Below are positions 1-64,000 of a stretch of 64,000 nucleotides of DNA, in pieces. Every line of letters begins with the position of its first letter. Positions within the stretch are counted from its first letter, which is position 1. The stretch lies in NCBI GenBank assembly GCA_019429005.1, contig JAHYJR010000002.1, positions 40,752 to 104,751 of the forward strand, written 5' to 3'. Under the pieces are notes generated by a model that worked only from the letters and a program-made list of their open reading frames with translations, was not told where the DNA came from and did not search any database. Both the position numbers and the translations under genes were made by a program. This DNA comes from Nanobdellati archaeon. GTDB lineage: Archaea > EX4484-52 > GLR71.

Positions 1-2
1 TT

Positions 3-281
3 GTAAGAAAGAAAGACTGTGAAGTTAATAAACATAATTTTGAATATGATAGTAATACTAAAATGACCACATATAAGTTCATAAATTCAGATAAAAAATC
101 CACACCAATACAAATTTCAAGATATTTTCACACAAAAAATTCCATTTCTGATCATCTAAAAACTGCAGGTTTCAATATAGAATAAATTAGAAAATATAAA
201 GAACAATTATTTAGTGATTATTTGAGAACTATACCTTCTCAAAAAAAATCATCAATAATTTAATTGCTGGCTAAAAAATAA
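3..281 (+). pseudogene. 3' remnant of a probable class I SAM methyltransferase-like gene (truncated by window edge)
   Basis: Frame 3 reads YFHTKNSISDHLKTAGFNIE*IRKY...SII*LLAKK*. The LxxAGF and terminal xAKK segments resemble methyltransferase C-termini; in-frame TAA at 183 and 261. Confidence 0.35.
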
Positions 282-304
282 TCCGATAAACAACAAAACA
301 AAAA

Positions 305-2734
305 TCACATATCAAATCCAAGTTTGATATCATAACCATTGCATTCTATATCACAATCATCTTTAAACTCAAGAGTTTCAGCTTTAACTGTATTTTGTAT
401 ATCTTCAGATACAGTATCAATCAAATCTTTTAGTTCATCACTACAAGAGATTCTTATCTTTTTTATAGGCTGATTCATAGACACATTTTGTATTGACTTG
501 TATTTTCTTACAGCCCCAATTATGGAACAAGCTATATCACCAGATTTTTCAGATGTTTTATCAATAAGATCTTTTTCAATTTCAGGCCAAGCAGTTATAT
601 GCACACTTTCAGATTTTTCGTTTTCTTTGAAAAATATCTGATAAATCTCTTCAGAAATATAGGGTGTAATTGGTGCAATCAATTTAACACACGCAAGAAG
701 AACTTTGTAAAGTGTATAATGTGCTGATTCTTTTGAACCTTTAGGATATTTATCAGGATTATATAATCTATCTTTTGCAATCTCAAGATAGTTATCACAT
801 AAATCTTGCCAGAAAAAGTTCTCAAACGCTCTTTTTGACTTTGAATATTGATATTCATCAAAAGCTTCAGTACACGTCTTAATTGTATCTGTCATCTTTG
901 AAAGTATCCATTTATCAATAGTATTGGTTACCTTAATTTTTTTAGGTTTATAATCTTCAAGATGTATAAATGCAAACTTAGACGCATTCCACATCTTTGT
1001 TACAAACTTGAGACCTGTTTTGATATCTTTCTCTTGATAAGACATATCATCTCCAAGCTTAGATTCAGATGCCCAGAAACGTAACGCATCAGCAGGATAC
1101 TTTTGAAGGACTGTAGATGGTTCAATTACATTTCCTTTTGATTTTGACATTTTTTTTCCGTGTGAATCTAGTGCAAATCCACTTATCATAGTATTTTTCC
1201 AAGGTATGTTATTTTCATGGAACATACTTTTTACAACAGTATTGAATAGCCATAATGTTATTATATCATGTGCTTGAGTTCGCAGGTCCATAGGGAATAA
1301 TTTTTTCATAGCATCTTTATCATCAATAAGACCTATTGCAATCTGTGGTGTAAGTGTTGAAGTTGCCCATGTGTTCATCACATCACGATCAGGTTCAAAA
1401 TCGGAGCTACCACATTTACATTTGTTTTTAGGTTTATCTGTTAAGGGATCAACAGGTAATTGACTTTCATCTGCTACGTTTATTTCTCCACATTTTTTAC
1501 AGTACCATACGGGGAAGGGTATACCAAAACTTCTTTGCATAGATATACACCAATCCCATTGAAGACCATTAATCCAATTATCATATCTTGTTCGCATATA
1601 TTCTGGATACCAATTTATCTTTTTTCCAGCATCAATAAATTCTTTTTTAAGATCAAGATATTTGATAAACCATTGGCTTGTCTTTAATATTTCAATTTCA
1701 GTATCACATCTTTCATGTACATTAACACTATGTGTTATCTTTTTAGAACTTTTGAGTATTCCCGCTTTCTCAAGGTCTTCAATTATAATTTTTCTAGCTT
1801 CTTTTATTTGCATACCTTCATATTTTCCAGCAATTTTAGTCATTTTTCCATCTTTAGTTATTGCAACCCTAAGTGGAAGTTTATGAGCCTTAAACCATTC
1901 AATATCAGTCTGGTCACCAAAAGTACAGCACATAACAAGACCTGTACCTTTTTCAGGATCAACACGTTCATCAAGTAAAACAGTCACATCATGTCCAAAT
2001 ATAGGTACTTTAGCTGTGGTGCCTTCAAGTTTTTTATATCGTTTATCATCAGGATGTGCAAAAAGTGCAACGCAAGCAGGAAGTAATTCAGGTCGTGTTG
2101 TGCTTATTATAGCATCTTTACCATCTTTAAGGGTAAATGCAAGATCATTAAAACTACTATCAAGTTCCTTATCTTGAAGCTCAATCTGTGCAATTGCAGT
2201 CTGACATGTAGGACACCATATATAAGGTGCTTCCATTCGATATTCTCGTCCCATTTTATAAAGATCAATAAAAGATTTCTGTGATATTTTTTGCGAATGT
2301 AAATCTATTGTAGAATAAGAAAGTGACCAATCTGCAGATATACCTATATTTTTCCAACCTTGTATAAAAGCATCACGAAGTTCATTGATTGTTGAATGAC
2401 AAAGTTTTACAAAATCACCTCTTTCCATTTTAGAGGATTTTACATTTTTCATTTTTTCAACAAGTTTTGCTGTAGGAAGTCCATTATCATCTGTTCCAAA
2501 AGGGAAAAATACACTAAAACCTCTCATTCTTTTGTATCTTGCGATAAAATCCATTTGTGAAAAAGAGAATGCATGACCCATATGCATATTTCCAGACATT
2601 GTAGGTGGTGGAGAATCAATTGAATATATCTTTTTTGAATTTATATCAAATTTATATATCTCTTTTTTATTCCATTTATCATTGATTCTATTTTCAGCAT
2701 CTTGCCATTCATATTTATTAGGAATTTCTCGCAT
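305..2734 (-). CDS. valS: Valine--tRNA ligase
   Basis: PPPTMSGNMHMGH (HIGH), KMSKSKGN, DWCISxQ, GTGLVMCCTFGD. Start moved to the ATG behind the GTGAT SD. Confidence 0.97.
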   Translation of the reverse strand: MREIPNKYEWQDAENRINDKWNKKEIYKFDINSKKIYSIDSPPPTMSGNMHMGHAFSFSQMDFIARYKRMRGFSVFFPFGTDDNGLPTAKLVEKMKNVKSSKMERGDFVKLCHSTINELRDAFIQGWKNIGISADWSLSYSTIDLHSQKISQKSFIDLYKMGREYRMEAPYIWCPTCQTAIAQIELQDKELDSSFNDLAFTLKDGKDAIISTTRPELLPACVALFAHPDDKRYKKLEGTTAKVPIFGHDVTVLLDERVDPEKGTGLVMCCTFGDQTDIEWFKAHKLPLRVAITKDGKMTKIAGKYEGMQIKEARKIIIEDLEKAGILKSSKKITHSVNVHERCDTEIEILKTSQWFIKYLDLKKEFIDAGKKINWYPEYMRTRYDNWINGLQWDWCISMQRSFGIPFPVWYCKKCGEINVADESQLPVDPLTDKPKNKCKCGSSDFEPDRDVMNTWATSTLTPQIAIGLIDDKDAMKKLFPMDLRTQAHDIITLWLFNTVVKSMFHENNIPWKNTMISGFALDSHGKKMSKSKGNVIEPSTVLQKYPADALRFWASESKLGDDMSYQEKDIKTGLKFVTKMWNASKFAFIHLEDYKPKKIKVTNTIDKWILSKMTDTIKTCTEAFDEYQYSKSKRAFENFFWQDLCDNYLEIAKDRLYNPDKYPKGSKESAHYTLYKVLLACVKLIAPITPYISEEIYQIFFKENEKSESVHITAWPEIEKDLIDKTSEKSGDIACSIIGAVRKYKSIQNVSMNQPIKKIRISCSDELKDLIDTVSEDIQNTVKAETLEFKDDCDIECNGYDIKLGFDM

Positions 2735-2849
2735 AAATATCACGTTTTATAATTTTTAGATATTTAATCATATAAATCTACTTATTTTTTTGTGTTTTAT
2801 AGAAAGATATTTAAACGCTTGGTTTAAATAACTATTATGTAGTGATATC

Positions 2850-3869
2850 ATGACATATTTATATCCTAGTTATGGAGAATCCCTTGATTTTCCAACAGAT
2901 TTTGATGATAGATTAGATATTGTCTTATCAATTATAAATACAGAATCAAAATCTGCAATTCATGGATTTTGTTTAGATAATATTCCCAAAACAAAAGCTG
3001 AAATAAGAAATATTGCAAAAGATTATATGACAAACACTTCATCACTTCCAGACCCATCAACATTTGGAGAATATTGTAATTTTTTCTTTGAAAAAGGATC
3101 AGTTTCTAAAAGTAATATTTATTCAAAACCTAAAAAACAACCTAAGAATAAATTTAAATTATCTGAAGAAGGTTATAAATATATCAAACCATTATCACAA
3201 TTTTCACTTAAATATGCCGTTGATAATAATCTTAGTATGCAAGATATTTTTGGACAGACAAGTTCTAAAGGCTCTGGAAGCAGTCCATTTTATACTGGAA
3301 TAATATTGCTTGAACTTAATCAAAAGGATAATATAAGTATTCATGACATAAAAAATAATGTTAAAGTATATACAATTAATATAAGTAAACATCTTAAACG
3401 TCTTGAAAATTGTGGTTTTGTTGACTATGAATCTGTTTTTTCAGAAACATCAAATTGGTCTGAACAAGATATTAAAGCAAAATATATACCTTGCGAAATA
3501 CAATCAAATGTAATATTAACAGATAAAGGTCGCCAATTTATTGAAGAGTATCTTAAACCAGTATATCAATTCATAAGTGATTCGGATTACGATATTGTTA
3601 ATGATACAATTAAGGACATAGACCCTTATGCATATATTTCAAAAGGTTTCGAATTATATAAAAAGGCATCACCAAGATCTAAAGCTGAATCTTGTGAAAC
3701 AATCCAAAATAAAATTCTTGAAATTTTAAAAAATGGCGAAGTTAGAAAAAAGGATATCGATTCAATTCTAGAAAAAAAAGACACATCAAAATATCTTAAA
3801 CCCTTATTTGAGAATGGTATTCTCAACAAACGAAAATCAGGACTTGCTGTATTTTATTCTATTTTATAA
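2850..3869 (+). CDS. Multi winged-helix (ArsR/MarR-like) DNA-binding protein
   Basis: Repeated wHTH-like segments (ISKHLKRLENCGFVD; SKYLKPLFENGILNK); GTGAT SD upstream. Confidence 0.6.
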   Translation: MTYLYPSYGESLDFPTDFDDRLDIVLSIINTESKSAIHGFCLDNIPKTKAEIRNIAKDYMTNTSSLPDPSTFGEYCNFFFEKGSVSKSNIYSKPKKQPKNKFKLSEEGYKYIKPLSQFSLKYAVDNNLSMQDIFGQTSSKGSGSSPFYTGIILLELNQKDNISIHDIKNNVKVYTINISKHLKRLENCGFVDYESVFSETSNWSEQDIKAKYIPCEIQSNVILTDKGRQFIEEYLKPVYQFISDSDYDIVNDTIKDIDPYAYISKGFELYKKASPRSKAESCETIQNKILEILKNGEVRKKDIDSILEKKDTSKYLKPLFENGILNKRKSGLAVFYSIL

Positions 3870-3907
3870 AATTAAAATACAATTTTAAAATAAAAATAAC
3901 AAAAAAT

Positions 3908-5050
3908 CTAAAACAAAATAAATGCTAAAGACACGATACCTGCGACAGAAAAACCAAAAAATATCTTTAGTATTGCATCTGATACAAGAAGGGTACATGC
4001 TAAAAATATAACTTTCCCTAGATTCATTGAAAATTCTTTAAATACTATAAATTCATCAGGATTTTTCTTATTTGCTTCATCAAAACTTACAGCAACAAAA
4101 GGAAGATCAATTAATACAATAATCAGACCACCTAAAAAGCTTAATATAAAATAATCAATTGTACCTTTTGAGAAAATTCTGACAAACCATAATATACCGA
4201 AAAGTAAACCGCCATAACGTATAAGTTTAAATTTATCCATGTTATCCGATTTTTTACCAATATAAAATGTAAATGCAATTATTCCAAGACTTGTTATAGT
4301 ATGAGATAACCCCATTCCAATTGTGCTTCCTTGAAGTCCCCAATATATGAAAATTGGCCAAAATAAATAACTAACTAGCGATTTGATACCATGAAACATA
4401 AAATATATTAAATATTTAAAATTATTTTTAAATTTCAACATTTTTTTAAATGAAAAATTAACATGAGTTTTTGTATCTTTTGTGAAAAATAAAGGTATAA
4501 TTGATATACAAACAAATACTGTTGTTGTTATAAAAAGTATATTAAAACCAAAAACAAGTGCGATTAGACCTCCAATTGTAGGACCTGCAAGCGATGCAAT
4601 TTGTGGTATGGAAAACAGTTTACTTGTTTGTGTTCCTCTATGTAATTTATTACTATGTTTAGCAAATATTGAATTTATTGAATTCCAATATAATGATGCA
4701 CTACCTCCACCAATTAATGCAAGTAAATATATTGATATTGAATATGTTTCTATAAAATTTAAACCAAGTAAAAATGTAATAAGGAATGGCACTCTTAACA
4801 TAATTATATGTTTAAAACCAATCTTGTTTGCAAGTGTTGCAGCAAATGGTGATACAAAACCAAGAGTACCTTCAAAAACAATAAAGAACATAATAACTTC
4901 ATTAAAAGAATAACCTAGTTTAAGAAGATATATCGGTATAAATACAGATACGAGAGATAATGCAAAGCTTTGTATTGATAAGTTCATGTATACCTCCGAA
5001 AGCTCATTCTTAAGTATATGAATCTTATGAAAATGATAATGTCTATGCAT
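3908..5050 (-). CDS. MFS transporter
   Basis: About 12 hydrophobic segments; MFS motif-A-like ATLANKIGFK and GKKSDNMDK; AGPTIGGLIA. Confidence 0.85.
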   Translation of the reverse strand: MHRHYHFHKIHILKNELSEVYMNLSIQSFALSLVSVFIPIYLLKLGYSFNEVIMFFIVFEGTLGFVSPFAATLANKIGFKHIIMLRVPFLITFLLGLNFIETYSISIYLLALIGGGSASLYWNSINSIFAKHSNKLHRGTQTSKLFSIPQIASLAGPTIGGLIALVFGFNILFITTTVFVCISIIPLFFTKDTKTHVNFSFKKMLKFKNNFKYLIYFMFHGIKSLVSYLFWPIFIYWGLQGSTIGMGLSHTITSLGIIAFTFYIGKKSDNMDKFKLIRYGGLLFGILWFVRIFSKGTIDYFILSFLGGLIIVLIDLPFVAVSFDEANKKNPDEFIVFKEFSMNLGKVIFLACTLLVSDAILKIFFGFSVAGIVSLAFILF

Positions 5051-5143
5051 ATTATCAGTATATTTAATCTAGTTTATATATTTTCGTGATGTTCCCTATT
5101 TAAAACGATAATTTTATAACCCTTAAAATATATTAAATATTAT

Positions 5144-5671
5144 ATAAAACAAAGAGCGTTAATACTAGTAGATTTTGAAAATGAATGGATTAATAAAAAT
5201 TCAGATTATTTTGTTGGAGATATTTCAAAAGTTATTGAAAAGACAAATAAGCTTATTGATTTTTGTAGAAAAAACAATTATAAAATAATATTCATTGCAC
5301 ATATTGAAAAAGATTCAAATAATGTATTTGCAGAAAATTCTGAAAACATAAAAATTATTAACGAAATCAAAAGACACGATACCGATGTATTAATTAAAAA
5401 ATATAAAATTATTCCATTTTTTAAGACGTCTCTTGAAGAAGAACTTCAAAGTATTAATGAAATTATTGTTTGTGGGATCTTAACAAATTTATGTGTTAGA
5501 AGTCTTATTCAAGATGCATATGATAGAGATTTTGAAATAAAAGTAATTAAAGATTGTTGTGTCGCTTTTGATGACAAAACACAAGAATTTACATTTAAAG
5601 ATTTAAAGGATACAAGAGAAGAAATCGAATTCATAGATTTGAATGATTATATTGAATTCAATTTAAATTAG
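5144..5671 (+). CDS. Isochorismatase-family cysteine hydrolase (no canonical start; ATA start or start-lost)
   Basis: Uninterrupted 175-codon frame IKQRALILVDFENEW...IKKYKIIPFFKT...VCGILTNLCVRS...DAYDRDF...IKDCC with the Asp/Lys/Cys triad. Missed by the ORF track. Confidence 0.85.
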   Translation: MKQRALILVDFENEWINKNSDYFVGDISKVIEKTNKLIDFCRKNNYKIIFIAHIEKDSNNVFAENSENIKIINEIKRHDTDVLIKKYKIIPFFKTSLEEELQSINEIIVCGILTNLCVRSLIQDAYDRDFEIKVIKDCCVAFDDKTQEFTFKDLKDTREEIEFIDLNDYIEFNLN

Positions 5672-5764
5672 TTATTTTAACAATGTATTATCAGTCAAAT
5701 AATATGATTTTTTTAAAATAATTAAAATAGAAAACTATTTATTACACCTAGGTCAATTTAGATT

Positions 5765-6094
5765 ATGCACCGTCTGAATATATATCCAAAAGAGCTTAAT
5801 AAAAAGTCGAAGATTATAATTACATCTTTAATTATATTTTGTATATTATTAATTATAGTCTCTTTATATACATCAGGTAACATAAAAACGTTATTTTGTG
5901 AAAACGAAAAAGTACTTATAATAAATAGTAATGGCGGAACATTCGGCACACTTCTTGGAGAAGACAAAAATCATGTATTTCCAAATGGTGCTGTCGGCGG
6001 TTATAATATAATTTCACAGACTGGAGAAAACACATGGGTCATTTCAAGTACAGTAGATGGTTTTGCTCGTAAAGAAACAAGATGTATAAACTGA
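5765..6094 (+). CDS. Hypothetical protein with N-terminal membrane anchor
   Basis: 109-aa ORF with one TM segment, AGGT SD upstream. Confidence 0.55.
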   Translation: MHRLNIYPKELNKKSKIIITSLIIFCILLIIVSLYTSGNIKTLFCENEKVLIINSNGGTFGTLLGEDKNHVFPNGAVGGYNIISQTGENTWVISSTVDGFARKETRCIN

Positions 6095-6112
6095 TAAGAT
6101 GTATAAACTGAT
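6079..6112. repeat. 17-bp direct tandem duplication AAGATGTATAAACTGAT x2
   Basis: Seen directly; spans the stop codon of the preceding ORF. Confidence 0.9.
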
Positions 6113-6216
6113 TTGAGTATATATATTTTTGTTTTTAGTATTTCTCATTTTCTAATATATTTTTTCTAATATATTATAAATCTTATTTTTTTATAAATCA
6201 ATCTTTTTTTAAAATT

Positions 6217-6402
6217 TTATTTCATTTTTCGTGACACATAAAATATAATCACAGTTATAACAAAATAAATCAGCATATAATACAATATAGTACTTGTGCA
6301 TAACTGATCTTGTAGCTTTAAAAGGGTTAATATATAAGTTAAAGAAACTGCAAAAAGTATATATCCTATAACCTGTTTTTGTTTAATTTTTTTTATTATC
6401 AT
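6217..6402 (-). CDS. Small hypothetical membrane protein
   Basis: 61 aa with two TM segments, 13 bp downstream of the upstream co-directional gene. Confidence 0.5.
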   Translation of the reverse strand: MIIKKIKQKQVIGYILFAVSLTYILTLLKLQDQLCTSTILYYMLIYFVITVIIFYVSRKMK

Positions 6403-6415
6403 AAATAATCAGTTT

Positions 6416-6679
6416 CTAACAATATTTTCCTTTAATCTCTTCAAGCTTAACATACCATTCATTAACATCAAGTCGTTTCACATCAGGACCATGCAATAAT
6501 TCACCAGTTATAAGTTTGTTAAGAAGATATGGTGTTGCACATTTATCACAATCCGTATGACCTGCAAATTCACAGTAACTTTGTTGTTTCCATAGATTTA
6601 TGCAAAATTCAAGTTCAGAAACAAGTGTAGCTTTTGAAATATTTTCTTTATCATTTGAAACAGAGTCATAATTTTCCAT
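6416..6679 (-). CDS. Hypothetical Cys-containing protein
   Basis: C-x9-C-x7-C-x2-C pattern; GTGAT SD before the ATG. Confidence 0.65.
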   Translation of the reverse strand: MENYDSVSNDKENISKATLVSELEFCINLWKQQSYCEFAGHTDCDKCATPYLLNKLITGELLHGPDVKRLDVNEWYVKLEEIKGKYC

Positions 6680-6729
6680 AATAATCACAGAATATCATTA
6701 ATCTTAAATATTAATAACCTTATTGATTT

Positions 6730-7392
6730 TTAAAAAAAACATCGCATAAATTCTTTTTCCCAATCATCAAGATCATCATCTCCAATTTCATTTGAGACTT
6801 CTCGCTTTGCACGCGTTGTTTCTTTGTATTCTTTACGCCAATGATATGCAAAAAGACCACCTACAAAAAATCCGGTAAGATGTGCTACATGTCCAATATT
6901 GCTTGGCGTGAAAAGCCCAACAACATCAAAAACAATCCATAACCCCGCAAAAAAAGCCATAGGCAATGGAACACCACCCCAATATATCATCATCTTAGGC
7001 CTTAAAACACCAAGAATACCGATAACACCCATAATTGCACCAGATGCTCCAAGCGACATAGAATTAGGATAAGCGTAAATACTTGCTATAGCGGAAGTTA
7101 TACCTGCTATAAAATAAAGATGTAAAAATTTTCGTGAATCTATAACACGTTCAAGTATAAAACCAAACCATGCAAGTGCAAACATGTTATATACAAGATG
7201 TTCAATATCTGCATGCAAAAACATTGATGTGATAAGAGTCCATGGTGCAGATAATACATTTTCGGGATTTAAAGCAAATATTGGTACTATCCAAGGCGCA
7301 ACAGTTTCAATAAAAAAAATAATAAAATTAATAGCAACTAAAATCAATGAATAATAACCATGATATTCTTGTGTTTTCTTTTTAGTTGACAT
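6730..7392 (-). CDS. Rhomboid intramembrane serine protease
   Basis: PWTLITSMFLHADIEHLVYNM, catalytic GASG and AHLTG. Confidence 0.93.
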   Translation of the reverse strand: MSTKKKTQEYHGYYSLILVAINFIIFFIETVAPWIVPIFALNPENVLSAPWTLITSMFLHADIEHLVYNMFALAWFGFILERVIDSRKFLHLYFIAGITSAIASIYAYPNSMSLGASGAIMGVIGILGVLRPKMMIYWGGVPLPMAFFAGLWIVFDVVGLFTPSNIGHVAHLTGFFVGGLFAYHWRKEYKETTRAKREVSNEIGDDDLDDWEKEFMRCFF

Positions 7393-7434
7393 AGAAATAT
7401 ATTGCATCTATTATTTTTATGTTTGTTTGTGTTT

Positions 7435-8217
7435 TTAAAGACCTTTCATTATCTCGCGAATATCTGTTATTATAGTTGATGGTTTCTCATCACCAACAGC
7501 ATTTTCTATTTTTTCCATATTTGCATTATCATGAACAAGAACGCCCGTAAATAACCCACTTATATTTCCAAGTTTTATATCTGTACTTATATTGCTTCCA
7601 ATAAGTATTGTATCTTCAGGAAATAAAAAAATATCATTTAATATACGCTCTTTCATATACCCTGAAGGTGAACCGAGTAATTGAATATTCTTACCAGTAA
7701 AGGTTTTAACGGCTGTAGAAAATGGTAATGCACCCGGATAAATCTCATCACCGACAGACCATCTACTATCAAGACCTGTTGTATAAAGTTTTGCTCCAGC
7801 GTCAACAAGATCGTATATTTTTTTAAGTTTCCAATAAGTAAAATTTCTATCAGTCCCAATAAGAACATGTTTTGCATCATCTTTTATTGAAATACCATAT
7901 TTGTTAAGTTCTTTTATTAAACCAGATTCACCGACAACATAAACTTCATCAATATTATTTTCTTCAAAATATTTTGCACATACATACCCTGTACTGATAA
8001 TTTCTTTTTCACCTGTTTTTATGCCTAATTTTGTTAATCTCTGTGCAATCTGTTCACGAGTACTTATAGAATTACTAGTAATATAATATATTTTTTTGCC
8101 ACGATTTTTTAATGTAGAAATAACCCTATTTACATGAGGGTAAAGCTCATTCCATTTCCATATAGTGTCATCTAAACTAAATATAAATGTTTTTATATTT
8201 GAATAATTAGTAATCAT
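7435..8217 (-). CDS. HAD-IIA (NagD-like) fold protein, catalytic residues substituted
   Basis: NagD-like architecture (YVVGESGL, VLIGTDRNFTY, PGALP) but FSLDDT, GSP and GSNISTD at the catalytic motifs. Confidence 0.85.
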   Translation of the reverse strand: MITNYSNIKTFIFSLDDTIWKWNELYPHVNRVISTLKNRGKKIYYITSNSISTREQIAQRLTKLGIKTGEKEIISTGYVCAKYFEENNIDEVYVVGESGLIKELNKYGISIKDDAKHVLIGTDRNFTYWKLKKIYDLVDAGAKLYTTGLDSRWSVGDEIYPGALPFSTAVKTFTGKNIQLLGSPSGYMKERILNDIFLFPEDTILIGSNISTDIKLGNISGLFTGVLVHDNANMEKIENAVGDEKPSTIITDIREIMKGL

Positions 8218-8348
8218 GATTATCTTTTTGTTTAAGAAATAATTTAAAAGTATTGTTACTGTTTAAAAACATTATATTAAATTCAATTTGATTTAAAAAA
8301 AAATATACACAAAAATTAATTTTTATAGTTTTTTAAAATAAGTCTGAA

Positions 8349-9092
8349 TTAAGGCCCTAAAACAGTTTTTATTTTATCTAAAAAAGCAACGTTAATCTTA
8401 AGTTTATGATTCACAGCATCATCATAAGTTGTTTGGATAATATCAAGAAGTTCATCTCGTGCTTCATTTAATACAAATTTATTATCCTGAATTAAATCTG
8501 CAGATTTCAGTGCTTTTATATATAAACCATTATTATAATAAAATAAAATTTCAGTAACAAAATTATTATCTCTCAGTATCTCATGGTCTCTAAGAATCTG
8601 TGTTCGATAAAAACCATATTTCAAATGTGTTAAAGCTGTTTCCAAATCAAGATTTTTTGATTCTTTATAATACCTATAATAATCTCTAGTTAATTTTGTT
8701 AAATGTTTTATTCGATCATTAAAAAAAGGTGCAATTTCTTTCTTTTTCCTGAATAATTTTTTTTTAGACACATATTTATAATTTAAACCTGGAAATATGA
8801 ATCTAATTACGTTTATAATACTATTTGTTCCAATTTCACAATTTATATAAGGCGCATAATCTGAATTCATGAAATAAACATCATCATTAACTTTTGAAAT
8901 GATTTCAGTATTGACCAACTTATTTAATATAGCTATATTTTTTTCTTCAACAATAAAATTGAATTCACAAAAATCTTTGAACATGTCATACATTTGAATT
9001 ACATTAAAACTTTTACCTGGTTTAATATCAGTCAAATTCATGACATAGATTGCTACATCTTTCTTAATTTCATAGTCGTTATCCAAAATCAC
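8349..9092 (-). CDS. Hypothetical protein
   Basis: 247-aa ORF; GGTGTG SD suggests the TTG at 9086 as start. Confidence 0.65.
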   Translation of the reverse strand: MILDNDYEIKKDVAIYVMNLTDIKPGKSFNVIQMYDMFKDFCEFNFIVEEKNIAILNKLVNTEIISKVNDDVYFMNSDYAPYINCEIGTNSIINVIRFIFPGLNYKYVSKKKLFRKKKEIAPFFNDRIKHLTKLTRDYYRYYKESKNLDLETALTHLKYGFYRTQILRDHEILRDNNFVTEILFYYNNGLYIKALKSADLIQDNKFVLNEARDELLDIIQTTYDDAVNHKLKINVAFLDKIKTVLGP

Positions 9093-9247
9093 ACCATTTT
9101 AGTTTATTTAACATTATAATTTAGATTTCAATGTTTTTATTTGTTTTAATTGTGATAAAATGTCAAAATAGCTATATAATATGATATTTATAGTTTTATT
9201 AACAAAAATAATAACACAATATATAATCAGATTAAATGTGGCATTTA

Positions 9248-9614
9248 TGAAAGAAGTCATAAAATTGAAAAACCTTACAAAGGTTTACAATGTTCCAAGA
9301 AAAGGATTAAAAAGCACTTTATAAAAATGGAAAATGGAAAAATTCAAAACATAAAGAAAAAATATATTGATTCTAAATTAATTGAAGTTGAATATAGGGA
9401 TTGTAAAGATGAAACACTTTATGATAAAGTCTTATAAGATGTTGAAGTTATAACGAAAAATAATACACTTTTGATTTTAAAAGTCAAAGAGAAAAACGTT
9501 TCAGATGTAATTGGCAATATTTTCAAATCTCTGAAAGTGATTGATATCAAAATACAAGAACCCAAATTAGAAAATGTTGTAAAAAAGATTTACAAAAAGA
9601 AAAAGAATTCATAA
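9248..9614 (+). pseudogene. ABC transporter ATP-binding subunit relic (ATPase core deleted)
   Basis: N-terminus MKEVIKLKNLTKVYNVPRK abuts a C-terminal segment VIDIKIQEPKLENVVKKIY; no Walker motifs between them. Confidence 0.7.
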
Positions 9615-9625
9615 GGTAACTATTT

Positions 9626-9987
9626 ATGGGTTATGTGTCTAAGCATCTAAAAATATTCTAGAGAATTTGTGTGCTTAGTTTTAAAACAGTAATTGAATAT
9701 CGTGCTAATTTTTTTACTAGTTTAGTAGGTCAAATAACACACCTCTTAATCAAACTTCTATTCTGGAGTATTATATTTTTGAATATTCCCTCATTTGCAT
9801 GATTGCAATTAAAAGATATACTAATTTTATTCATCTTTTTTGAAATTTCAGAAATGATATTTAATTTTCTTCATGGTTTTTGTAATTTGCCTAATAAAAT
9901 TGTGAAAGGTGGATTATCGCACTATTTATTTTATCACGCTTTATCTGGAAACTTGGAGCAAAACGGTTTGAGTCACAAGGCGGTTAA
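9626..9987 (+). pseudogene. ABC-2 family (DUF990-like) permease relic
   Basis: KIF*RICVLSFKTVIEYRANFF...IPSFA*L...IVKGGLSHYL, then out-of-frame C-terminus FIWKLGAKRFESQGG*; two in-frame stops plus an internal deletion. Confidence 0.7.
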
Positions 9988-10055
9988 ATAATCCATGACT
10001 TAATTCATAACCCAAATACAATAACAATATAAACAAATAAAACCAATCTTAATCT

Positions 10056-10880
10056 ATGCGAGAACCTATAGCAGGAGGTTTTTATCCTGAAAATAAAGTA
10101 TTTCTTGAAATTATGTTAGATAAATTTATGTTAAAAAAGAATACAAAAAAATCAAATGTTATAGGTGCAGTTGTACCTCATGCAGGATATCTATATTCTG
10201 GAAATACTGCAGCAGAAGTGTATAACAATCTAAAGAAAAAGTATGATTCTGTTATAATTATAGGTCCAGACCATACAGGACTTGCAAAAAGTGTCTCTTT
10301 AAGTGATGAAGATTGGAACACACCGCTAGGTTCTATACAAATTGACATGGATCTTTCAAATAAAATTATCAAAAATTTAGATATTGCATCATTTGATAAC
10401 ACAGCTCATATGTATGAACATTCTATTGAAGTTCAACTTCCAATGCTTCTTAGAGTTCTTGGTAATTTCAAATTTATACCAATTATAATACCTTCAACAA
10501 TATCAGACATGGACACTCTTGAAAAGATTGGACTAGCATTACGAAAATCAATTGGTGATTTAGATGTTCTTGTAATTGCAAGTTCTGATTTTACTCATTT
10601 TGGTCGAGGTTATGGTTTTGTACCAGTTAAAACAGACGAAATAAAATGGATACATAATATGGATAAGACCTTGATAGATGACATAATAAACCTTAATCCA
10701 ATAAAACTAATTGAACATGCAGAATTAACTACAGCCTGTGGTATAGAACCTATATGTGTTATGTTATCTTGTATCAAAAAACAATCAAAAAAAGGAAAAT
10801 GTCTTAAATATACTACTAGTTTTGAAGTTTCAGGTATAAAAAATGCGATTGTTGGATATTCTGGAATCATTTTTGAATAA
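10056..10880 (+). CDS. AmmeMemoRadiSam system protein B (MEMO1 family)
   Basis: REPIAGGFYP, VVPHAGYLYSG, GPDH, EHSIEVQLP, ASSDFTHFG, TACG. Confidence 0.93.
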   Translation: MREPIAGGFYPENKVFLEIMLDKFMLKKNTKKSNVIGAVVPHAGYLYSGNTAAEVYNNLKKKYDSVIIIGPDHTGLAKSVSLSDEDWNTPLGSIQIDMDLSNKIIKNLDIASFDNTAHMYEHSIEVQLPMLLRVLGNFKFIPIIIPSTISDMDTLEKIGLALRKSIGDLDVLVIASSDFTHFGRGYGFVPVKTDEIKWIHNMDKTLIDDIINLNPIKLIEHAELTTACGIEPICVMLSCIKKQSKKGKCLKYTTSFEVSGIKNAIVGYSGIIFE

Positions 10881-10977
10881 AAATTAACCCATTTAAACAC
10901 TCTTATTCTAAGAAAGTTATTTAAACTTTTTTAATATAATATTTAATACTTACTAATTGTAAAAAAGATGATATGTT

Positions 10978-11466
10978 ATGGATACAAAACAAATAAGTTT
11001 TTTAGACAAGTTATATACTTCAGTTACAGAAGAATTAGGTTTTATTTCAGAAAACCATGCTAAATACATTAAGGGTTCATCTCAATTAGATACAATTAAT
11101 CCTATTGAATTAAAAACACTTGATCTCTCATATGATTTTTTTAAAGAACACGCAGCACAGTATGGTATGACAGAACAGGTCGTATCTGAATATCTTAGAA
11201 ATAACGGCTATATAAAATTAAACATAATTGATATTGCAACAGAACAATTAAGTTCATATGGTTTTGCAAATAAAACTGCTATAAAAGAAATTGTTAATTC
11301 GGTCTTAAGAATGTCAGATCAAGAAATAACCTATTTAATAAAATATGGTGCTGATGATAATCCTATAATTAAAAATCTTGTAGATTCTGCACGAATTGAT
11401 GCTGTAGCACCAAGAGATGCTGAAGAGTCAGGAGCAACGTTTGATGTAAGAGAAAGATTATATTAG
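10978..11466 (+). CDS. Hypothetical protein
   Basis: 162-aa ORF with coding-like composition. Confidence 0.65.
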   Translation: MDTKQISFLDKLYTSVTEELGFISENHAKYIKGSSQLDTINPIELKTLDLSYDFFKEHAAQYGMTEQVVSEYLRNNGYIKLNIIDIATEQLSSYGFANKTAIKEIVNSVLRMSDQEITYLIKYGADDNPIIKNLVDSARIDAVAPRDAEESGATFDVRERLY

Positions 11467-11483
11467 AATTACAAGATGGTTTT

Positions 11484-11852
11484 ATGTCAAAATTAGGATT
11501 AAATACAATAAAAGATAGAGAACTTCAAATATATATGGACGCTTTTGATAAAATTCAAGAATATCCTATAACTGATAATACAATTAAAAAATTACCGAAC
11601 TTATTCCATAATAAAGGTATTCAATATATACATGCGTTAACTTATATTGCAGAACAATTAGTTACAGATGAAGGTATTTTTGTAGGAGATCAACATGTTG
11701 AAAAAATAATAAACTATCTTGAACATACACATTCTACACAAATCACAAATCAAAAAATACTTGATGATATTACAAAACAAATCTTAAAAGAAACATATAA
11801 TCAAGATAATATTATTGATAATAATTCTTTTGAAGAGTTTATATATCCATAA
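11484..11852 (+). CDS. Hypothetical protein
   Basis: 122-aa ORF 17 bp after the previous gene. Confidence 0.6.
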   Translation: MSKLGLNTIKDRELQIYMDAFDKIQEYPITDNTIKKLPNLFHNKGIQYIHALTYIAEQLVTDEGIFVGDQHVEKIINYLEHTHSTQITNQKILDDITKQILKETYNQDNIIDNNSFEEFIYP

Positions 11853-12023
11853 TATAGATTTTTTCGTTTTTTATGTGAATTAATCTATACAACAGTTTTA
11901 TATATGAATGAGTCACAATTATATACATATAAATAAACAAATAAATACAAATCATTTCTATAATTATCAAAACATACTAATTATTTTAATTTTGTAAATT
12001 GTAAATATAAAACGGTGATATAA

Positions 12024-13346
12024 ATTAGATTTTATGCGATAGGCGGATATAATGAAGTCGGAAAAAATATGAGTGCTCTTGAAGTCGAAAATGAAGTAGT
12101 CATATTCGATATGGGTGTCCATATGGAAAAGTTAATTGAGCTTAATTCTGAAAAGCTCGATTATACACAGTTAAGTACTGAAAAACTTAAAGCACTTGGT
12201 GTTTTACCAAATGATACCATATTAAATGGTAAGAATGTTATTGCAATTGTAATTTCACACGGTCATCTAGATCATGTAAATGCTATACCAAAACTAGCTG
12301 AAAAATATAATTGTCCTATAATTGGAACACCATACACAATAAAGATTATTGAAAACATTCTTAGAGATCATGGAAAAAAGAAACTTTTAGACAATCTTGT
12401 AGCTATAGAATATGGTGATTTGGCAGAAATCTCAAAAAAAATTCAAATTGAACTTGTCAGAACAACACACAGCATACCAGAACCATCTTTAATTGTAGTA
12501 CACACAAAAGAAGGTATTGCAACAATTGCATATGATTATAAGCTTGATAACACCCCTGTTTTTGGAGAAAAACCGGATTACAAAAGAATCAAAGAAATAG
12601 GAAAAGAAGGTGTAAAACTCCACCTCTCTGAATGTGTCCACGTTGCAGATGAAACTAGAACACCATCTGAAGAAATTGCAAAACATCTTATGAAAGATTC
12701 AATTGACCGTGCATATGAAGGCAACACATCCGTTTTTGTAACAACGTTTGCATCTCATATTGCAAGATTAACTGGTATTATTGAAGCAAATCAAAATCGT
12801 AGAAAAATCGTATTTCTTGGAAGGTCCCTTGATAATTACACAAGACCTGCTAAAGAATTAAACCTTATTGATTTATCTGATATTACAATTGAAGGACGAC
12901 CTAAAGGTGTAACTAAAGTTTTAAGTGATGTTGAAAAAAATCCGACACAATATCTTGTAGTATGTACAGGTAATCAAGGTGAACCTAATTCGGTTTTATC
13001 AAGAATATCAAATAAACAATACACTTTCAATTTCAGAAAAGAAGATCAAGTAATTTTCTCTTCAACTGTAATACCAAGTCCACTCAATAGAGCTAGTAGA
13101 TATACACTTGAACGTAATCTTAAATCTCAAGGCGTGAGAATCATTAAAGATGTACATGTCTCAGGTCATGCTATGCGTGAAGATCATAGAGACCTTATAC
13201 GAATGCTTAACCCAACACATATTATACCATGCCACGGTGAAACAGAACGTCTTGCAAACTTTGCAAGTCTTGCTGAAGAAGAAGGTTATGTTTTAGGTAG
13301 TACTGTGCATATATTAACAAACGGACGATATATTGATCTGAAATAA
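12024..13346 (+). CDS. rnj: Ribonuclease J (beta-CASP metallo-beta-lactamase), probable ATT start
   Basis: SHGHLDH, THSIP, TGNQGEP, HVSGH, PCHG. The conserved N-terminal GGYNEVGKNM lies upstream of the first ATG (12069), in frame from ATT 12024. Confidence 0.92.
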   Translation: MRFYAIGGYNEVGKNMSALEVENEVVIFDMGVHMEKLIELNSEKLDYTQLSTEKLKALGVLPNDTILNGKNVIAIVISHGHLDHVNAIPKLAEKYNCPIIGTPYTIKIIENILRDHGKKKLLDNLVAIEYGDLAEISKKIQIELVRTTHSIPEPSLIVVHTKEGIATIAYDYKLDNTPVFGEKPDYKRIKEIGKEGVKLHLSECVHVADETRTPSEEIAKHLMKDSIDRAYEGNTSVFVTTFASHIARLTGIIEANQNRRKIVFLGRSLDNYTRPAKELNLIDLSDITIEGRPKGVTKVLSDVEKNPTQYLVVCTGNQGEPNSVLSRISNKQYTFNFRKEDQVIFSSTVIPSPLNRASRYTLERNLKSQGVRIIKDVHVSGHAMREDHRDLIRMLNPTHIIPCHGETERLANFASLAEEEGYVLGSTVHILTNGRYIDLK

Positions 13347-13417
13347 TTAATTTATTTCAGAACTTTTTCATTTTTTTTCTTTTTAACCTTTTTATAGAAT
13401 AATAACCAAATAAATAT

Positions 13418-13747
13418 ATGTTTGGTATACCAATTGAATCTTTTTTAATTGCAATAGTTCTAATTATTTCAGCTATACCTCTATATTTTTCAATCAAATT
13501 ATTAGGTGGACAAGCATCGTTTCTAAAAGTTATTCTAGTGAATCTTGCTGCGGGTTTAATACTATCAGTCTTTGAATTGATTTTAGGTGTCGGTGGTATT
13601 TTAGGATTTGTAATATTAATTTTTATATATAAAGAAATGTTTGATATGACTTACATTGGTGCATTCCTAGCTTGGTTATTACAATTTATAATTGCATTAA
13701 TACTAATTTTAATTTTTATTGTAATTGGAATTAGTGTAATTATATAG
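13418..13747 (+). CDS. Hypothetical membrane protein
   Basis: 109 aa with about four TM segments; TATA-like box about 25 nt upstream. Confidence 0.7.
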   Translation: MFGIPIESFLIAIVLIISAIPLYFSIKLLGGQASFLKVILVNLAAGLILSVFELILGVGGILGFVILIFIYKEMFDMTYIGAFLAWLLQFIIALILILIFIVIGISVII

Positions 13748-13781
13748 ATACTTTTTAATACTTGTTTTTAGAAATAATATT

Positions 13782-15455
13782 ATGTCTAAATCGATCGAAC
13801 AATTCATAAAAGAACAAGCATTGCTTAATGCAATTGAATATTCTGGAAAAGCGAACCCTAAAGCACTAATAAGTCGTGTAATCGGAGAATATCAAGAATA
13901 CAAATCAAAAATGAAAGAACTTATACCTCTAATTGAAAAAATTGTATCTGAAATCAATTCAATGTCTTCTAATGAACAAGCAAATGAAATCGAAAAATTA
14001 GGTGTTAAACTTAAAAAAAAACCAATAAAAAAAGACCTTTCAGATTTACCTGATGCAATAGATGGTAAAGTTATAATGAGATTTGCTCCAAATCCAAATG
14101 GTTCATTATCGTTAGGACATGCAAGACAATTGATACTTAATTGGCTTTATTCTAAAAGATATAATGGTAAATTTGTATTACGTCTTGATGATACTGATGC
14201 AAAAATAAAAACACCAATAAAAGAAGCATATAAATGGATTGAAGATGATGCTAAATGGCTTGGCATAATACCTGATGTTATTGTTAAAGCTTCAGATAGA
14301 TTTGATATCTATTATGATTATGCAAAAAAATTAATTGAAATGGATAAAGCGTATGTCTGTACTTGTGAAGCTGAAGAATTCAGAAAATTAAAAGCATCAG
14401 CTATAGCCTGTAAGTGTCGTGTTTTATCTTCAAAAGAGAATCTTAACCGTTGGAACAATATGTTTACAACCTATAAAGAAGGTGATGCTGTACTTAGAAT
14501 TAAAACAGACATAAAACATAAAAATCCAGCATTAAGAGATTGGCCTGCATTTAGGATAATAGATAACCCAAAACACCCCTACCTTAATGTAAAAGTATGG
14601 CCACTTTATGATTTCGCATCATCTATTGATGATCATCTTTTAGGTATTACACACATCATCCGTGGTATTGATTTTGTTGTAACTGAACAAAAACAAGGGT
14701 ACTTATATAAATATTTTAATTGGATATATCCAAAAAATCTAGTTACAGGAAAATTATTGGTTTCAGGTGTTAAAAGTACAACAGAATCACGAAGATTAAT
14801 AGCTGAAGGTGTATTTACTGGTTGGAATGACCTTAGACTTGGCAATTTAAAATCACTTCAAAGACGAGGATTTTGTCCTCAAGCAATTATAGATTTTATA
14901 AAAGCTATTGGAACAACTAAAGGCGATGTTAATATCTCGCTTGAAAACCTTTATGCTGTAAACAAAAAATACATTGATCCTGTCTCTGATAGATACTTTT
15001 TTGTTGCAAATCCAATCAAAATGGAAATTAAAGGTATAGATAAATATACAGCTGAACTTGTCAAGCATCCTGATAATAACTCACGTGGCACTCGTAAGAT
15101 TAAAATGAATGGTCCTGTTTTAGTATCAACTGATGACATTGAACTGTTTAAAAGCGGAAAAAAGATTAGACTAAAAGGACTTTTCAACATAATAATCAAA
15201 TCAGTATCAAAAGATCTAATTATTGCGGAATTTGTTTCACAAGAAATAGACAAAACAATACCGATAATACATTGGGTGCCTAATAAAGATAATATTGAAG
15301 CAGAAGTTATTATGCCTGATATGATATCAATCAAAGGAAATCTTGAGAATAATTGTAAAAATCTAAAAACTGGCACAATGATTCAACTTGAAAGATTTGG
15401 TTTTGCTAATCTTGAAAATAAAAAACCGTTTAGGTTCATATATACGCATAAATGA
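13782..15455 (+). CDS. gltX: Glutamate--tRNA ligase (archaeal type)
   Basis: RFAPNPNGSLSLGH, LRLDDTD, WPLYDFASSIDDH, THIIRG, QLERFGF. Confidence 0.96.
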   Translation: MSKSIEQFIKEQALLNAIEYSGKANPKALISRVIGEYQEYKSKMKELIPLIEKIVSEINSMSSNEQANEIEKLGVKLKKKPIKKDLSDLPDAIDGKVIMRFAPNPNGSLSLGHARQLILNWLYSKRYNGKFVLRLDDTDAKIKTPIKEAYKWIEDDAKWLGIIPDVIVKASDRFDIYYDYAKKLIEMDKAYVCTCEAEEFRKLKASAIACKCRVLSSKENLNRWNNMFTTYKEGDAVLRIKTDIKHKNPALRDWPAFRIIDNPKHPYLNVKVWPLYDFASSIDDHLLGITHIIRGIDFVVTEQKQGYLYKYFNWIYPKNLVTGKLLVSGVKSTTESRRLIAEGVFTGWNDLRLGNLKSLQRRGFCPQAIIDFIKAIGTTKGDVNISLENLYAVNKKYIDPVSDRYFFVANPIKMEIKGIDKYTAELVKHPDNNSRGTRKIKMNGPVLVSTDDIELFKSGKKIRLKGLFNIIIKSVSKDLIIAEFVSQEIDKTIPIIHWVPNKDNIEAEVIMPDMISIKGNLENNCKNLKTGTMIQLERFGFANLENKKPFRFIYTHK

Positions 15456-15901
15456 TTTTAATGAAACAGATATTATTTTTGGCTCTACTATTATTTGTAT
15501 CTTTTATAAATATTGATACAGCCTTTGCTGCATCTGCATCATTTGATGAGTATTACTTCAATCCATCTACTGATGAATGCATCAATCATTGGCGAGGTAA
15601 TGATTATACAAAATTTCCTATACCAGATAATTTCTACTTCTCAGGATATAATGACCCAAATTGCACACAACTAGAATTCAATCTTAAAGAATATAATACA
15701 TGTATATCTCTTAACGGCGAGTATATATTGAAATATAACTTTTATTACAAATGTTTCATATATGAAACAAAAACAATTGATATTGAAACAGACAAATTAA
15801 AAAAGAATATTGGTTCTTATCTACTTAAAGGCGTATCATTTTTATTTTTTATCCTTATTGTAAGCATATTTATTGACAGAGTTAATAAACATTTTATATG
15901 A
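15452..15901 (+). CDS. Hypothetical exported or membrane-anchored protein
   Basis: Signal-peptide-like N-terminus (AFA-A), four Cys, C-terminal TM; ATGA overlap with gltX. Confidence 0.6.
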   Translation: MILMKQILFLALLLFVSFINIDTAFAASASFDEYYFNPSTDECINHWRGNDYTKFPIPDNFYFSGYNDPNCTQLEFNLKEYNTCISLNGEYILKYNFYYKCFIYETKTIDIETDKLKKNIGSYLLKGVSFLFFILIVSIFIDRVNKHFI

Positions 15902-15912
15902 GCTGGGGGTTA

Positions 15913-16379
15913 ATCAATCAACCAAAAACCCAAACAATAATTGCCCATAACTATACTTTGATTTTGGATTTATATCCTCAAGATAACCCACTTTCTTAAA
16001 ACCTCTTTTTTTATAGAATTCAATAGCTTTATTACCATCATAATCTCCAGTTCCTACATGAATCATTGATATTTTTCATTTACACAATAATTAATAAGAT
16101 GTTCTATCAACAAAGTTCCAAACCCTTGACCTTGATATTCAGATCTAATTGCTAATTCTTCAATTATTACAGAACCTTGAAATGGTGTATCAAAAAGATG
16201 TTTCTCAAAATACAAATGCACTATATATTCAGTCTTATTTTCAAAAAAAAAATATTTTTTTGCTTAACACACATCTCAAAAAAATCATTATGCTTTGAAA
16301 ATACTATTTTTGGAAATACGTCTTTAAAAGTTTTAATGTAATCAATTTTATCAATTTTCTTAAAAAAACGTATTTTCAT
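15913..16379 (-). pseudogene. GNAT acetyltransferase pseudogene
   Basis: Motif A ELAIRSEYQGQGFGTLLIE and motif B NKAIEFYKKRGFKKVG lie in different frames; several frameshifts. Confidence 0.8.
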
Positions 16380-16479
16380 ACTAATTATTAAATTAAATAT
16401 TATAAATAAATCAAAATAATCTATCTAAATAATAATAAAACCAATAAAACTATAAAAATTTACTATTAAACATACACAT

Positions 16480-16956
16480 ATGGGTCAATTAGGTCAATTT
16501 ATTATGGATAAATCGGGAATAAGAACATTTGAAGTTTCAGACAAATCTTTACAGAAACATCTTTTAGAAGCAAAAACAAATTCAAACGCCTTTAGAGTAT
16601 ATCGTATAATTAAAGATAATGATTCTGATTATAAAATAGTGAAAGATCTTTGTAATCCTGTTGAATTTAAATACAAAATTGAAGAATTTGATGGTTACCC
16701 TGTAGAATTTCTCACATATGAACCTAGACCAATGAAACATCCAAGGATACGAACATTTAAGGATACTTATCTTGAACTTGATATTATTGACAAAATTATT
16801 ATACCTTCAAAAAGGATAATTGGACGCTCTTTTGGTCAAGATGCAATTCAACCTTTCTATTATATAGGTACTGAAGAAACTTTCATTTATGAACTGGATT
16901 ATGAGGTTGAATATCTCATATATAGATATGATATAATTAAAAGACACATTTCATAA
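16480..16956 (+). CDS. Hypothetical protein
   Basis: 158-aa ORF. Confidence 0.6.
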   Translation: MGQLGQFIMDKSGIRTFEVSDKSLQKHLLEAKTNSNAFRVYRIIKDNDSDYKIVKDLCNPVEFKYKIEEFDGYPVEFLTYEPRPMKHPRIRTFKDTYLELDIIDKIIIPSKRIIGRSFGQDAIQPFYYIGTEETFIYELDYEVEYLIYRYDIIKRHIS

Positions 16957-17002
16957 ATAATTTTTTTTTTAATAATAATACATATTATAAAAATAAGACA
17001 AA

Positions 17003-17389
17003 TTACACTTTAACATTAAAAAAACCAAGCTGACCTTTCTGATCTATCGGTTTATCAAATACCTGCACATTCTTAAGGACAAAACCATATATAGGTGTTT
17101 TAACAAAATGTTCAGAAAGATGTCTATATTTATCGTCCAAAAAAGAATCCGCAGAAGCATACATAATTACATCTTTTAATACTGCAGAGCCTAAAATCGC
17201 ACCAATCTTAAACGTTTTAATATCAAGATTAAACTGTTTAGCATATTGCTTATCAATTGTTTTTGATGCATGGATTAAGAACCGTCCTCGAAATTTTGTG
17301 TTCCATGTCCGCAATTCAATCGTTTTTTTACAAGATAATATCAGTTCAACCCATGGTTGTCGTATAGAAAGTGCTTTCATTTGAATCAT
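17003..17389 (-). CDS. ASCH domain protein
   Basis: KALSIRQPW...KKTIELRTWNTKFRG..LIHAS...GAILG...KGQLGFF. Confidence 0.9.
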   Translation of the reverse strand: MIQMKALSIRQPWVELILSCKKTIELRTWNTKFRGRFLIHASKTIDKQYAKQFNLDIKTFKIGAILGSAVLKDVIMYASADSFLDDKYRHLSEHFVKTPIYGFVLKNVQVFDKPIDQKGQLGFFNVKV

Positions 17390-17442
17390 ATATATTTTGT
17401 TTAAAGGATTTATTAATTAAAGAATATAATAAAATAAAAAAA

Positions 17443-17810
17443 TTAAATACAATATTCCAAAAAAACACATTTTTTATCTGTTCCAATCTCTTTAAAGCCC
17501 ATTGATTTCCATACTGTTAAAGCAATAATATTATTAGAATATACATTTGTTTTAATTATCTTAACATTATTTGTGTTGAACCAATTAAGAACCATATTAA
17601 ATAAGACTTTAACTATACCTTTATTTCGATATTCCAAAATGATAAAAGTACTCGATAAGATTCCAACATCATTTTTAATATAAGATTCACAAAAACCAAC
17701 TGGTTTATTATCTTCATAAGCGATAAGATAAAGTGTATTATTATCAGATATTGCTTTTTTAATATTTTGTTTATATTTTTTTATTGTTTCATCATTTTTA
17801 TCAAAAAGTT
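17443..17810 (-). pseudogene. GNAT acetyltransferase, N-terminally disrupted
   Basis: Open frame LIAYEDNKPVGF...FIILEYRNKGIVK...VYSNNIIALTVWKSMGFKE, with no in-frame N-terminal start. Confidence 0.65.
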
Positions 17811-18043
17811 AGATCTTGACGAATAAAATACATATTGTTTCCAACCATAAAATTTTAAAGGTATTTAAACATAACGTAATAAGCATAATATTGTTTAAAA
17901 TTAATATATAATTAATTAAAAACACATATTATTTTGTTATTTATAAATAGTAACTTTTATATAGTTATCTATATCAAATATTAAAACGATTATTAATTAA
18001 ATAATAAACATATCAAATTAAAACGATTAAAAAGGTACTTTAA

Positions 18044-18346
18044 ATGGAAAATAAAAATATATACGATATTCAGGAAGACGTATTTATACCGTTTTTTGAT
18101 TATCTAGATCAATTACAAGATATACAAATAATTCAAAATGATTATATAACATGGAGTAATCTTAGAGAATCATTATATCAAGCACATTTAAACAAAAAAT
18201 GGGATTTAGACCTAAAAAAGAAAGATGATATTTTAAAACAAAGAGATATTAAATCATGTCGAGACATGTTTACATATTTTAATAATATTGATAAACCAGC
18301 AACATATAGCGAAATGTTCGATCATCTTGATAATCTTTTAAATTAA
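18044..18346 (+). CDS. Hypothetical protein
   Basis: 100-aa ORF, AAGGT SD. Confidence 0.6.
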   Translation: MENKNIYDIQEDVFIPFFDYLDQLQDIQIIQNDYITWSNLRESLYQAHLNKKWDLDLKKKDDILKQRDIKSCRDMFTYFNNIDKPATYSEMFDHLDNLLN

Positions 18347-18509
18347 TTAATCAAATAAAAATAATATAATATTATATTTATCGTATTTATAATTATTTTT
18401 TAAAATTTCTAAATATAAATCTTCTTAACAAGACTTTTATTTATATTATCATAATTTTAGTTATATCAATAATTAGAACATATATACAGTTCAAAAATAT
18501 AACAGGATA

Positions 18510-19829
18510 ATGGATAATATGAAACGTTTTTTTGAAAAACTCTTTGGTAAAAGAGAACCTATTGAAAAAGAATCACATAAACAAGTTAAAGTTAATCTTA
18601 ATTTAAATAATATCCTAAAATTTATTGAAGATGAAACCTCTGAATTTTCAAATAAAATTAATGATTCAATAAAGACATCTTTTGATCAAATTAAGACTCT
18701 TTTAGATGAATTAGAAATCAATTTAGATATTCTAGAAAAAGCTAAATCTGAAAAAGATGTTGATGATCGGCCAAAAATGTTTGCGTTAGACCATAGAATT
18801 GCTTTTATAAAAAGAGTACAGAGTTTTAAAAATACAATTAAACTTCCCGAAAGTGAAAATACTCAAAAAGTTTTTGAATTTAATAATCTCCTAATTGATG
18901 AATTAAACAATCTAATCAAAGACACAGCAAAAAACATATATTTTACAAAAATCTTGTTTTCAGAAGAAATTTCGGGTGTAGCGAGTACTTTGAAAAAAAT
19001 AAGTGGTTCTATAGACCAATCCAAAAAATATTTAGATGAAAACCGAGATAAAATTAAATTAATTATAGATATTAAAAAAAACATAACAGATATGGATAAT
19101 CAAATTAATATTAAGCAAACTGAAAATGATAATTTAAAACAACACAAATTAAATCTTATTAAACTAGAAGATGAAGAAAAAAAGATACATCATGATTTAA
19201 CACAATTAGATAAAAGCGGAGAATTGACTGATTTAAAGCAAAAACAAGCAAAATTAGACACTCTCAAAAAGGATATTGATGAATCAAAAACATATATCTT
19301 ACAAATGTTTTCCCCTATTATGAAAGCTTTGAAGAAATTTGAAAGATACACCACAGGACTCACAAAAGATGAAATACAAATCTTAGATACCTATATTGAA
19401 CATCCATCTGAGGGTCTGCTTATTGATACACATTTAAAAACACTTGATAAGATTCTTGAAAATATTGAAAGTTTAATTAATACAGATCAAATTCAATTAA
19501 AAGACAAACTAAAAGAAAAAGCGATTACACAAATTGAAAAATTTAAAAAACATTCTGAACTGGAATATTTTAAAACCAAATCTAAAACAACACAAGAAAC
19601 GATTAAAACTCTTGAAAATGAAATAAAAACAAATAAAACAAGTCATAAAATTGAATCAATAAGAACAAAATTCCAAGATATAAAAAACAAAATCAAAGAC
19701 GAAAAACAAGATATAGATAAACTTGAAGAGTATTTAAAAACACTTAATAATGACATTTCTGAGAAGATAAAAGAGTTAGAATCAGACCTTAAAGACATTT
19801 CAGATAAAACTGTAACAATTAAATTTTAA
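18510..19829 (+). CDS. Long coiled-coil hypothetical protein
   Basis: K/E-rich heptad pattern over about 400 aa; no ATPase motifs. Confidence 0.75.
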   Translation: MDNMKRFFEKLFGKREPIEKESHKQVKVNLNLNNILKFIEDETSEFSNKINDSIKTSFDQIKTLLDELEINLDILEKAKSEKDVDDRPKMFALDHRIAFIKRVQSFKNTIKLPESENTQKVFEFNNLLIDELNNLIKDTAKNIYFTKILFSEEISGVASTLKKISGSIDQSKKYLDENRDKIKLIIDIKKNITDMDNQINIKQTENDNLKQHKLNLIKLEDEEKKIHHDLTQLDKSGELTDLKQKQAKLDTLKKDIDESKTYILQMFSPIMKALKKFERYTTGLTKDEIQILDTYIEHPSEGLLIDTHLKTLDKILENIESLINTDQIQLKDKLKEKAITQIEKFKKHSELEYFKTKSKTTQETIKTLENEIKTNKTSHKIESIRTKFQDIKNKIKDEKQDIDKLEEYLKTLNNDISEKIKELESDLKDISDKTVTIKF

Positions 19830-19832
19830 AAA

Positions 19833-20480
19833 TTATATAGAATTTATTAACTCATTCTCTATTGATTTAACATACGATATAAATACATTTGTAAATGGTC
19901 CAGAAGAAACCTGTCCTTTAGATTCTCGTTTAACAAGGCCATAATTAGATAAATCATTCAAATGGACATTAACAGACATTTTTGTAAGACCTGTCTCACC
20001 CATTATATCTTTAACATTTGTTGACAATATAGTTATAATATAATTATAATTAATATCCTTTGTACCTATACGAATTAAGTCCAAGGCAAACTGATTAAGA
20101 TTACTATCATATACGTCATAACAAAAAGGATTCAAATATTTATCGAGACTTTTGTTTTTTATCTCAGATTTTAAAGAGTCGAAAGAGGCCATAAATACAT
20201 CTGTAAATGGTCCAGAAGAAACCGGTCCTTTAGATTCTCGTTTAACAAGGCCATAATTACCCAAATCATTCAAACGAATATTAACAGGCATTTTTGTAAG
20301 ACCTGTAATATTCATTATATTATCAATTTTAGTTGGTAAGTTAGTTATAATAGAATAATTAATTTCTTTTGTACCCATACGAATTAAATCTAAGGTTAAC
20401 TCATTAAAAGCAGCACATAATACTTCAGATTCATCATACACATAATTAAACTTTTGAGAATTACAATCATCTATAAACAT
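19833..20480 (-). CDS. Tandem-duplicated winged-helix protein
   Basis: Two ~104-aa copies (TGLTKMxVNxxLNDLxNYGLVKRESKG); nucleotide repeat period 312 bp. Confidence 0.75.
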   Translation of the reverse strand: MFIDDCNSQKFNYVYDESEVLCAAFNELTLDLIRMGTKEINYSIITNLPTKIDNIMNITGLTKMPVNIRLNDLGNYGLVKRESKGPVSSGPFTDVFMASFDSLKSEIKNKSLDKYLNPFCYDVYDSNLNQFALDLIRIGTKDINYNYIITILSTNVKDIMGETGLTKMSVNVHLNDLSNYGLVKRESKGQVSSGPFTNVFISYVKSIENELINSI

Positions 20481-20544
20481 GTTTTTTATACACCCATTAC
20501 TAATGATTTTAAAAAAATTTAAAAAATATAGATTAAGTAAAAAC

Positions 20545-21489
20545 TCACTTCATCAAAGACAACATATGAATTCTTTTAACCATATTCGGATGAGTACTCA
20601 TCAGTTCCATAAACTTATCAGATTGTGTTATTGAGACTTTCCTATTTCTTATAGCTCTAAGTTCTCGCTCATCAATATCACCACTTCCATCAGTATCAAC
20701 TAATTTTAACTCCGTAAGTTCTCGTGATGCACGAGACGGATCATTTGCAAAAAATGCTTTCATACCCTCAACATGCTTAAGTTCTGCCTTTGAAACTCTT
20801 GCACTACCATAAACAAGTTTAAATAAAGCTGATGCAAGTGCAGTTGGCTTATTACCGAGTTCAACACTACCTAAATCTGCATAATATTCACGTACTCTTG
20901 ATGCATATAATACTATTAAATTAGTAAGTAAATAGATACCAAATGCAGCAATACCTATTGCAATAGTATTACCTCTATCCCTATCACCAGAAAACATAAA
21001 ATTCCATGCTAAATACCACGCAATCATAGGTACTACGCTTATAAGTGTTATAACAAGAACATCTCTATTCTTTATATGACTGATTTCATGCCCAATCACA
21101 GCCCTAAGCTCGTCCTCACTCAAAAGCTCAAGTATACCGTTTGTAACGCAAACTCTACTATCTGTCATCCAACGTCCAAATGCAAACGCATTAGGGATAT
21201 TCATATTTGAAATACCTACTTTTGGTTTAGGAATACCTGCTTTTTTAGATAATTCTTCAACCATTTTATGAAGCTCAGGATTTTCTGTTTTTGATACATA
21301 TTTGATTTTCATAGACCATTCGACAATTTTAGGGCCAATCATATACTGTACAAACATCATTACAGTTGCAAGAACTGCATAAAAAACAAAATTACCTATA
21401 CCTAAATAAGCACCAGCAAGAGTCATAAGCGTATATAATATTGCAAAAAGAACAGTCATTACGCCATACATTTTAAGTTGAAGCCACAT
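20545..21489 (-). CDS. htpX: Zinc metalloprotease HtpX
   Basis: PNAFAFG, GHEISH, SRVREYYAD, STHP. Confidence 0.95.
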   Translation of the reverse strand: MWLQLKMYGVMTVLFAILYTLMTLAGAYLGIGNFVFYAVLATVMMFVQYMIGPKIVEWSMKIKYVSKTENPELHKMVEELSKKAGIPKPKVGISNMNIPNAFAFGRWMTDSRVCVTNGILELLSEDELRAVIGHEISHIKNRDVLVITLISVVPMIAWYLAWNFMFSGDRDRGNTIAIGIAAFGIYLLTNLIVLYASRVREYYADLGSVELGNKPTALASALFKLVYGSARVSKAELKHVEGMKAFFANDPSRASRELTELKLVDTDGSGDIDERELRAIRNRKVSITQSDKFMELMSTHPNMVKRIHMLSLMK

Positions 21490-21589
21490 AATAATCACTA
21501 AATATTATATGAAAACATTAATTTAAAAGGTTTTCTAAAGGAAATATTTTATACAAGGATTCAAGTAATCCATTAATCCCATAAAAACA

Positions 21590-23287
21590 TCAATCAAAAT
21601 ACGCATTCAGAACATACTGCTCAACCATACGGTGCGTATTGAAGAAAGACGCATTAAAAGCAATAGCATGTTTCATTATATTCCGCCATTCTTTAGAATC
21701 ATTATAATATTTAAAAATTATATTTTCTAATTTCTTATACATATCATCAGAATCTTCATGATTTGTATTTTCTTTTGGATTTCTGCACCCAATAGACCAT
21801 CCTGTAACATTTTCAACATGACCTTCAAGCCACCAACCATCAAGAACACTTAAGCTAGGTACACCATTATGGCATGCTTTCATTCCAGACGTGCCTGATG
21901 CTTCAAGAGGACGAAGAGGTGTATTTAACCATAAATCTCCACCAGCAACTAGTATCTTTGCAGTCTCCATATTATAATTTTCAATATAAACAACTTTTAT
22001 TGAATCTTTAAGATCTGTTACTTTTAAAAATATGTTCTTTATTATATCCTTTCCTGGCTGATCATTAGGATGCGCTTTTCCAGCATAAATTATTTGAAAT
22101 GCACCAACATTTTTAGAAATATCAATCAATTTTTTAATATCTGTAAAAAGAAGATCTGCCCGTTTATATGTTGCACTCCTACGAGCAAAAACAATTGTAA
22201 ATACATCAGGATCCATACCAACATTAGTCTTTTGATTTACAAAATCAATAAGATCTTTTTTGGCATTTTCATGTGTTTCCCAAATCTTCTGTTTAGGTAT
22301 ATTTAATGCATATCGTAATGTAAATGGATCCTTTTGCCAACCAGGTATAAATCGATCATAAAGTTCTTTAAAATGTTTAGATGTCCATGTTGCTGAATGT
22401 ACACCATTTGTTATTGAATCAATCATATAACCAGGAAACATTTGTCTTGAAATTTCTCCATGCTTTTTTGCAACACCATTTATATGTTTACTATAATCAA
22501 GTGCAAGATAAGTCAAATTAAGTGCACCGTCATGAAATAAAGGTTTCATTTCATCAAAAGGTATAATTTCCCCAACTACAGATCTAACAAGATCTTCTGA
22601 AAACGTATCATGTCCAGCAGGCACAGGTGTATGTGTTGTAAAAACACATTTATTCCTCACAGCTTCTCGTAATTTATTTCCAGTATGTTTAACTCTTTTT
22701 TTCCTAAGCAATTCAAGTATAAGAAGACTTGAATGACCCTCATTCATATGATATTTTTTAATATTTGAATATCCTAATTTATCAAGAATACGAATACCGC
22801 CAATACCAAGTATAATCTCTTGACAAAGTCGATATTTATGATCGCCACCATAAAGATAATCTGTGATATGCCTATCATTCTCAGCATTTTCTTCTAAATC
22901 AGTATCAAGAAAAATTACAGGCACTTGAAATTTATTCACACCTGTTACTTTGTATTTCCATGCTGTTACAGCAACTTCTCTTCCTTCAATAGTAACATAA
23001 ATCTTTTTATTAAGTTTATTAAGCTGTTTTTCAGGTTCCCAAATCACGGGTTCTTCAGTTTGTATGCCCTGTTCATTGAGTTTTTGTAAAAAATAGCCTT
23101 TACGATACAATAATGTAATTGCGACAAGAGGTACATTCAAATCAGCACAACTTTTTATGCTATCTCCTGCAAGTATACCAAGACCGCCACTATATGTCGG
23201 TATTTTTTCATCTAAACCGATTTCCATACTAAAATATGCAATTTTTCGTTCTTTTTTAGTCAATTTGTTTTTAGAAAATCGGTCCAT
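21590..23287 (-). CDS. glgP: Alpha-glucan (glycogen/maltodextrin) phosphorylase, short form
   Basis: AYFSME, YSGGLGILAGD, HMNEGH, TTHTPVPAGHD, EASGTSGMK (PLP lysine). Confidence 0.95.
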   Translation of the reverse strand: MDRFSKNKLTKKERKIAYFSMEIGLDEKIPTYSGGLGILAGDSIKSCADLNVPLVAITLLYRKGYFLQKLNEQGIQTEEPVIWEPEKQLNKLNKKIYVTIEGREVAVTAWKYKVTGVNKFQVPVIFLDTDLEENAENDRHITDYLYGGDHKYRLCQEIILGIGGIRILDKLGYSNIKKYHMNEGHSSLLILELLRKKRVKHTGNKLREAVRNKCVFTTHTPVPAGHDTFSEDLVRSVVGEIIPFDEMKPLFHDGALNLTYLALDYSKHINGVAKKHGEISRQMFPGYMIDSITNGVHSATWTSKHFKELYDRFIPGWQKDPFTLRYALNIPKQKIWETHENAKKDLIDFVNQKTNVGMDPDVFTIVFARRSATYKRADLLFTDIKKLIDISKNVGAFQIIYAGKAHPNDQPGKDIIKNIFLKVTDLKDSIKVVYIENYNMETAKILVAGGDLWLNTPLRPLEASGTSGMKACHNGVPSLSVLDGWWLEGHVENVTGWSIGCRNPKENTNHEDSDDMYKKLENIIFKYYNDSKEWRNIMKHAIAFNASFFNTHRMVEQYVLNAYFD

Positions 23288-23369
23288 AAATAATCACACT
23301 ACTATACATATTTAGTCTTAAGGGGTATATAAAAATATGTAATCTTAACCTATATTTGAATAATATTTA

Positions 23370-23484
23370 AATAATACATTAATAATACATTAATAATACA
23401 TTAATAATACATTAATAATACATTAATAATACATTAATAATACATTAATAATACATTAATAATACATTAATAATACATTAATAA
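23370..23484. repeat. Perfect tandem array (AATAATACATT) x10
   Basis: 11-bp unit counted directly. Confidence 0.97.
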
Positions 23485-23508
23485 ATTAAATTCAATTAAA
23501 AAAACTCT

Positions 23509-23850
23509 ATGCATCTCAACGAATACTCAAAAGCTACAGGCATCAATCTTATTATAGCACTATCATTCACATCATCATATCTTATGCTTCTCGGATTATT
23601 ATTCCTAAAAGGTATTGTTAATTACATGTGGAACATATCCGCATGGACACTTATGTCAAAAATCGGTGAAAAAGAAAAAATTGAAGGTAGTGTTATTGGA
23701 GCATACGTTTCAATCGCAAAGATTGGTGCATTTCTAAGTTTTGTAGTAAGTGGTTTTATAGTCGCTTTATATGGGATACCAAGTCTGTTTATTATGAATG
23801 AATTATTGATATTGAAAGGTGTATTATTCGCATACCCCACTTATGCATAA
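23509..23850 (+). pseudogene. C-terminal fragment of an MFS transporter
   Basis: About four TM segments only; EGSVIGAYVSIAKIGAFLSFVVSGFIVALYG resembles MFS TM11-12. Confidence 0.6.
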
Positions 23851-23872
23851 TAAATTATAAAATAATCAATAA

Positions 23873-24934
23873 TTATTTTTTTCTGTTAATCATAACAGTA
23901 TGTGGGTATGGTATTTCAATTTTGGCTTTATCAAGAGCTGTTTTAATATTTTTAGTTACATCGTTTTGAATATTAATAATATCCTTTTTTAAGTCAACCC
24001 AACATCTTACTTCAAGATCAACAGAATAAGCACCATAAGCTTTCACAAGAATTTCTGTCGGCTTTTTTTCTGAAATAACACCATCTACTTTATTTACCTC
24101 TTTGATTATCGATTTAATTGCTTTTTCAACATCAGAACCATATGCTATACCAACAGGCACAGATATTCTTCTTATCGACTCTTTTGTATAATTTATCACA
24201 AGATCTGTTGTTATCATTGAATTTGGTATAATAACAAACTTATTATCAAACAATCTAATTACAGTCTTTCTCAAAGCAATATCATCAATTGTACCTATCT
24301 GATTTTGAATCTCTACTATATCACCAATTTTAAAAGGTTTGTCAATAATAATCATAAAACCGGATATCATATTTGAGACTACATCCTTTGCTGCAAAACC
24401 CACAGCAATACTTGCAATACCTGCACCTGTAATAAGGGTTGTGATTATCTCGCTAAATCCCATAATTGATAATGCTATAATTATTACAATTATATAAATA
24501 CTAGACCTAATTATAGTTTCTAATATGCTATATGTATTTTCTGAAAAATCCATTCGGAACACTTTCCTATCAAATTTCCGTACAATTTTAACAAGATAAT
24601 TTATAGTAATCTTTGCGATAAAATATAAAATTGCAAATTGATAAATCTTACTTTTAAAGGGATTCTCTATACCTATTAAAATAAAAGAAGCGTATACACC
24701 TGAAAGATATGTTATATATACTACCAAATCTTCAAAAAAATCATGAAATGTCTTTGAAAAATTAAACCATATTATTTTCTTATCAAGTTTCCTAAATATT
24801 GGTTTTAATATTCTAGCCATAAAATATGCAACAAGCATTATAATTATAACAGATGCAATAGTCGTAAGTAAATTACCTATATCATAACTATATCCTAACG
24901 CACCAACAGTATAACTAAAAGTTGTAATATTCAT
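23873..24934 (-). CDS. MscS-family mechanosensitive channel
   Basis: GFAAKDVVSNMISG, KPFKIGD, IIPNS, VGIAYGSD, IEIPYP; start moved to ATG 24934. Confidence 0.93.
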   Translation of the reverse strand: MNITTFSYTVGALGYSYDIGNLLTTIASVIIIMLVAYFMARILKPIFRKLDKKIIWFNFSKTFHDFFEDLVVYITYLSGVYASFILIGIENPFKSKIYQFAILYFIAKITINYLVKIVRKFDRKVFRMDFSENTYSILETIIRSSIYIIVIIIALSIMGFSEIITTLITGAGIASIAVGFAAKDVVSNMISGFMIIIDKPFKIGDIVEIQNQIGTIDDIALRKTVIRLFDNKFVIIPNSMITTDLVINYTKESIRRISVPVGIAYGSDVEKAIKSIIKEVNKVDGVISEKKPTEILVKAYGAYSVDLEVRCWVDLKKDIINIQNDVTKNIKTALDKAKIEIPYPHTVMINRKK

Positions 24935-25005
24935 AATATTAATATGACCCTTATAATATTTATATAATAATGGGATATTATTAAATAATAAATTAAATAA
25001 TCTCA

Positions 25006-25317
25006 CTATAACGCATATTCACAAAGTTTCTTTTCTTTAGGTGTCCTTATGTTAGAAACGTCACCTGAAACATTTTTCAAAAATAACATTTTAATCAGTT
25101 CAAGATTATAATCCGGATAATTTCCAAGTATCCATGTTTCAGTCGCTCTAATTCTAGGACTATGATAAATTATTTGAATTTTTTTATTTTTTAATTTTAT
25201 ACCTAAGTTTTGAACTTGTTTAAATCCATTCAGAGATAGATGATCATCATAGTCTCCACCATACTAATCTTCTAAATCCCCCGTTTTTTCTCCATGCCTA
25301 ATAAGATCAATATTCAT
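25006..25317 (-). pseudogene. Histidine phosphatase family relic
   Basis: MNIDLIRHGEKTGDLED*YGG..LSLNGFKQ..IYHSPRIRATET; in-frame TAG, C-terminal half missing. Confidence 0.8.
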
Positions 25318-25382
25318 TATTCTAATTTAACAAAATTTACTTAAAAAACGTTCTTATAAATTAAGACTAATAAATATCATAT

Positions 25383-25464
25383 ATAATATTAATAATATTA
25401 ATAATATTAATAATATTAATAATATTAATAATATTAATAATATTAATAATATTAATAATATTAA
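25383..25464. repeat. Perfect tandem array (ATAATATTA) x9
   Basis: 9-bp unit containing the palindrome TAATATTA. Confidence 0.97.
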
Positions 25465-25502
25465 CAAAAATCATATTTAAGTTACAAAATACAATAATAC
25501 CT

Positions 25503-26243
25503 ATGCACAAACGTTTCTATGAAATAGATGTCTTGCGAGGAATTGCAATTATCCTTATGATCTTATACCATATGGCATATGACCTTAATTATTTTGCTAG
25601 ATTCAGTTTAAACGTGCATTCAGGAACCCTTCTAGTAATTGGAAGACTTTCAGCAATAACATTCATATTTCTTGTCGGTGTCTCTCTCACTATAAGTCTC
25701 TCTAGAACACAAAAAAAACTTTCTAAAATTGATATTTATAAAAAATATATTAAAAGAGGTCTAAACATCTTTTCATTTGGATTAATAATCACTTTAATAA
25801 CATACATTTTCCTTGAAAGCGGAACAATCTATTTTGGAATACTTCATTTTATAGGCATATCAATTATATTAGCATACCCATTTTTAAAATACAAAAAACT
25901 TAATCTTGTACTTAGCATGTTTGTTATCGCGTTAGGTTTTCAAATAGAGCAATATACAATCAATTCATTATACCTTCTGCCTTTAGGTATACGACCAACA
26001 GTATTTTATTCCCTTGACTATTTCCCTTTATTCCCTTGGTTCGGTTTAATTTTATTTGGTATATTCATAGGTAATAATATTTATAAAGATGGTAAAAGAC
26101 AATTTAAACTCAAAGATTATTCAGAATACCTACAACCCTTATCCTTTATTGGCCAAAAATCACTTTTAATTTATCTTTTACATCAACCCATTTTAATTGG
26201 CCTGATTTATTTAGTTCAATATTTTCTAACTAACATTTTCTAA
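25503..26243 (+). CDS. DUF1624 / heparan-alpha-glucosaminide N-acetyltransferase-like membrane protein
   Basis: RFYEIDVLRGIAI..MILYH, FGILHFIG, DYFPLFPW, SLLIYLLHQP. Confidence 0.9.
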   Translation: MHKRFYEIDVLRGIAIILMILYHMAYDLNYFARFSLNVHSGTLLVIGRLSAITFIFLVGVSLTISLSRTQKKLSKIDIYKKYIKRGLNIFSFGLIITLITYIFLESGTIYFGILHFIGISIILAYPFLKYKKLNLVLSMFVIALGFQIEQYTINSLYLLPLGIRPTVFYSLDYFPLFPWFGLILFGIFIGNNIYKDGKRQFKLKDYSEYLQPLSFIGQKSLLIYLLHQPILIGLIYLVQYFLTNIF

Positions 26244-26353
26244 CAAAAAGATTATAAATAAAATATTATAATTAAAAAATATCAAAAATATTCAGACTTT
26301 ATCGGCCAAAGATACACACCACTTTTAAATTATTATAATCTAAAACAATTCTT

Positions 26354-28309
26354 ATGGATAAGTTCAATCTTGTATCAAAATTTGAACCTAAAGGCGACCA
26401 GATAAACGCAATCAAACAGCTTACAGAAGGTCTTAAAAAAAACCATAGATACCAGACACTTAAAGGCGTTACAGGTTCAGGAAAAACATTTACAATCGCA
26501 AATGTAATTAATAATGTAAACAGACCAACTCTTATAATAACCCACAACAAGACTCTTGCAGCACAACTCTACAACGAGTTCAAAGAATTCTTTCCAGAAA
26601 ATGCAGTTGAATATTTTGTCAGCTATTATGATTATTATCAGCCTGAAAGCTATATCCCTCAAAAAGATTTATACATCGCAAAAGATGCATCAATCAATGA
26701 TAAGATAGATAAACTTAGACTTTCAGCCACAAGGTCTCTTATGACAAGACATGATGTTATAATTGTTGCAAGCGTTTCATGTATATATGGTCTGGGATCA
26801 CCCGAAGAATACAAAAAAATGATAGTTTCAGTAAAAGTAGGAGATACAATAGATATGGATCAATTAATTGAAGGTCTATGTAATATACAATATACACGAA
26901 ATGACACAGCTTTAGAGCGAACTAAATTCCGTATAAAAGGTGACATTGTAGACATCTATTTGAGCTATGATGATATTATAGTACGAATTGACTTTTTTGG
27001 TGACACAATAGAAAAAATATCAATATTAAATCCAATAACACAACAGGTAATCAGAACTGAAAATGAAATAGTCATATTCCCTGCAAAACATTTTGTAATG
27101 CCTGAAGAAAGAACCTTAAAAGCGATAAAGACAATCAAGAAAGAACTTGAAGAACGCCTAAAGGTATTGTATGGTAATGGCGAGATTGTTGAAGCAAAAC
27201 GACTTGATCAAAGAACTAATTATGACCTTGAAATGTTAAAAGAAATTGGATATTGTTCAGGAATTGAAAACTATTCAAGACATTTTGATAACCGTAAACC
27301 TGGAAGTCCGCCATCCACACTTATAGATTTCTTTCCTGAAGATTTTATGATTGTGATAGATGAATCTCACGCCACAATGCCACAAATAAGAGGTATGTTT
27401 TTTGGTGATCATTCAAGAAAGAAAAATCTGATTGATTACGGTTTCAGATTACCTTCCGCTTTTGATAACAGACCACTTCAATTTGATGAATTTAATAAAT
27501 TCAATAAAAACACAATATTTCTGTCAGCAACACCTGCAGATTATGAAAAAGATATTTCAAAAAAAATAGTTGAACAAATTATAAGACCAACTGGCTTAGT
27601 TGACCCTGAAATTTTTATACGTTCTGCAAAAGATCAAGTACAAGACGTTAAAAAAGAAATTTTAAATGAGATTAAAAAAGGTTTTAGAGTGCTTATAACA
27701 ACACTTACAAAAAAACAATCTGAAGACCTATCTGAACATCTTGAATCTGAAGGTATAAAGACACAATACCTTCATTCAGAAATAAATACTATTGAACGTA
27801 CCGAAATTATCCGAAATCTTAGACTTGGAAAATTTGATTGCCTTGTTGGTGTAAATCTTTTAAGAGAAGGTCTTGATATTCCTGAAGTGTCACTTGTTGC
27901 TATACTTGATGCAGATAAAGAAGGATTTTTAAGAAGTAAGACATCGCTAATCCAAACCATGGGTCGTGCCTCAAGAAATAGTGAAAGTCGAGTTATACTT
28001 TATGCAGATAAAATAACAGATTCGATTAAAGCTGCAAAAGATGAAACTGAAAAACGAAGAAAGATACAGATTAAATATAATCAGAAACATAACATCGAAC
28101 CCAAAACAATCATTAGAGACGTTCAAAAAAAGATTGTTGAAGATGACATAAAAACTGAAATTGATATATCTAAAATCCCTGCATCTGAAATAGAATTCAT
28201 GATATACGAACTTGAACTTGAGATGGATAATGCAGCAGAAAATCTTGAATTTGAGAAAGCTGCAGAATTAAGAGATACACTTAAGAAGCTTAAGGAAAGA
28301 CTTGATTAA
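26354..28309 (+). CDS. uvrB: Excinuclease ABC subunit B
   Basis: GVTGSGKT, YYDYYQPE, DESH, DADKEGFLR, C-terminal UVR domain. Confidence 0.98.
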   Translation: MDKFNLVSKFEPKGDQINAIKQLTEGLKKNHRYQTLKGVTGSGKTFTIANVINNVNRPTLIITHNKTLAAQLYNEFKEFFPENAVEYFVSYYDYYQPESYIPQKDLYIAKDASINDKIDKLRLSATRSLMTRHDVIIVASVSCIYGLGSPEEYKKMIVSVKVGDTIDMDQLIEGLCNIQYTRNDTALERTKFRIKGDIVDIYLSYDDIIVRIDFFGDTIEKISILNPITQQVIRTENEIVIFPAKHFVMPEERTLKAIKTIKKELEERLKVLYGNGEIVEAKRLDQRTNYDLEMLKEIGYCSGIENYSRHFDNRKPGSPPSTLIDFFPEDFMIVIDESHATMPQIRGMFFGDHSRKKNLIDYGFRLPSAFDNRPLQFDEFNKFNKNTIFLSATPADYEKDISKKIVEQIIRPTGLVDPEIFIRSAKDQVQDVKKEILNEIKKGFRVLITTLTKKQSEDLSEHLESEGIKTQYLHSEINTIERTEIIRNLRLGKFDCLVGVNLLREGLDIPEVSLVAILDADKEGFLRSKTSLIQTMGRASRNSESRVILYADKITDSIKAAKDETEKRRKIQIKYNQKHNIEPKTIIRDVQKKIVEDDIKTEIDISKIPASEIEFMIYELELEMDNAAENLEFEKAAELRDTLKKLKERLD

Positions 28310-28412
28310 AAATAAGGTAATATACAAAGATTATACTTAATTTAATAAGATTCGAATATAAATAAATAACATTTATATTATTTTTATAATAAGCATCATA
28401 ACATTAACAATT

Positions 28413-29578
28413 ATGGTTTTAGGAATGGCACTCATAAAGAAAAAAAATACCGTTCTACACTTGATTCTTATATATTTGAATCTGTAATAAGAAAAGCTTC
28501 AGAGGAAATTAATAAAAGATATTATATAAGATATTCATTCTTATTTGGTTCAACTGTACACAGAACAGCAACAAAAAAAGATTATACTCAAAATTGAAAA
28601 GATGATAGTGATATTGATTGGATAATAGTCACAGATAAATCCGAAGATGCCGAAAATATAAATAAATATTTGAATGATTTATCTGAAAAAGAACACATAA
28701 AAATAAATGCCAATGTATATGGCGAAAAAAATATGTTTTATGATTATCTTGATGATATTATATCTAAAAAAGATGGTTGTATTGTTATAGTTCCAGATAA
28801 AAATTATCAACTACTTTCAGAAACAGCCATAAAAACCTTTTTCCAAAAACATATCAGATTACATACAGATCCAGAAATACAACAAAAAATAGATAATGTC
28901 AAAAATATTATTGGATATAATATTAAACAAGATTAAACATTCAAAAGTTATAATAAACGTCTAAGAACTCAAACACACATAATTAATAAAAAAATATTAG
29001 ATAAATATCAAAAACAACTTATAAATAGGGACACAAAAGGTACAATCAATAATGCATACCCTTGGCATCCAGCATATATTGAACTATTTGAAAAAATGAC
29101 ACGTCGCGGTAAAAAAACATTCAAAAAATCAAAACTAAATGCAAACGACCCAATCCATCGAAAAATTGTTGACATTTACCAAAAAACTGGTGGCGACACT
29201 AATAATTTACCTCTTATACAAAAACAGAATGTTGAAAATCTGAAATAACAGCGAATCGAAGATGCAAGACAAAAAAGACTTGAAGATATTGAAAATGGTT
29301 ATTCAATAAGCTCAAGATATGAATAACCACTAATAGAACCTGAAAATATTATTAAGACCTAAATCATAGAAATTGATATTGAAAAAAATCATGGATGTTA
29401 GGGTCATGGAAATTTGAATTTGCCAAATTTACCCACTTGTAAATTTAAAGTACATCAAGGTAAATCAGATCAAAGATACAGAGCATAAATAACAATGATT
29501 GATGGTGTACCCGAAATGAACTGACGATTAATCAAATTAGACAATTGTACATTAATTGATTCACTATCTAGGCCCTAA
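28413..29578 (+). pseudogene. Decayed gene with N-terminal nucleotidyltransferase (MNT-like) motif
   Basis: FLFGSTVHR...N*KDDSDIDWIIV; the same frame continues through several stops to about 29578. Confidence 0.55.
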
Positions 29579-29591
29579 AGGCCACTTAAGA

Positions 29592-29632
29592 CATAACCCT
29601 TTATAAAATAATTCATCAAATATAGGGTTATG
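29592..29632 (+). promoter_or_regulatory. uvrA promoter region: TTTATAAA box flanked by inverted repeat CATAACCCT / AGGGTTATG
   Basis: Perfect 9-bp inverted repeat; the right arm includes the uvrA ATG. Confidence 0.45.
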
Positions 29633-32500
29633 AAAAAAACACCTAGTTCTAAAAAACTTGAAAATAAAACAATCTCAAGAGGAGACATAGTAATAAAAGG
29701 CGCACGAGAACATAATCTAAAAAATATAAATCTAACACTCCCACGAGATAAATTAATAGTTATAACGGGTCTTTCGGGTTCCGGAAAATCATCTCTTGCA
29801 TTTGATACAATCTATGCTGAAGGACAAAGACGTTATGTTGAATCTCTTTCAGCATATGCAAGACAATTTCTTGGATTAATGAACAAACCAGACATTGATT
29901 CAATTGACGGACTTTCACCAGCAATTTCAATAGAACAAAAAACTACAAGCAAAAACCCAAGATCAACAGTAGGTACAGTAACTGAAATCTATGATTACTT
30001 AAGACTTCTTTATGCAAGAATTGGAATACCTCACTGTCCAAAATGTGGTGACAAGATTGAAAAACAAACAGCTGATGAAATAGTTCAAAAGGTTCTTAAA
30101 TTTCCAAAAAGTTCAAAAATTCTTATAATCTCACCTGTTATAAGAAAACGAAAAGGTGAATATAGTAAATTTATTGCAGATCTAGGCAAAAAAGGATATC
30201 AACGTATCCGAATTGATGGTGATTTTTGTAATGTTACAGATGATTTCTTGCTTGATAAACAAATAAAACATGATATTGATATTGTAGTTGATAGATTAAT
30301 AATAAGAGATGGTATGAAAACAAGACTTCAAAGTGCAATTGAAGCAGCTTTAAGTGAATCAAAAGGTCTTGTAATAATCAGGATAGAATCTGAAAAAAAT
30401 AATGAAGAAATACTTTTTAGCCAAAATTTTGCTTGTGTTAAATGCGATATAAATCTTTCAGAATTTACACCAAGAATGTTTTCTTTCAATAATCCATTTG
30501 GTGCATGTCCATCATGCCATGGTCTTGGAGTAAAACTAGAAATTAATCAAGATCTAATAATACCAAACAAAGAACTTTCAATTGCACAAGGAGCTATTGC
30601 ACCTTGGAGCAAACATTTCAAAAGTTTCTATATGCAACGTCTTAATTCAATTGCAGAAAATTATGGCTTTGATATATACACACCAGTAAAAGATATGACA
30701 CAAGAACAGATAGATATCGTTATGCATGGTTCAGGCGAAAAAAAGATAAAAACCAGATATGAACATAAACATTCAGAAGGTCACTGGGAAACATTTACAA
30801 CATATGAAGGCGTAATTAATAACCTGAAAAGATTGCATAGAGAAACAAAATCAGAATATAGACGAAAAGATATTGAAAGCTATATGCAAGAAACACCTTG
30901 TCATTCATGTAATGGAAAACGTCTTAAACAAGAAGTACTTTCAGTAACTATTGCAAACAAATCAATATCTGAGGTTACAGATATGTCTATTACCGAAGCT
31001 AAAGACTTTTTTACAAATATTAAACTAACAAAACAAGAACAGATAATATCAAAACTAATCTTAAAAGAAACCAAAGAACGACTTAATTTTCTTATAAATG
31101 TAGGTCTTGAATATCTTACGTTATCAAGATCAAGCGGCACATTATCTGGTGGAGAATCACAGAGAATTAGACTTGCAACACAAATTGGTGCAAACTTAAT
31201 GGGTGTCTTATACATTCTTGATGAACCTAGTATTGGTCTTCATCAAAGAGATAATATGAGACTTATTAGCACATTAAAAAAATTAAGAGACCTTGGAAAT
31301 ACATTGATTGTTGTTGAACATGATTCCGAAACAATATTAAATTCAGATTATGTCGTTGATATAGGTCCTGGTGCAGGCGTTCATGGAGGTTATATCGTTT
31401 CAAGTGGTACACCACAAGAGCTTATGAACGACCCGAAATCAATAACAGGACACTATTTAAGTGGAAAAAAGAAAATATCAGTACCAAAAATAAGAAAACA
31501 ATCAAACGGACATTATATTGAAATTAAAGGTGCAAATGAAAACAATCTAAAAAATATTGACATCTCACTACCTCTTGGTATTTTAACCTGTATCACTGGT
31601 GTTTCAGGATCTGGAAAATCAACGTTAATAAATGAAACCATGTATAAAGCATTAAAAAATCAAATTTATAGTTCACGAGAACACACAGGAGAATTTAAAA
31701 GTATTACTGGTTTTGAACATATTGATAAAGTCATAAACATAGATCAATCACCCATAGGTAGAACACCACGATCAAATCCTGCAACATATACAAAAGTCTT
31801 TGATGAAATTAGACAACTTTTTGCAACAACTAAAGAAGCAAAAAAACGAGGTTATCTGAAAGGAAGATTCAGTTTTAATGTGCGTGGTGGAAGATGTGAT
31901 GCTTGTGACGGTGATGGATTAATTAAGATTGAAATGCACTTTTTACCTGACATATATGTTGAATGCGAAGTCTGTAAAGGTAAAAGATATAACAGCGAAA
32001 CATTAGAAGTCAAATACAAAGATAATAATATTGCAGACATTCTTGATATGACAGTTGAAGATGGACTGATATTCTTTGAAAATATTCCAAAAATAAAAAT
32101 TAAAATGAAAACTCTTAACGATGTAGGTCTTGGTTATATAAAACTAGGTCAGTCTGCAACAACACTTTCGGGTGGCGAAGCACAAAGAATCAAACTTGCA
32201 AGCGAACTCTCAAAAAGATCAACCGGAAAAACATTATATCTTCTTGATGAACCTACAACAGGATTACATACTGCAGATATAGAAAAACTTCTTACAATAC
32301 TTGACAAATTAAAAATGAGTGGAAACACAATAGTTGTCATTGAACATAATCTTGATGTAATAAAATATGCAGATTATATAATTGATCTTGGTCCTGAAGG
32401 TGGTGATAAAGGTGGCGAAATCATAGCTGAAGGCACACCAGAAGAAGTCGCAAAAGTGAAAAAATCTTATACAGGACAGTATCTTAAAAAAATACTTTAA
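29630..32500 (+). CDS. uvrA: Excinuclease ABC subunit A
   Basis: Two ABC domains ([21 protein letters not shown] x2) and Zn fingers. Confidence 0.98.
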
Positions 32501-32565
32501 CACATTTATATAACCAAAAATTTATTTACGGCAAGATATTTATATCTTTAATAATCATAATTCTT

Positions 32566-33081
32566 ATGAAAAAACTTTACCTTGATATCGAAACAACAGG
32601 GCTTAGCAAACACAGTGATATCATAACAGTCGTTGGAATGTATGATGGTAAAAATGTAACTCAGCTTGTAAATGGAATCAATCTTGAATTTGAGGAAATT
32701 AATAAAATTATATCTAAATCAAAAACAATTATAACTTTCAATGGTCAACGTTTTGATATGCCATTTATTCTACATCATTTCCCTGAACTTAATGTAAACC
32801 ATACAGAACACGAAGACCTTATGTATCTTGGATGGTCTTTAGGATTAAAAGGGGGCTTAAAAAGTATTGAGACACATTTTGATATTAGTAGAGATTCAGG
32901 GATAACCAATGGTCTTGAAGCTGTAAGATTATGGCACAGTTACAAAAAAGGCAATAGTAATTCTTTAAAAAAACTTCTTGAATACAATCGAGAAGATATA
33001 GTCAATCTTGAACAAATTGAAACATTAATGAATAACATGAAAAATGCTAATAGTATTAAAAATCAAGAAATAAATGATTAA
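32566..33081 (+). CDS. YprB-like RNase H-fold (DEDD) exonuclease
   Basis: YLDIETTG, TFNGQRFD, GGLKSIE, YNREDI. Confidence 0.88.
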   Translation: MKKLYLDIETTGLSKHSDIITVVGMYDGKNVTQLVNGINLEFEEINKIISKSKTIITFNGQRFDMPFILHHFPELNVNHTEHEDLMYLGWSLGLKGGLKSIETHFDISRDSGITNGLEAVRLWHSYKKGNSNSLKKLLEYNREDIVNLEQIETLMNNMKNANSIKNQEIND

Positions 33082-34762
33082 CATGGATTTTGAAAAACTT
33101 ATTTCTTCAAATATAAATGATATCCACTTAAAAGATTTTTTAGAAGAATTACCAACTGACCCTGGAGTCTATCTAATGAAAAATGAGAAAAATGAAATTA
33201 TATATATAGGTAAAGCCAAAAATCTAAAAAAGCGAATTAAAAGTTATTTTATTATATCAAAAACACAACATATTAAAGTCGAAACAATGGTTTCGCACAT
33301 AAAATATGTAGATTTTATCGCAACGAATTCTGAAGTTGAAGCATTGATACTTGAATCCGAACTTGTTAAAAAATATAAACCTAAATATAACATATTACTC
33401 AAAGATGATAAGGGATTCCCATATATTGCAATAACAATGAATGAACAATATCCACGAATTCTTGTAACAAGACGTCTTACTAGCAAAAAAAATCTGTATT
33501 TTGGTCCATACACACAATCAATAATAAACACAGTAACGGTTCTAAGACAAATATTCAAAATACGAAATTGTAATTATAAAAATTTTAAAAAAAACAAAAG
33601 ACCTTGTTTAAGTTATGACATCAATAATTGTGAAGCACCCTGTCAAGATAAGATAACACAAAAAGAATATCTAAATAATATTGATAACTTGATTATGTTG
33701 CTTTCAGGCAAAGATGATTTTGTGATTAAAACACTTGAAGAAACAATGAAAAAATATTCTAAATCACACGAATTTGAAAAAGCTAAAGTTCTAAGAGATC
33801 GTATAATCAAAATAAAAAAACTTCTTGAAAAACAAGTCATTGTATCAGATAAAACGCATAATCAAGATGTTATAGGTGTATTTGGAGATAATGCTGGAAC
33901 TTTAATCAATATGATTTTTGTCAGAAATGGTGCAATAACAGGAAAACGCAGTTATATGTTTTCATCAGATAAACTTAATTATATACAAAATGAATCAAAA
34001 TTAATTTCAGAATTCATAAAACAATATTATAACACTCATGACAGATATATTCCTAAAGAGATATTATTACCCTCTGAAATTGATGATAATGAATTAATCG
34101 CAGAATGGCTTTCAAAAAAGACAAATAATAAGATTAATTTGAAATATCCAAAACGTGGAAAATTAAAAGCTCTTATTGAGATAGCCAATAAAAACGCAAA
34201 TTTAATGTATATACAATCTGAAGAAAAATCAATAAGAAATATTGAAATATTGAACAAACTAAAATCAATCTTAAAAATGGATAAAGTACCGCGTACAATT
34301 GAAGCCTTTGACATTTCAACATTACTTGGAAAAGATTCAGTAGCATCTTGCGTCAGATTTAAAAATGGTGTTCCAGACAAATCCAATTATAGAAAATTCA
34401 AGATTAAAACAGTTGAAGAACAAAATGATTTTGCTATGATGAACGAAGTAATTAAACGTAGATATAAACGAATCATTGATGAAAATAAAAAAATGCCAAA
34501 CCTAATTCTAATAGACGGTGGTAAAGGCCAACTAAAATTTGCTATTGACGCTTTAAAATCAATTGGAATACAAAATCAACCAATTATATCTCTTGCTAAA
34601 CGAGAAGAAGAAATACACATACCCTGGAGATCCGAACCTATTAAACTTGAACAAAAATCAGAAATATTGCATCTTCTAATGTACATTCGTGATGAATCCC
34701 ATAGATTTGCCTTAAGTTACCATAAAACTCTTAGAAAAAAAAGTTTTATTAAAAAACAATAA
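33074..34762 (+). CDS. uvrC: Excinuclease ABC subunit C (no C-terminal HhH)
   Basis: GIY-YIG (PGVYLM..IIYIGKAKNL), Cys cluster, UVR domain, EAFDIS, LIDGGKGQL, RDESHRFA. Confidence 0.96.
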   Translation: MINMDFEKLISSNINDIHLKDFLEELPTDPGVYLMKNEKNEIIYIGKAKNLKKRIKSYFIISKTQHIKVETMVSHIKYVDFIATNSEVEALILESELVKKYKPKYNILLKDDKGFPYIAITMNEQYPRILVTRRLTSKKNLYFGPYTQSIINTVTVLRQIFKIRNCNYKNFKKNKRPCLSYDINNCEAPCQDKITQKEYLNNIDNLIMLLSGKDDFVIKTLEETMKKYSKSHEFEKAKVLRDRIIKIKKLLEKQVIVSDKTHNQDVIGVFGDNAGTLINMIFVRNGAITGKRSYMFSSDKLNYIQNESKLISEFIKQYYNTHDRYIPKEILLPSEIDDNELIAEWLSKKTNNKINLKYPKRGKLKALIEIANKNANLMYIQSEEKSIRNIEILNKLKSILKMDKVPRTIEAFDISTLLGKDSVASCVRFKNGVPDKSNYRKFKIKTVEEQNDFAMMNEVIKRRYKRIIDENKKMPNLILIDGGKGQLKFAIDALKSIGIQNQPIISLAKREEEIHIPWRSEPIKLEQKSEILHLLMYIRDESHRFALSYHKTLRKKSFIKKQ

Positions 34763-34784
34763 AAACAAAAATTAATTATAAGAC

Positions 34785-34982
34785 AAAATAATTTATAATA
34801 AAAATAATTTATAATAAAAATAATTTATAATAAAAATAATTATAATCAAAATAATTATAATAAAAATAATTTATAATAAAAATAATTATAATAAAAATAA
34901 TTATAATAAAAATAATTATAATAAAAATAATTATAATAAAAATAATTATAATAAAAATAATTATAATAAAAATAATTATAAC
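34785..34982. repeat. Tandem array of ~13 mixed 15/16-bp units AAAAATAAT(T)TATAAT
   Basis: Seen directly, between convergent uvrC and the ABC permease. Confidence 0.95.
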
Positions 34983-35019
34983 AAAAAAATATAATAAAAT
35001 AACAATCATTTCTCATAAA

Positions 35020-36258
35020 CTATTTACTTAAACTCTCAACAGGATTTAGATTTGCAGCTTGTCTTGCAGGGAAAATACCGGACACACTACCAATTACTGT
35101 TGAAAATACAATTACGGCAAGACTTAACATTATATCAAATTCAATATTCAGTATACCTGTTCCAACAGTCATTGCAGCTGCAAAACCAGCCATTTTTGCG
35201 ATACCGTAACCCACAATTGAACCTAAAACACCACCTGTAAAACCTAAAATACTAGATTCAATCAAAAAGATCAATAAAATATCATTATTTCTTGCACCAA
35301 TCGCTTTCATAATACCTATATCTTTTCTACGTTCAATTACTGAAGTATACATAGTATTCATTATACCAAGACCACCAACAAAAAGAGAGATACCAGCAAG
35401 ACCAATTAATATGACTTGCACAATATTCAATATAGTACCTAAACTATCCATCAATTCTTCAGTCGTTTGTATAGTAAAGTCTTCTTTACCTTCTTTAACA
35501 TCTCTATCTTTTCGCATAGCTTTCTTTATATCCTCAGCGACATCAGCAGGATTAAAATTATCTTTAACATCAACCATTATGATCATATAATCATCAGTCA
35601 TATTAAATACTTTTTTTGCAGTTTCAAGAGGTATAAATATATTTTGATCATCCATATTATTTCCAAGAGTCTCAAGAGAACCTATAACTTTTAAATCATA
35701 ACCATTTATTTCAATTTTACTTCCAATAGTGACTTCTTTACCAAAAAATTGTCCATGACGAACTCTTGTTCCAATAAGTGCATGATATGTATCAGTTGAT
35801 CTTGCATCACGACCATCTTCAATCACAAAATTACTCATCCTTTGAATAATCTTATATGATTCATCAATAGCAAATCCACTTATAAATGTGTTTTTTGATA
35901 TACCTTTAAATTTGACTTGTGCCTCTTTTGTTATCATGCCACCTGCCATATCAACACCCTTTACAGATTCAATCAGATCAATATCGTCATCTGTAAGTTT
36001 TCCTGTTGACATAGCACCAGGCATACCCATAGAACCCGCAGAACCCATAGCACTTCCAGGCATAATCATAAGTATATCAGTTCCAATCTCTTCAAATTGT
36101 TGCATAATTGCAGATTCAAGACCATTACCCATACTGATAAGAGAAACAACTGCAGCAATGCCTATAACTATACCTATCATCGTAAGATAAGATCTTGTCT
36201 GTCTTTCTCTTAAATTACGTAAAACGTAAAGGACATAATCATACAACATAAGCATCAT
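35020..36258 (-). CDS. MacB/FtsX-family ABC transporter permease
   Basis: RSYLTMIGIVIGIAAVV, GGLGIMNTMYTSVIERRKDIGIMKAIGA, PARQAANLNPVESL. Confidence 0.93.
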   Translation of the reverse strand: MMLMLYDYVLYVLRNLRERQTRSYLTMIGIVIGIAAVVSLISMGNGLESAIMQQFEEIGTDILMIMPGSAMGSAGSMGMPGAMSTGKLTDDDIDLIESVKGVDMAGGMITKEAQVKFKGISKNTFISGFAIDESYKIIQRMSNFVIEDGRDARSTDTYHALIGTRVRHGQFFGKEVTIGSKIEINGYDLKVIGSLETLGNNMDDQNIFIPLETAKKVFNMTDDYMIIMVDVKDNFNPADVAEDIKKAMRKDRDVKEGKEDFTIQTTEELMDSLGTILNIVQVILIGLAGISLFVGGLGIMNTMYTSVIERRKDIGIMKAIGARNNDILLIFLIESSILGFTGGVLGSIVGYGIAKMAGFAAAMTVGTGILNIEFDIMLSLAVIVFSTVIGSVSGIFPARQAANLNPVESLSK

Positions 36259-36716
36259 TTGTTTTGTATTAATATATAATTAATCATATCTTTGACTTTA
36301 ACTGCAGACGATTCACATTCAACACTTAATTTATCATGAAAACCTATTCTTTTAGGTTTTATGCCAATAAATATTATTTCAGCTTCAGAATTATTTTCAA
36401 GATATTTTATAAAAAGTTCTAATGGCAATTTATGCGTTGAAAGAGAAATATCACGTATTTCATTTCGTTTTATAATTTTAATTTCGCCAGGCAAACCTTT
36501 AAAATCAGCAGCATCAACAAGTATAATCTTTTTAGGTTCAAAAGAAATAATTTTTCCAACAAAATTCTCAGGAGCTAAACCACATTCAATTAAGTGTGCA
36601 TTAACATTATCATATCTTAAAAGATCTAATACATACGGCCCGATACTATCATCACCACGCATAGTATTTCCAATACCACAAATTACAACATTTTTTGAAA
36701 TATTGTTTAAGACCAT
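36255..36716 (-). CDS. hycI: Hydrogenase maturation endopeptidase (HycI type)
   Basis: GIGNTMRGDDSIG, APEN, LVDAAD, STHKLPL. Confidence 0.9.
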   Translation of the reverse strand: MVLNNISKNVVICGIGNTMRGDDSIGPYVLDLLRYDNVNAHLIECGLAPENFVGKIISFEPKKIILVDAADFKGLPGEIKIIKRNEIRDISLSTHKLPLELFIKYLENNSEAEIIFIGIKPKRIGFHDKLSVECESSAVKVKDMINYILIQNK

Positions 36717-36782
36717 AAAAATAATAGTTCATAAAAAGTTAAATAAACATTTGAGAACAAAAATATTGTTAAGGTAGATATT

Positions 36783-37100
36783 ATGCATGATGTTAAAGCT
36801 GTGAGATATGTTATTGAAGAACTTAAACAAATCAAAACCTATAAAGCCAAAATCATACTTGGAGAACTTGTTACAACAAAAGAATCATTTAAATCAATGT
36901 TTGATGAGATGGTTAAAAACACACAACTCGAAAAAATTAAACTTGATATAATTTCAATCAAACCAAGAATAAAATGTACTTGTGGTTATGAAGGAGGTAT
37001 AACAATACCAAAAGGTGCACACCTGCATTATGTAAGATGCCCTGATTGTAATAAAATTGCAGATATTATAGAAGGTAATGAGATTAAAGTTATAATCTAA
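36783..37100 (+). CDS. hypA: Hydrogenase nickel metallochaperone HypA (divergent)
   Basis: N-terminal MHD, LGEL, CxC...CPxC, GNEI; locus context. Confidence 0.82.
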   Translation: MHDVKAVRYVIEELKQIKTYKAKIILGELVTTKESFKSMFDEMVKNTQLEKIKLDIISIKPRIKCTCGYEGGITIPKGAHLHYVRCPDCNKIADIIEGNEIKVII

Positions 37101-37169
37101 ATTTAATTATAAATAAAGGTCTTCAACAAAATATTTCATATTTATTAAACCCTTTAAACAAATAATTTT

Positions 37170-39524
37170 ATGTCCAATTTATATCTGTTTAAAATCAAAG
37201 GCACAGTTCAAGGTGTCGGATTCAGACCATACATCTATAACTGTGCAATAAAAAATAACTTAAAAGGATATATCAGAAACACAACAGATGGTGTTGAAAT
37301 ATTAATTGATAACAAAGATAAAATGATATCAATACTTAAAAACATCCCAAAAGCTGCTAACATAGAATCAATCAATATTCAAAAACAAGAGAACATAATA
37401 TTTGATAACAAAAAAGTTGATAACAAAACAGTTGATAACAAAACAACCAATAACAAAAAAGGTAATACAAATAAAAATGATAAGGATACAACTGTTTCAG
37501 ATTCATTCAAGATTATAAACAGCGAAACAAAAACAGATAAGATTTTATTATCAATACCTCCCGATTTAGATCTATGTAACGATTGTCTTAATGATCTAAA
37601 AAATAAAGATAATAAACGTTTTAATTATTTTTTTACAACTTGTACAAATTGCGGTCCACGATATAGCATAGTACACAAATTACCTTATGACCGCAATAAT
37701 ACTGCTATGACTTCATTTATTATGTGCCCTTCATGTAATACAGAATATAAAAATCCACAAAACAGACGATTTCATGCTCAAACAATAGCTTGTCCCTCAT
37801 GTGGTCCTGAAATAAATCTGTATTATAAAAATAAAAAAATAATATGCACAAACCCAATAAAAGAATGTGCTAAACTAATAACAGAAGGAAATATTATTGC
37901 AATAAAAGGTGTTGGTGGATTCCATCTTGCATGCAAAACAGACATAAAAATAATCAATAATTTAAGAACATTGACAAGACGAAAACATAAACCCTTTGCA
38001 GTTATGGTAAAAGACCTAAATATGGCTCAAGAGTTCACTAATATAAACAATCACGAAAAAAAAGCATTAGAAAGTATCGAAAAACAGATAGTTATCTTAA
38101 AAAAAAAAGATAAAACAATATTAAAACACGTTTCTGAATTAGACACAATTGGTATTATGTTACCATATACCGCATTACATCACCTTATATTTGATCATAT
38201 TGATTTTCCAATAATACTAACCAGTTCAAATATGCCCGGAGACCCTATTACATCAGATAAAAAATATCAAGATCCATTTACAGATTATGTTCTTGACAAT
38301 ACAAAAGAAATTATAAACACCGTTGATGATTCAATTGTAAAAATAATCTCAGATAAAACATTATTGCTTAGACGTTCAAGAGGATATGTACCTAAGACAA
38401 TTGATATTTCATTTATGACAAATAAGATTAATTGTAAAAATAAAAATTGTAAAAATTATAATTGTAAAAATAATTATACAAATCAAAACAATAAAATAAA
38501 TAATAAAGATCAATGCATTCTTGCAGTTGGTGTCGAAGACAATACAACATTTTGTATCTATAAAGACGGAAAAGCTATAATGTCACCATATTTTGGAAAC
38601 ACAAGAAATCTAAAAACATATGAGTATTTTAAAGAATCAATCACGAAATTTCTCAAATTCGTTGATGCTGTACCAGATAAAATAATTTGCGATTTTAATC
38701 CAACATATATGACATCAATTTATGCTAAAGAATTAGGATCTAAACTAAATATTCCCGTTTTAAATGTTCAACATCATCTAGCTCATATGTATTCTGCAGC
38801 AATCGAACAAGGGTTTAAATACAATACAAATTTCGTAGGTATCATTTGTGATGGCTCTGGTCTTGGACTTGATGGAAACATCTGGGGTGGTGAAGTATTC
38901 TATAAAGGTCAAAAAGTTGGAAGTCTCGAAGAACAATACCTTCTTGGTGGCTCAAGTGCTATTACAAATCCAAAAAAAATGTTATATTCAATACTCCGGA
39001 AATTTATGGACGATAAACAAATAACTGAATTTGGTTTCAAAAACAAGAACCTAAAAATATTTTCAAAACAATATAACACAAAAATAAATTCATCAATAAC
39101 TACAAGTTGTGGACGTATTCTTGATGCTGCATCTGCACTTCTTGATGTCTGTGATTATAGAGATTATGAAGGACGTCCAGCAATGCTTCTTGAATCCATA
39201 TCTACGAAACCATATGATTTTGAACCGATAATAAAAACATATCAGAACAAACAAATTCTTATGACAACACCACTATTTGAATACTTAATAAAAAATATTA
39301 AAAAAGATAAATCTCGTCTTGCAGCAACCGTCCAATTATATCTTGCAAAAGGATTATATACAATCGCAAAAAGTTTTAATAAAAACATTATATTTAGTGG
39401 TGGTTGTGCTTATAACAAGATAATGACCGAATTCATGATTAAAAATTCTGTTAATATTGCTCAAAAATCACCTTGTGGTGACGGAGGTATCAGTTTAGGA
39501 CAGATTGCATCTCAATTCTATTAA
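37170..39524 (+). CDS. hypF: Carbamoyltransferase HypF
   Basis: GTVQGVGFRP, CTNCGPRY, RRFHAQTIACPSCGP, KGVGGFHLAC, QHHLAH, GDGGISLGQ. Confidence 0.96.
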   Translation: MSNLYLFKIKGTVQGVGFRPYIYNCAIKNNLKGYIRNTTDGVEILIDNKDKMISILKNIPKAANIESINIQKQENIIFDNKKVDNKTVDNKTTNNKKGNTNKNDKDTTVSDSFKIINSETKTDKILLSIPPDLDLCNDCLNDLKNKDNKRFNYFFTTCTNCGPRYSIVHKLPYDRNNTAMTSFIMCPSCNTEYKNPQNRRFHAQTIACPSCGPEINLYYKNKKIICTNPIKECAKLITEGNIIAIKGVGGFHLACKTDIKIINNLRTLTRRKHKPFAVMVKDLNMAQEFTNINNHEKKALESIEKQIVILKKKDKTILKHVSELDTIGIMLPYTALHHLIFDHIDFPIILTSSNMPGDPITSDKKYQDPFTDYVLDNTKEIINTVDDSIVKIISDKTLLLRRSRGYVPKTIDISFMTNKINCKNKNCKNYNCKNNYTNQNNKINNKDQCILAVGVEDNTTFCIYKDGKAIMSPYFGNTRNLKTYEYFKESITKFLKFVDAVPDKIICDFNPTYMTSIYAKELGSKLNIPVLNVQHHLAHMYSAAIEQGFKYNTNFVGIICDGSGLGLDGNIWGGEVFYKGQKVGSLEEQYLLGGSSAITNPKKMLYSILRKFMDDKQITEFGFKNKNLKIFSKQYNTKINSSITTSCGRILDAASALLDVCDYRDYEGRPAMLLESISTKPYDFEPIIKTYQNKQILMTTPLFEYLIKNIKKDKSRLAATVQLYLAKGLYTIAKSFNKNIIFSGGCAYNKIMTEFMIKNSVNIAQKSPCGDGGISLGQIASQFY
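37402..37446. repeat. In-frame 15-bp repeat x3 in hypF (DNKKV/DNKTV/DNKTT)
   Basis: TTGATAACAAAA(A/C)A(G/A) units. Confidence 0.85.
38430..38474. repeat. In-frame 15-bp repeat x3 in hypF (NCKNK/NCKNY/NCKNN)
   Basis: AATTGTAAAAATnnn units. Confidence 0.85.
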
Positions 39525-39607
39525 ATCCTTTAAATACAATATATTATTCCAATAAATACAATCTCTTTTAAATACAAATATTTAAACTAAAAAAACTAAA
39601 TATCCTT

Positions 39608-39775
39608 ATGTTAAACAGTTCAAGTGCATGGGGTATAGGATTTATACTTGCCGGATTATACATAGGAATATCAATAAAAGATATTAAAAATAGTATTGTA
39701 CTGTTATTGGTGGGTATTAGTTTAATTATTTTCAAAAATCGTGAAAATATTATTGAAGTGGTGAAAAAGAAATGA
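39608..39775 (+). CDS. Small two-TM membrane protein (55 aa)
   Basis: MLNSSSAWGIGFILAGLYIG...; ATGA overlap with the YbjQ-like gene; below the ORF-track cutoff. Confidence 0.7.
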   Translation: MLNSSSAWGIGFILAGLYIGISIKDIKNSIVLLLVGISLIIFKNRENIIEVVKKK

Positions 39776-40092
39776 TTATTGTAACAACAGATTTTATTGA
39801 AGGGTATAAAATAACAAAAACATTAGGTGTTGTAGTTGGAAATACCGTTAGAGCTAAAAATATAGGTAAAGATATTATGGCAGGCCTTAAAAATATTGTT
39901 GGTGGCGAACTTAATGAATATACATCGATGCTTTCAGATGCAAGAGATGAATCCATGAACCGTATGATAAATAAAGCAACAGATCTTGATGCAGATGCAA
40001 TCATCAATATCAGATTTATGACTTCAGCAATAACTGGTGGTGCAGCAGAACTTATGAGTTATGGTACTGCTGTAAAGATTACAAAAAAATAG
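39772..40092 (+). CDS. YbjQ / UPF0145 family protein
   Basis: MIIVTTDFIEG, GLKNIVGGEL..Y, ADAIINIRF, YGTAV. Confidence 0.93.
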   Translation: MIIVTTDFIEGYKITKTLGVVVGNTVRAKNIGKDIMAGLKNIVGGELNEYTSMLSDARDESMNRMINKATDLDADAIINIRFMTSAITGGAAELMSYGTAVKITKK

Positions 40093-40139
40093 TTAAAAAT
40101 ATTTAGGTCAAAATAAAAAATTAACCTTTTAAAAATAAA

Positions 40140-40538
40140 TTAATTATATGTCATTTTAGTTCTTTGAATAAATACATCTTTATACTCATCTGCAAGTTCA
40201 ATAAACTGTTCATCCATTGTATTTTTTAAAGACACATTGGAACCACTATTATCCAAATCTTTAGACTGATTTTTAAATGCACCAACATCTACTGTTGTAA
40301 CACAATATAAATATTTATTTTCAAGACCCTTATCATTAAGATTATAATGTTTTGTCAACGCCCACCATACAGGATTTAAAACATTATTACCACTTAAATT
40401 ATATTCAAGTTTAAGTTCTTCAAGATAAACCCAAAAATCTAAATTAGATATTGAACCGCCTTGCGATTCTACCCTTCTTATTGCATCACTGCAAATTTCA
40501 TAGAATACTTCCCCTAACACACTTTTTTCATTAGCCAT
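40140..40538 (-). CDS. Hypothetical protein
   Basis: 132-aa ORF. Confidence 0.55.
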   Translation of the reverse strand: MANEKSVLGEVFYEICSDAIRRVESQGGSISNLDFWVYLEELKLEYNLSGNNVLNPVWWALTKHYNLNDKGLENKYLYCVTTVDVGAFKNQSKDLDNSGSNVSLKNTMDEQFIELADEYKDVFIQRTKMTYN

Positions 40539-40697
40539 ATTGAGCCTTATATATCTTTGATTCTTATATTTAAAAACATTTGTTATATTAAAAAAAATAC
40601 GAAAAAATTAAATAAATAAAACCAAAAAAAAGAAAAATAAATCAATTTAATATCAAAATCATTAAATTATGACATTGATATTAAATCCAATCTTAAA

Positions 40698-41255
40698 TTA
40701 TTTATCTTCAAGCTCCTTTGTTGCAATCATAATCATAATAACAGTCAAAGGCGTTGTAATCAAATTGAAAAATGGAATAAATCCACCCACTGCATTAATA
40801 CCAAATGTTACAAGAGTTAGGATAACTGTAAATAACAGGTTATTTTTTGCAATATTATAACTTGCACTCATACTATCTGTAACACCCATATTTTTTATTA
40901 TTGAAATTGGTATCGTATATATTAATAGGAAAGCTACAACAATTCCAGGTATAATAAACGCAATTACACCAATTACTACTAATATAAAAGTTAAAAGGAA
41001 AATACTCCAACTCCTAAAGAAATAATTGAATCCTTCAAAAACATCTTTTACTTCAGCTTTTTCTTTTTTGACAAGCTTATGACAAAGCATAAAGAATCCG
41101 TATGAAAGCGGTGCAATCGTTATTATAAAAATAGAACCTAATGCAACAATTAATGCTGAAATAACCAACATCACAAAATTATTTTTGAATATATTGAAAG
41201 CATCTGTAATAACAGTTTCAACTTTCAAATCTTTTATCTTCTCAACTTTTGCCAT
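40698..41255 (-). CDS. Integral membrane protein (DUF975-like)
   Basis: Multiple TM segments, DVFEGF, IIPGIV; GTGAT SD. Confidence 0.75.
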   Translation of the reverse strand: MAKVEKIKDLKVETVITDAFNIFKNNFVMLVISALIVALGSIFIITIAPLSYGFFMLCHKLVKKEKAEVKDVFEGFNYFFRSWSIFLLTFILVVIGVIAFIIPGIVVAFLLIYTIPISIIKNMGVTDSMSASYNIAKNNLLFTVILTLVTFGINAVGGFIPFFNLITTPLTVIMIMIATKELEDK

Positions 41256-41348
41256 ATAAATCACATTTTTTTAATTAATATAATACTTAATTAATATAAT
41301 ATTTATTTGTTCTTAAGATATATAAAATAGTACATAATCAGAACATAA

Positions 41349-42335
41349 TCAACATATCCGCGGTATAATCCGACCTCGAGGATTTGAAAGTATTCTTTCA
41401 CCAAATTTTGTCTTAAGAACAACACCCTTACCCACACGAACAGAACCAATCACATCTGCATTAACATCAAATTCCCGTAATAAATTAACAACCTCTCGTG
41501 CATCATCTTTCTTAGCAACACAAACAAATCGACCTTCACATGCCATCTCATACGGACTTATACCAAGAACATCACAAAGAGATAAGACCTCTCGTTTAAC
41601 AGGAATCTTTGACTCATCAATATACAACTGAACTGAATCCTTTTCAGCCATTTCATTCAAAATTGCTGCAATACCACCCCTTGTTGGATCCTTTGCAACC
41701 TTAATCAGATGTTTAATCTTAAGAACTTCATCTACAATAGGTTTAGAATCTGTTTTGAGATTTGTATCGAAATCCAACCGCACTGCCATTAAACTTGCAC
41801 CATGATCCCCGATAGACCCAGACACGATAATTACATCGCCATCACATATAGATTCATCAAGAACCGTATCTGATATACCTACAGCAGATGTATTTATAAT
41901 AATTTTATCTATTTTCCCACATTCCATAACCTTCGTATCACCTGTAACAACTGGAATATTTGTAGCTTTTGAAACATCAGCAATAGACTTAATTATCTTA
42001 TCAAGATCGGATTTAGAAAAACCTTCTTCTATCACAAAACTTACAGAAATGCCAAGAGGTTTTGCACCCATAACAGCAATATCATTGATAGTACCACACA
42101 TTGCAAGATGACCAATATCCCTTCCATTGAAAAAAATAGGATCAACTACAAAAGAATCTGATGTAAAAAATATATATTTATCTCCAATAAGAATCGTAGC
42201 TGAATCATTATCAGAATTATTCCAATTACCACTACCACCAAAAGTATCTCTAAAAGTAGTAATAAGATTCTGCATTTCTTCTCCACCACTTCCCTCACTC
42301 AATGAGATCTTGTCATCTTTAATAAAAGAAACCAT
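41349..42335 (-). CDS. hypE: Hydrogenase maturation carbamoyl dehydratase HypE
   Basis: GSGG, DSFVVDP, GTINDIA, TGDTKV, KDPTRGG, C-terminal PRIC; start moved to ATG 42335. Confidence 0.96.
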   Translation of the reverse strand: MVSFIKDDKISLSEGSGGEEMQNLITTFRDTFGGSGNWNNSDNDSATILIGDKYIFFTSDSFVVDPIFFNGRDIGHLAMCGTINDIAVMGAKPLGISVSFVIEEGFSKSDLDKIIKSIADVSKATNIPVVTGDTKVMECGKIDKIIINTSAVGISDTVLDESICDGDVIIVSGSIGDHGASLMAVRLDFDTNLKTDSKPIVDEVLKIKHLIKVAKDPTRGGIAAILNEMAEKDSVQLYIDESKIPVKREVLSLCDVLGISPYEMACEGRFVCVAKKDDAREVVNLLREFDVNADVIGSVRVGKGVVLKTKFGERILSNPRGRIIPRIC

Positions 42336-42339
42336 AAAA

Positions 42340-43350
42340 TCACGAATACCTATAAGCAATTGAACATGTACCCTCATCTGAAACCATGCATGCCCCTTTA
42401 GGTGCTGATGATGTACAGACATTTCCAAAAAGCTTACAATCTTTAGGTTCAATAAGACCTTTCAAGATTTCAGAACATCTGCAAGCACTATTATCTTTTT
42501 CACTTTTAACATTTTTTAATATCTCTTGATACTTAATCTTTGCATTGCATTCATCATCTTTAGGTTCAAGCCCTGAATTTGGTATAACACCAATACCTCG
42601 CCATTCAGCGTCTGAAACCTTCATAGTTTTATTTATCAAATCATTTGCTTTAATATTACCATCACAAGTCACAACACTATCATAACAATTAACAACTGAC
42701 TTTTGCCCAGACTTTATCATTTTCAAGATCTCATATACAGATTCAAATATCTGTTTAGGTGAAAATCCGCTGATAGCTTGAGGTACATTTAATTCGTCCC
42801 AAACATTATAACCAATAATTGTTGACACATGCCCAGGATCAATAAAACCATCAATCTTAATTTCATCTTTAAGAAGTGCTTTCATTGGTGGTATCATCAA
42901 TTTATGCGTTGAGTACACACAAATATTTTTCTCTAAAAGATATGCAGTCATAGGTACTGTAGTCTCAAAACCTATACCAAAAAAGACAATATCTTTATGT
43001 TCTTTAGCTAAATCCAAAACATCAGTTGTGGATAAGACCTCAAATATTTTAGTACCATTTACTTTCACATCCTCAAGACTCATATTAGAACCTGGAACAC
43101 GAAACATATCACCATAAGTTGCAATCGGTACACCGCTTAAAGCAAGCGCAACAACCGAATCAATATCTTTCTGACTTGTGACACACACGGGACATCCAGG
43201 ACCCGATATTAATTTTATGTTTTTTGGAAGTAACGACCTAATACCATAACGCATTATAACATTTGTATGCCCACCACAAACTTCCATTATAGAAACATCG
43301 GGCATACCTTTTGCAATATTATGTATATCTCTAAGTAAAGACCCCACCAT
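42340..43350 (-). CDS. hypD: Hydrogenase formation protein HypD
   Basis: MEVCGGH, GPGCPVC, GIGFETT, PGHVS, C-terminal Fe-S cysteines with GACMVSDEGTC. Confidence 0.96.
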   Translation of the reverse strand: MVGSLLRDIHNIAKGMPDVSIMEVCGGHTNVIMRYGIRSLLPKNIKLISGPGCPVCVTSQKDIDSVVALALSGVPIATYGDMFRVPGSNMSLEDVKVNGTKIFEVLSTTDVLDLAKEHKDIVFFGIGFETTVPMTAYLLEKNICVYSTHKLMIPPMKALLKDEIKIDGFIDPGHVSTIIGYNVWDELNVPQAISGFSPKQIFESVYEILKMIKSGQKSVVNCYDSVVTCDGNIKANDLINKTMKVSDAEWRGIGVIPNSGLEPKDDECNAKIKYQEILKNVKSEKDNSACRCSEILKGLIEPKDCKLFGNVCTSSAPKGACMVSDEGTCSIAYRYS

Positions 43351-43351
43351 A

Positions 43352-43558
43352 TCAAAACCCATCTCTAAATAAATCATTATTTCTATCAAAATCCTCTTTT
43401 AAAACTTTCTGTATAGCAAACCCTGCATGAACTAAAACATAATCATCAATAGAAACATCAACAAAAGAAATATTAGCATTTTTAGTTATGCCACCATAAT
43501 CAATTATCGCATCCTTACCTTCAATCTTTATTATTTTACCAATAGCCGCAAGACACAA
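43352..43558 (-). CDS. hypC: Hydrogenase chaperone HypC (TTG start)
   Basis: MCLA, DYVLVHAGFAI; AGGTGA SD. Confidence 0.95.
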   Translation of the reverse strand: MCLAAIGKIIKIEGKDAIIDYGGITKNANISFVDVSIDDYVLVHAGFAIQKVLKEDFDRNNDLFRDGF

Positions 43559-43603
43559 AATTAAGTCACCTGATTATACATCTGATCGTCCGATTATAAA
43601 TTA

Positions 43604-43930
43604 TTAAAACCACATTAAAATAAAACCTATAATAATCAAACCAAATAAAACCCATAACAAATACATTGAAAGCTTACCGCTATGTGCTTGCTTGATTATA
43701 TCTAATTTGAAATAATTTATTATTGTCTTATAAAAAGAATGCTCATTGACCCTATATTGGTCAGGATCAGCCTTATTACCACAAACATACATCTCTCTTG
43801 ACGCTTTATCACGAAGAGAAGGTTCTCTTTCAATAATCCAATATATAAAAATTGAAAAAATTATAAATAACAGACTTGCTGTATAAAAACCATTTCCAAA
43901 AAAAGATGAAGAAACTATATTTAGACTCAT
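43604..43930 (-). CDS. MbhI-like membrane-bound hydrogenase subunit
   Basis: N-terminal TM, YVCGN, lateral helix, HSGKLSMYLLW C-terminal TM; follows the MbhH-like gene. Confidence 0.7.
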   Translation of the reverse strand: MSLNIVSSSFFGNGFYTASLLFIIFSIFIYWIIEREPSLRDKASREMYVCGNKADPDQYRVNEHSFYKTIINYFKLDIIKQAHSGKLSMYLLWVLFGLIIIGFILMWF

Positions 43931-45390
43931 GACAAGACCCCCATTAAATATAAATCGCGACTTAAACTTAAATCAATTATGTTTTGTGATAATTGTAGAC
44001 CCAAATCAGGGAAAAAACCTAAAACCAACATAATAACTAACAAAACGGCTAACATAACCTTATGTGACAGCGGTATAAAAAGTGGTGTTTTCTCATAATC
44101 ACGCTTATCATTCAAAAATATAAGATGAAATGCCTTAAAACTATATGCTAAAGTGATTACTGACACGATAAAAGATACAAAAGCTGCAAATGGATATAGG
44201 CTCAAACTCACAATATACAACATCCATTTACTTGCAAAACCATTTAAAAAGGGTATACCTGTAAGAGATAGAAGAGCGACACCAAATGTTACAGTAAATA
44301 ATTTATTCTGTCTGGATATATAACCCATCTTTGACATATCACTTGTCTTAAAATGTTGCGATATAATATAAGCTGATATGAAAAGTACAGCATCAATAAT
44401 AACAGTATTTATAAGATGATATATAGCAGAAACAAAACCAATATTTTCCATCATACCAAGACCAAAACCAAAAAGTATGTATCCACTCTGGCTTATTGCA
44501 GAATAGGCAATCATTTTTTTAAGATCTTTCTGTTGAAGAGCCATAACAGCTCCAACAAACATGGTTAAAAGTGCAATATAAATCAACATTTTTGAAAAAT
44601 AAAATGCACCAAAAACAGTATATACAAATCTAAAAATAGCATACAATGAAACTGCTGTTGACGTTGCGGAAATTGCAAGACCAAATGACGCCGGATTTGA
44701 TTTGACAACATCAGGTTTCCAGGCATGGAATGGAACAATTGCACCTTTCATAAAAAGACCTGTAAGTATTAATGCAAGTGGTATATTATTTCCAAATCCA
44801 GGTACAATTTTCATCATAAGGTCTGCCATATTTAACGTGCCATACATCCCATAAAGCATAGCAATACCAATTAAAAATATTGATGATGCAAAACTCCCAA
44901 TAATGATATATTTAATTGAACTTTCAAAAGCAGGTTTATCACGATTAAATGATGATAATATATATGCAGACATACTTGAGATTTCTAAAAACACGAAAAA
45001 ATTAAAAATATCGCCTGTAATTGTCATACCCACAAGACCAACATTATAAAACATAAAAAGCGTATAAAACTGATATCTCCTTTTTTTGATTTCGTGTTTA
45101 GATATGAATGCAACTATTAGACCTATTAAAAAAATTAAAGACAATATCAAAAAACCAATACCATCAACAGCAACAGTTATACCAAATGGTGCCTGCCACC
45201 CACTTAATTGATAGATTATAATACCTTCATTAAGTAATTTTGGAAGTGACAATAATGTAAATATAAGTGATGATAATAACGCAATAATAGTAACATTAAA
45301 ATTTAATTTTTTGTATTTATGCCCAAGTGTAACTATTATAAACGCACTACATAAAAGCATAGGAACAATATATGAAATATAATTATACAC
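43927..45390 (-). CDS. MbhH/MrpD-like proton-translocating subunit
   Basis: GWQAPFGI, TGDIFNFFVFLE, GTLNMAD, KGAIVPFHAW, DLKKMIAYS, PFLNGFASKW. Confidence 0.93.
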   Translation of the reverse strand: MYNYISYIVPMLLCSAFIIVTLGHKYKKLNFNVTIIALLSSLIFTLLSLPKLLNEGIIIYQLSGWQAPFGITVAVDGIGFLILSLIFLIGLIVAFISKHEIKKRRYQFYTLFMFYNVGLVGMTITGDIFNFFVFLEISSMSAYILSSFNRDKPAFESSIKYIIIGSFASSIFLIGIAMLYGMYGTLNMADLMMKIVPGFGNNIPLALILTGLFMKGAIVPFHAWKPDVVKSNPASFGLAISATSTAVSLYAIFRFVYTVFGAFYFSKMLIYIALLTMFVGAVMALQQKDLKKMIAYSAISQSGYILFGFGLGMMENIGFVSAIYHLINTVIIDAVLFISAYIISQHFKTSDMSKMGYISRQNKLFTVTFGVALLSLTGIPFLNGFASKWMLYIVSLSLYPFAAFVSFIVSVITLAYSFKAFHLIFLNDKRDYEKTPLFIPLSHKVMLAVLLVIMLVLGFFPDLGLQLSQNIIDLSLSRDLYLMGVLS

Positions 45391-45393
45391 GTT

Positions 45394-45753
45394 TTAACCC
45401 TCTAATTTATTTATTTTATTTGTATCTATTGTCTTAAATTTATCATATACAAGTGTGGCTGTTATCAAAGCAAGTGCTGTAACACTTAAATCTATCACGA
45501 TTGATGTCAGTACAAGAGCTTGCGGCAAAGGATCAACAGAACTAATAACAAAATAATTTGAATTCAATGCTGTAATAATTGGTGCGATACCATTCTCTTT
45601 AAATCCAATTATTATTAGAAATAGATGTATTCCCATCGTAAATATGTTCAAACCAATAATTTTTTTTATTAGATTCTCTTTAGAAACCACAGCATAAATT
45701 CCAAGTGCCATAAATATGACAGCAGCATAATAAGATATTACAATCATTTCCAA
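45394..45753 (-). CDS. MbhG/MrpC-like subunit
   Basis: NLIKKIIGL, DPLPQALVLTSIVI. Confidence 0.92.
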   Translation of the reverse strand: MEMIVISYYAAVIFMALGIYAVVSKENLIKKIIGLNIFTMGIHLFLIIIGFKENGIAPIITALNSNYFVISSVDPLPQALVLTSIVIDLSVTALALITATLVYDKFKTIDTNKINKLEG

Positions 45754-46169
45754 TCATCCTCACGAGGTGGATACATTGTCATTATAAATGAATATACAAT
45801 TATAAGTATACCAAGAAGTACCATAAAACCACCAATTATATTTAAAAAGAATGTGAAACCGCCACTCCAAATCTCAAAAAAGTCCTGTGTTTTCAATATA
45901 TTATTTCTAATGATATATCCCTCAATAACAATCAAAAGAAGAAAAATCGCAAAACTACCCTTAAGATACATAACATTTTTTTTAGAAATCCTTGCATCAA
46001 TACTTGTCTCATCAGCACCTATAGCAAGAAGAAGAAATGCAGTTCCAAGAATAACACCTGCAGGAAACCCACCACCTGGTGTAATATGACCATTGACAGA
46101 AATATAAATACCAAATAATAAGATAACGGGAAATAATACTCTTGTTGCAGTCCTTATAATCGCATCCAT
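45744..46169 (-). CDS. MbhF/MrpB-like subunit
   Basis: LFGIYISVNGHITPGGGF. Confidence 0.92.
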   Translation of the reverse strand: MDAIIRTATRVLFPVILLFGIYISVNGHITPGGGFPAGVILGTAFLLLAIGADETSIDARISKKNVMYLKGSFAIFLLLIVIEGYIIRNNILKTQDFFEIWSGGFTFFLNIIGGFMVLLGILIIVYSFIMTMYPPREDDWK

Positions 46170-46184
46170 ATATTACACATCTTA

Positions 46185-46532
46185 TTATATTTTTGTTATT
46201 TTTGTCAAAAGTTTAGATTTAGTTTTTTCTCCTTTTTTCTTATCTCTTCTATCAATACTTTTCCTAAGTGCTAAAGATAAAAAATATACACCTGTTGCTG
46301 CTATAAAAAGCACAGATTCTTCACCCAAAGTATCATAACCCCTAAAATCCCAAACAATAGAATTTACAATATTTGCAGACCCTGTCTCTTCAAGACCATT
46401 ATTAAGATAATATTGTGAAGCTGCTCTTGAATCAAAATCTGTTTGATATATCTTGCCCGATACTGTAATAACCATAATCACAAAGATAAATAAAAATATT
46501 AAAGTTGTGATTTGTATCTGATTAATTTTCAT
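46185..46532 (-). CDS. MbhE-like subunit
   Basis: ETGSANIVNSIVWDFRGYDTLGE. Confidence 0.92.
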   Translation of the reverse strand: MKINQIQITTLIFLFIFVIMVITVSGKIYQTDFDSRAASQYYLNNGLEETGSANIVNSIVWDFRGYDTLGEESVLFIAATGVYFLSLALRKSIDRRDKKKGEKTKSKLLTKITKI

Positions 46533-46762
46533 TTTTCAAACCTCTCAGTTTTTTTAATTGCAACTACAAAAATCATTGTAACCACACCACCTATAACGGC
46601 AGCTTGAGTTATTGCTATATCGGGCGCTTTTAACATAAAAAATACAATTGCAATAATAAGATTTGTACTACCAAGCAAAATCACAGATTGCAACAGATCT
46701 TTCATCTCAATGGCTACAAGAGCCATGACAATCGCTGCAATCAGTAATGCTTCATAAAACAT
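46529..46762 (-). CDS. MbhD-like subunit (DUF4040)
   Basis: KDLLQSVI, LKAPDIAITQA. Confidence 0.9.
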   Translation of the reverse strand: MFYEALLIAAIVMALVAIEMKDLLQSVILLGSTNLIIAIVFFMLKAPDIAITQAAVIGGVVTMIFVVAIKKTERFEK

Positions 46763-46771
46763 AATAATCAC

Positions 46772-47107
46772 TCACTTTACTTTTCGGTCCTTCATATTTA
46801 TATGTACTAATTCGTCTTTTACAACCAATGGCTTTATACCATTATCATAAGCAGACATAACAATTGCATGACTTGTAATGGGTGACGTTATCACGATAAA
46901 ACTTGCAATTATTAATATCTTTATTGAAAATTGAAGATTAAAAGGATTAAATGCAATAGCTATAAGCGAAAGAACAACACCACCAATAGTTATCATTGTT
47001 GCAGCATGAATTCTTGTATAGATATCAGGAAATCTAAAAAGCCCGAGTGCTCCAATTATCATAGATATTGTGGACAATATAAATAAGATATTAATTATAG
47101 TAATCAT
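46772..47107 (-). CDS. MbhC/MrpG-like subunit
   Basis: GALGLFRFPDIYTRIHAAT, SPITSHAI. Confidence 0.92.
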   Translation of the reverse strand: MITIINILFILSTISMIIGALGLFRFPDIYTRIHAATMITIGGVVLSLIAIAFNPFNLQFSIKILIIASFIVITSPITSHAIVMSAYDNGIKPLVVKDELVHINMKDRKVK

Positions 47108-47338
47108 TTAATTCACCCACCTAGCTATTGAAAGAACCCCTGTAAATGATAACAATGCGATAACCATAGCCACATCAAGATAAAATGAACTTTGTATTGC
47201 GATAGCATACACAACCATCATAAGAATTATGATATTACCAAAAATATCAATTGACATTATTCTGTCTGCAAATGTAGGTCCAAGTACAGCCCTTATAAGA
47301 CATAAAAGCCCAGTTATAAAAAATAGGTATTCAATCAT
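47108..47338 (-). CDS. MbhB/MrpF-like subunit
   Basis: GPTFADRIMSID, YLDVAMVIALLSF. Confidence 0.92.
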   Translation of the reverse strand: MIEYLFFITGLLCLIRAVLGPTFADRIMSIDIFGNIIILMMVVYAIAIQSSFYLDVAMVIALLSFTGVLSIARWVN

Positions 47339-47841
47339 CTCAAAAACCTCTTTCCATATTTTTCAAATAATAAACCAACTTTAACATTATCATTTTTATC
47401 AAAATTAAGACAATGTACAAACAGATTGTCATCACATTTGACAGTAATAGTCCCTGGAGTTAATGTAATTGAATTTGAGAACATGCTTTTTCCAAATTCA
47501 GATTTAAAAGACGTCTTGACTTTAACAATTGCAGGATGAATTTTACCTGTAATAATCATTTTTGCAACATTAAGATGTGATATAATTTCCGTATAAATTA
47601 TAATGCAAATATAGGCAATCATATGTACCCAATTTATCGGATTAAACATCATATAAATTGAACGATAAGTGATAAAATGCATAGATATAACCGCAACAAG
47701 CATTGATGCCAAGAAACCTATAACTAGATTTCCTTGAATAGATACTGATGTAAGCAATTCATCAGAGGGTATTGTTAGTATAATCCATATCTCAAAAAGC
47801 AATAATGTCATAGGGATATATACCTTAAGCAATCTTTTCAT
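47335..47841 (-). CDS. MbhA/MrpE-like subunit
   Basis: IHPAIV, NSITLTPGT, LFVH. Confidence 0.92.
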   Translation of the reverse strand: MKRLLKVYIPMTLLLFEIWIILTIPSDELLTSVSIQGNLVIGFLASMLVAVISMHFITYRSIYMMFNPINWVHMIAYICIIIYTEIISHLNVAKMIITGKIHPAIVKVKTSFKSEFGKSMFSNSITLTPGTITVKCDDNLFVHCLNFDKNDNVKVGLLFEKYGKRFLR

Positions 47842-47916
47842 ATAAGATTAATTGTGTTTTCAGTGTAAATAAAGGTTTGTGTGATTTGTATTGTATAGAC
47901 TAATTAAAAAGCTATA

Positions 47917-47952
47917 ATATAAAGATATATAAAGATATATAAAGATATATAA
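47917..47952. repeat. Tandem array (AAAGATATAT) x3
   Basis: 10-bp unit upstream of the mbh operon. Confidence 0.85.
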
Positions 47953-48056
47953 CGATTTAAACAAAAGTTATCACTTAAATATAACAAAGTAATTCTATAA
48001 TACCACCTTTACCAAACATTAAAACATTATATCGGTTATATTGACCTCTTTTATAA

Positions 48057-48866
48057 ACAATATTTCCAAATATTAAAATAAATTCTCTGCAAAAGGAATC
48101 AGATTATAATCTCAAAACAATCTTTAATGAATTTCTAGTTTCGGATTACAAAACAGTTAAAATTGATATCAACAAAGAATTTGGTGAAGGTGAAATCAAA
48201 TTAAATCATAATTGGTTCTCTGAAGCTAGTATCGAAATAGACTTCAAACCAACAAAAAAACATTATGAACATATATTGAACAATTTAGTTAATTGCATGT
48301 TTAGTCTTGAATTCAATAAAATTAAATCAGAAAACTATCTGTTAATCACAGCATTATTGCCTGGAGAGTCTTATGAAACAAAAAAAGATATTGATAATTT
48401 AAATAAAATCTTGTCAGACATAATCCCTTTTAATACTGAAGGTCTATTTTTTTATACTGAACCAGATAATTACAAAATCCCCATAGAACTAATAGACAAA
48501 CATGATGAGATTAAATTTACATTAAATAAATATAAAACATTTATTATTAAAGAATATAAAACAGAAGAACTTAAAAATACATTTGAAAAATTACCTTTAG
48601 GATATATAAAAAATCCCGAAATAAACAACTTAAATATTTCTAAAAAACGAATTTATGAAAAATATAATCATATATCTTCAAATCCAGATATATTCACTCC
48701 TATTGGAAACCGCCTTGTCAAATTGATTAGGTTTAAACCTATCAAGACCTTCTTTATATTGTGGATATTCGGGTCCAGAGGGTATACCATAACCAATTAT
48801 TTTATAATCACCAACATTAATAATTTTATGATGCACATCTACAAGATTATTAAGACAAACTATTAA
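48057..48866 (+). pseudogene. Start-less open frame, probable decayed gene
   Basis: Frame is open from 48057, but the first usable start is TTG 48276; the 3' part is antisense to a metallophosphoesterase relic. Confidence 0.45.
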
Positions 48867-49226
48867 TTTTTTATGATAATAATCATCTTTTAAAAATTTC
48901 CATGCATCTTTATCAGTATCCTTAGTCCAATCCCAACCCCCTGGAACTATATATACAGGCACATCAAATGAATTAAGATATTCTAAAATCTTACGCCCAT
49001 CTGAAATTTATTTATTAATCAATTTTTGTGATTCTCTTTTTCCCAACAAATTATACCATTCAATCTTTCTATTTTTAGGATTTTTTAAATAAAAATTAAG
49101 AGCTTGAAACATATAAGATCTTAATTCATCAGAACAAAAATCACCGAGTGCAATAATTGCATCATAATCATCATAATAAATATTTGGCATATTACCATGA
49201 AGATCTCCAACAATTAAAAATTTAAT
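48678..49226 (-). pseudogene. Calcineurin-like metallophosphoesterase relic
   Basis: IKFLIVGDLHG, IIALGDF, VYIVPGGWD in one frame with an in-frame TAA at 49008-49010; C-terminal motifs missing. Confidence 0.8.
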
Positions 49227-49317
49227 ACAATATATTGATTATAACAGATATAAAAAGAAAATAAAAGTTTATAAAATTAAAAACATTAATCCACACAACT
49301 AAAACAATAATCAACCC

Positions 49318-49935
49318 TTAAAAATACTCATCCAAACTATGATCAAACAATCCACATTTAACCTCATAAGGATCATCTTCATGCATCTCAGCATCAAGTG
49401 TGCCTACCTTAATCATATTCTGATATAAATCCTGTTCAAATGTATTAAGCATACGCTGAAAAAATTCATCAGTTATATAACGATTAATAAACACATCAAT
49501 ACCTAATGTTAAAGCAGCATTATTAAACCGTTGACAACAATCCGATTGATGAAAACCCCCTATAACTAATTTTTCAATATCACCAAGATTTTCCAAAACG
49601 TTTTTCTCATCAGGATATTTCCATTCCTTAATAAAATCAATATACTTAACATCAACATTAACCTTATAATCATCTTTTAAATCAAATACATCCGAAATAG
49701 TATAATTCTTAGGATCTGAAAACACAGCCCATATTATTTTATAATCATCATCACGATAAGGTTCAATTAATTTATTTATCAACCTAAACCTATCTCTAAA
49801 TACATCTTTGGTTATATCAAATACTTTTGACCAATAATCCCCCCATGTTGACAAATTAAACGAATTTACAGAAGTATCTCTTTCATCTCTATCAACAAAT
49901 TCTTTAAGAGGATACAACATCAATACAGCTTTCAT
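49318..49935 (-). CDS. Divergent cysteine-hydrolase-like hypothetical protein
   Basis: MKAVLML start; EKLVIGGFHQSDCC resembles the isochorismatase LVVxGxxTxxC segment. Confidence 0.55.
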   Translation of the reverse strand: MKAVLMLYPLKEFVDRDERDTSVNSFNLSTWGDYWSKVFDITKDVFRDRFRLINKLIEPYRDDDYKIIWAVFSDPKNYTISDVFDLKDDYKVNVDVKYIDFIKEWKYPDEKNVLENLGDIEKLVIGGFHQSDCCQRFNNAALTLGIDVFINRYITDEFFQRMLNTFEQDLYQNMIKVGTLDAEMHEDDPYEVKCGLFDHSLDEYF

Positions 49936-49996
49936 ATAAATATAATATAACAGTATAGATTTATAAAAACAATCATTTTTACAATGTAACCCTCCT

Positions 49997-50011
49997 AAAG
50001 GGTAACCCTTT
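49997..50011. promoter_or_regulatory. Palindrome AAAGGGT-A-ACCCTTT, candidate operator
   Basis: 7-1-7 inverted repeat in a divergent spacer upstream of TrmB; GTAACCCT is repeated 16 bp earlier. Confidence 0.45.
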
Positions 50012-50111
50012 GATATATTATACATAAAAATAGTTTATATTATATCAAAAAACACATTATTTTATATACAAATAAATCAAAATTAAATAAAGTATTAATC
50101 CAGGTAATTAA

Positions 50112-50951
50112 ATGGAAGGTTATACCAACATTATTGATGAACTCAGACAGTTTGGTTTCACACAATATGAATCCAAAGCATATATCACCTTAATAAGTAA
50201 AGGTGTTCTTTCAGGACCAGATATATCAAAATTTAGCAAAATACCTAAAAGCAAAATATATGACGTTGTTAATAATCTTTTAACAAAAAGAATGATTGAA
50301 GAATTTCCAGGAACACCACGAAAATTTAAAGCACGAGCAATTGATAATGTTTTCAACGAAATACTTACAAACAAAAAAGAAAAAATTGACAATTTAGAAA
50401 AAACCGCTGAAACATTAAAGACACGAATAAAAGGAATGTTAAAATTTGCAGAAAAAACATATATTGAAAAAAATTCAGTAATCTGGACTGTAGATGGACG
50501 AAAAGCATTTCACGAAAAATTTGCTGAAATGGGTGACAAAAGCACAAAAGAAGTTTTTGTCATAACACCTTATTTCTCAAGAAATCCACTAATAGAAAGA
50601 AGCATAGAACATGCAAAAACAAGAGGAGTAACATTTCAGGGAATCACATCTATGAACGATGAAAATAAAGATCGTATACGATTTTATACAAACTTATTTG
50701 ATAATATATCGGTATTTAATGGTACTATACCTATGACAATCATAATTATAGACGATAAAGAATGTATATATAGGATGGAATATAAATCAAACGGACAGAA
50801 TAATTATATAGGCGTACATTCAACAAATCCAGGCCTTATAAATGCATTTAAACAATACTGGGATGGATTAATAAAAGACTCAAATTTGATTGAAGATACA
50901 GATTTAAAAATAGATCAAACATTTCTTTCTGAAAATAAAATAGGATTCTAA
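50112..50951 (+). CDS. TrmB-family transcriptional regulator
   Basis: GFTQYESKAYITL, SKIPKSKIYDV, GTPRKF; PLD-like effector domain (IIIDDKE). Confidence 0.92.
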   Translation: MEGYTNIIDELRQFGFTQYESKAYITLISKGVLSGPDISKFSKIPKSKIYDVVNNLLTKRMIEEFPGTPRKFKARAIDNVFNEILTNKKEKIDNLEKTAETLKTRIKGMLKFAEKTYIEKNSVIWTVDGRKAFHEKFAEMGDKSTKEVFVITPYFSRNPLIERSIEHAKTRGVTFQGITSMNDENKDRIRFYTNLFDNISVFNGTIPMTIIIIDDKECIYRMEYKSNGQNNYIGVHSTNPGLINAFKQYWDGLIKDSNLIEDTDLKIDQTFLSENKIGF

Positions 50952-51246
50952 TTCATAAAGTAAAATCATAAGATTATCAAAATCCTTATCCAATTTTATT
51001 ATATTTATCACATATTTACAATAAAATAATGCTTTTTCAATCTCTTCAAAAAAAAGATCATCCTTTTTAGATATAAACGTCAATATGAGAATAATAGATA
51101 AAATATTCTGAAATTTAACAAGATCCATAAAACCACCAAATATAGATAACTATATTTGTTAATCGTGATTGGATGTTATAAACAACTAGTTACCACCATA
51201 AGTGGTTATTTAAATAATATATAAGAATATACACCTAAATTATCTT

Positions 51247-51525
51247 ATGAGCTTTATAGATAATCTAAAAAATCAGTTTAAACCAAATATTATCTCAATA
51301 TATATATTTATTATAGTTTTATCTATCACAATAATATTCTTTGGTCCATTTATTTCAGAAATAGGTATATTATTACTAATAATATATTCCTATATTTACT
51401 CGTCACACCTTAATAAAAAAATAAGAGATAAAAAAATAAAAAGGGTAAAAGAAACCCTAAATGATTTTATCTATTGGTATATAACACCTATTTTGCTGGT
51501 TCTTCTACTTTACTCTCTTCTGTAA
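51247..51525 (+). CDS. Possible small membrane protein
   Basis: Three hydrophobic segments; 38-bp convergent overlap with S27ae. Confidence 0.4.
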   Translation: MSFIDNLKNQFKPNIISIYIFIIVLSITIIFFGPFISEIGILLLIIYSYIYSSHLNKKIRDKKIKRVKETLNDFIYWYITPILLVLLLYSLL

Positions 51526-51775
51526 TAGGTTTAGTCTCTGTTTTAGGAGCAACATTCTCAAAAATAGTATATCCGCACCCACCGCAGAACTCTCTACCTC
51601 TAGCTTTAGCTAAGAGTTTTCCACATTTAGGACACGATTTGTTATTAATAACAAGCTTACCATCAGCAATTTTGTATAATTCCCATCTTTTTACATTATA
51701 ATGTTTACGAGATTTTTTGTCAGAACCTGATTTTTTGTCAGAACCTGATTTTTTGTCTGTTTTTTTTCCAGCCAT
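51488..51775 (-). CDS. rps27ae: 30S ribosomal protein S27ae
   Basis: WELYKI..NKSCPKCG..LA..R.FCGGCGYT; follows S24e. Confidence 0.92.
   Translation of the reverse strand: MAGKKTDKKSGSDKKSGSDKKSRKHYNVKRWELYKIADGKLVINNKSCPKCGKLLAKARGREFCGGCGYTIFENVAPKTETKPITEESKVEEPAK
51711..51757. repeat. In-frame 18-bp repeat x2.6 in S27ae (DKKSGS)
   Basis: GATTTTTTGTCAGAACCT units. Confidence 0.9.
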
Positions 51776-51794
51776 ATTATCATCTATAATTTAT

Positions 51795-52091
51795 TTATTC
51801 AGCTTTTGTCTCTTCAGGTTTAGCTTCTTCAGTTGCTTCAACCCCCTCAACAACAGGTGCATCACGAACTGTTTTATCATAAACACTTGCAGTTCCAGTT
51901 GATTCCATCTTACCATAAACCTGATGTATTGTATCAATTACAATTTGCTCAGCTTTAACTTTCAATTTTGATACAAGCTCTTTAAGAACAACATCTTCTC
52001 TAGGTGTAGCACCACTCTGAACAATTTTAAACTCTATCTCGGTTCTCTCAAGAAGAGGATTTTTTACAGTTTTAATTATATCTAGTTCCAT
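51795..52091 (-). CDS. rps24e: 30S ribosomal protein S24e
   Basis: NPLLERTEIEF, GATP, GTASVY. Confidence 0.93.
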   Translation of the reverse strand: MELDIIKTVKNPLLERTEIEFKIVQSGATPREDVVLKELVSKLKVKAEQIVIDTIHQVYGKMESTGTASVYDKTVRDAPVVEGVEATEEAKPEETKAE

Positions 52092-52113
52092 ACAACCACA
52101 TTTTAAATTAATA

Positions 52114-52293
52114 TTATATTACTTGAAGTGCATATTTTCCAGGTGTATCATGACCTGTTTTTTTAGCAATCTCTGAATTAACATCATATATTATAACAAC
52201 ACCTTTCCAATTCTTTGTTAAATCCTTGCTTTTACAAACGGGACATTCTGAGCCTTCAACAAGCCTTTTGCAAATTCTACATGCATTTTCCAT
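52114..52293 (-). CDS. spt4: Transcription elongation factor Spt4 (RpoE'')
   Basis: MENACRICKRLVEGSECPVCKSKDLTKNWKGVVII...SEIAKK...PGKYAL; 59 aa, missed by the ORF track; AGGTG SD. Confidence 0.95.
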   Translation of the reverse strand: MENACRICKRLVEGSECPVCKSKDLTKNWKGVVIIYDVNSEIAKKTGHDTPGKYALQVI

Positions 52294-52318
52294 AATTACA
52301 CCTTAAATATCACTTTAT

Positions 52319-52930
52319 TTATTTAACTTCCTTTTTATTCTTATTCTTATCTGTCTCTTTTATATCTTTCTTATTAGCTTCATTTATAACATTTTGTCTA
52401 TCATCTTCAAGCCATGAGATTGCACCAAGACCAGGTTGTCTCATTGTAAGATTAATTTTATTTATTTCTTTTTTATCAAGACTGACAGCTATAATCCTTG
52501 CTTTAATATTATCTCCAACTTTAAGACTCTTTTTTGATTCTCTTGATACAAGCATCTTTGATTTATCATCAAATGTAACAAAATCATTTATAACTTGAGA
52601 TACATGACAAAGACCATCAATTGGTCCAAAACGTACAAATACACCAAAACTTGTAATATCAACTACTTCACCAATTATAACTTCATGAAGTTTTGGATTA
52701 TACACCAATGCATTAAATTCAATATCATAATGAACACTTGCATCATCAATAATAATACGACCATCACCAATAGTATTTATACTAGATATAGCTAAAATAA
52801 CACCAATATCATTTATTATATTATTTTCATATTTATCTGCAAGACTCATCTTTACAGACGCATTTATATCTGTACCAAGATATTTTGGTAGTACTCTTAT
52901 AGTATCTTTAAATTCAACAAGTTCAAACAT
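52319..52930 (-). CDS. rpoE1: DNA-directed RNA polymerase subunit E' (Rpo7)
   Basis: FGVFVRFGPIDGLCHVSQ, LTMRQPGLG. Confidence 0.96.
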   Translation of the reverse strand: MFELVEFKDTIRVLPKYLGTDINASVKMSLADKYENNIINDIGVILAISSINTIGDGRIIIDDASVHYDIEFNALVYNPKLHEVIIGEVVDITSFGVFVRFGPIDGLCHVSQVINDFVTFDDKSKMLVSRESKKSLKVGDNIKARIIAVSLDKKEINKINLTMRQPGLGAISWLEDDRQNVINEANKKDIKETDKNKNKKEVK

Positions 52931-53085
52931 AATTAAAACCTTTAAACATTCTTATTTATAATTTTCTCAGTATATCCTAAAAGGAAACCATAATTCAAAA
53001 GAATTATAGAAAATAATATAATATACTTTAAGACAATAGACTTTTAAAACTTTTTATTTTATCATATTATTTCAAAATATCTTTA

Positions 53086-54057
53086 TCAATTTAAGTTTTT
53101 ATCAAGATATTCTGTAAGTGGTGGAACAACCTGTTTCTTACGTGATAACACACCTTTAAGATACATTTGATTGTTAATTAACTTTTCACCAAAAGTTTTC
53201 TCAATTAAATCGACTGAATCGGCCAAAGCAAACATAAGACACCCTTCTTTAATTATATCGGTTACCATAACAATAATACAATTAAGTTTTTTGTCATCCT
53301 TTATGAACTTCATCTTAAGAAGAATATCATTTTTACGCGTCTCTAAATCTGATGGATCAACAGTTTCAACTTGTGTTATTGCGAACCTAAAACTTTTTAC
53401 ATCATATTCCTTATAATCCGTATTAATTATCTCTAAGGTTGTCAAATTGCCCCAACAAGATTTTGCTTTAAAAGCATCTATACCAAACGATTCAATATTT
53501 TTAACACCCGCAATTTTAGCAAGTTTTTTTGCAATATCTTTATCAATATCTGTTGTTATTGGTGATTTAAATATAACAGTATCAGATAATATTGCACCAA
53601 GTAAAATACCAGCAATACCTTTTTTTAACAAAATATTTGAATCAAAATACATCTTTGCAATAATTGTAGATGTACTACCTAAAGGTTCTACATGGAATTG
53701 TATTGCTGTACCACTTGAAAAATTAACGTTATGATGATCAAGTATCTCAACAATGTTTTCAATTTCAACACCATCAACCATTTGTGCAGACTGATTATGA
53801 TCAACAAGTATAAGCTTTTTCCCTTTAGCATCTTTAAGCTGTATTGGTGCCTTTATATCAAAATAATCAAGTATAAACTGTGTCTCTAAATTAATATCAG
53901 AAGGTCTTGTTGCAACATATTTAATATTAAAATTGTTATTTAAATTTAATTTGTTTTTAAAATATGCATAAGCTATAGCTGCACAAACCGAATCAGTATC
54001 ATTATTTTTATGCCCTATAACATAGATTATATTATCATTATATACATTTTTTTCCAT
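53086..54057 (-). CDS. ppaC: Manganese-dependent inorganic pyrophosphatase (family II, DHH)
   Basis: GHKNNDTDS, LVDHN, LDHH, GSTSTI, ILSDT, SRKKQVVP. Confidence 0.94.
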   Translation of the reverse strand: MEKNVYNDNIIYVIGHKNNDTDSVCAAIAYAYFKNKLNLNNNFNIKYVATRPSDINLETQFILDYFDIKAPIQLKDAKGKKLILVDHNQSAQMVDGVEIENIVEILDHHNVNFSSGTAIQFHVEPLGSTSTIIAKMYFDSNILLKKGIAGILLGAILSDTVIFKSPITTDIDKDIAKKLAKIAGVKNIESFGIDAFKAKSCWGNLTTLEIINTDYKEYDVKSFRFAITQVETVDPSDLETRKNDILLKMKFIKDDKKLNCIIVMVTDIIKEGCLMFALADSVDLIEKTFGEKLINNQMYLKGVLSRKKQVVPPLTEYLDKNLN

Positions 54058-54107
54058 ACAACACACCATACTAAAAATAATATAATTTTAATATTTTTAA
54101 ACCTTGC

Positions 54108-54131
54108 TAATCAATAACTTAATCAATAACT
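54108..54131. repeat. 12-bp tandem duplication TAATCAATAACT x2
   Basis: Seen directly in the ppaC/aRF1 spacer. Confidence 0.8.
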
Positions 54132-54224
54132 AATAGATTATTAAAATAAAAGAATTTAAAAGAACAAAAAGCATTAACAAAATATATAATATAATACTTT
54201 GATTAACTATTTACAGGTGTTTCT

Positions 54225-55439
54225 ATTTTAAAAATAAATAAACGACAATTAAAAACAATAATAAAAGAATTGAAATCGCTACGTGGTAGACATACCGAGT
54301 TTATAACAATATCAGTCCCAGCAGGATATAATCTTAATGAAATCTCAAACCAAATACGTCAAGAAGCAGGAACAGCATCAAATATTAAATCAAAAAGCAC
54401 AAGAAAAAATGTTGAAAGTGCGTTAGCAAAAATGGACCAAGCATTAAAATCCGTAGCTTATACACCTGAAAATGGTCTTTGTATGTATTGCGGAAATATT
54501 AGTGAACAAGAAGGCGCAACAGATTTAAAATTATGGATGTTTGAACCACCAGAACCAATTAATCTTAGATTATACAGATGCGAACAAGTATTTCTCCTAG
54601 ATCATCTTTATGGACTTATAGAAGAAAAAGACGTCTATGGTCTTATGGCCATAGATAGTACTGAAGCAAGTATTGGTTTTGTTATTGGTACAGGAATACA
54701 CATATCAACACACTTAACATCTCATGTACCTGGCAAAACAGGAAAAGGTGGACAAAGTGCACAAAGATTTGAACGTGTACGTTCAGGATTATTACTAACA
54801 TTTTTAAAACAAATTGGTGAAGCAGCTACCAAAATCTTTGAAGAAAACAAATATCTAAAAGGTATCATTATAGGTGGACCTGGACCTGTTAAAGATAAAT
54901 TTGCTGCAGGTGAATTCTTATCAAATTCACTAAAACGTAAAATTCTTGGTATAAAAGACATGTCATATTCGGGAAATGAAGGTATATATGATCTTGTAAA
55001 TATTTCTGAAGATATTTTAAGAAATTCAAAAATAACTGATGAAAAAGCAATTATAATCAAATTTTTTGAACATTTAAAAAAAGATGATGGTCTTGTTGTT
55101 TACGGTTTTGTTGAAATAAAATATGCACTTGAACTTGGTGCTGTTGATAAGATTTTAATATCTGAAGATTTACCAATAAAAAATTTCTTATTAACCTGCA
55201 ATTCATGTGATTATAAAGAAGAAAAAATTACAAAAGAAACATCATTACCATCACATTGTCCTAAATGTAAAAATCAATTAAATAAAACAGAAAAAACGGA
55301 TTTTATAGAAGAACTTGAAGAAATGGCTATTTCAAAAGGTGCATCTATACTTGAAGTAACTAGTGAATCACCTGAAGGACAACAATTTTTACAACTTGGT
55401 GGTATCGGTGCATTTTTAAGATATAAAATACAAGTATAA
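54225..55439 (+). CDS. prf1: Peptide chain release factor aRF1, probable ATT start
   Basis: GRHTE, TASNIKS, YRCEQVF, GGQS, GGIGAFLRY. The N-terminal helix KRQLKTIIKEL lies upstream of TTG 54270. Confidence 0.95.
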   Translation: MLKINKRQLKTIIKELKSLRGRHTEFITISVPAGYNLNEISNQIRQEAGTASNIKSKSTRKNVESALAKMDQALKSVAYTPENGLCMYCGNISEQEGATDLKLWMFEPPEPINLRLYRCEQVFLLDHLYGLIEEKDVYGLMAIDSTEASIGFVIGTGIHISTHLTSHVPGKTGKGGQSAQRFERVRSGLLLTFLKQIGEAATKIFEENKYLKGIIIGGPGPVKDKFAAGEFLSNSLKRKILGIKDMSYSGNEGIYDLVNISEDILRNSKITDEKAIIIKFFEHLKKDDGLVVYGFVEIKYALELGAVDKILISEDLPIKNFLLTCNSCDYKEEKITKETSLPSHCPKCKNQLNKTEKTDFIEELEEMAISKGASILEVTSESPEGQQFLQLGGIGAFLRYKIQV

Positions 55440-55562
55440 AATCCTAAAAAGGAAACTTAATTTTTATTTTAAAAAACTAATTAAATAATTTTTAATTTGC
55501 TAAATAATTTAAAAATTATAAATCTAATAATTATATATACCCAATCTGTTTAATTAAATAAC

Positions 55563-56291
55563 ATGCCAAACAAAAATATAAAAATCCTAAAAGATGAAAA
55601 TGAAACACTAAAAGATATAAATAGTGAAAAACTAATCGAACAAGACTCAAAACCTTTAACTAACAAACAAAATGATGAAAACGAAAATAATAATCGTAAA
55701 GACACTTCACAAACTCAAAATAACGAAACTGAAACAAAATCAAACATAACAATTAATACACTTAATTCTAAACTCGTTGATATTGAAAATGATATCTTAA
55801 ACATCCTAAAAGAAGAAAACAATGTACCTAAACCATTACCTAAATTTGAAACACAAGAACATTTCAATGTCATATCAGCAATAGAATTTAGCATAGATAC
55901 ATCAAAAAAAATATTTAATCAATGTATAAATACAATAGATCAACTTAAAACGGATTATAAAATAACAACAAAAGATAATAAATTAATAGAAAAAACAGCA
56001 AAAAACGAATTTTCAAAAGAAGATACAGATACAATAACATCTGTTTTAATAAATAAAGACAGTTCAGATATCGAAACAAAAATCAATATAGAATTTGAAA
56101 AAATAAAAATAATAAAAAAATATATATCTGAACTAGGAAATATAGAATCTAAAATATATAATGAAAAAAATAATCAAGCAAAATTAGCACTTACAAAAGA
56201 ATTTAGTAACATCAATAATCTTTTCGCAAAAATTATGTCAATATATGGATATAATAATGATATTGTTCCCCAATTCAAAATAAAACAATAA
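55563..56291 (+). CDS. Hypothetical protein, low-complexity N-terminus
   Basis: 242-aa ORF. Confidence 0.6.
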   Translation: MPNKNIKILKDENETLKDINSEKLIEQDSKPLTNKQNDENENNNRKDTSQTQNNETETKSNITINTLNSKLVDIENDILNILKEENNVPKPLPKFETQEHFNVISAIEFSIDTSKKIFNQCINTIDQLKTDYKITTKDNKLIEKTAKNEFSKEDTDTITSVLINKDSSDIETKINIEFEKIKIIKKYISELGNIESKIYNEKNNQAKLALTKEFSNINNLFAKIMSIYGYNNDIVPQFKIKQ

Positions 56292-56317
56292 CATACCATA
56301 TTAACCATTACAAATAA

Positions 56318-56815
56318 TTAATTTTTTGATAATTTATTTTTATTTTTACCTTTATTGATTAATAAAACACAATCTGCTGAATTTTGCAATGCTTTAGAAA
56401 ATCCGGGTTCTTGTCCCATAATTATAACTTCTTTACCTTTAGCTTTAGCTAATTGTATAACTGGAAGGAAATCAGCATCTCTTGTTGCAAGAGCAATAAT
56501 ATCAAAATGTTTACTATATATAGCTTCTACAGCAGCCATAGCAACATATACATCAACATCACTTGCTATATCATTTTTCTTTTCACCAAAACCAACTATA
56601 GCTTCAAAACCTTCATTAGAAATAGCTTCAACAAGTTTTGCAGGTGCAAATTGATTCAAAAGAACTTTTGCCATCCGAACATTACCATACTCACCAAGGT
56701 CCTTCAAAATAACCCTAAGATCAATATTAAATTCCTTTCTAAGAAGATTTGGCCCATCTATAATAAGAGCAATATTTTTTCGTGTTTTAAACAGTTTTTT
56801 AAGAAATCCAAACAT
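56318..56815 (-). CDS. NYN domain protein (TIGR00288/LabA-like)
   Basis: IIDGPNLLRKEF, SDVDV, TRDADFLP; CGGTGA SD before ATG 56815. Confidence 0.92.
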   Translation of the reverse strand: MFGFLKKLFKTRKNIALIIDGPNLLRKEFNIDLRVILKDLGEYGNVRMAKVLLNQFAPAKLVEAISNEGFEAIVGFGEKKNDIASDVDVYVAMAAVEAIYSKHFDIIALATRDADFLPVIQLAKAKGKEVIIMGQEPGFSKALQNSADCVLLINKGKNKNKLSKN

Positions 56816-56933
56816 AATTATCACCGATTTATATACTAGCATTATCCTAATATATATATAATAGAGATTATAAGATTCAATGAAACTTATAGTTTTAAAT
56901 ATATGTCGAAACTAAAAATAAAAATTCAAAATG

Positions 56934-57635
56934 TTAAAAAAAACGTGAAATCTTAAGCCATTTTTGTGCTTCATTCATCTTTTCAAATAATTTTTCATCA
57001 GCTTTAAAATCCTTATGATGAACAATCTGACTTTTTCCAGTATATTTTGAATCATGTACAATATGAAGCATCTCATGATAAAGCACATAATCAAGAACAA
57101 ATTTAGGTATCTTTAATGAATCTAAAGTTTTACTTATTGAGATTAAATGTCTTGCAGGGTCATAATGTCCAAATTTACGATATGTCTTAATAGTACTCCA
57201 TGTCAATTTAGGTATTGCAAGCACACTTTCAAAATATTTATTATTTATACTTTCAAAACATTCATTAAGATTATATACAGTACCAATAGGATTTACTTTA
57301 ATATTATTTACACGATTTATACGCAGAACCATACATTTTTTTGATATATATTCCGAATTTACCCACGATTTATAAATCGTATTTGTTATTTTATTAACAG
57401 GTAATCTCTTTATCTTTGAGAAAAGTATAATCGCAAGACTCTTTATAACCTCTTTTGGTGCATCATCAAGAATATCGCTGATTCGTATAAAATATTTATT
57501 TTCTTTTTTCTTTATCGTACTTTTAATTGTAGAATACTTATAGAAACGTATAACTAATTGAATATTTTGATTATTACCAAGTTCAAAATATACATCTTCA
57601 AAGATTTTTGAAAGCTCAATAACATCCATACCCAA
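56934..57635 (-). CDS. SprT/DUF45-like zinc metallopeptidase
   Basis: INNKYF, FGHYD, YVLYHEMLH, HHKDF. Confidence 0.85.
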   Translation of the reverse strand: MGMDVIELSKIFEDVYFELGNNQNIQLVIRFYKYSTIKSTIKKKENKYFIRISDILDDAPKEVIKSLAIILFSKIKRLPVNKITNTIYKSWVNSEYISKKCMVLRINRVNNIKVNPIGTVYNLNECFESINNKYFESVLAIPKLTWSTIKTYRKFGHYDPARHLISISKTLDSLKIPKFVLDYVLYHEMLHIVHDSKYTGKSQIVHHKDFKADEKLFEKMNEAQKWLKISRFF

Positions 57636-57670
57636 TTATAATGTTATAAACTAAAAAACATTACTATCAA

Positions 57671-59575
57671 TTAAAACGTAAAAAATTGTCTAATCTCTTC
57701 AGATAAATCATTACTAATATGAAAATACATATCTTTTGGAAGTATATTCCTATATGTATCCCACAAAAACCTTGAATCCATAAATACAATAACACCATAA
57801 TCCGTTTCAGACCGAATACATCTCCCGGCTGTTTGCAACACTTTATTCATTGCAGGATATGTATATCCATAATCAAGACCTTTATTGAATTTAGTATCAA
57901 AATAATTAATAAGGCCTTTAACTTTAAGATCTGGTTTCTGAAGAGGAATACCAACTATAACCACAGCTTTCATTAAATCTCCAGGAAAATCAACACCTTC
58001 AGAAAAATTTGCACCCACAACACCAAAAAGAGCACAACCATAAGTTTCAGTCTCATGATCAAGAACCACTTTCTTATCAAAAAGAGTTTTAAAACGTTCA
58101 AAAAGTACTTCTTTTTCATGCTTATTCATACCAGGTTGCTCAAGAAGTATTTCTTTTTTAGCTGTATTCTTAAGAATTTCATATATTTGATTACGGAGAT
58201 AATAACTTGGAAAAAATACACCCACATTTCCAGGAACATTATGTATGACCTTAATTACATTTCGTGCAATTTTCATAAATTCTTGTTCAGAACGTTTTGT
58301 AAACTGTGTTGTCGTATCATCAATTATCAAATTAAGCCGATTCTCTTTAGGAAAAGGTGATTCTAAAGTTAACATTTCTGTAACACTCTTATCCAACCCT
58401 AAAATATCAACATACATCTCAACAGGCAATAATGTACCAGACATAATAATTGTTGAATGTACCTGTTCAAATATAATTTTTGCTTTTAATGATGGATCAA
58501 GACATTCAATATTATAACTAAACTCAAAATGACCAATAACATCATTTTGACATCTACCAATTCTAATATAACCATCAGATACAACAGACCAAAGTATAAG
58601 GAAATTCGCAACACTATCAAGATAAGAAATCTTCTTATTTGAACGTATCTCATCACTTGTTTCTTTTAGTTCGTTAATAAAAATATCATAATTTCCAACT
58701 TTATTCACAATGTCAATAAGAATCTCACGACGAATTATTTTTTCATCTTTGATTGGTTTTTTTAAAAGATACTTCTCTAATTCACTTTTTATAAATTTAA
58801 GATCATCTTTCAAATGATCAATTTTATATTTCGCAGCCTCTTTTATTGCACGATTCAAAATTTCTGAACTTAATTTTGATGACATAATCTCACGTATTCT
58901 AGACGGAAGATTATGCGCTTCATCAACAATTATAATTGCATCAGATAACGATTTTTCACATTTGTTAAAAAAATATCTTTGTACTGCTGGATGAAAAACA
59001 TGATAATAATCAGCAACAATAACATCTGCATTTTTTGCAAGCTGAATAAATATTTCATGAGGACATAGATTTTTACATTTTGTTTTCAGATTATCTGCAG
59101 ACATAATATCCATTTCAATCTCTGATATCAATTTTTCAGCACTTGGTGAAATTAAATCTTTCTTTTCCCATACATTCTTATAGAATTTACAAGAATCCGT
59201 TTGTTTTAGACCCTTACACATTTCATAAAATTCCGAAGAATTCGTTTGAAAAAGATCAGGATGCTTACAAAGCCATCTTTTTCCAATAATATTTACAACT
59301 TTCAACTCTTTCCCAAGTTTTTTCTGTATATCATTTAATGTATCTATAACAATCTTATGTTGTGTATGACGAGGTGTTAGAAAAAATATTGTTTTAGAGT
59401 TTTCAAGAGCATATTCAACGGCAGGTGCTAAAACAGATACAGTCTTACCAATACCGGTTGGAGCATGTACAGCTAAATTTGTTTTATTATTTAATATAAT
59501 CTGTACTGTTTCTATAAATTCATCTTGACCAATCCTAGTTTTACCATAAGGAAATAGATTACATTTAAGATTCAT
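57671..59575 (-). CDS. xpd: XPD/Rad3-family Fe-S DNA helicase
   Basis: APTGIGKT, four Fe-S cysteines, DEAHNL, SGTL, SEGVD, QTAGRCIRSETDYG. Confidence 0.93.
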   Translation of the reverse strand: MNLKCNLFPYGKTRIGQDEFIETVQIILNNKTNLAVHAPTGIGKTVSVLAPAVEYALENSKTIFFLTPRHTQHKIVIDTLNDIQKKLGKELKVVNIIGKRWLCKHPDLFQTNSSEFYEMCKGLKQTDSCKFYKNVWEKKDLISPSAEKLISEIEMDIMSADNLKTKCKNLCPHEIFIQLAKNADVIVADYYHVFHPAVQRYFFNKCEKSLSDAIIIVDEAHNLPSRIREIMSSKLSSEILNRAIKEAAKYKIDHLKDDLKFIKSELEKYLLKKPIKDEKIIRREILIDIVNKVGNYDIFINELKETSDEIRSNKKISYLDSVANFLILWSVVSDGYIRIGRCQNDVIGHFEFSYNIECLDPSLKAKIIFEQVHSTIIMSGTLLPVEMYVDILGLDKSVTEMLTLESPFPKENRLNLIIDDTTTQFTKRSEQEFMKIARNVIKVIHNVPGNVGVFFPSYYLRNQIYEILKNTAKKEILLEQPGMNKHEKEVLFERFKTLFDKKVVLDHETETYGCALFGVVGANFSEGVDFPGDLMKAVVIVGIPLQKPDLKVKGLINYFDTKFNKGLDYGYTYPAMNKVLQTAGRCIRSETDYGVIVFMDSRFLWDTYRNILPKDMYFHISNDLSEEIRQFFTF

Positions 59576-59794
59576 ACTGTTACTTTTTAACTCATGAATT
59601 TAAACGTTTGTAATATCTAAGGCCCATAACTTTTAAGAAACATATATAAAATTAAACAATAAAAGTATAATAATTACTACAGCTATATAGGTAATTAAAA
59701 AAAGCTGTTAAAATAACTTTTAAAACAACAAAAAGAGAAAACAAATATAAAGTTTTTATTACATAGTAATAATAATTAAAATTGGTGTGTTGAT

Positions 59795-60604
59795 ATGATT
59801 AGCGAAGAAACATTAGATAATCTCAAGGCAATTGGCCTTAACTTATATGAACGAAAAATTTATGCTGCACTTATCGCAAAAGGTGTAGGTTCTGCAGGTT
59901 CACTTGCTGAAATTGCTCAAGTTCCAAGATCCCGTGCATATGATGTTCTTGAAAGTCTTGCTGAAAAAGGATTTATTGTAGTTCAACACACAAAACCAAT
60001 AAAATATGTCGCTATTAAACCATCAACAGCAATGGATAACACAAAATCGATTCTTAAAAAAAACTTTACTACAAATGTTAAACGAATTGATACTTTTTCA
60101 GATAGTAAAGCATTAAATGAACTTGATCATCTTTATACTAACGGTGTTTCTTTAGTAAACCCTGCTGACTTAACAGGCACATTCAAAGGAAGTTATTCAA
60201 TTGAACTTCAACAGAATGCTATGTTCAAAAAAGCAACATCAACTATTGATATAATGACATCTGAACATGGTATTAAAAATCTTATAGAAGCACATTCAAG
60301 TATACTTCAAAAAGCAAAAAACAGAGGTATCAACATACGAATTGCAGCACCAATAACTGAAACAAATAAAAAATATACAGATATGCTTAAAGATATCGCA
60401 ACTGTAAAAGACCTTAATGATATTAAAAATAATATCCCTATAGGTAAAATGATAATTGTTGATAATAAACAAGCTATACTTGGACTTACAAATGAGAAAG
60501 ATACACATCCAACACAACAAGTATCACTATGGACTGCATCAGATCATTTTACAAGCAATTTCGCACATAATACATTCAATATAATATGGAAAAATCTAGA
60601 ATAA
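59795..60604 (+). CDS. TrmB-family transcriptional regulator
   Basis: GLNLYERKIYAAL, QVPRSRAYDVLESLAEKGF, KPIKY. Confidence 0.93.
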   Translation: MISEETLDNLKAIGLNLYERKIYAALIAKGVGSAGSLAEIAQVPRSRAYDVLESLAEKGFIVVQHTKPIKYVAIKPSTAMDNTKSILKKNFTTNVKRIDTFSDSKALNELDHLYTNGVSLVNPADLTGTFKGSYSIELQQNAMFKKATSTIDIMTSEHGIKNLIEAHSSILQKAKNRGINIRIAAPITETNKKYTDMLKDIATVKDLNDIKNNIPIGKMIIVDNKQAILGLTNEKDTHPTQQVSLWTASDHFTSNFAHNTFNIIWKNLE

Positions 60605-60743
60605 ACTTTATTCTAGTTTTCCATTACATTTTTTCTTAAATATTTTTTTTATCTAATCAAAAATAATTATTCTTTAATATTAAATATAATCTTAATATCA
60701 ACAAAAGATAGACTTTTTAAATATATTATTTACATTAGTATTT

Positions 60744-62342
60744 ATGCCATACAAGATTATATCAGAAAAAGATAAAAAAGAACTTGAAAATATGTCTAAT
60801 ACAATTATAGAATCAATCTTATCTGAAAAAACAAATACATCTAAAGACCTTAGAAAATTAAAAATTAAACTTTCAAGAGAATTTAAATATAAAGGTCTAA
60901 TAAGCAATTCTGAAATATTAAACTTTGCAAAAACAACAGATAAAGATAAATTACAATTACTTCTTAAAAAACCCGTACGAACACTCTCTGGTGTTGCTAT
61001 AGTTGCAGTAATGTGTCCACCACATAAATGTCCTGGAGACTGTATCTATTGCCCAAATGTAAATAATGCACCTCGAAGTTATACAGGACGAGAACCAGCT
61101 GCTATGAGAGCTGAAATGTTTGATTTTGATGCATATAAACAAACATCACATAGACTAAAACAACTAAAAGCTATAGGTCACAACACATCAAAAGTTGAGA
61201 TTATCATAATGGGTGGTACTTTTCCATCAATTCCTTATGAAGATCAAAAATTGTTTGTAAAAAATATATTTGATGCCTTAAACGATAAAATCTCAAAAAC
61301 GTTACAAGAAGCACAAAAATTAAATGAGACTTCAGATAATAGATGTGTAGGGCTTACAATAGAAACGAGACCAGATAATATAAATAATAAAACAATTGAT
61401 AATTTTCTTGAAATTGGTGCAACACGAATAGAATTAGGTGTCCAAACCACCGAAAATAAAGTATATATTAAAGTCAAGAGAGGTCATACTATTGATGATG
61501 TTAGGAACGCAACACAAATCTTGAAAAATGCAGGATATAAGGTCTGCTACCATTATATGCCGGGTCTATTTGTCTCAAAAAAAGAAGACATATCAAATTT
61601 TAAAAAACTTTTTGATGATGAAACATTCAGACCAGATATGTTAAAACTATATCCTGTTCTTGTAACAGAAAATACAGGTCTTTACGAACTTTGGAAAAAA
61701 GGTGAATTTGAACCATACACAAATGAAGATGCGTCCGAAGTCATCTCAAAAATGAAAACATCAGTTCCAGATTATGTACGTATAATGCGAATACAGAGAG
61801 ACATACCTGCACAAAAAATCAAAGCCGGTGTGACTGCAGGTAATCTTCGTGAACACGTAAAAAAATACCTTGAAAACAATAATGAAATGTGCCATTGCAT
61901 AAGATGCAGAGAAGCTGGTCATAAAGGAATAAATACAATAGAAACACTATATTTTAATGAAGAATCATATAATGCATCAGAAGGTAAAGAATATTTCATA
62001 TCTGCAGATTCAAAAGACATAAAAGATCACAATAATAATGATTCTATATTGTTCGGATATCTAAGATTAAGATTACCAATAACATCAACAAGAGATGAAA
62101 TCACAAAAAATACCGCAATTGTAAGAGAACTTAAAGTTGTAGGTAAAATGACCAAAATTGGAAATAAAGACAAAAATGTACAACATATGGGTATTGGCCA
62201 GAAACTTATGAAAATTGCAGAAAATATTGCAAAAAAAGGGGGGAAAAATAAAATCGTAGTTATATCCGCAGTCGGCACAAGAGAATATTATAGACATTTA
62301 GGATATAAAGATGATGGCCCTTATATGAGCAAAATACTTTAG
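60744..62342 (+). CDS. elp3: tRNA U34 carboxymethyltransferase Elp3 (radical SAM + KAT)
   Basis: RTLSGVA, CPGDCIYCP, SYTG.EPA, MGGTF, ETRPD, RIQRDIP, CIRCRE, QHMGIG. Confidence 0.96.
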   Translation: MPYKIISEKDKKELENMSNTIIESILSEKTNTSKDLRKLKIKLSREFKYKGLISNSEILNFAKTTDKDKLQLLLKKPVRTLSGVAIVAVMCPPHKCPGDCIYCPNVNNAPRSYTGREPAAMRAEMFDFDAYKQTSHRLKQLKAIGHNTSKVEIIIMGGTFPSIPYEDQKLFVKNIFDALNDKISKTLQEAQKLNETSDNRCVGLTIETRPDNINNKTIDNFLEIGATRIELGVQTTENKVYIKVKRGHTIDDVRNATQILKNAGYKVCYHYMPGLFVSKKEDISNFKKLFDDETFRPDMLKLYPVLVTENTGLYELWKKGEFEPYTNEDASEVISKMKTSVPDYVRIMRIQRDIPAQKIKAGVTAGNLREHVKKYLENNNEMCHCIRCREAGHKGINTIETLYFNEESYNASEGKEYFISADSKDIKDHNNNDSILFGYLRLRLPITSTRDEITKNTAIVRELKVVGKMTKIGNKDKNVQHMGIGQKLMKIAENIAKKGGKNKIVVISAVGTREYYRHLGYKDDGPYMSKIL

Positions 62343-62353
62343 AGTGTTTAATA

Positions 62354-63319
62354 ATGAAAACGGGAGATATTACAATTGGAATATTTGGCGATGAAAGTTT
62401 AATCAAATCGCTTGGTAAAAAAGGAAATATAAACGATATTGCTTTATATAGTTTTGAACATACGTTCCCTGGCGGTTCAAAAGTTCACAGTTTTGTAAGC
62501 CCTAAATCAGAAAAAATAACACCACTTCTTCAAGCAATAGGTATGTCAGATATTTGCGTGATTTCAACTGAGACCTTAACAAAAGAACTTGGTGAAACAA
62601 TAATTGCAATCGATGCAGCTGCCATTAAACAAGGATTTATACTAACAAATTCTGATGAAATTAAAAATCAGATAACTCAAATTATTAAAGGTACAAATCT
62701 TGAAAAATATGAATTCCTTCCAAAAGATGCTGAAATACTAAAAGAAAAACTTTTTGAAATTGAAATTGAAAAAGATGAGAATGCCGATGTTTCAGTAACT
62801 ATCGATAACTCATTCTTGGTAAAAAGTGTAGGTACAGTAATACTTGGTTACGTTACAAATGGCACATTAAAAGAACATGATGAGCTTGTTGTCCAACCAT
62901 CAAATAAAGATGTAACTATAAAATCAATTCAATCACAAGATAAAAATGTAAAGATTGCGAATGCTGGAAAACGTGTTGGTTTATCACTCAAAGGCGCAAA
63001 AGTTGATGAATTAAGAAGAGGTTTTATCATAACTAAAAAAGATTCAATAAAAGAAGGAACTAAAATCGCTCTTGAATTAAAACGAAACAAATACTATAAA
63101 GGCGACATAAAAGAAGGTATGAAATTTTCACTTAATATTGGTCTACAAGTCATACAAGCAAAAATTATTTCAATTGAAACTGTTGATGAAACGAATTATA
63201 AACTATCAGTAGAAGCTGAAAAATCAATGGCATACAAAATTAATGGTAAATTCATATTTGCTGGTGATAATACAATCCCACGAATTGCAGGAAATGGTGT
63301 CATAATAGAAAACCTGTGA
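62354..63319 (+). CDS. Archaeal SelB-like / EF-Tu domain 2 protein with degenerate G domain
   Basis: LGKKGNINDI, LGETIIA, IDNSFLVKSVGTVILG, IKSIQ, ELRRGF; no GxxxxGKS/T, DxxG or NKxD. Confidence 0.85.
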   Translation: MKTGDITIGIFGDESLIKSLGKKGNINDIALYSFEHTFPGGSKVHSFVSPKSEKITPLLQAIGMSDICVISTETLTKELGETIIAIDAAAIKQGFILTNSDEIKNQITQIIKGTNLEKYEFLPKDAEILKEKLFEIEIEKDENADVSVTIDNSFLVKSVGTVILGYVTNGTLKEHDELVVQPSNKDVTIKSIQSQDKNVKIANAGKRVGLSLKGAKVDELRRGFIITKKDSIKEGTKIALELKRNKYYKGDIKEGMKFSLNIGLQVIQAKIISIETVDETNYKLSVEAEKSMAYKINGKFIFAGDNTIPRIAGNGVIIENL

Positions 63320-63325
63320 TTAAGA

Positions 63326-63856
63326 ATGGAAGTAAAAACAGCAATAAAAAATAATAGAAGTATCAGAAAATATAAAGATACAATTGTTTCAAAAGACCTT
63401 ATTAAGAACATCCTTGAATCAGGTAGATTGGCACCTTCAGCAAATAACAAACAACCTTGGAAATATATGATAATTAATGATTTAGAAACAAAAACAAAAC
63501 TTAAAGAAAACAAAATATTTAAACAAGAGTTCGTATACAAAGCACCAACATTAATTATCTGTTGTGCTAACAGTAAAGCAGATTCAACAAAAGGATTCAA
63601 CAAAATATTTGATAATCCGTATGATATGCGAGTAATATGTGATTTAGCAATATCTTCTCAAAATATAATTTTAAGAGCAAAAGAACTTGGACTTGGAACT
63701 TGTTATATAGGTTGGATGAATAGAACAAAAATAAAAAAGATATTAAATATTCCTAAAAAATATATTATACCCTTTATTATCACTTTGGGTTACCCTGATG
63801 AAGAACCAAATGCAAGACCTAGAAAAGAATTAAATGAAATTATAATAAAAAATTAA
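63326..63856 (+). CDS. Nitroreductase family protein
   Basis: RSIRKY, APSANNKQPW, ELGLGTCYIG, LGYP..RPRK. Confidence 0.93.
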   Translation: MEVKTAIKNNRSIRKYKDTIVSKDLIKNILESGRLAPSANNKQPWKYMIINDLETKTKLKENKIFKQEFVYKAPTLIICCANSKADSTKGFNKIFDNPYDMRVICDLAISSQNIILRAKELGLGTCYIGWMNRTKIKKILNIPKKYIIPFIITLGYPDEEPNARPRKELNEIIIKN

Positions 63857-63857
63857 A

Positions 63858-64000
63858 TATTAAAAAATATAATTATTAAAAAATATAATTATTAAAAAAT
63901 ATAATTATTAAAAAATATAATTATTAAAAAATATAATTATTAAAAAATATAATTATTAAAAAATATAATTATTAAAAAATATAATTATTAAAAAATATAA
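63858..64000. repeat. Perfect tandem array (TATTAAAAAATATAAT) x~9, running off the window end
   Basis: 16-bp unit beginning 1 bp after the nitroreductase stop. Confidence 0.97.

Follow-up and report, generated by a model that had tools for sequence, protein, structure and literature searches.

The membrane-arm locus

Nine tightly packed ORFs on the minus strand from 47841 to 43604, separated by −10 to +15 bp, form the core of the locus (Table 1) in the window, which is the whole 64-kb stretch of DNA analyzed. They are in MbhA-I order, as a previous sequence-only reading had proposed: eight of the nine passed Pfam cut-offs in the order MbhA to MbhH (MNHE, MrpF, MnhG, MbhD, MbhE, MnhB, Oxidored_q2, and Proton_antipo_M), and the ninth, with 108 aa, had a weak match to NCBIfam MbhI as its sole match (E 4e-6, 27 bits versus a cut-off of 95). 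Since mbhH is the only antiporter-like gene in the genome and MbhI is present, the locus does not have the composition of a stand-alone Mrp antiporter with MrpA plus MrpD and no MbhI. It has that of an MBH with an Mrp module, MbhA-G, a single antiporter-like MbhH, and an MbhI that scores below the cut-off and is conserved in position and core. For MbhG and MbhD, the match to the sulfur reductase MBS (6u8y) was slightly closer than that to MBH.

The hypC gene starts 45 bp past mbhI and is followed by hypD and hypE, with hypA, hypF, and hycI nearby, as had been noticed from the sequence, and all six passed their family cut-offs. The hyp genes had been described as “fused” to the membrane arm; they are neighbors of mbhA-I and not a fusion. 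None of the relatives examined shares the mbhI-hypC junction of this genome. Judged by their sequences, the probable start codons of hypD and hypE are the ATG codons at 43350 and 42335, respectively, rather than the TTG codons upstream.

Table 1. Hydrogenase-related genes of the window, with positions counted from its first nucleotide
Feature	Position	Strand	Basis
hycI maturation protease	36255..36716	−	TIGR00142 above cut-off
short HypA, 105 aa, H80-x-H82 ahead of second cysteine pair	36783..37100	+	PF01155, 39 bits; alignment
hypF, 784 aa, two low-complexity Asn/Lys inserts	37170..39524	+	five HypF Pfam domains
hypE	41349..42335	−	TIGR02124 above cut-off
hypD	42340..43350	−	PF01924, E 2e-120
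hypC	43352..43558	−	PF01455
mbhI, 108 aa, putative linker subunit joining the two arms	43604..43930	−	NCBIfam MbhI below cut-off; position shared with relatives
mbhH (single antiporter-like subunit), 487 aa	43927..45390	−	PF00361; best PDB match 6cfw_H, E 7e-62
mbhG (MrpC/NuoK-like), 119 aa	45394..45753	−	PF00420; alignments
mbhF (MrpB-like), 141 aa	45744..46169	−	PF04039
mbhE, 115 aa	46185..46532	−	PF20501
mbhD, 80 aa	46529..46771	−	PF13244; aligned to 6cfw_D
mbhC (MrpG-like), 111 aa	46772..47107	−	PF03334
mbhB (MrpF-like), 76 aa	47108..47338	−	PF04066; best PDB match 6cfw_B
mbhA (MrpE-like), 168 aa	47335..47841	−	PF01899, E 6e-26

The catalytic half of the hydrogenase

The window contains no ferredoxin-type motif and no catalytic genes, both in agreement with the sequence-only reading. 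In whole-genome profile searches, the large-subunit, small-subunit, and NuoH-like families matched only contig C1, with one locus each for PF00346, PF01058, PF00374, and PF00146. This contig carries mbhJ-K-L-M-N in standard order (G000:C1:2231-5531), and such a cluster elsewhere in the genome reduces the observation to an operon split, as the sequence-only reading had itself stated. MbhJ, K, M, and N have the features of a small subunit with one FeS cluster, a NuoC-like, a NuoH-like, and a 2[4Fe-4S] subunit, respectively, and the FeS and NiFe ligands of the catalytic subunits are intact. MbhL, a large subunit of the NuoD-like family, possesses C76/C79 and C366/C369 (RxCGxC and DPCxxC) followed by R372 and a 26-aa tail, and a HycI-type protease is encoded, so that the cleavable C-terminus to be looked for is there. 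Its E29 aligns with E21 of Pyrococcus furiosus, its best PDB match is 6cfw_L (E 2e-88), and it is 56-58% identical to its relatives in the family. With all four NiFe cysteines and a single MbhH, the system does not fall into the MBS, Fpo, or complex I-like class; the large subunit of one contrast genome (G012) is without two of the four cysteines.

An assembly break or misbinning was considered and rejected because both junctions are internal to their contigs (A-I on C4, J-N on C1), the window is free of N, and the composition fits. The tetranucleotide correlation of C1 with the rest of the genome was 0.81, compared to 0.84 and 0.85 for the two other contigs below 40 kb and 0.37-0.63 for six loci from foreign genomes. 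Structure prediction of MbhM plus MbhI gave a score of 0.32 versus 0.00 for the best control, with at least 73% of contacts shared between runs and a partner pLDDT of at least 51, and lends weak support to a pairing of these subunits. Of 157 solved pairs, 116 attained this mark, as did 2 of 215 mismatched ones, but at or below 0.60 these were only 18 solved pairs and both mismatches; as a similar complex is already solved, this prediction shows likeness only.

Taken together, the genes very probably encode the 14 subunits of an Mrp-linked group 4 [NiFe] hydrogenase (MBH), with its membrane arm (MbhA-I) and most of its maturation machinery in the window and MbhJ-K-L-M-N on C1 as catalytic arm and anchor. 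This supports the proposal of a split, ion-pumping group 4 hydrogenase for fermentative H2 evolution in a DPANN archaeon. The DPANN host, most likely from EX4484-52 (Terrarchaeota), was borne out.

The putative energy circuit

The A-type ATP synthase suggested as a check is encoded as an A/V ATP synthase, and Q32, E61, T62, Q63, and Y66 of its c subunit align with Enterococcus NtpK at positions which we take to be those of Na+-type ligands. The genome also contains POR, ferredoxins, a member of the ADP-forming acetyl-CoA ligase family, and a GAPOR-like gene below the equivalog cut-off, so that a circuit like that of Pyrococcus may exist. None of the mbh, POR, GAPOR, or ATPase genes was preceded by a TrmB-type palindrome. 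All 14 genes were found, their NiFe and FeS ligands are intact, the partner pathways are present, and the system is co-inherited across the order. The working cycle may be drawn up from the P. furiosus paradigm. Ferredoxin would be reduced by GAPOR and POR, electrons would pass via MbhN/J to the NiFe site of MbhL to reduce protons to H2, MbhM and MbhI would couple H2 formation to MbhH, MbhA-G would convert the coupling into a Na+ gradient, and the Na+-type A/V ATP synthase would use it for ATP synthesis. Features shared with P. furiosus MBH (MbhA-N, 6CFW) are the 14 subunits, the relative arrangement of the genes inside both pieces, a sole antiporter-like subunit, NiFe motifs that end with an Arg followed by a tail, HycI, the GAPOR/POR context, and the apparent Na+-type ATP synthase; unlike there, two operons instead of one, a short HypA, and neither type of HypB were found.

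Energy conservation in a DPANN lineage regarded as minimal, which had been thought surprising, is indeed seen here but is not new, being in print for the phylum (available part of PMC13503563; PMC13195033) and for Aenigmarchaeota (PMC8407114). The MBH physiology of EX4484-52 was published in 2026 (PMC13503563, as far as available), and the MBH/Mrp-like module described therein for Ca. Lutivulcanarchaeum fermentans, likely of the same phylum, shares the proposed ferredoxin oxidation, H2, ion gradient, A/V ATP synthase, GAPOR, POR, and glycogen metabolism. The main-text section of that account is silent on gene order, the split, the absence of HypB, and residue changes. The system is a known enzyme in a lineage for which MBH physiology was just described, and mostly ordinary apart from the missing HypB and the shifted pump residues.

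Split of the mbh operon in the order

A NiFe-type MbhL was present in 23 of 41 genomes, all 23 of which also encode MbhD and HypD. Within the order, the break points differ, being I/J, J/K, or none: the operons are separate in all eight MBH-bearing genomes of the family of the host, seven genomes of the sister genus are split between I and J, genus g8 keeps the small subunit J with the membrane arm while K-N have moved, and genera g12 and g5 have intact A-N operons. Three Hadarchaeota loci (L082, L083, and L086) also show the intact A-N order, with MbhL 49-51% identical and hycI, hypC, or hypE adjoining the operon. Genes inserted into the operons of relatives, UMP-kinase-like (PF00696) and an HD-domain protein, were considered as additional conserved subunits and read as passengers. 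The phylogeny of MbhH, which had been suggested as a check, gave the same genus clades as that of MbhL. The large MbhL tree was a quick tree without Thermococcales rows that left out seven g3 rows, in which the first motif has Lys in place of Arg, as well as five named records and three rows without both motifs; because two long-branch outsiders are inside the clade of the order, no donor is claimed. The split probably originated when an ancestral A-N operon broke, with the break point varying between genera.

A single mbhA-N operon is not a strict requirement for an MBH, given the available part of PMC9585477, in which the membrane genes of Thermoprofundales subgroup E are likewise clustered apart from the catalytic ones, a split called unique there among the genomes of January 2021. 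MbhM is with the membrane arm in that subgroup (A-I,M/JKLN) and with the catalytic arm here (A-I/J-N), with A-J/K-N in the relatives. The two halves could be partly or wholly independent as proposed for subgroup E, MbhA-I serving as an Mrp-type Na+/H+ antiporter in its own right and MbhJ-N as an electron sink that evolves H2 and is anchored in the membrane. The consistent separation in the family would fit this, as would several altered coupling residues, the functional assays with separated arms reported to work independently, and the equivalence of J-N with its MbhM anchor to the ancestral five-subunit module proposed in the same paper, again as far as its available part goes. This is nevertheless improbable: MbhI plays no part in Mrp, yet it persists with its core conserved; both halves are present in every one of the 23 genomes; hydrogenase maturation genes adjoin the membrane arm in this genome; and the arrangement in g8 indicates that the breaks do not follow functional modules. 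Differing break points within one order speak against taking a split mbh operon for an ancestral module or for a functionally separate one.

Charged residues of the predicted pump

K256, H350, and K354 of MbhH, D37 of MbhG, and E69 of MbhD have been proposed as central in P. furiosus (PMC8679088). All are replaced here, and other positions have gained a Lys and acids, so that coupling may differ. MbhH keeps E136, K215, H325, and K388 (E143, K225, H346, and K409 in P. furiosus) but has A246 at the site of K256, D333 at that of K354, and a new K225 in its own numbering. In MbhG, H43 is kept (H41 in P. furiosus), T39 is at the site of D37, and D88 is new; MbhD has Q56 at the site of E69, while MbhB keeps D31 and D55 (D35 and D59) and the MbhE motif is kept as well. 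Hadarchaeota share the Gln in MbhD and an MbhH without the Lys of TM8 but differ in that the equivalent of K354 is retained and the new Lys is not there.

These losses would also be expected if the complex was assembled but its pump had decayed or was uncoupled, leaving only the disposal of electrons as H2. For Glu687 of MrpA, the Mrp counterpart of MbhD E69, strict conservation and an important role have been described (PMC9568556, available part). A decayed or uncoupled pump is very unlikely, because the substitutions are not random but fixed across the order, with the new Lys plus acid in 20 of 20 MbhH rows and the new acid in 20 of 21 MbhG rows, and because the MbhB aspartates, the MbhE motif, and the MbhH pair E136/K215 remain. 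Moreover, among 129 aligned distant homologs, the new Lys occurred without the TM8 Lys in 17 and together with it in 1, which suggests a lysine swap. The other proposal of the sequence-only reading was that a redox module of another kind docks to an Mrp-like arm, which would make the C1 cluster a separate or misbinned enzyme. It is largely refuted and hardly tenable, the sole point in its favor being the window without catalytic genes, against the single-copy large, small, and NuoH-like subunits, the fitting composition of C1, the I/J split in the sister genus, and the identity of MbhL to its family relatives. The natural charge swaps in MbhH, MbhG, and MbhD allow the coupling models now proposed for MBH, Mrp, and complex I to be tested.

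Proposed maturation without a recognizable HypB

HypA, C, D, E, and F of the canonical Hyp set are all encoded. Neither the GTPase type of HypB nor the Thermococcus ATPase type had a match in this genome, which is 93.6% complete, although the positive controls in G001, G018, and G023 were recovered. Both types were missing in 21 of the 23 MBH genomes, and no clear HypB was found in three of three Hadarchaeota genomes, in which HypA is longer where present. Four MinD paralogs of this genome were considered as a hidden HypB, but none matched true ATPase-type HypB at E 1e-15, and the one that was scanned had archaeal MinD as its best match. A motif scan, a weak test, found no SlyD-like protein.

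The majority of the MBH genomes possess a short HypA with the His-x-His motif. The short form has this motif and not the roughly 16-residue insert that marks the long HypA of Thermococcus type (G018 and G023). A plain sequence search of the PDB with the short HypA retrieved no HypA; the predicted model alone matched HypA structures, in a fold search. The predicted fold is the same as in Thermococcus kodakarensis HypA with its ATPase-type HypB (3VX3 and 5AUN), but here no partner ATPase was found. HypCDEF would build the Fe center, the short HypA would deliver Ni without a recognizable HypB, and HycI would remove the MbhL tail.

This leads to a tentative joint proposal, which is possible but rather doubtful as a whole. 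The order, perhaps together with Hadarchaeota, may mature its [NiFe] hydrogenase without any HypB, the His-x-His and the N-terminal Met-His of the short HypA being a high-affinity nickel site that needs no nucleotide-driven partner, and the MBH pump may be rewired from a lysine chain, said to disfavor Na+, to a neutral-acidic axis, possibly with direct Na+ transport. Two papers on maturation deal with HypA and HypB as partners (available parts of PMC12134894 and PMC13202556). If a five-protein set does work without HypB, producing hydrogenases in heterologous hosts would thus become simpler, and it would be seen how HypA by itself can select nickel. No report on the absence of HypB in this lineage was found in the accessible parts of the open literature, subscription journals being outside the scope, and varying break points and shifted pump charges were likewise not found in print in the literature searched, although the supplement of PMC13195033 may already describe the operon. 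A gene for a His-rich MFS protein at 3908-5050, considered as a nickel importer, was present in 14 of the 41 genomes and did not track MBH.

The catalytic arm of the hydrogenase

Searches of the whole host genome (1.08 Mb in 15 contigs, 93.6% complete) yielded one locus each for the large-subunit, small-subunit and NuoH-like families, all on contig C1, where the complete set of MbhJ, K, L, M and N is encoded in one cluster, which follows a MoxR/vWA gene cluster at a distance of 111 bp and lies internal to the contig. Combined with mbhA-I in the window, this means that all 14 subunits of the Mrp-linked group 4 [NiFe] hydrogenase (MBH) are present, in two operons. The orphan membrane arm of the sequence-only reading is refuted by this cluster, which that reading had itself said would reduce the case to an operon split. 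In tetranucleotide use, C1 fits the host genome (0.81; two other contigs below 40 kb, 0.84 to 0.85; six foreign-genome loci, 0.37 to 0.63). MbhL possesses both cysteine pairs, a Glu aligned to E21 of Pyrococcus furiosus and, at the C terminus, proposed earlier as a point to check, a 26-residue tail past R372; its best solved relative was 6cfw_L (E 2e-88), with the formate hydrogenlyase subunit HycE ranking behind. The locus in the window is real and the enzyme is ordinary: the window encodes the membrane arm belonging to a full MBH, and the host is of a DPANN lineage for which MBH has been reported before. Worth a short follow-up are the operon breaks, which vary in position, the lack of HypB and the relocated pump charges.

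The nine membrane-arm genes each abut or overlap their neighbor. Eight exceeded the Pfam cut-offs in the order MbhA to MbhH, and the ninth, mbhI, had a weak NCBIfam match (E 4e-6) at a position common to relatives. The packed MbhA-I order, the accompanying hyp and hycI genes and the glucan phosphorylase were borne out by these and further family matches (see the table). In none of the relatives examined did hypCDE follow mbhI directly, and none of their examined loci had the YbjQ-family gene next to hyp genes. The gene for the His-rich transporter is patchy among relatives, with no tie to MBH. No TrmB-type palindrome was found upstream of the energy genes.

Positions of features in the window, or in the contig or locus indicated
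Feature	Position	Strand	Remark
mbhA-I	47841 to 43604	−	nine genes
hypC-hypD-hypE			hypC starts 45 bp past mbhI, followed by hypD and hypE
hypA-hypF	36783-39524	+	within 5 kb of the mbh/hyp set
hypF	37170-39524	+	two low-complexity Asn/Lys inserts, both absent from relatives' hypF (about 729 aa)
hycI	36255-36716		within 5 kb of the mbh/hyp set
YbjQ-family gene	39772-40092	+	"putative heavy-metal-binding", directly 3' of hypF
Tandem-repeat tract	34809-35009		short, after uvrC
Alpha-glucan phosphorylase	21590-23287		above TIGR02094 cut-off
MFS transporter	3908-5050	−	His-rich N terminus (5 His in first 11 residues)
TrmB-family regulators	50112-50951; 59795-60604		near the mbh/hyp locus
mbhJ	C1:5079-5531	−	followed by K, L, M, N
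mbhN	C1:2231-2569	−
Ferredoxin-like gene	G000:C11:40699-40866		55 aa, host genome, directly upstream of ATP synthase operon
UMP-kinase-like gene	L170:10508-11185		PF00696, between mbhJ and mbhK
MbhK-MbhL fusion	L191:8633-10270; L192:8496-10118		genus g5, about 540 aa
Long hypA + ATPase hypB	L305:5082-6238; L304:6157-7310		G018, G023

One complex or two independent arms

Subgroup E of Thermoprofundales also has a split MBH, called unique, which breaks at another point, and the available text of PMC9585477 reports that the separated arms act independently there. By analogy, MbhA-I and MbhJ-N of the host might also act independently, which is the main alternative to a single complex; the retention of MbhI and the situation in genus g8, where J stays with the membrane arm, argue against it. 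The proposed multimer prediction, done for MbhM plus MbhI, tentatively suggests a contact (score 0.32, where the best of three controls scored 0.00; runs agreeing in 73% or more of contacts; a partner pLDDT of 51 or higher), albeit for a pair of which a like complex is already solved. Of 157 solved pairs 116 reached the mark used, as did 2 of 215 mismatched pairs; scores as low as this one came from only 18 of the solved pairs and from both mismatches.

Operon breaks across the order

A NiFe-type MbhL was present in 23 of the 41 genomes searched, all 23 also having MbhD and HypD. Break points were read from 40 retrieved regions that surround mbhH and mbhL. The break was between I and J in all eight MBH genomes of the host family (in one of them as seen from the J side alone) and between J and K in five genomes of genus g8, a sixth giving no clear answer. 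In four genomes (G025, G028, G011 and G023) the operon was continuous, J and K being separated by a UMP-kinase-like gene. This gene, found in L170, L171, L166, L168, L191 and L192 and thus in three genera of two families, is apparently an old passenger; in its place, genus g3 carries an HD-domain gene at the K-L junction. G020 showed a further insertion of several kilobases between J and K. It has two mbhH regions, L168 (contig C12) and L167 (contig C16). The one linked to J-N contains unlike F and G genes, and J and K are separated there by several unrelated genes, an ABC transporter among them; a part of this region appears identical to L185 from G032, which may be a binning error. Contigs of genus g13 end inside the operon, and three Hadarchaeota loci had an intact A-N operon. 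The mbh operon is labile and has been broken more than once. Trees of MbhH, the phylogeny proposed earlier, and MbhL (17 rows) gave identical genus clades, which indicates co-inheritance and not co-evolution because shared ancestry alone would give them.

The K-L fusion of genus g5 resembles HycE-type large subunits. The mbh-like A-N operon of G012 (L193, contig C90) encodes a large subunit that has only two of its four NiFe cysteines and no tail, and no HypD was found in this genome; the operon, with one antiporter-like subunit, is MBS-like or some other derivative that is not a hydrogenase. Many named Bathyarchaeia loci (L089 to L133) pair K-L with a gene for a 300-aa small subunit, and the DNA retrieved around them contained no membrane subunit genes; they are possibly a soluble group 4 module.

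Shifted pump residues

In P. furiosus numbering (from the accessible part of PMC8679088), MbhH keeps E143, K225, H346 and K409, and K256, H350, K354 and L235 are replaced by A246, T329, D333 and K225 (host numbering). The Lys of TM8 was absent and the new Lys plus acid present in 20 of 20 rows (19 MBH genomes of the order). Of 150 distant representatives, 129 were of alignable length: the TM8 Lys alone occurs in 94, the new Lys alone in 17, both in 1 and neither in 17. The new pattern also occurs in proteins labeled Aenigmarchaeota and Neomoorella and is therefore not confined to the host order. The simplest reading would be a compensating swap. Of the 21 MbhD rows from the order, 20 have Gln in place of E69, as do Hadarchaeota; the sole exception is G012, whose large subunit lacks the NiFe ligands. 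In MbhG, D37 is Thr in the host, and a new acid at position 88 was found in 20 of 21 rows, a count that omits G012 as well as the divergent second copy of G020.

HypB absence and short HypA

Only G001 of the 41 genomes passed the TIGR00073 cut-off for the GTPase type of HypB, and no MBH was found in it; two MBH genomes had sub-threshold GTPases in another gene cassette. The true Thermococcus-type ATPase HypB (3vx3, E 8e-99) was limited to G018 and G023, beside a long HypA, away from any hydrogenase gene and additional to the short HypA; this pair was probably acquired by transfer. Taken together, 21 of the 23 MBH genomes show neither HypB type, five of these being 91 to 96% complete.

The short HypA has a His-x-His ahead of the second cysteine pair in 20 of 21 aligned sequences, and all 21 lack the long-type insert. 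Its model has the HypA fold (pLDDT 87), and in a profile search close members numbered 31 before a steep fall-off; those few that bear names are DPANN. The His pair may bind nickel. Several cases speak against a simple story: G014 has an ordinary-looking HypA and no HypB was found there, no HypA was found in G032, and no clear HypB in three Hadarchaeota genomes of unstated completeness. High nickel bypasses hypB mutants according to the available text of PMC12134894, so that HypB loss may reflect habitat or host nickel supply instead of a new mechanism.

Host lineage and energy metabolism

The closest named MbhL records (54 to 57%) are mostly labeled "Ca. Nanohalarchaeota," and release factor aRF1 shares 51 to 53% identity with two genomes so labeled and 41 to 43% with an Altiarchaeota and an SpSt-1190 genome. 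The host phylum comprises 42 genomes of a single order in the collection, and the proteome is not acidic. All this fits EX4484-52 (Terrarchaeota), which the available text of PMC13195033 and its preprint describes as the non-halophilic sister of Nanohaloarchaeota; the phylum name is our inference. Within the portions at hand, three Terrarchaeota metagenome-assembled genomes (PMC13195033 or its preprint) and Aenigmarchaeota (PMC8407114) have group 4 enzymes, and PMC8470020 gives no hydrogenase for the host lineage.

The host genome contains a GAPOR-like gene (GAPOR as best family match, score below cut-off), a four-gene POR cluster, small ferredoxins, an ADP-forming acetyl-CoA ligase family gene and the A-type ATP synthase that had been sought, as a full A/V operon. 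Q32, E61, T62, Q63 and Y66 of its c subunit align with the sodium-site ligands of Enterococcus NtpK. This is the Pyrococcus circuit, a model proposed in 2026 for another member of the phylum (PMC13503563, available part). The ferredoxin-like gene on C11 is a candidate electron donor to MbhN. Contigs C8, C10, C13 and C11 carry several very long open reading frames (at least 2,800 aa, one far longer), probably encoding surface proteins.
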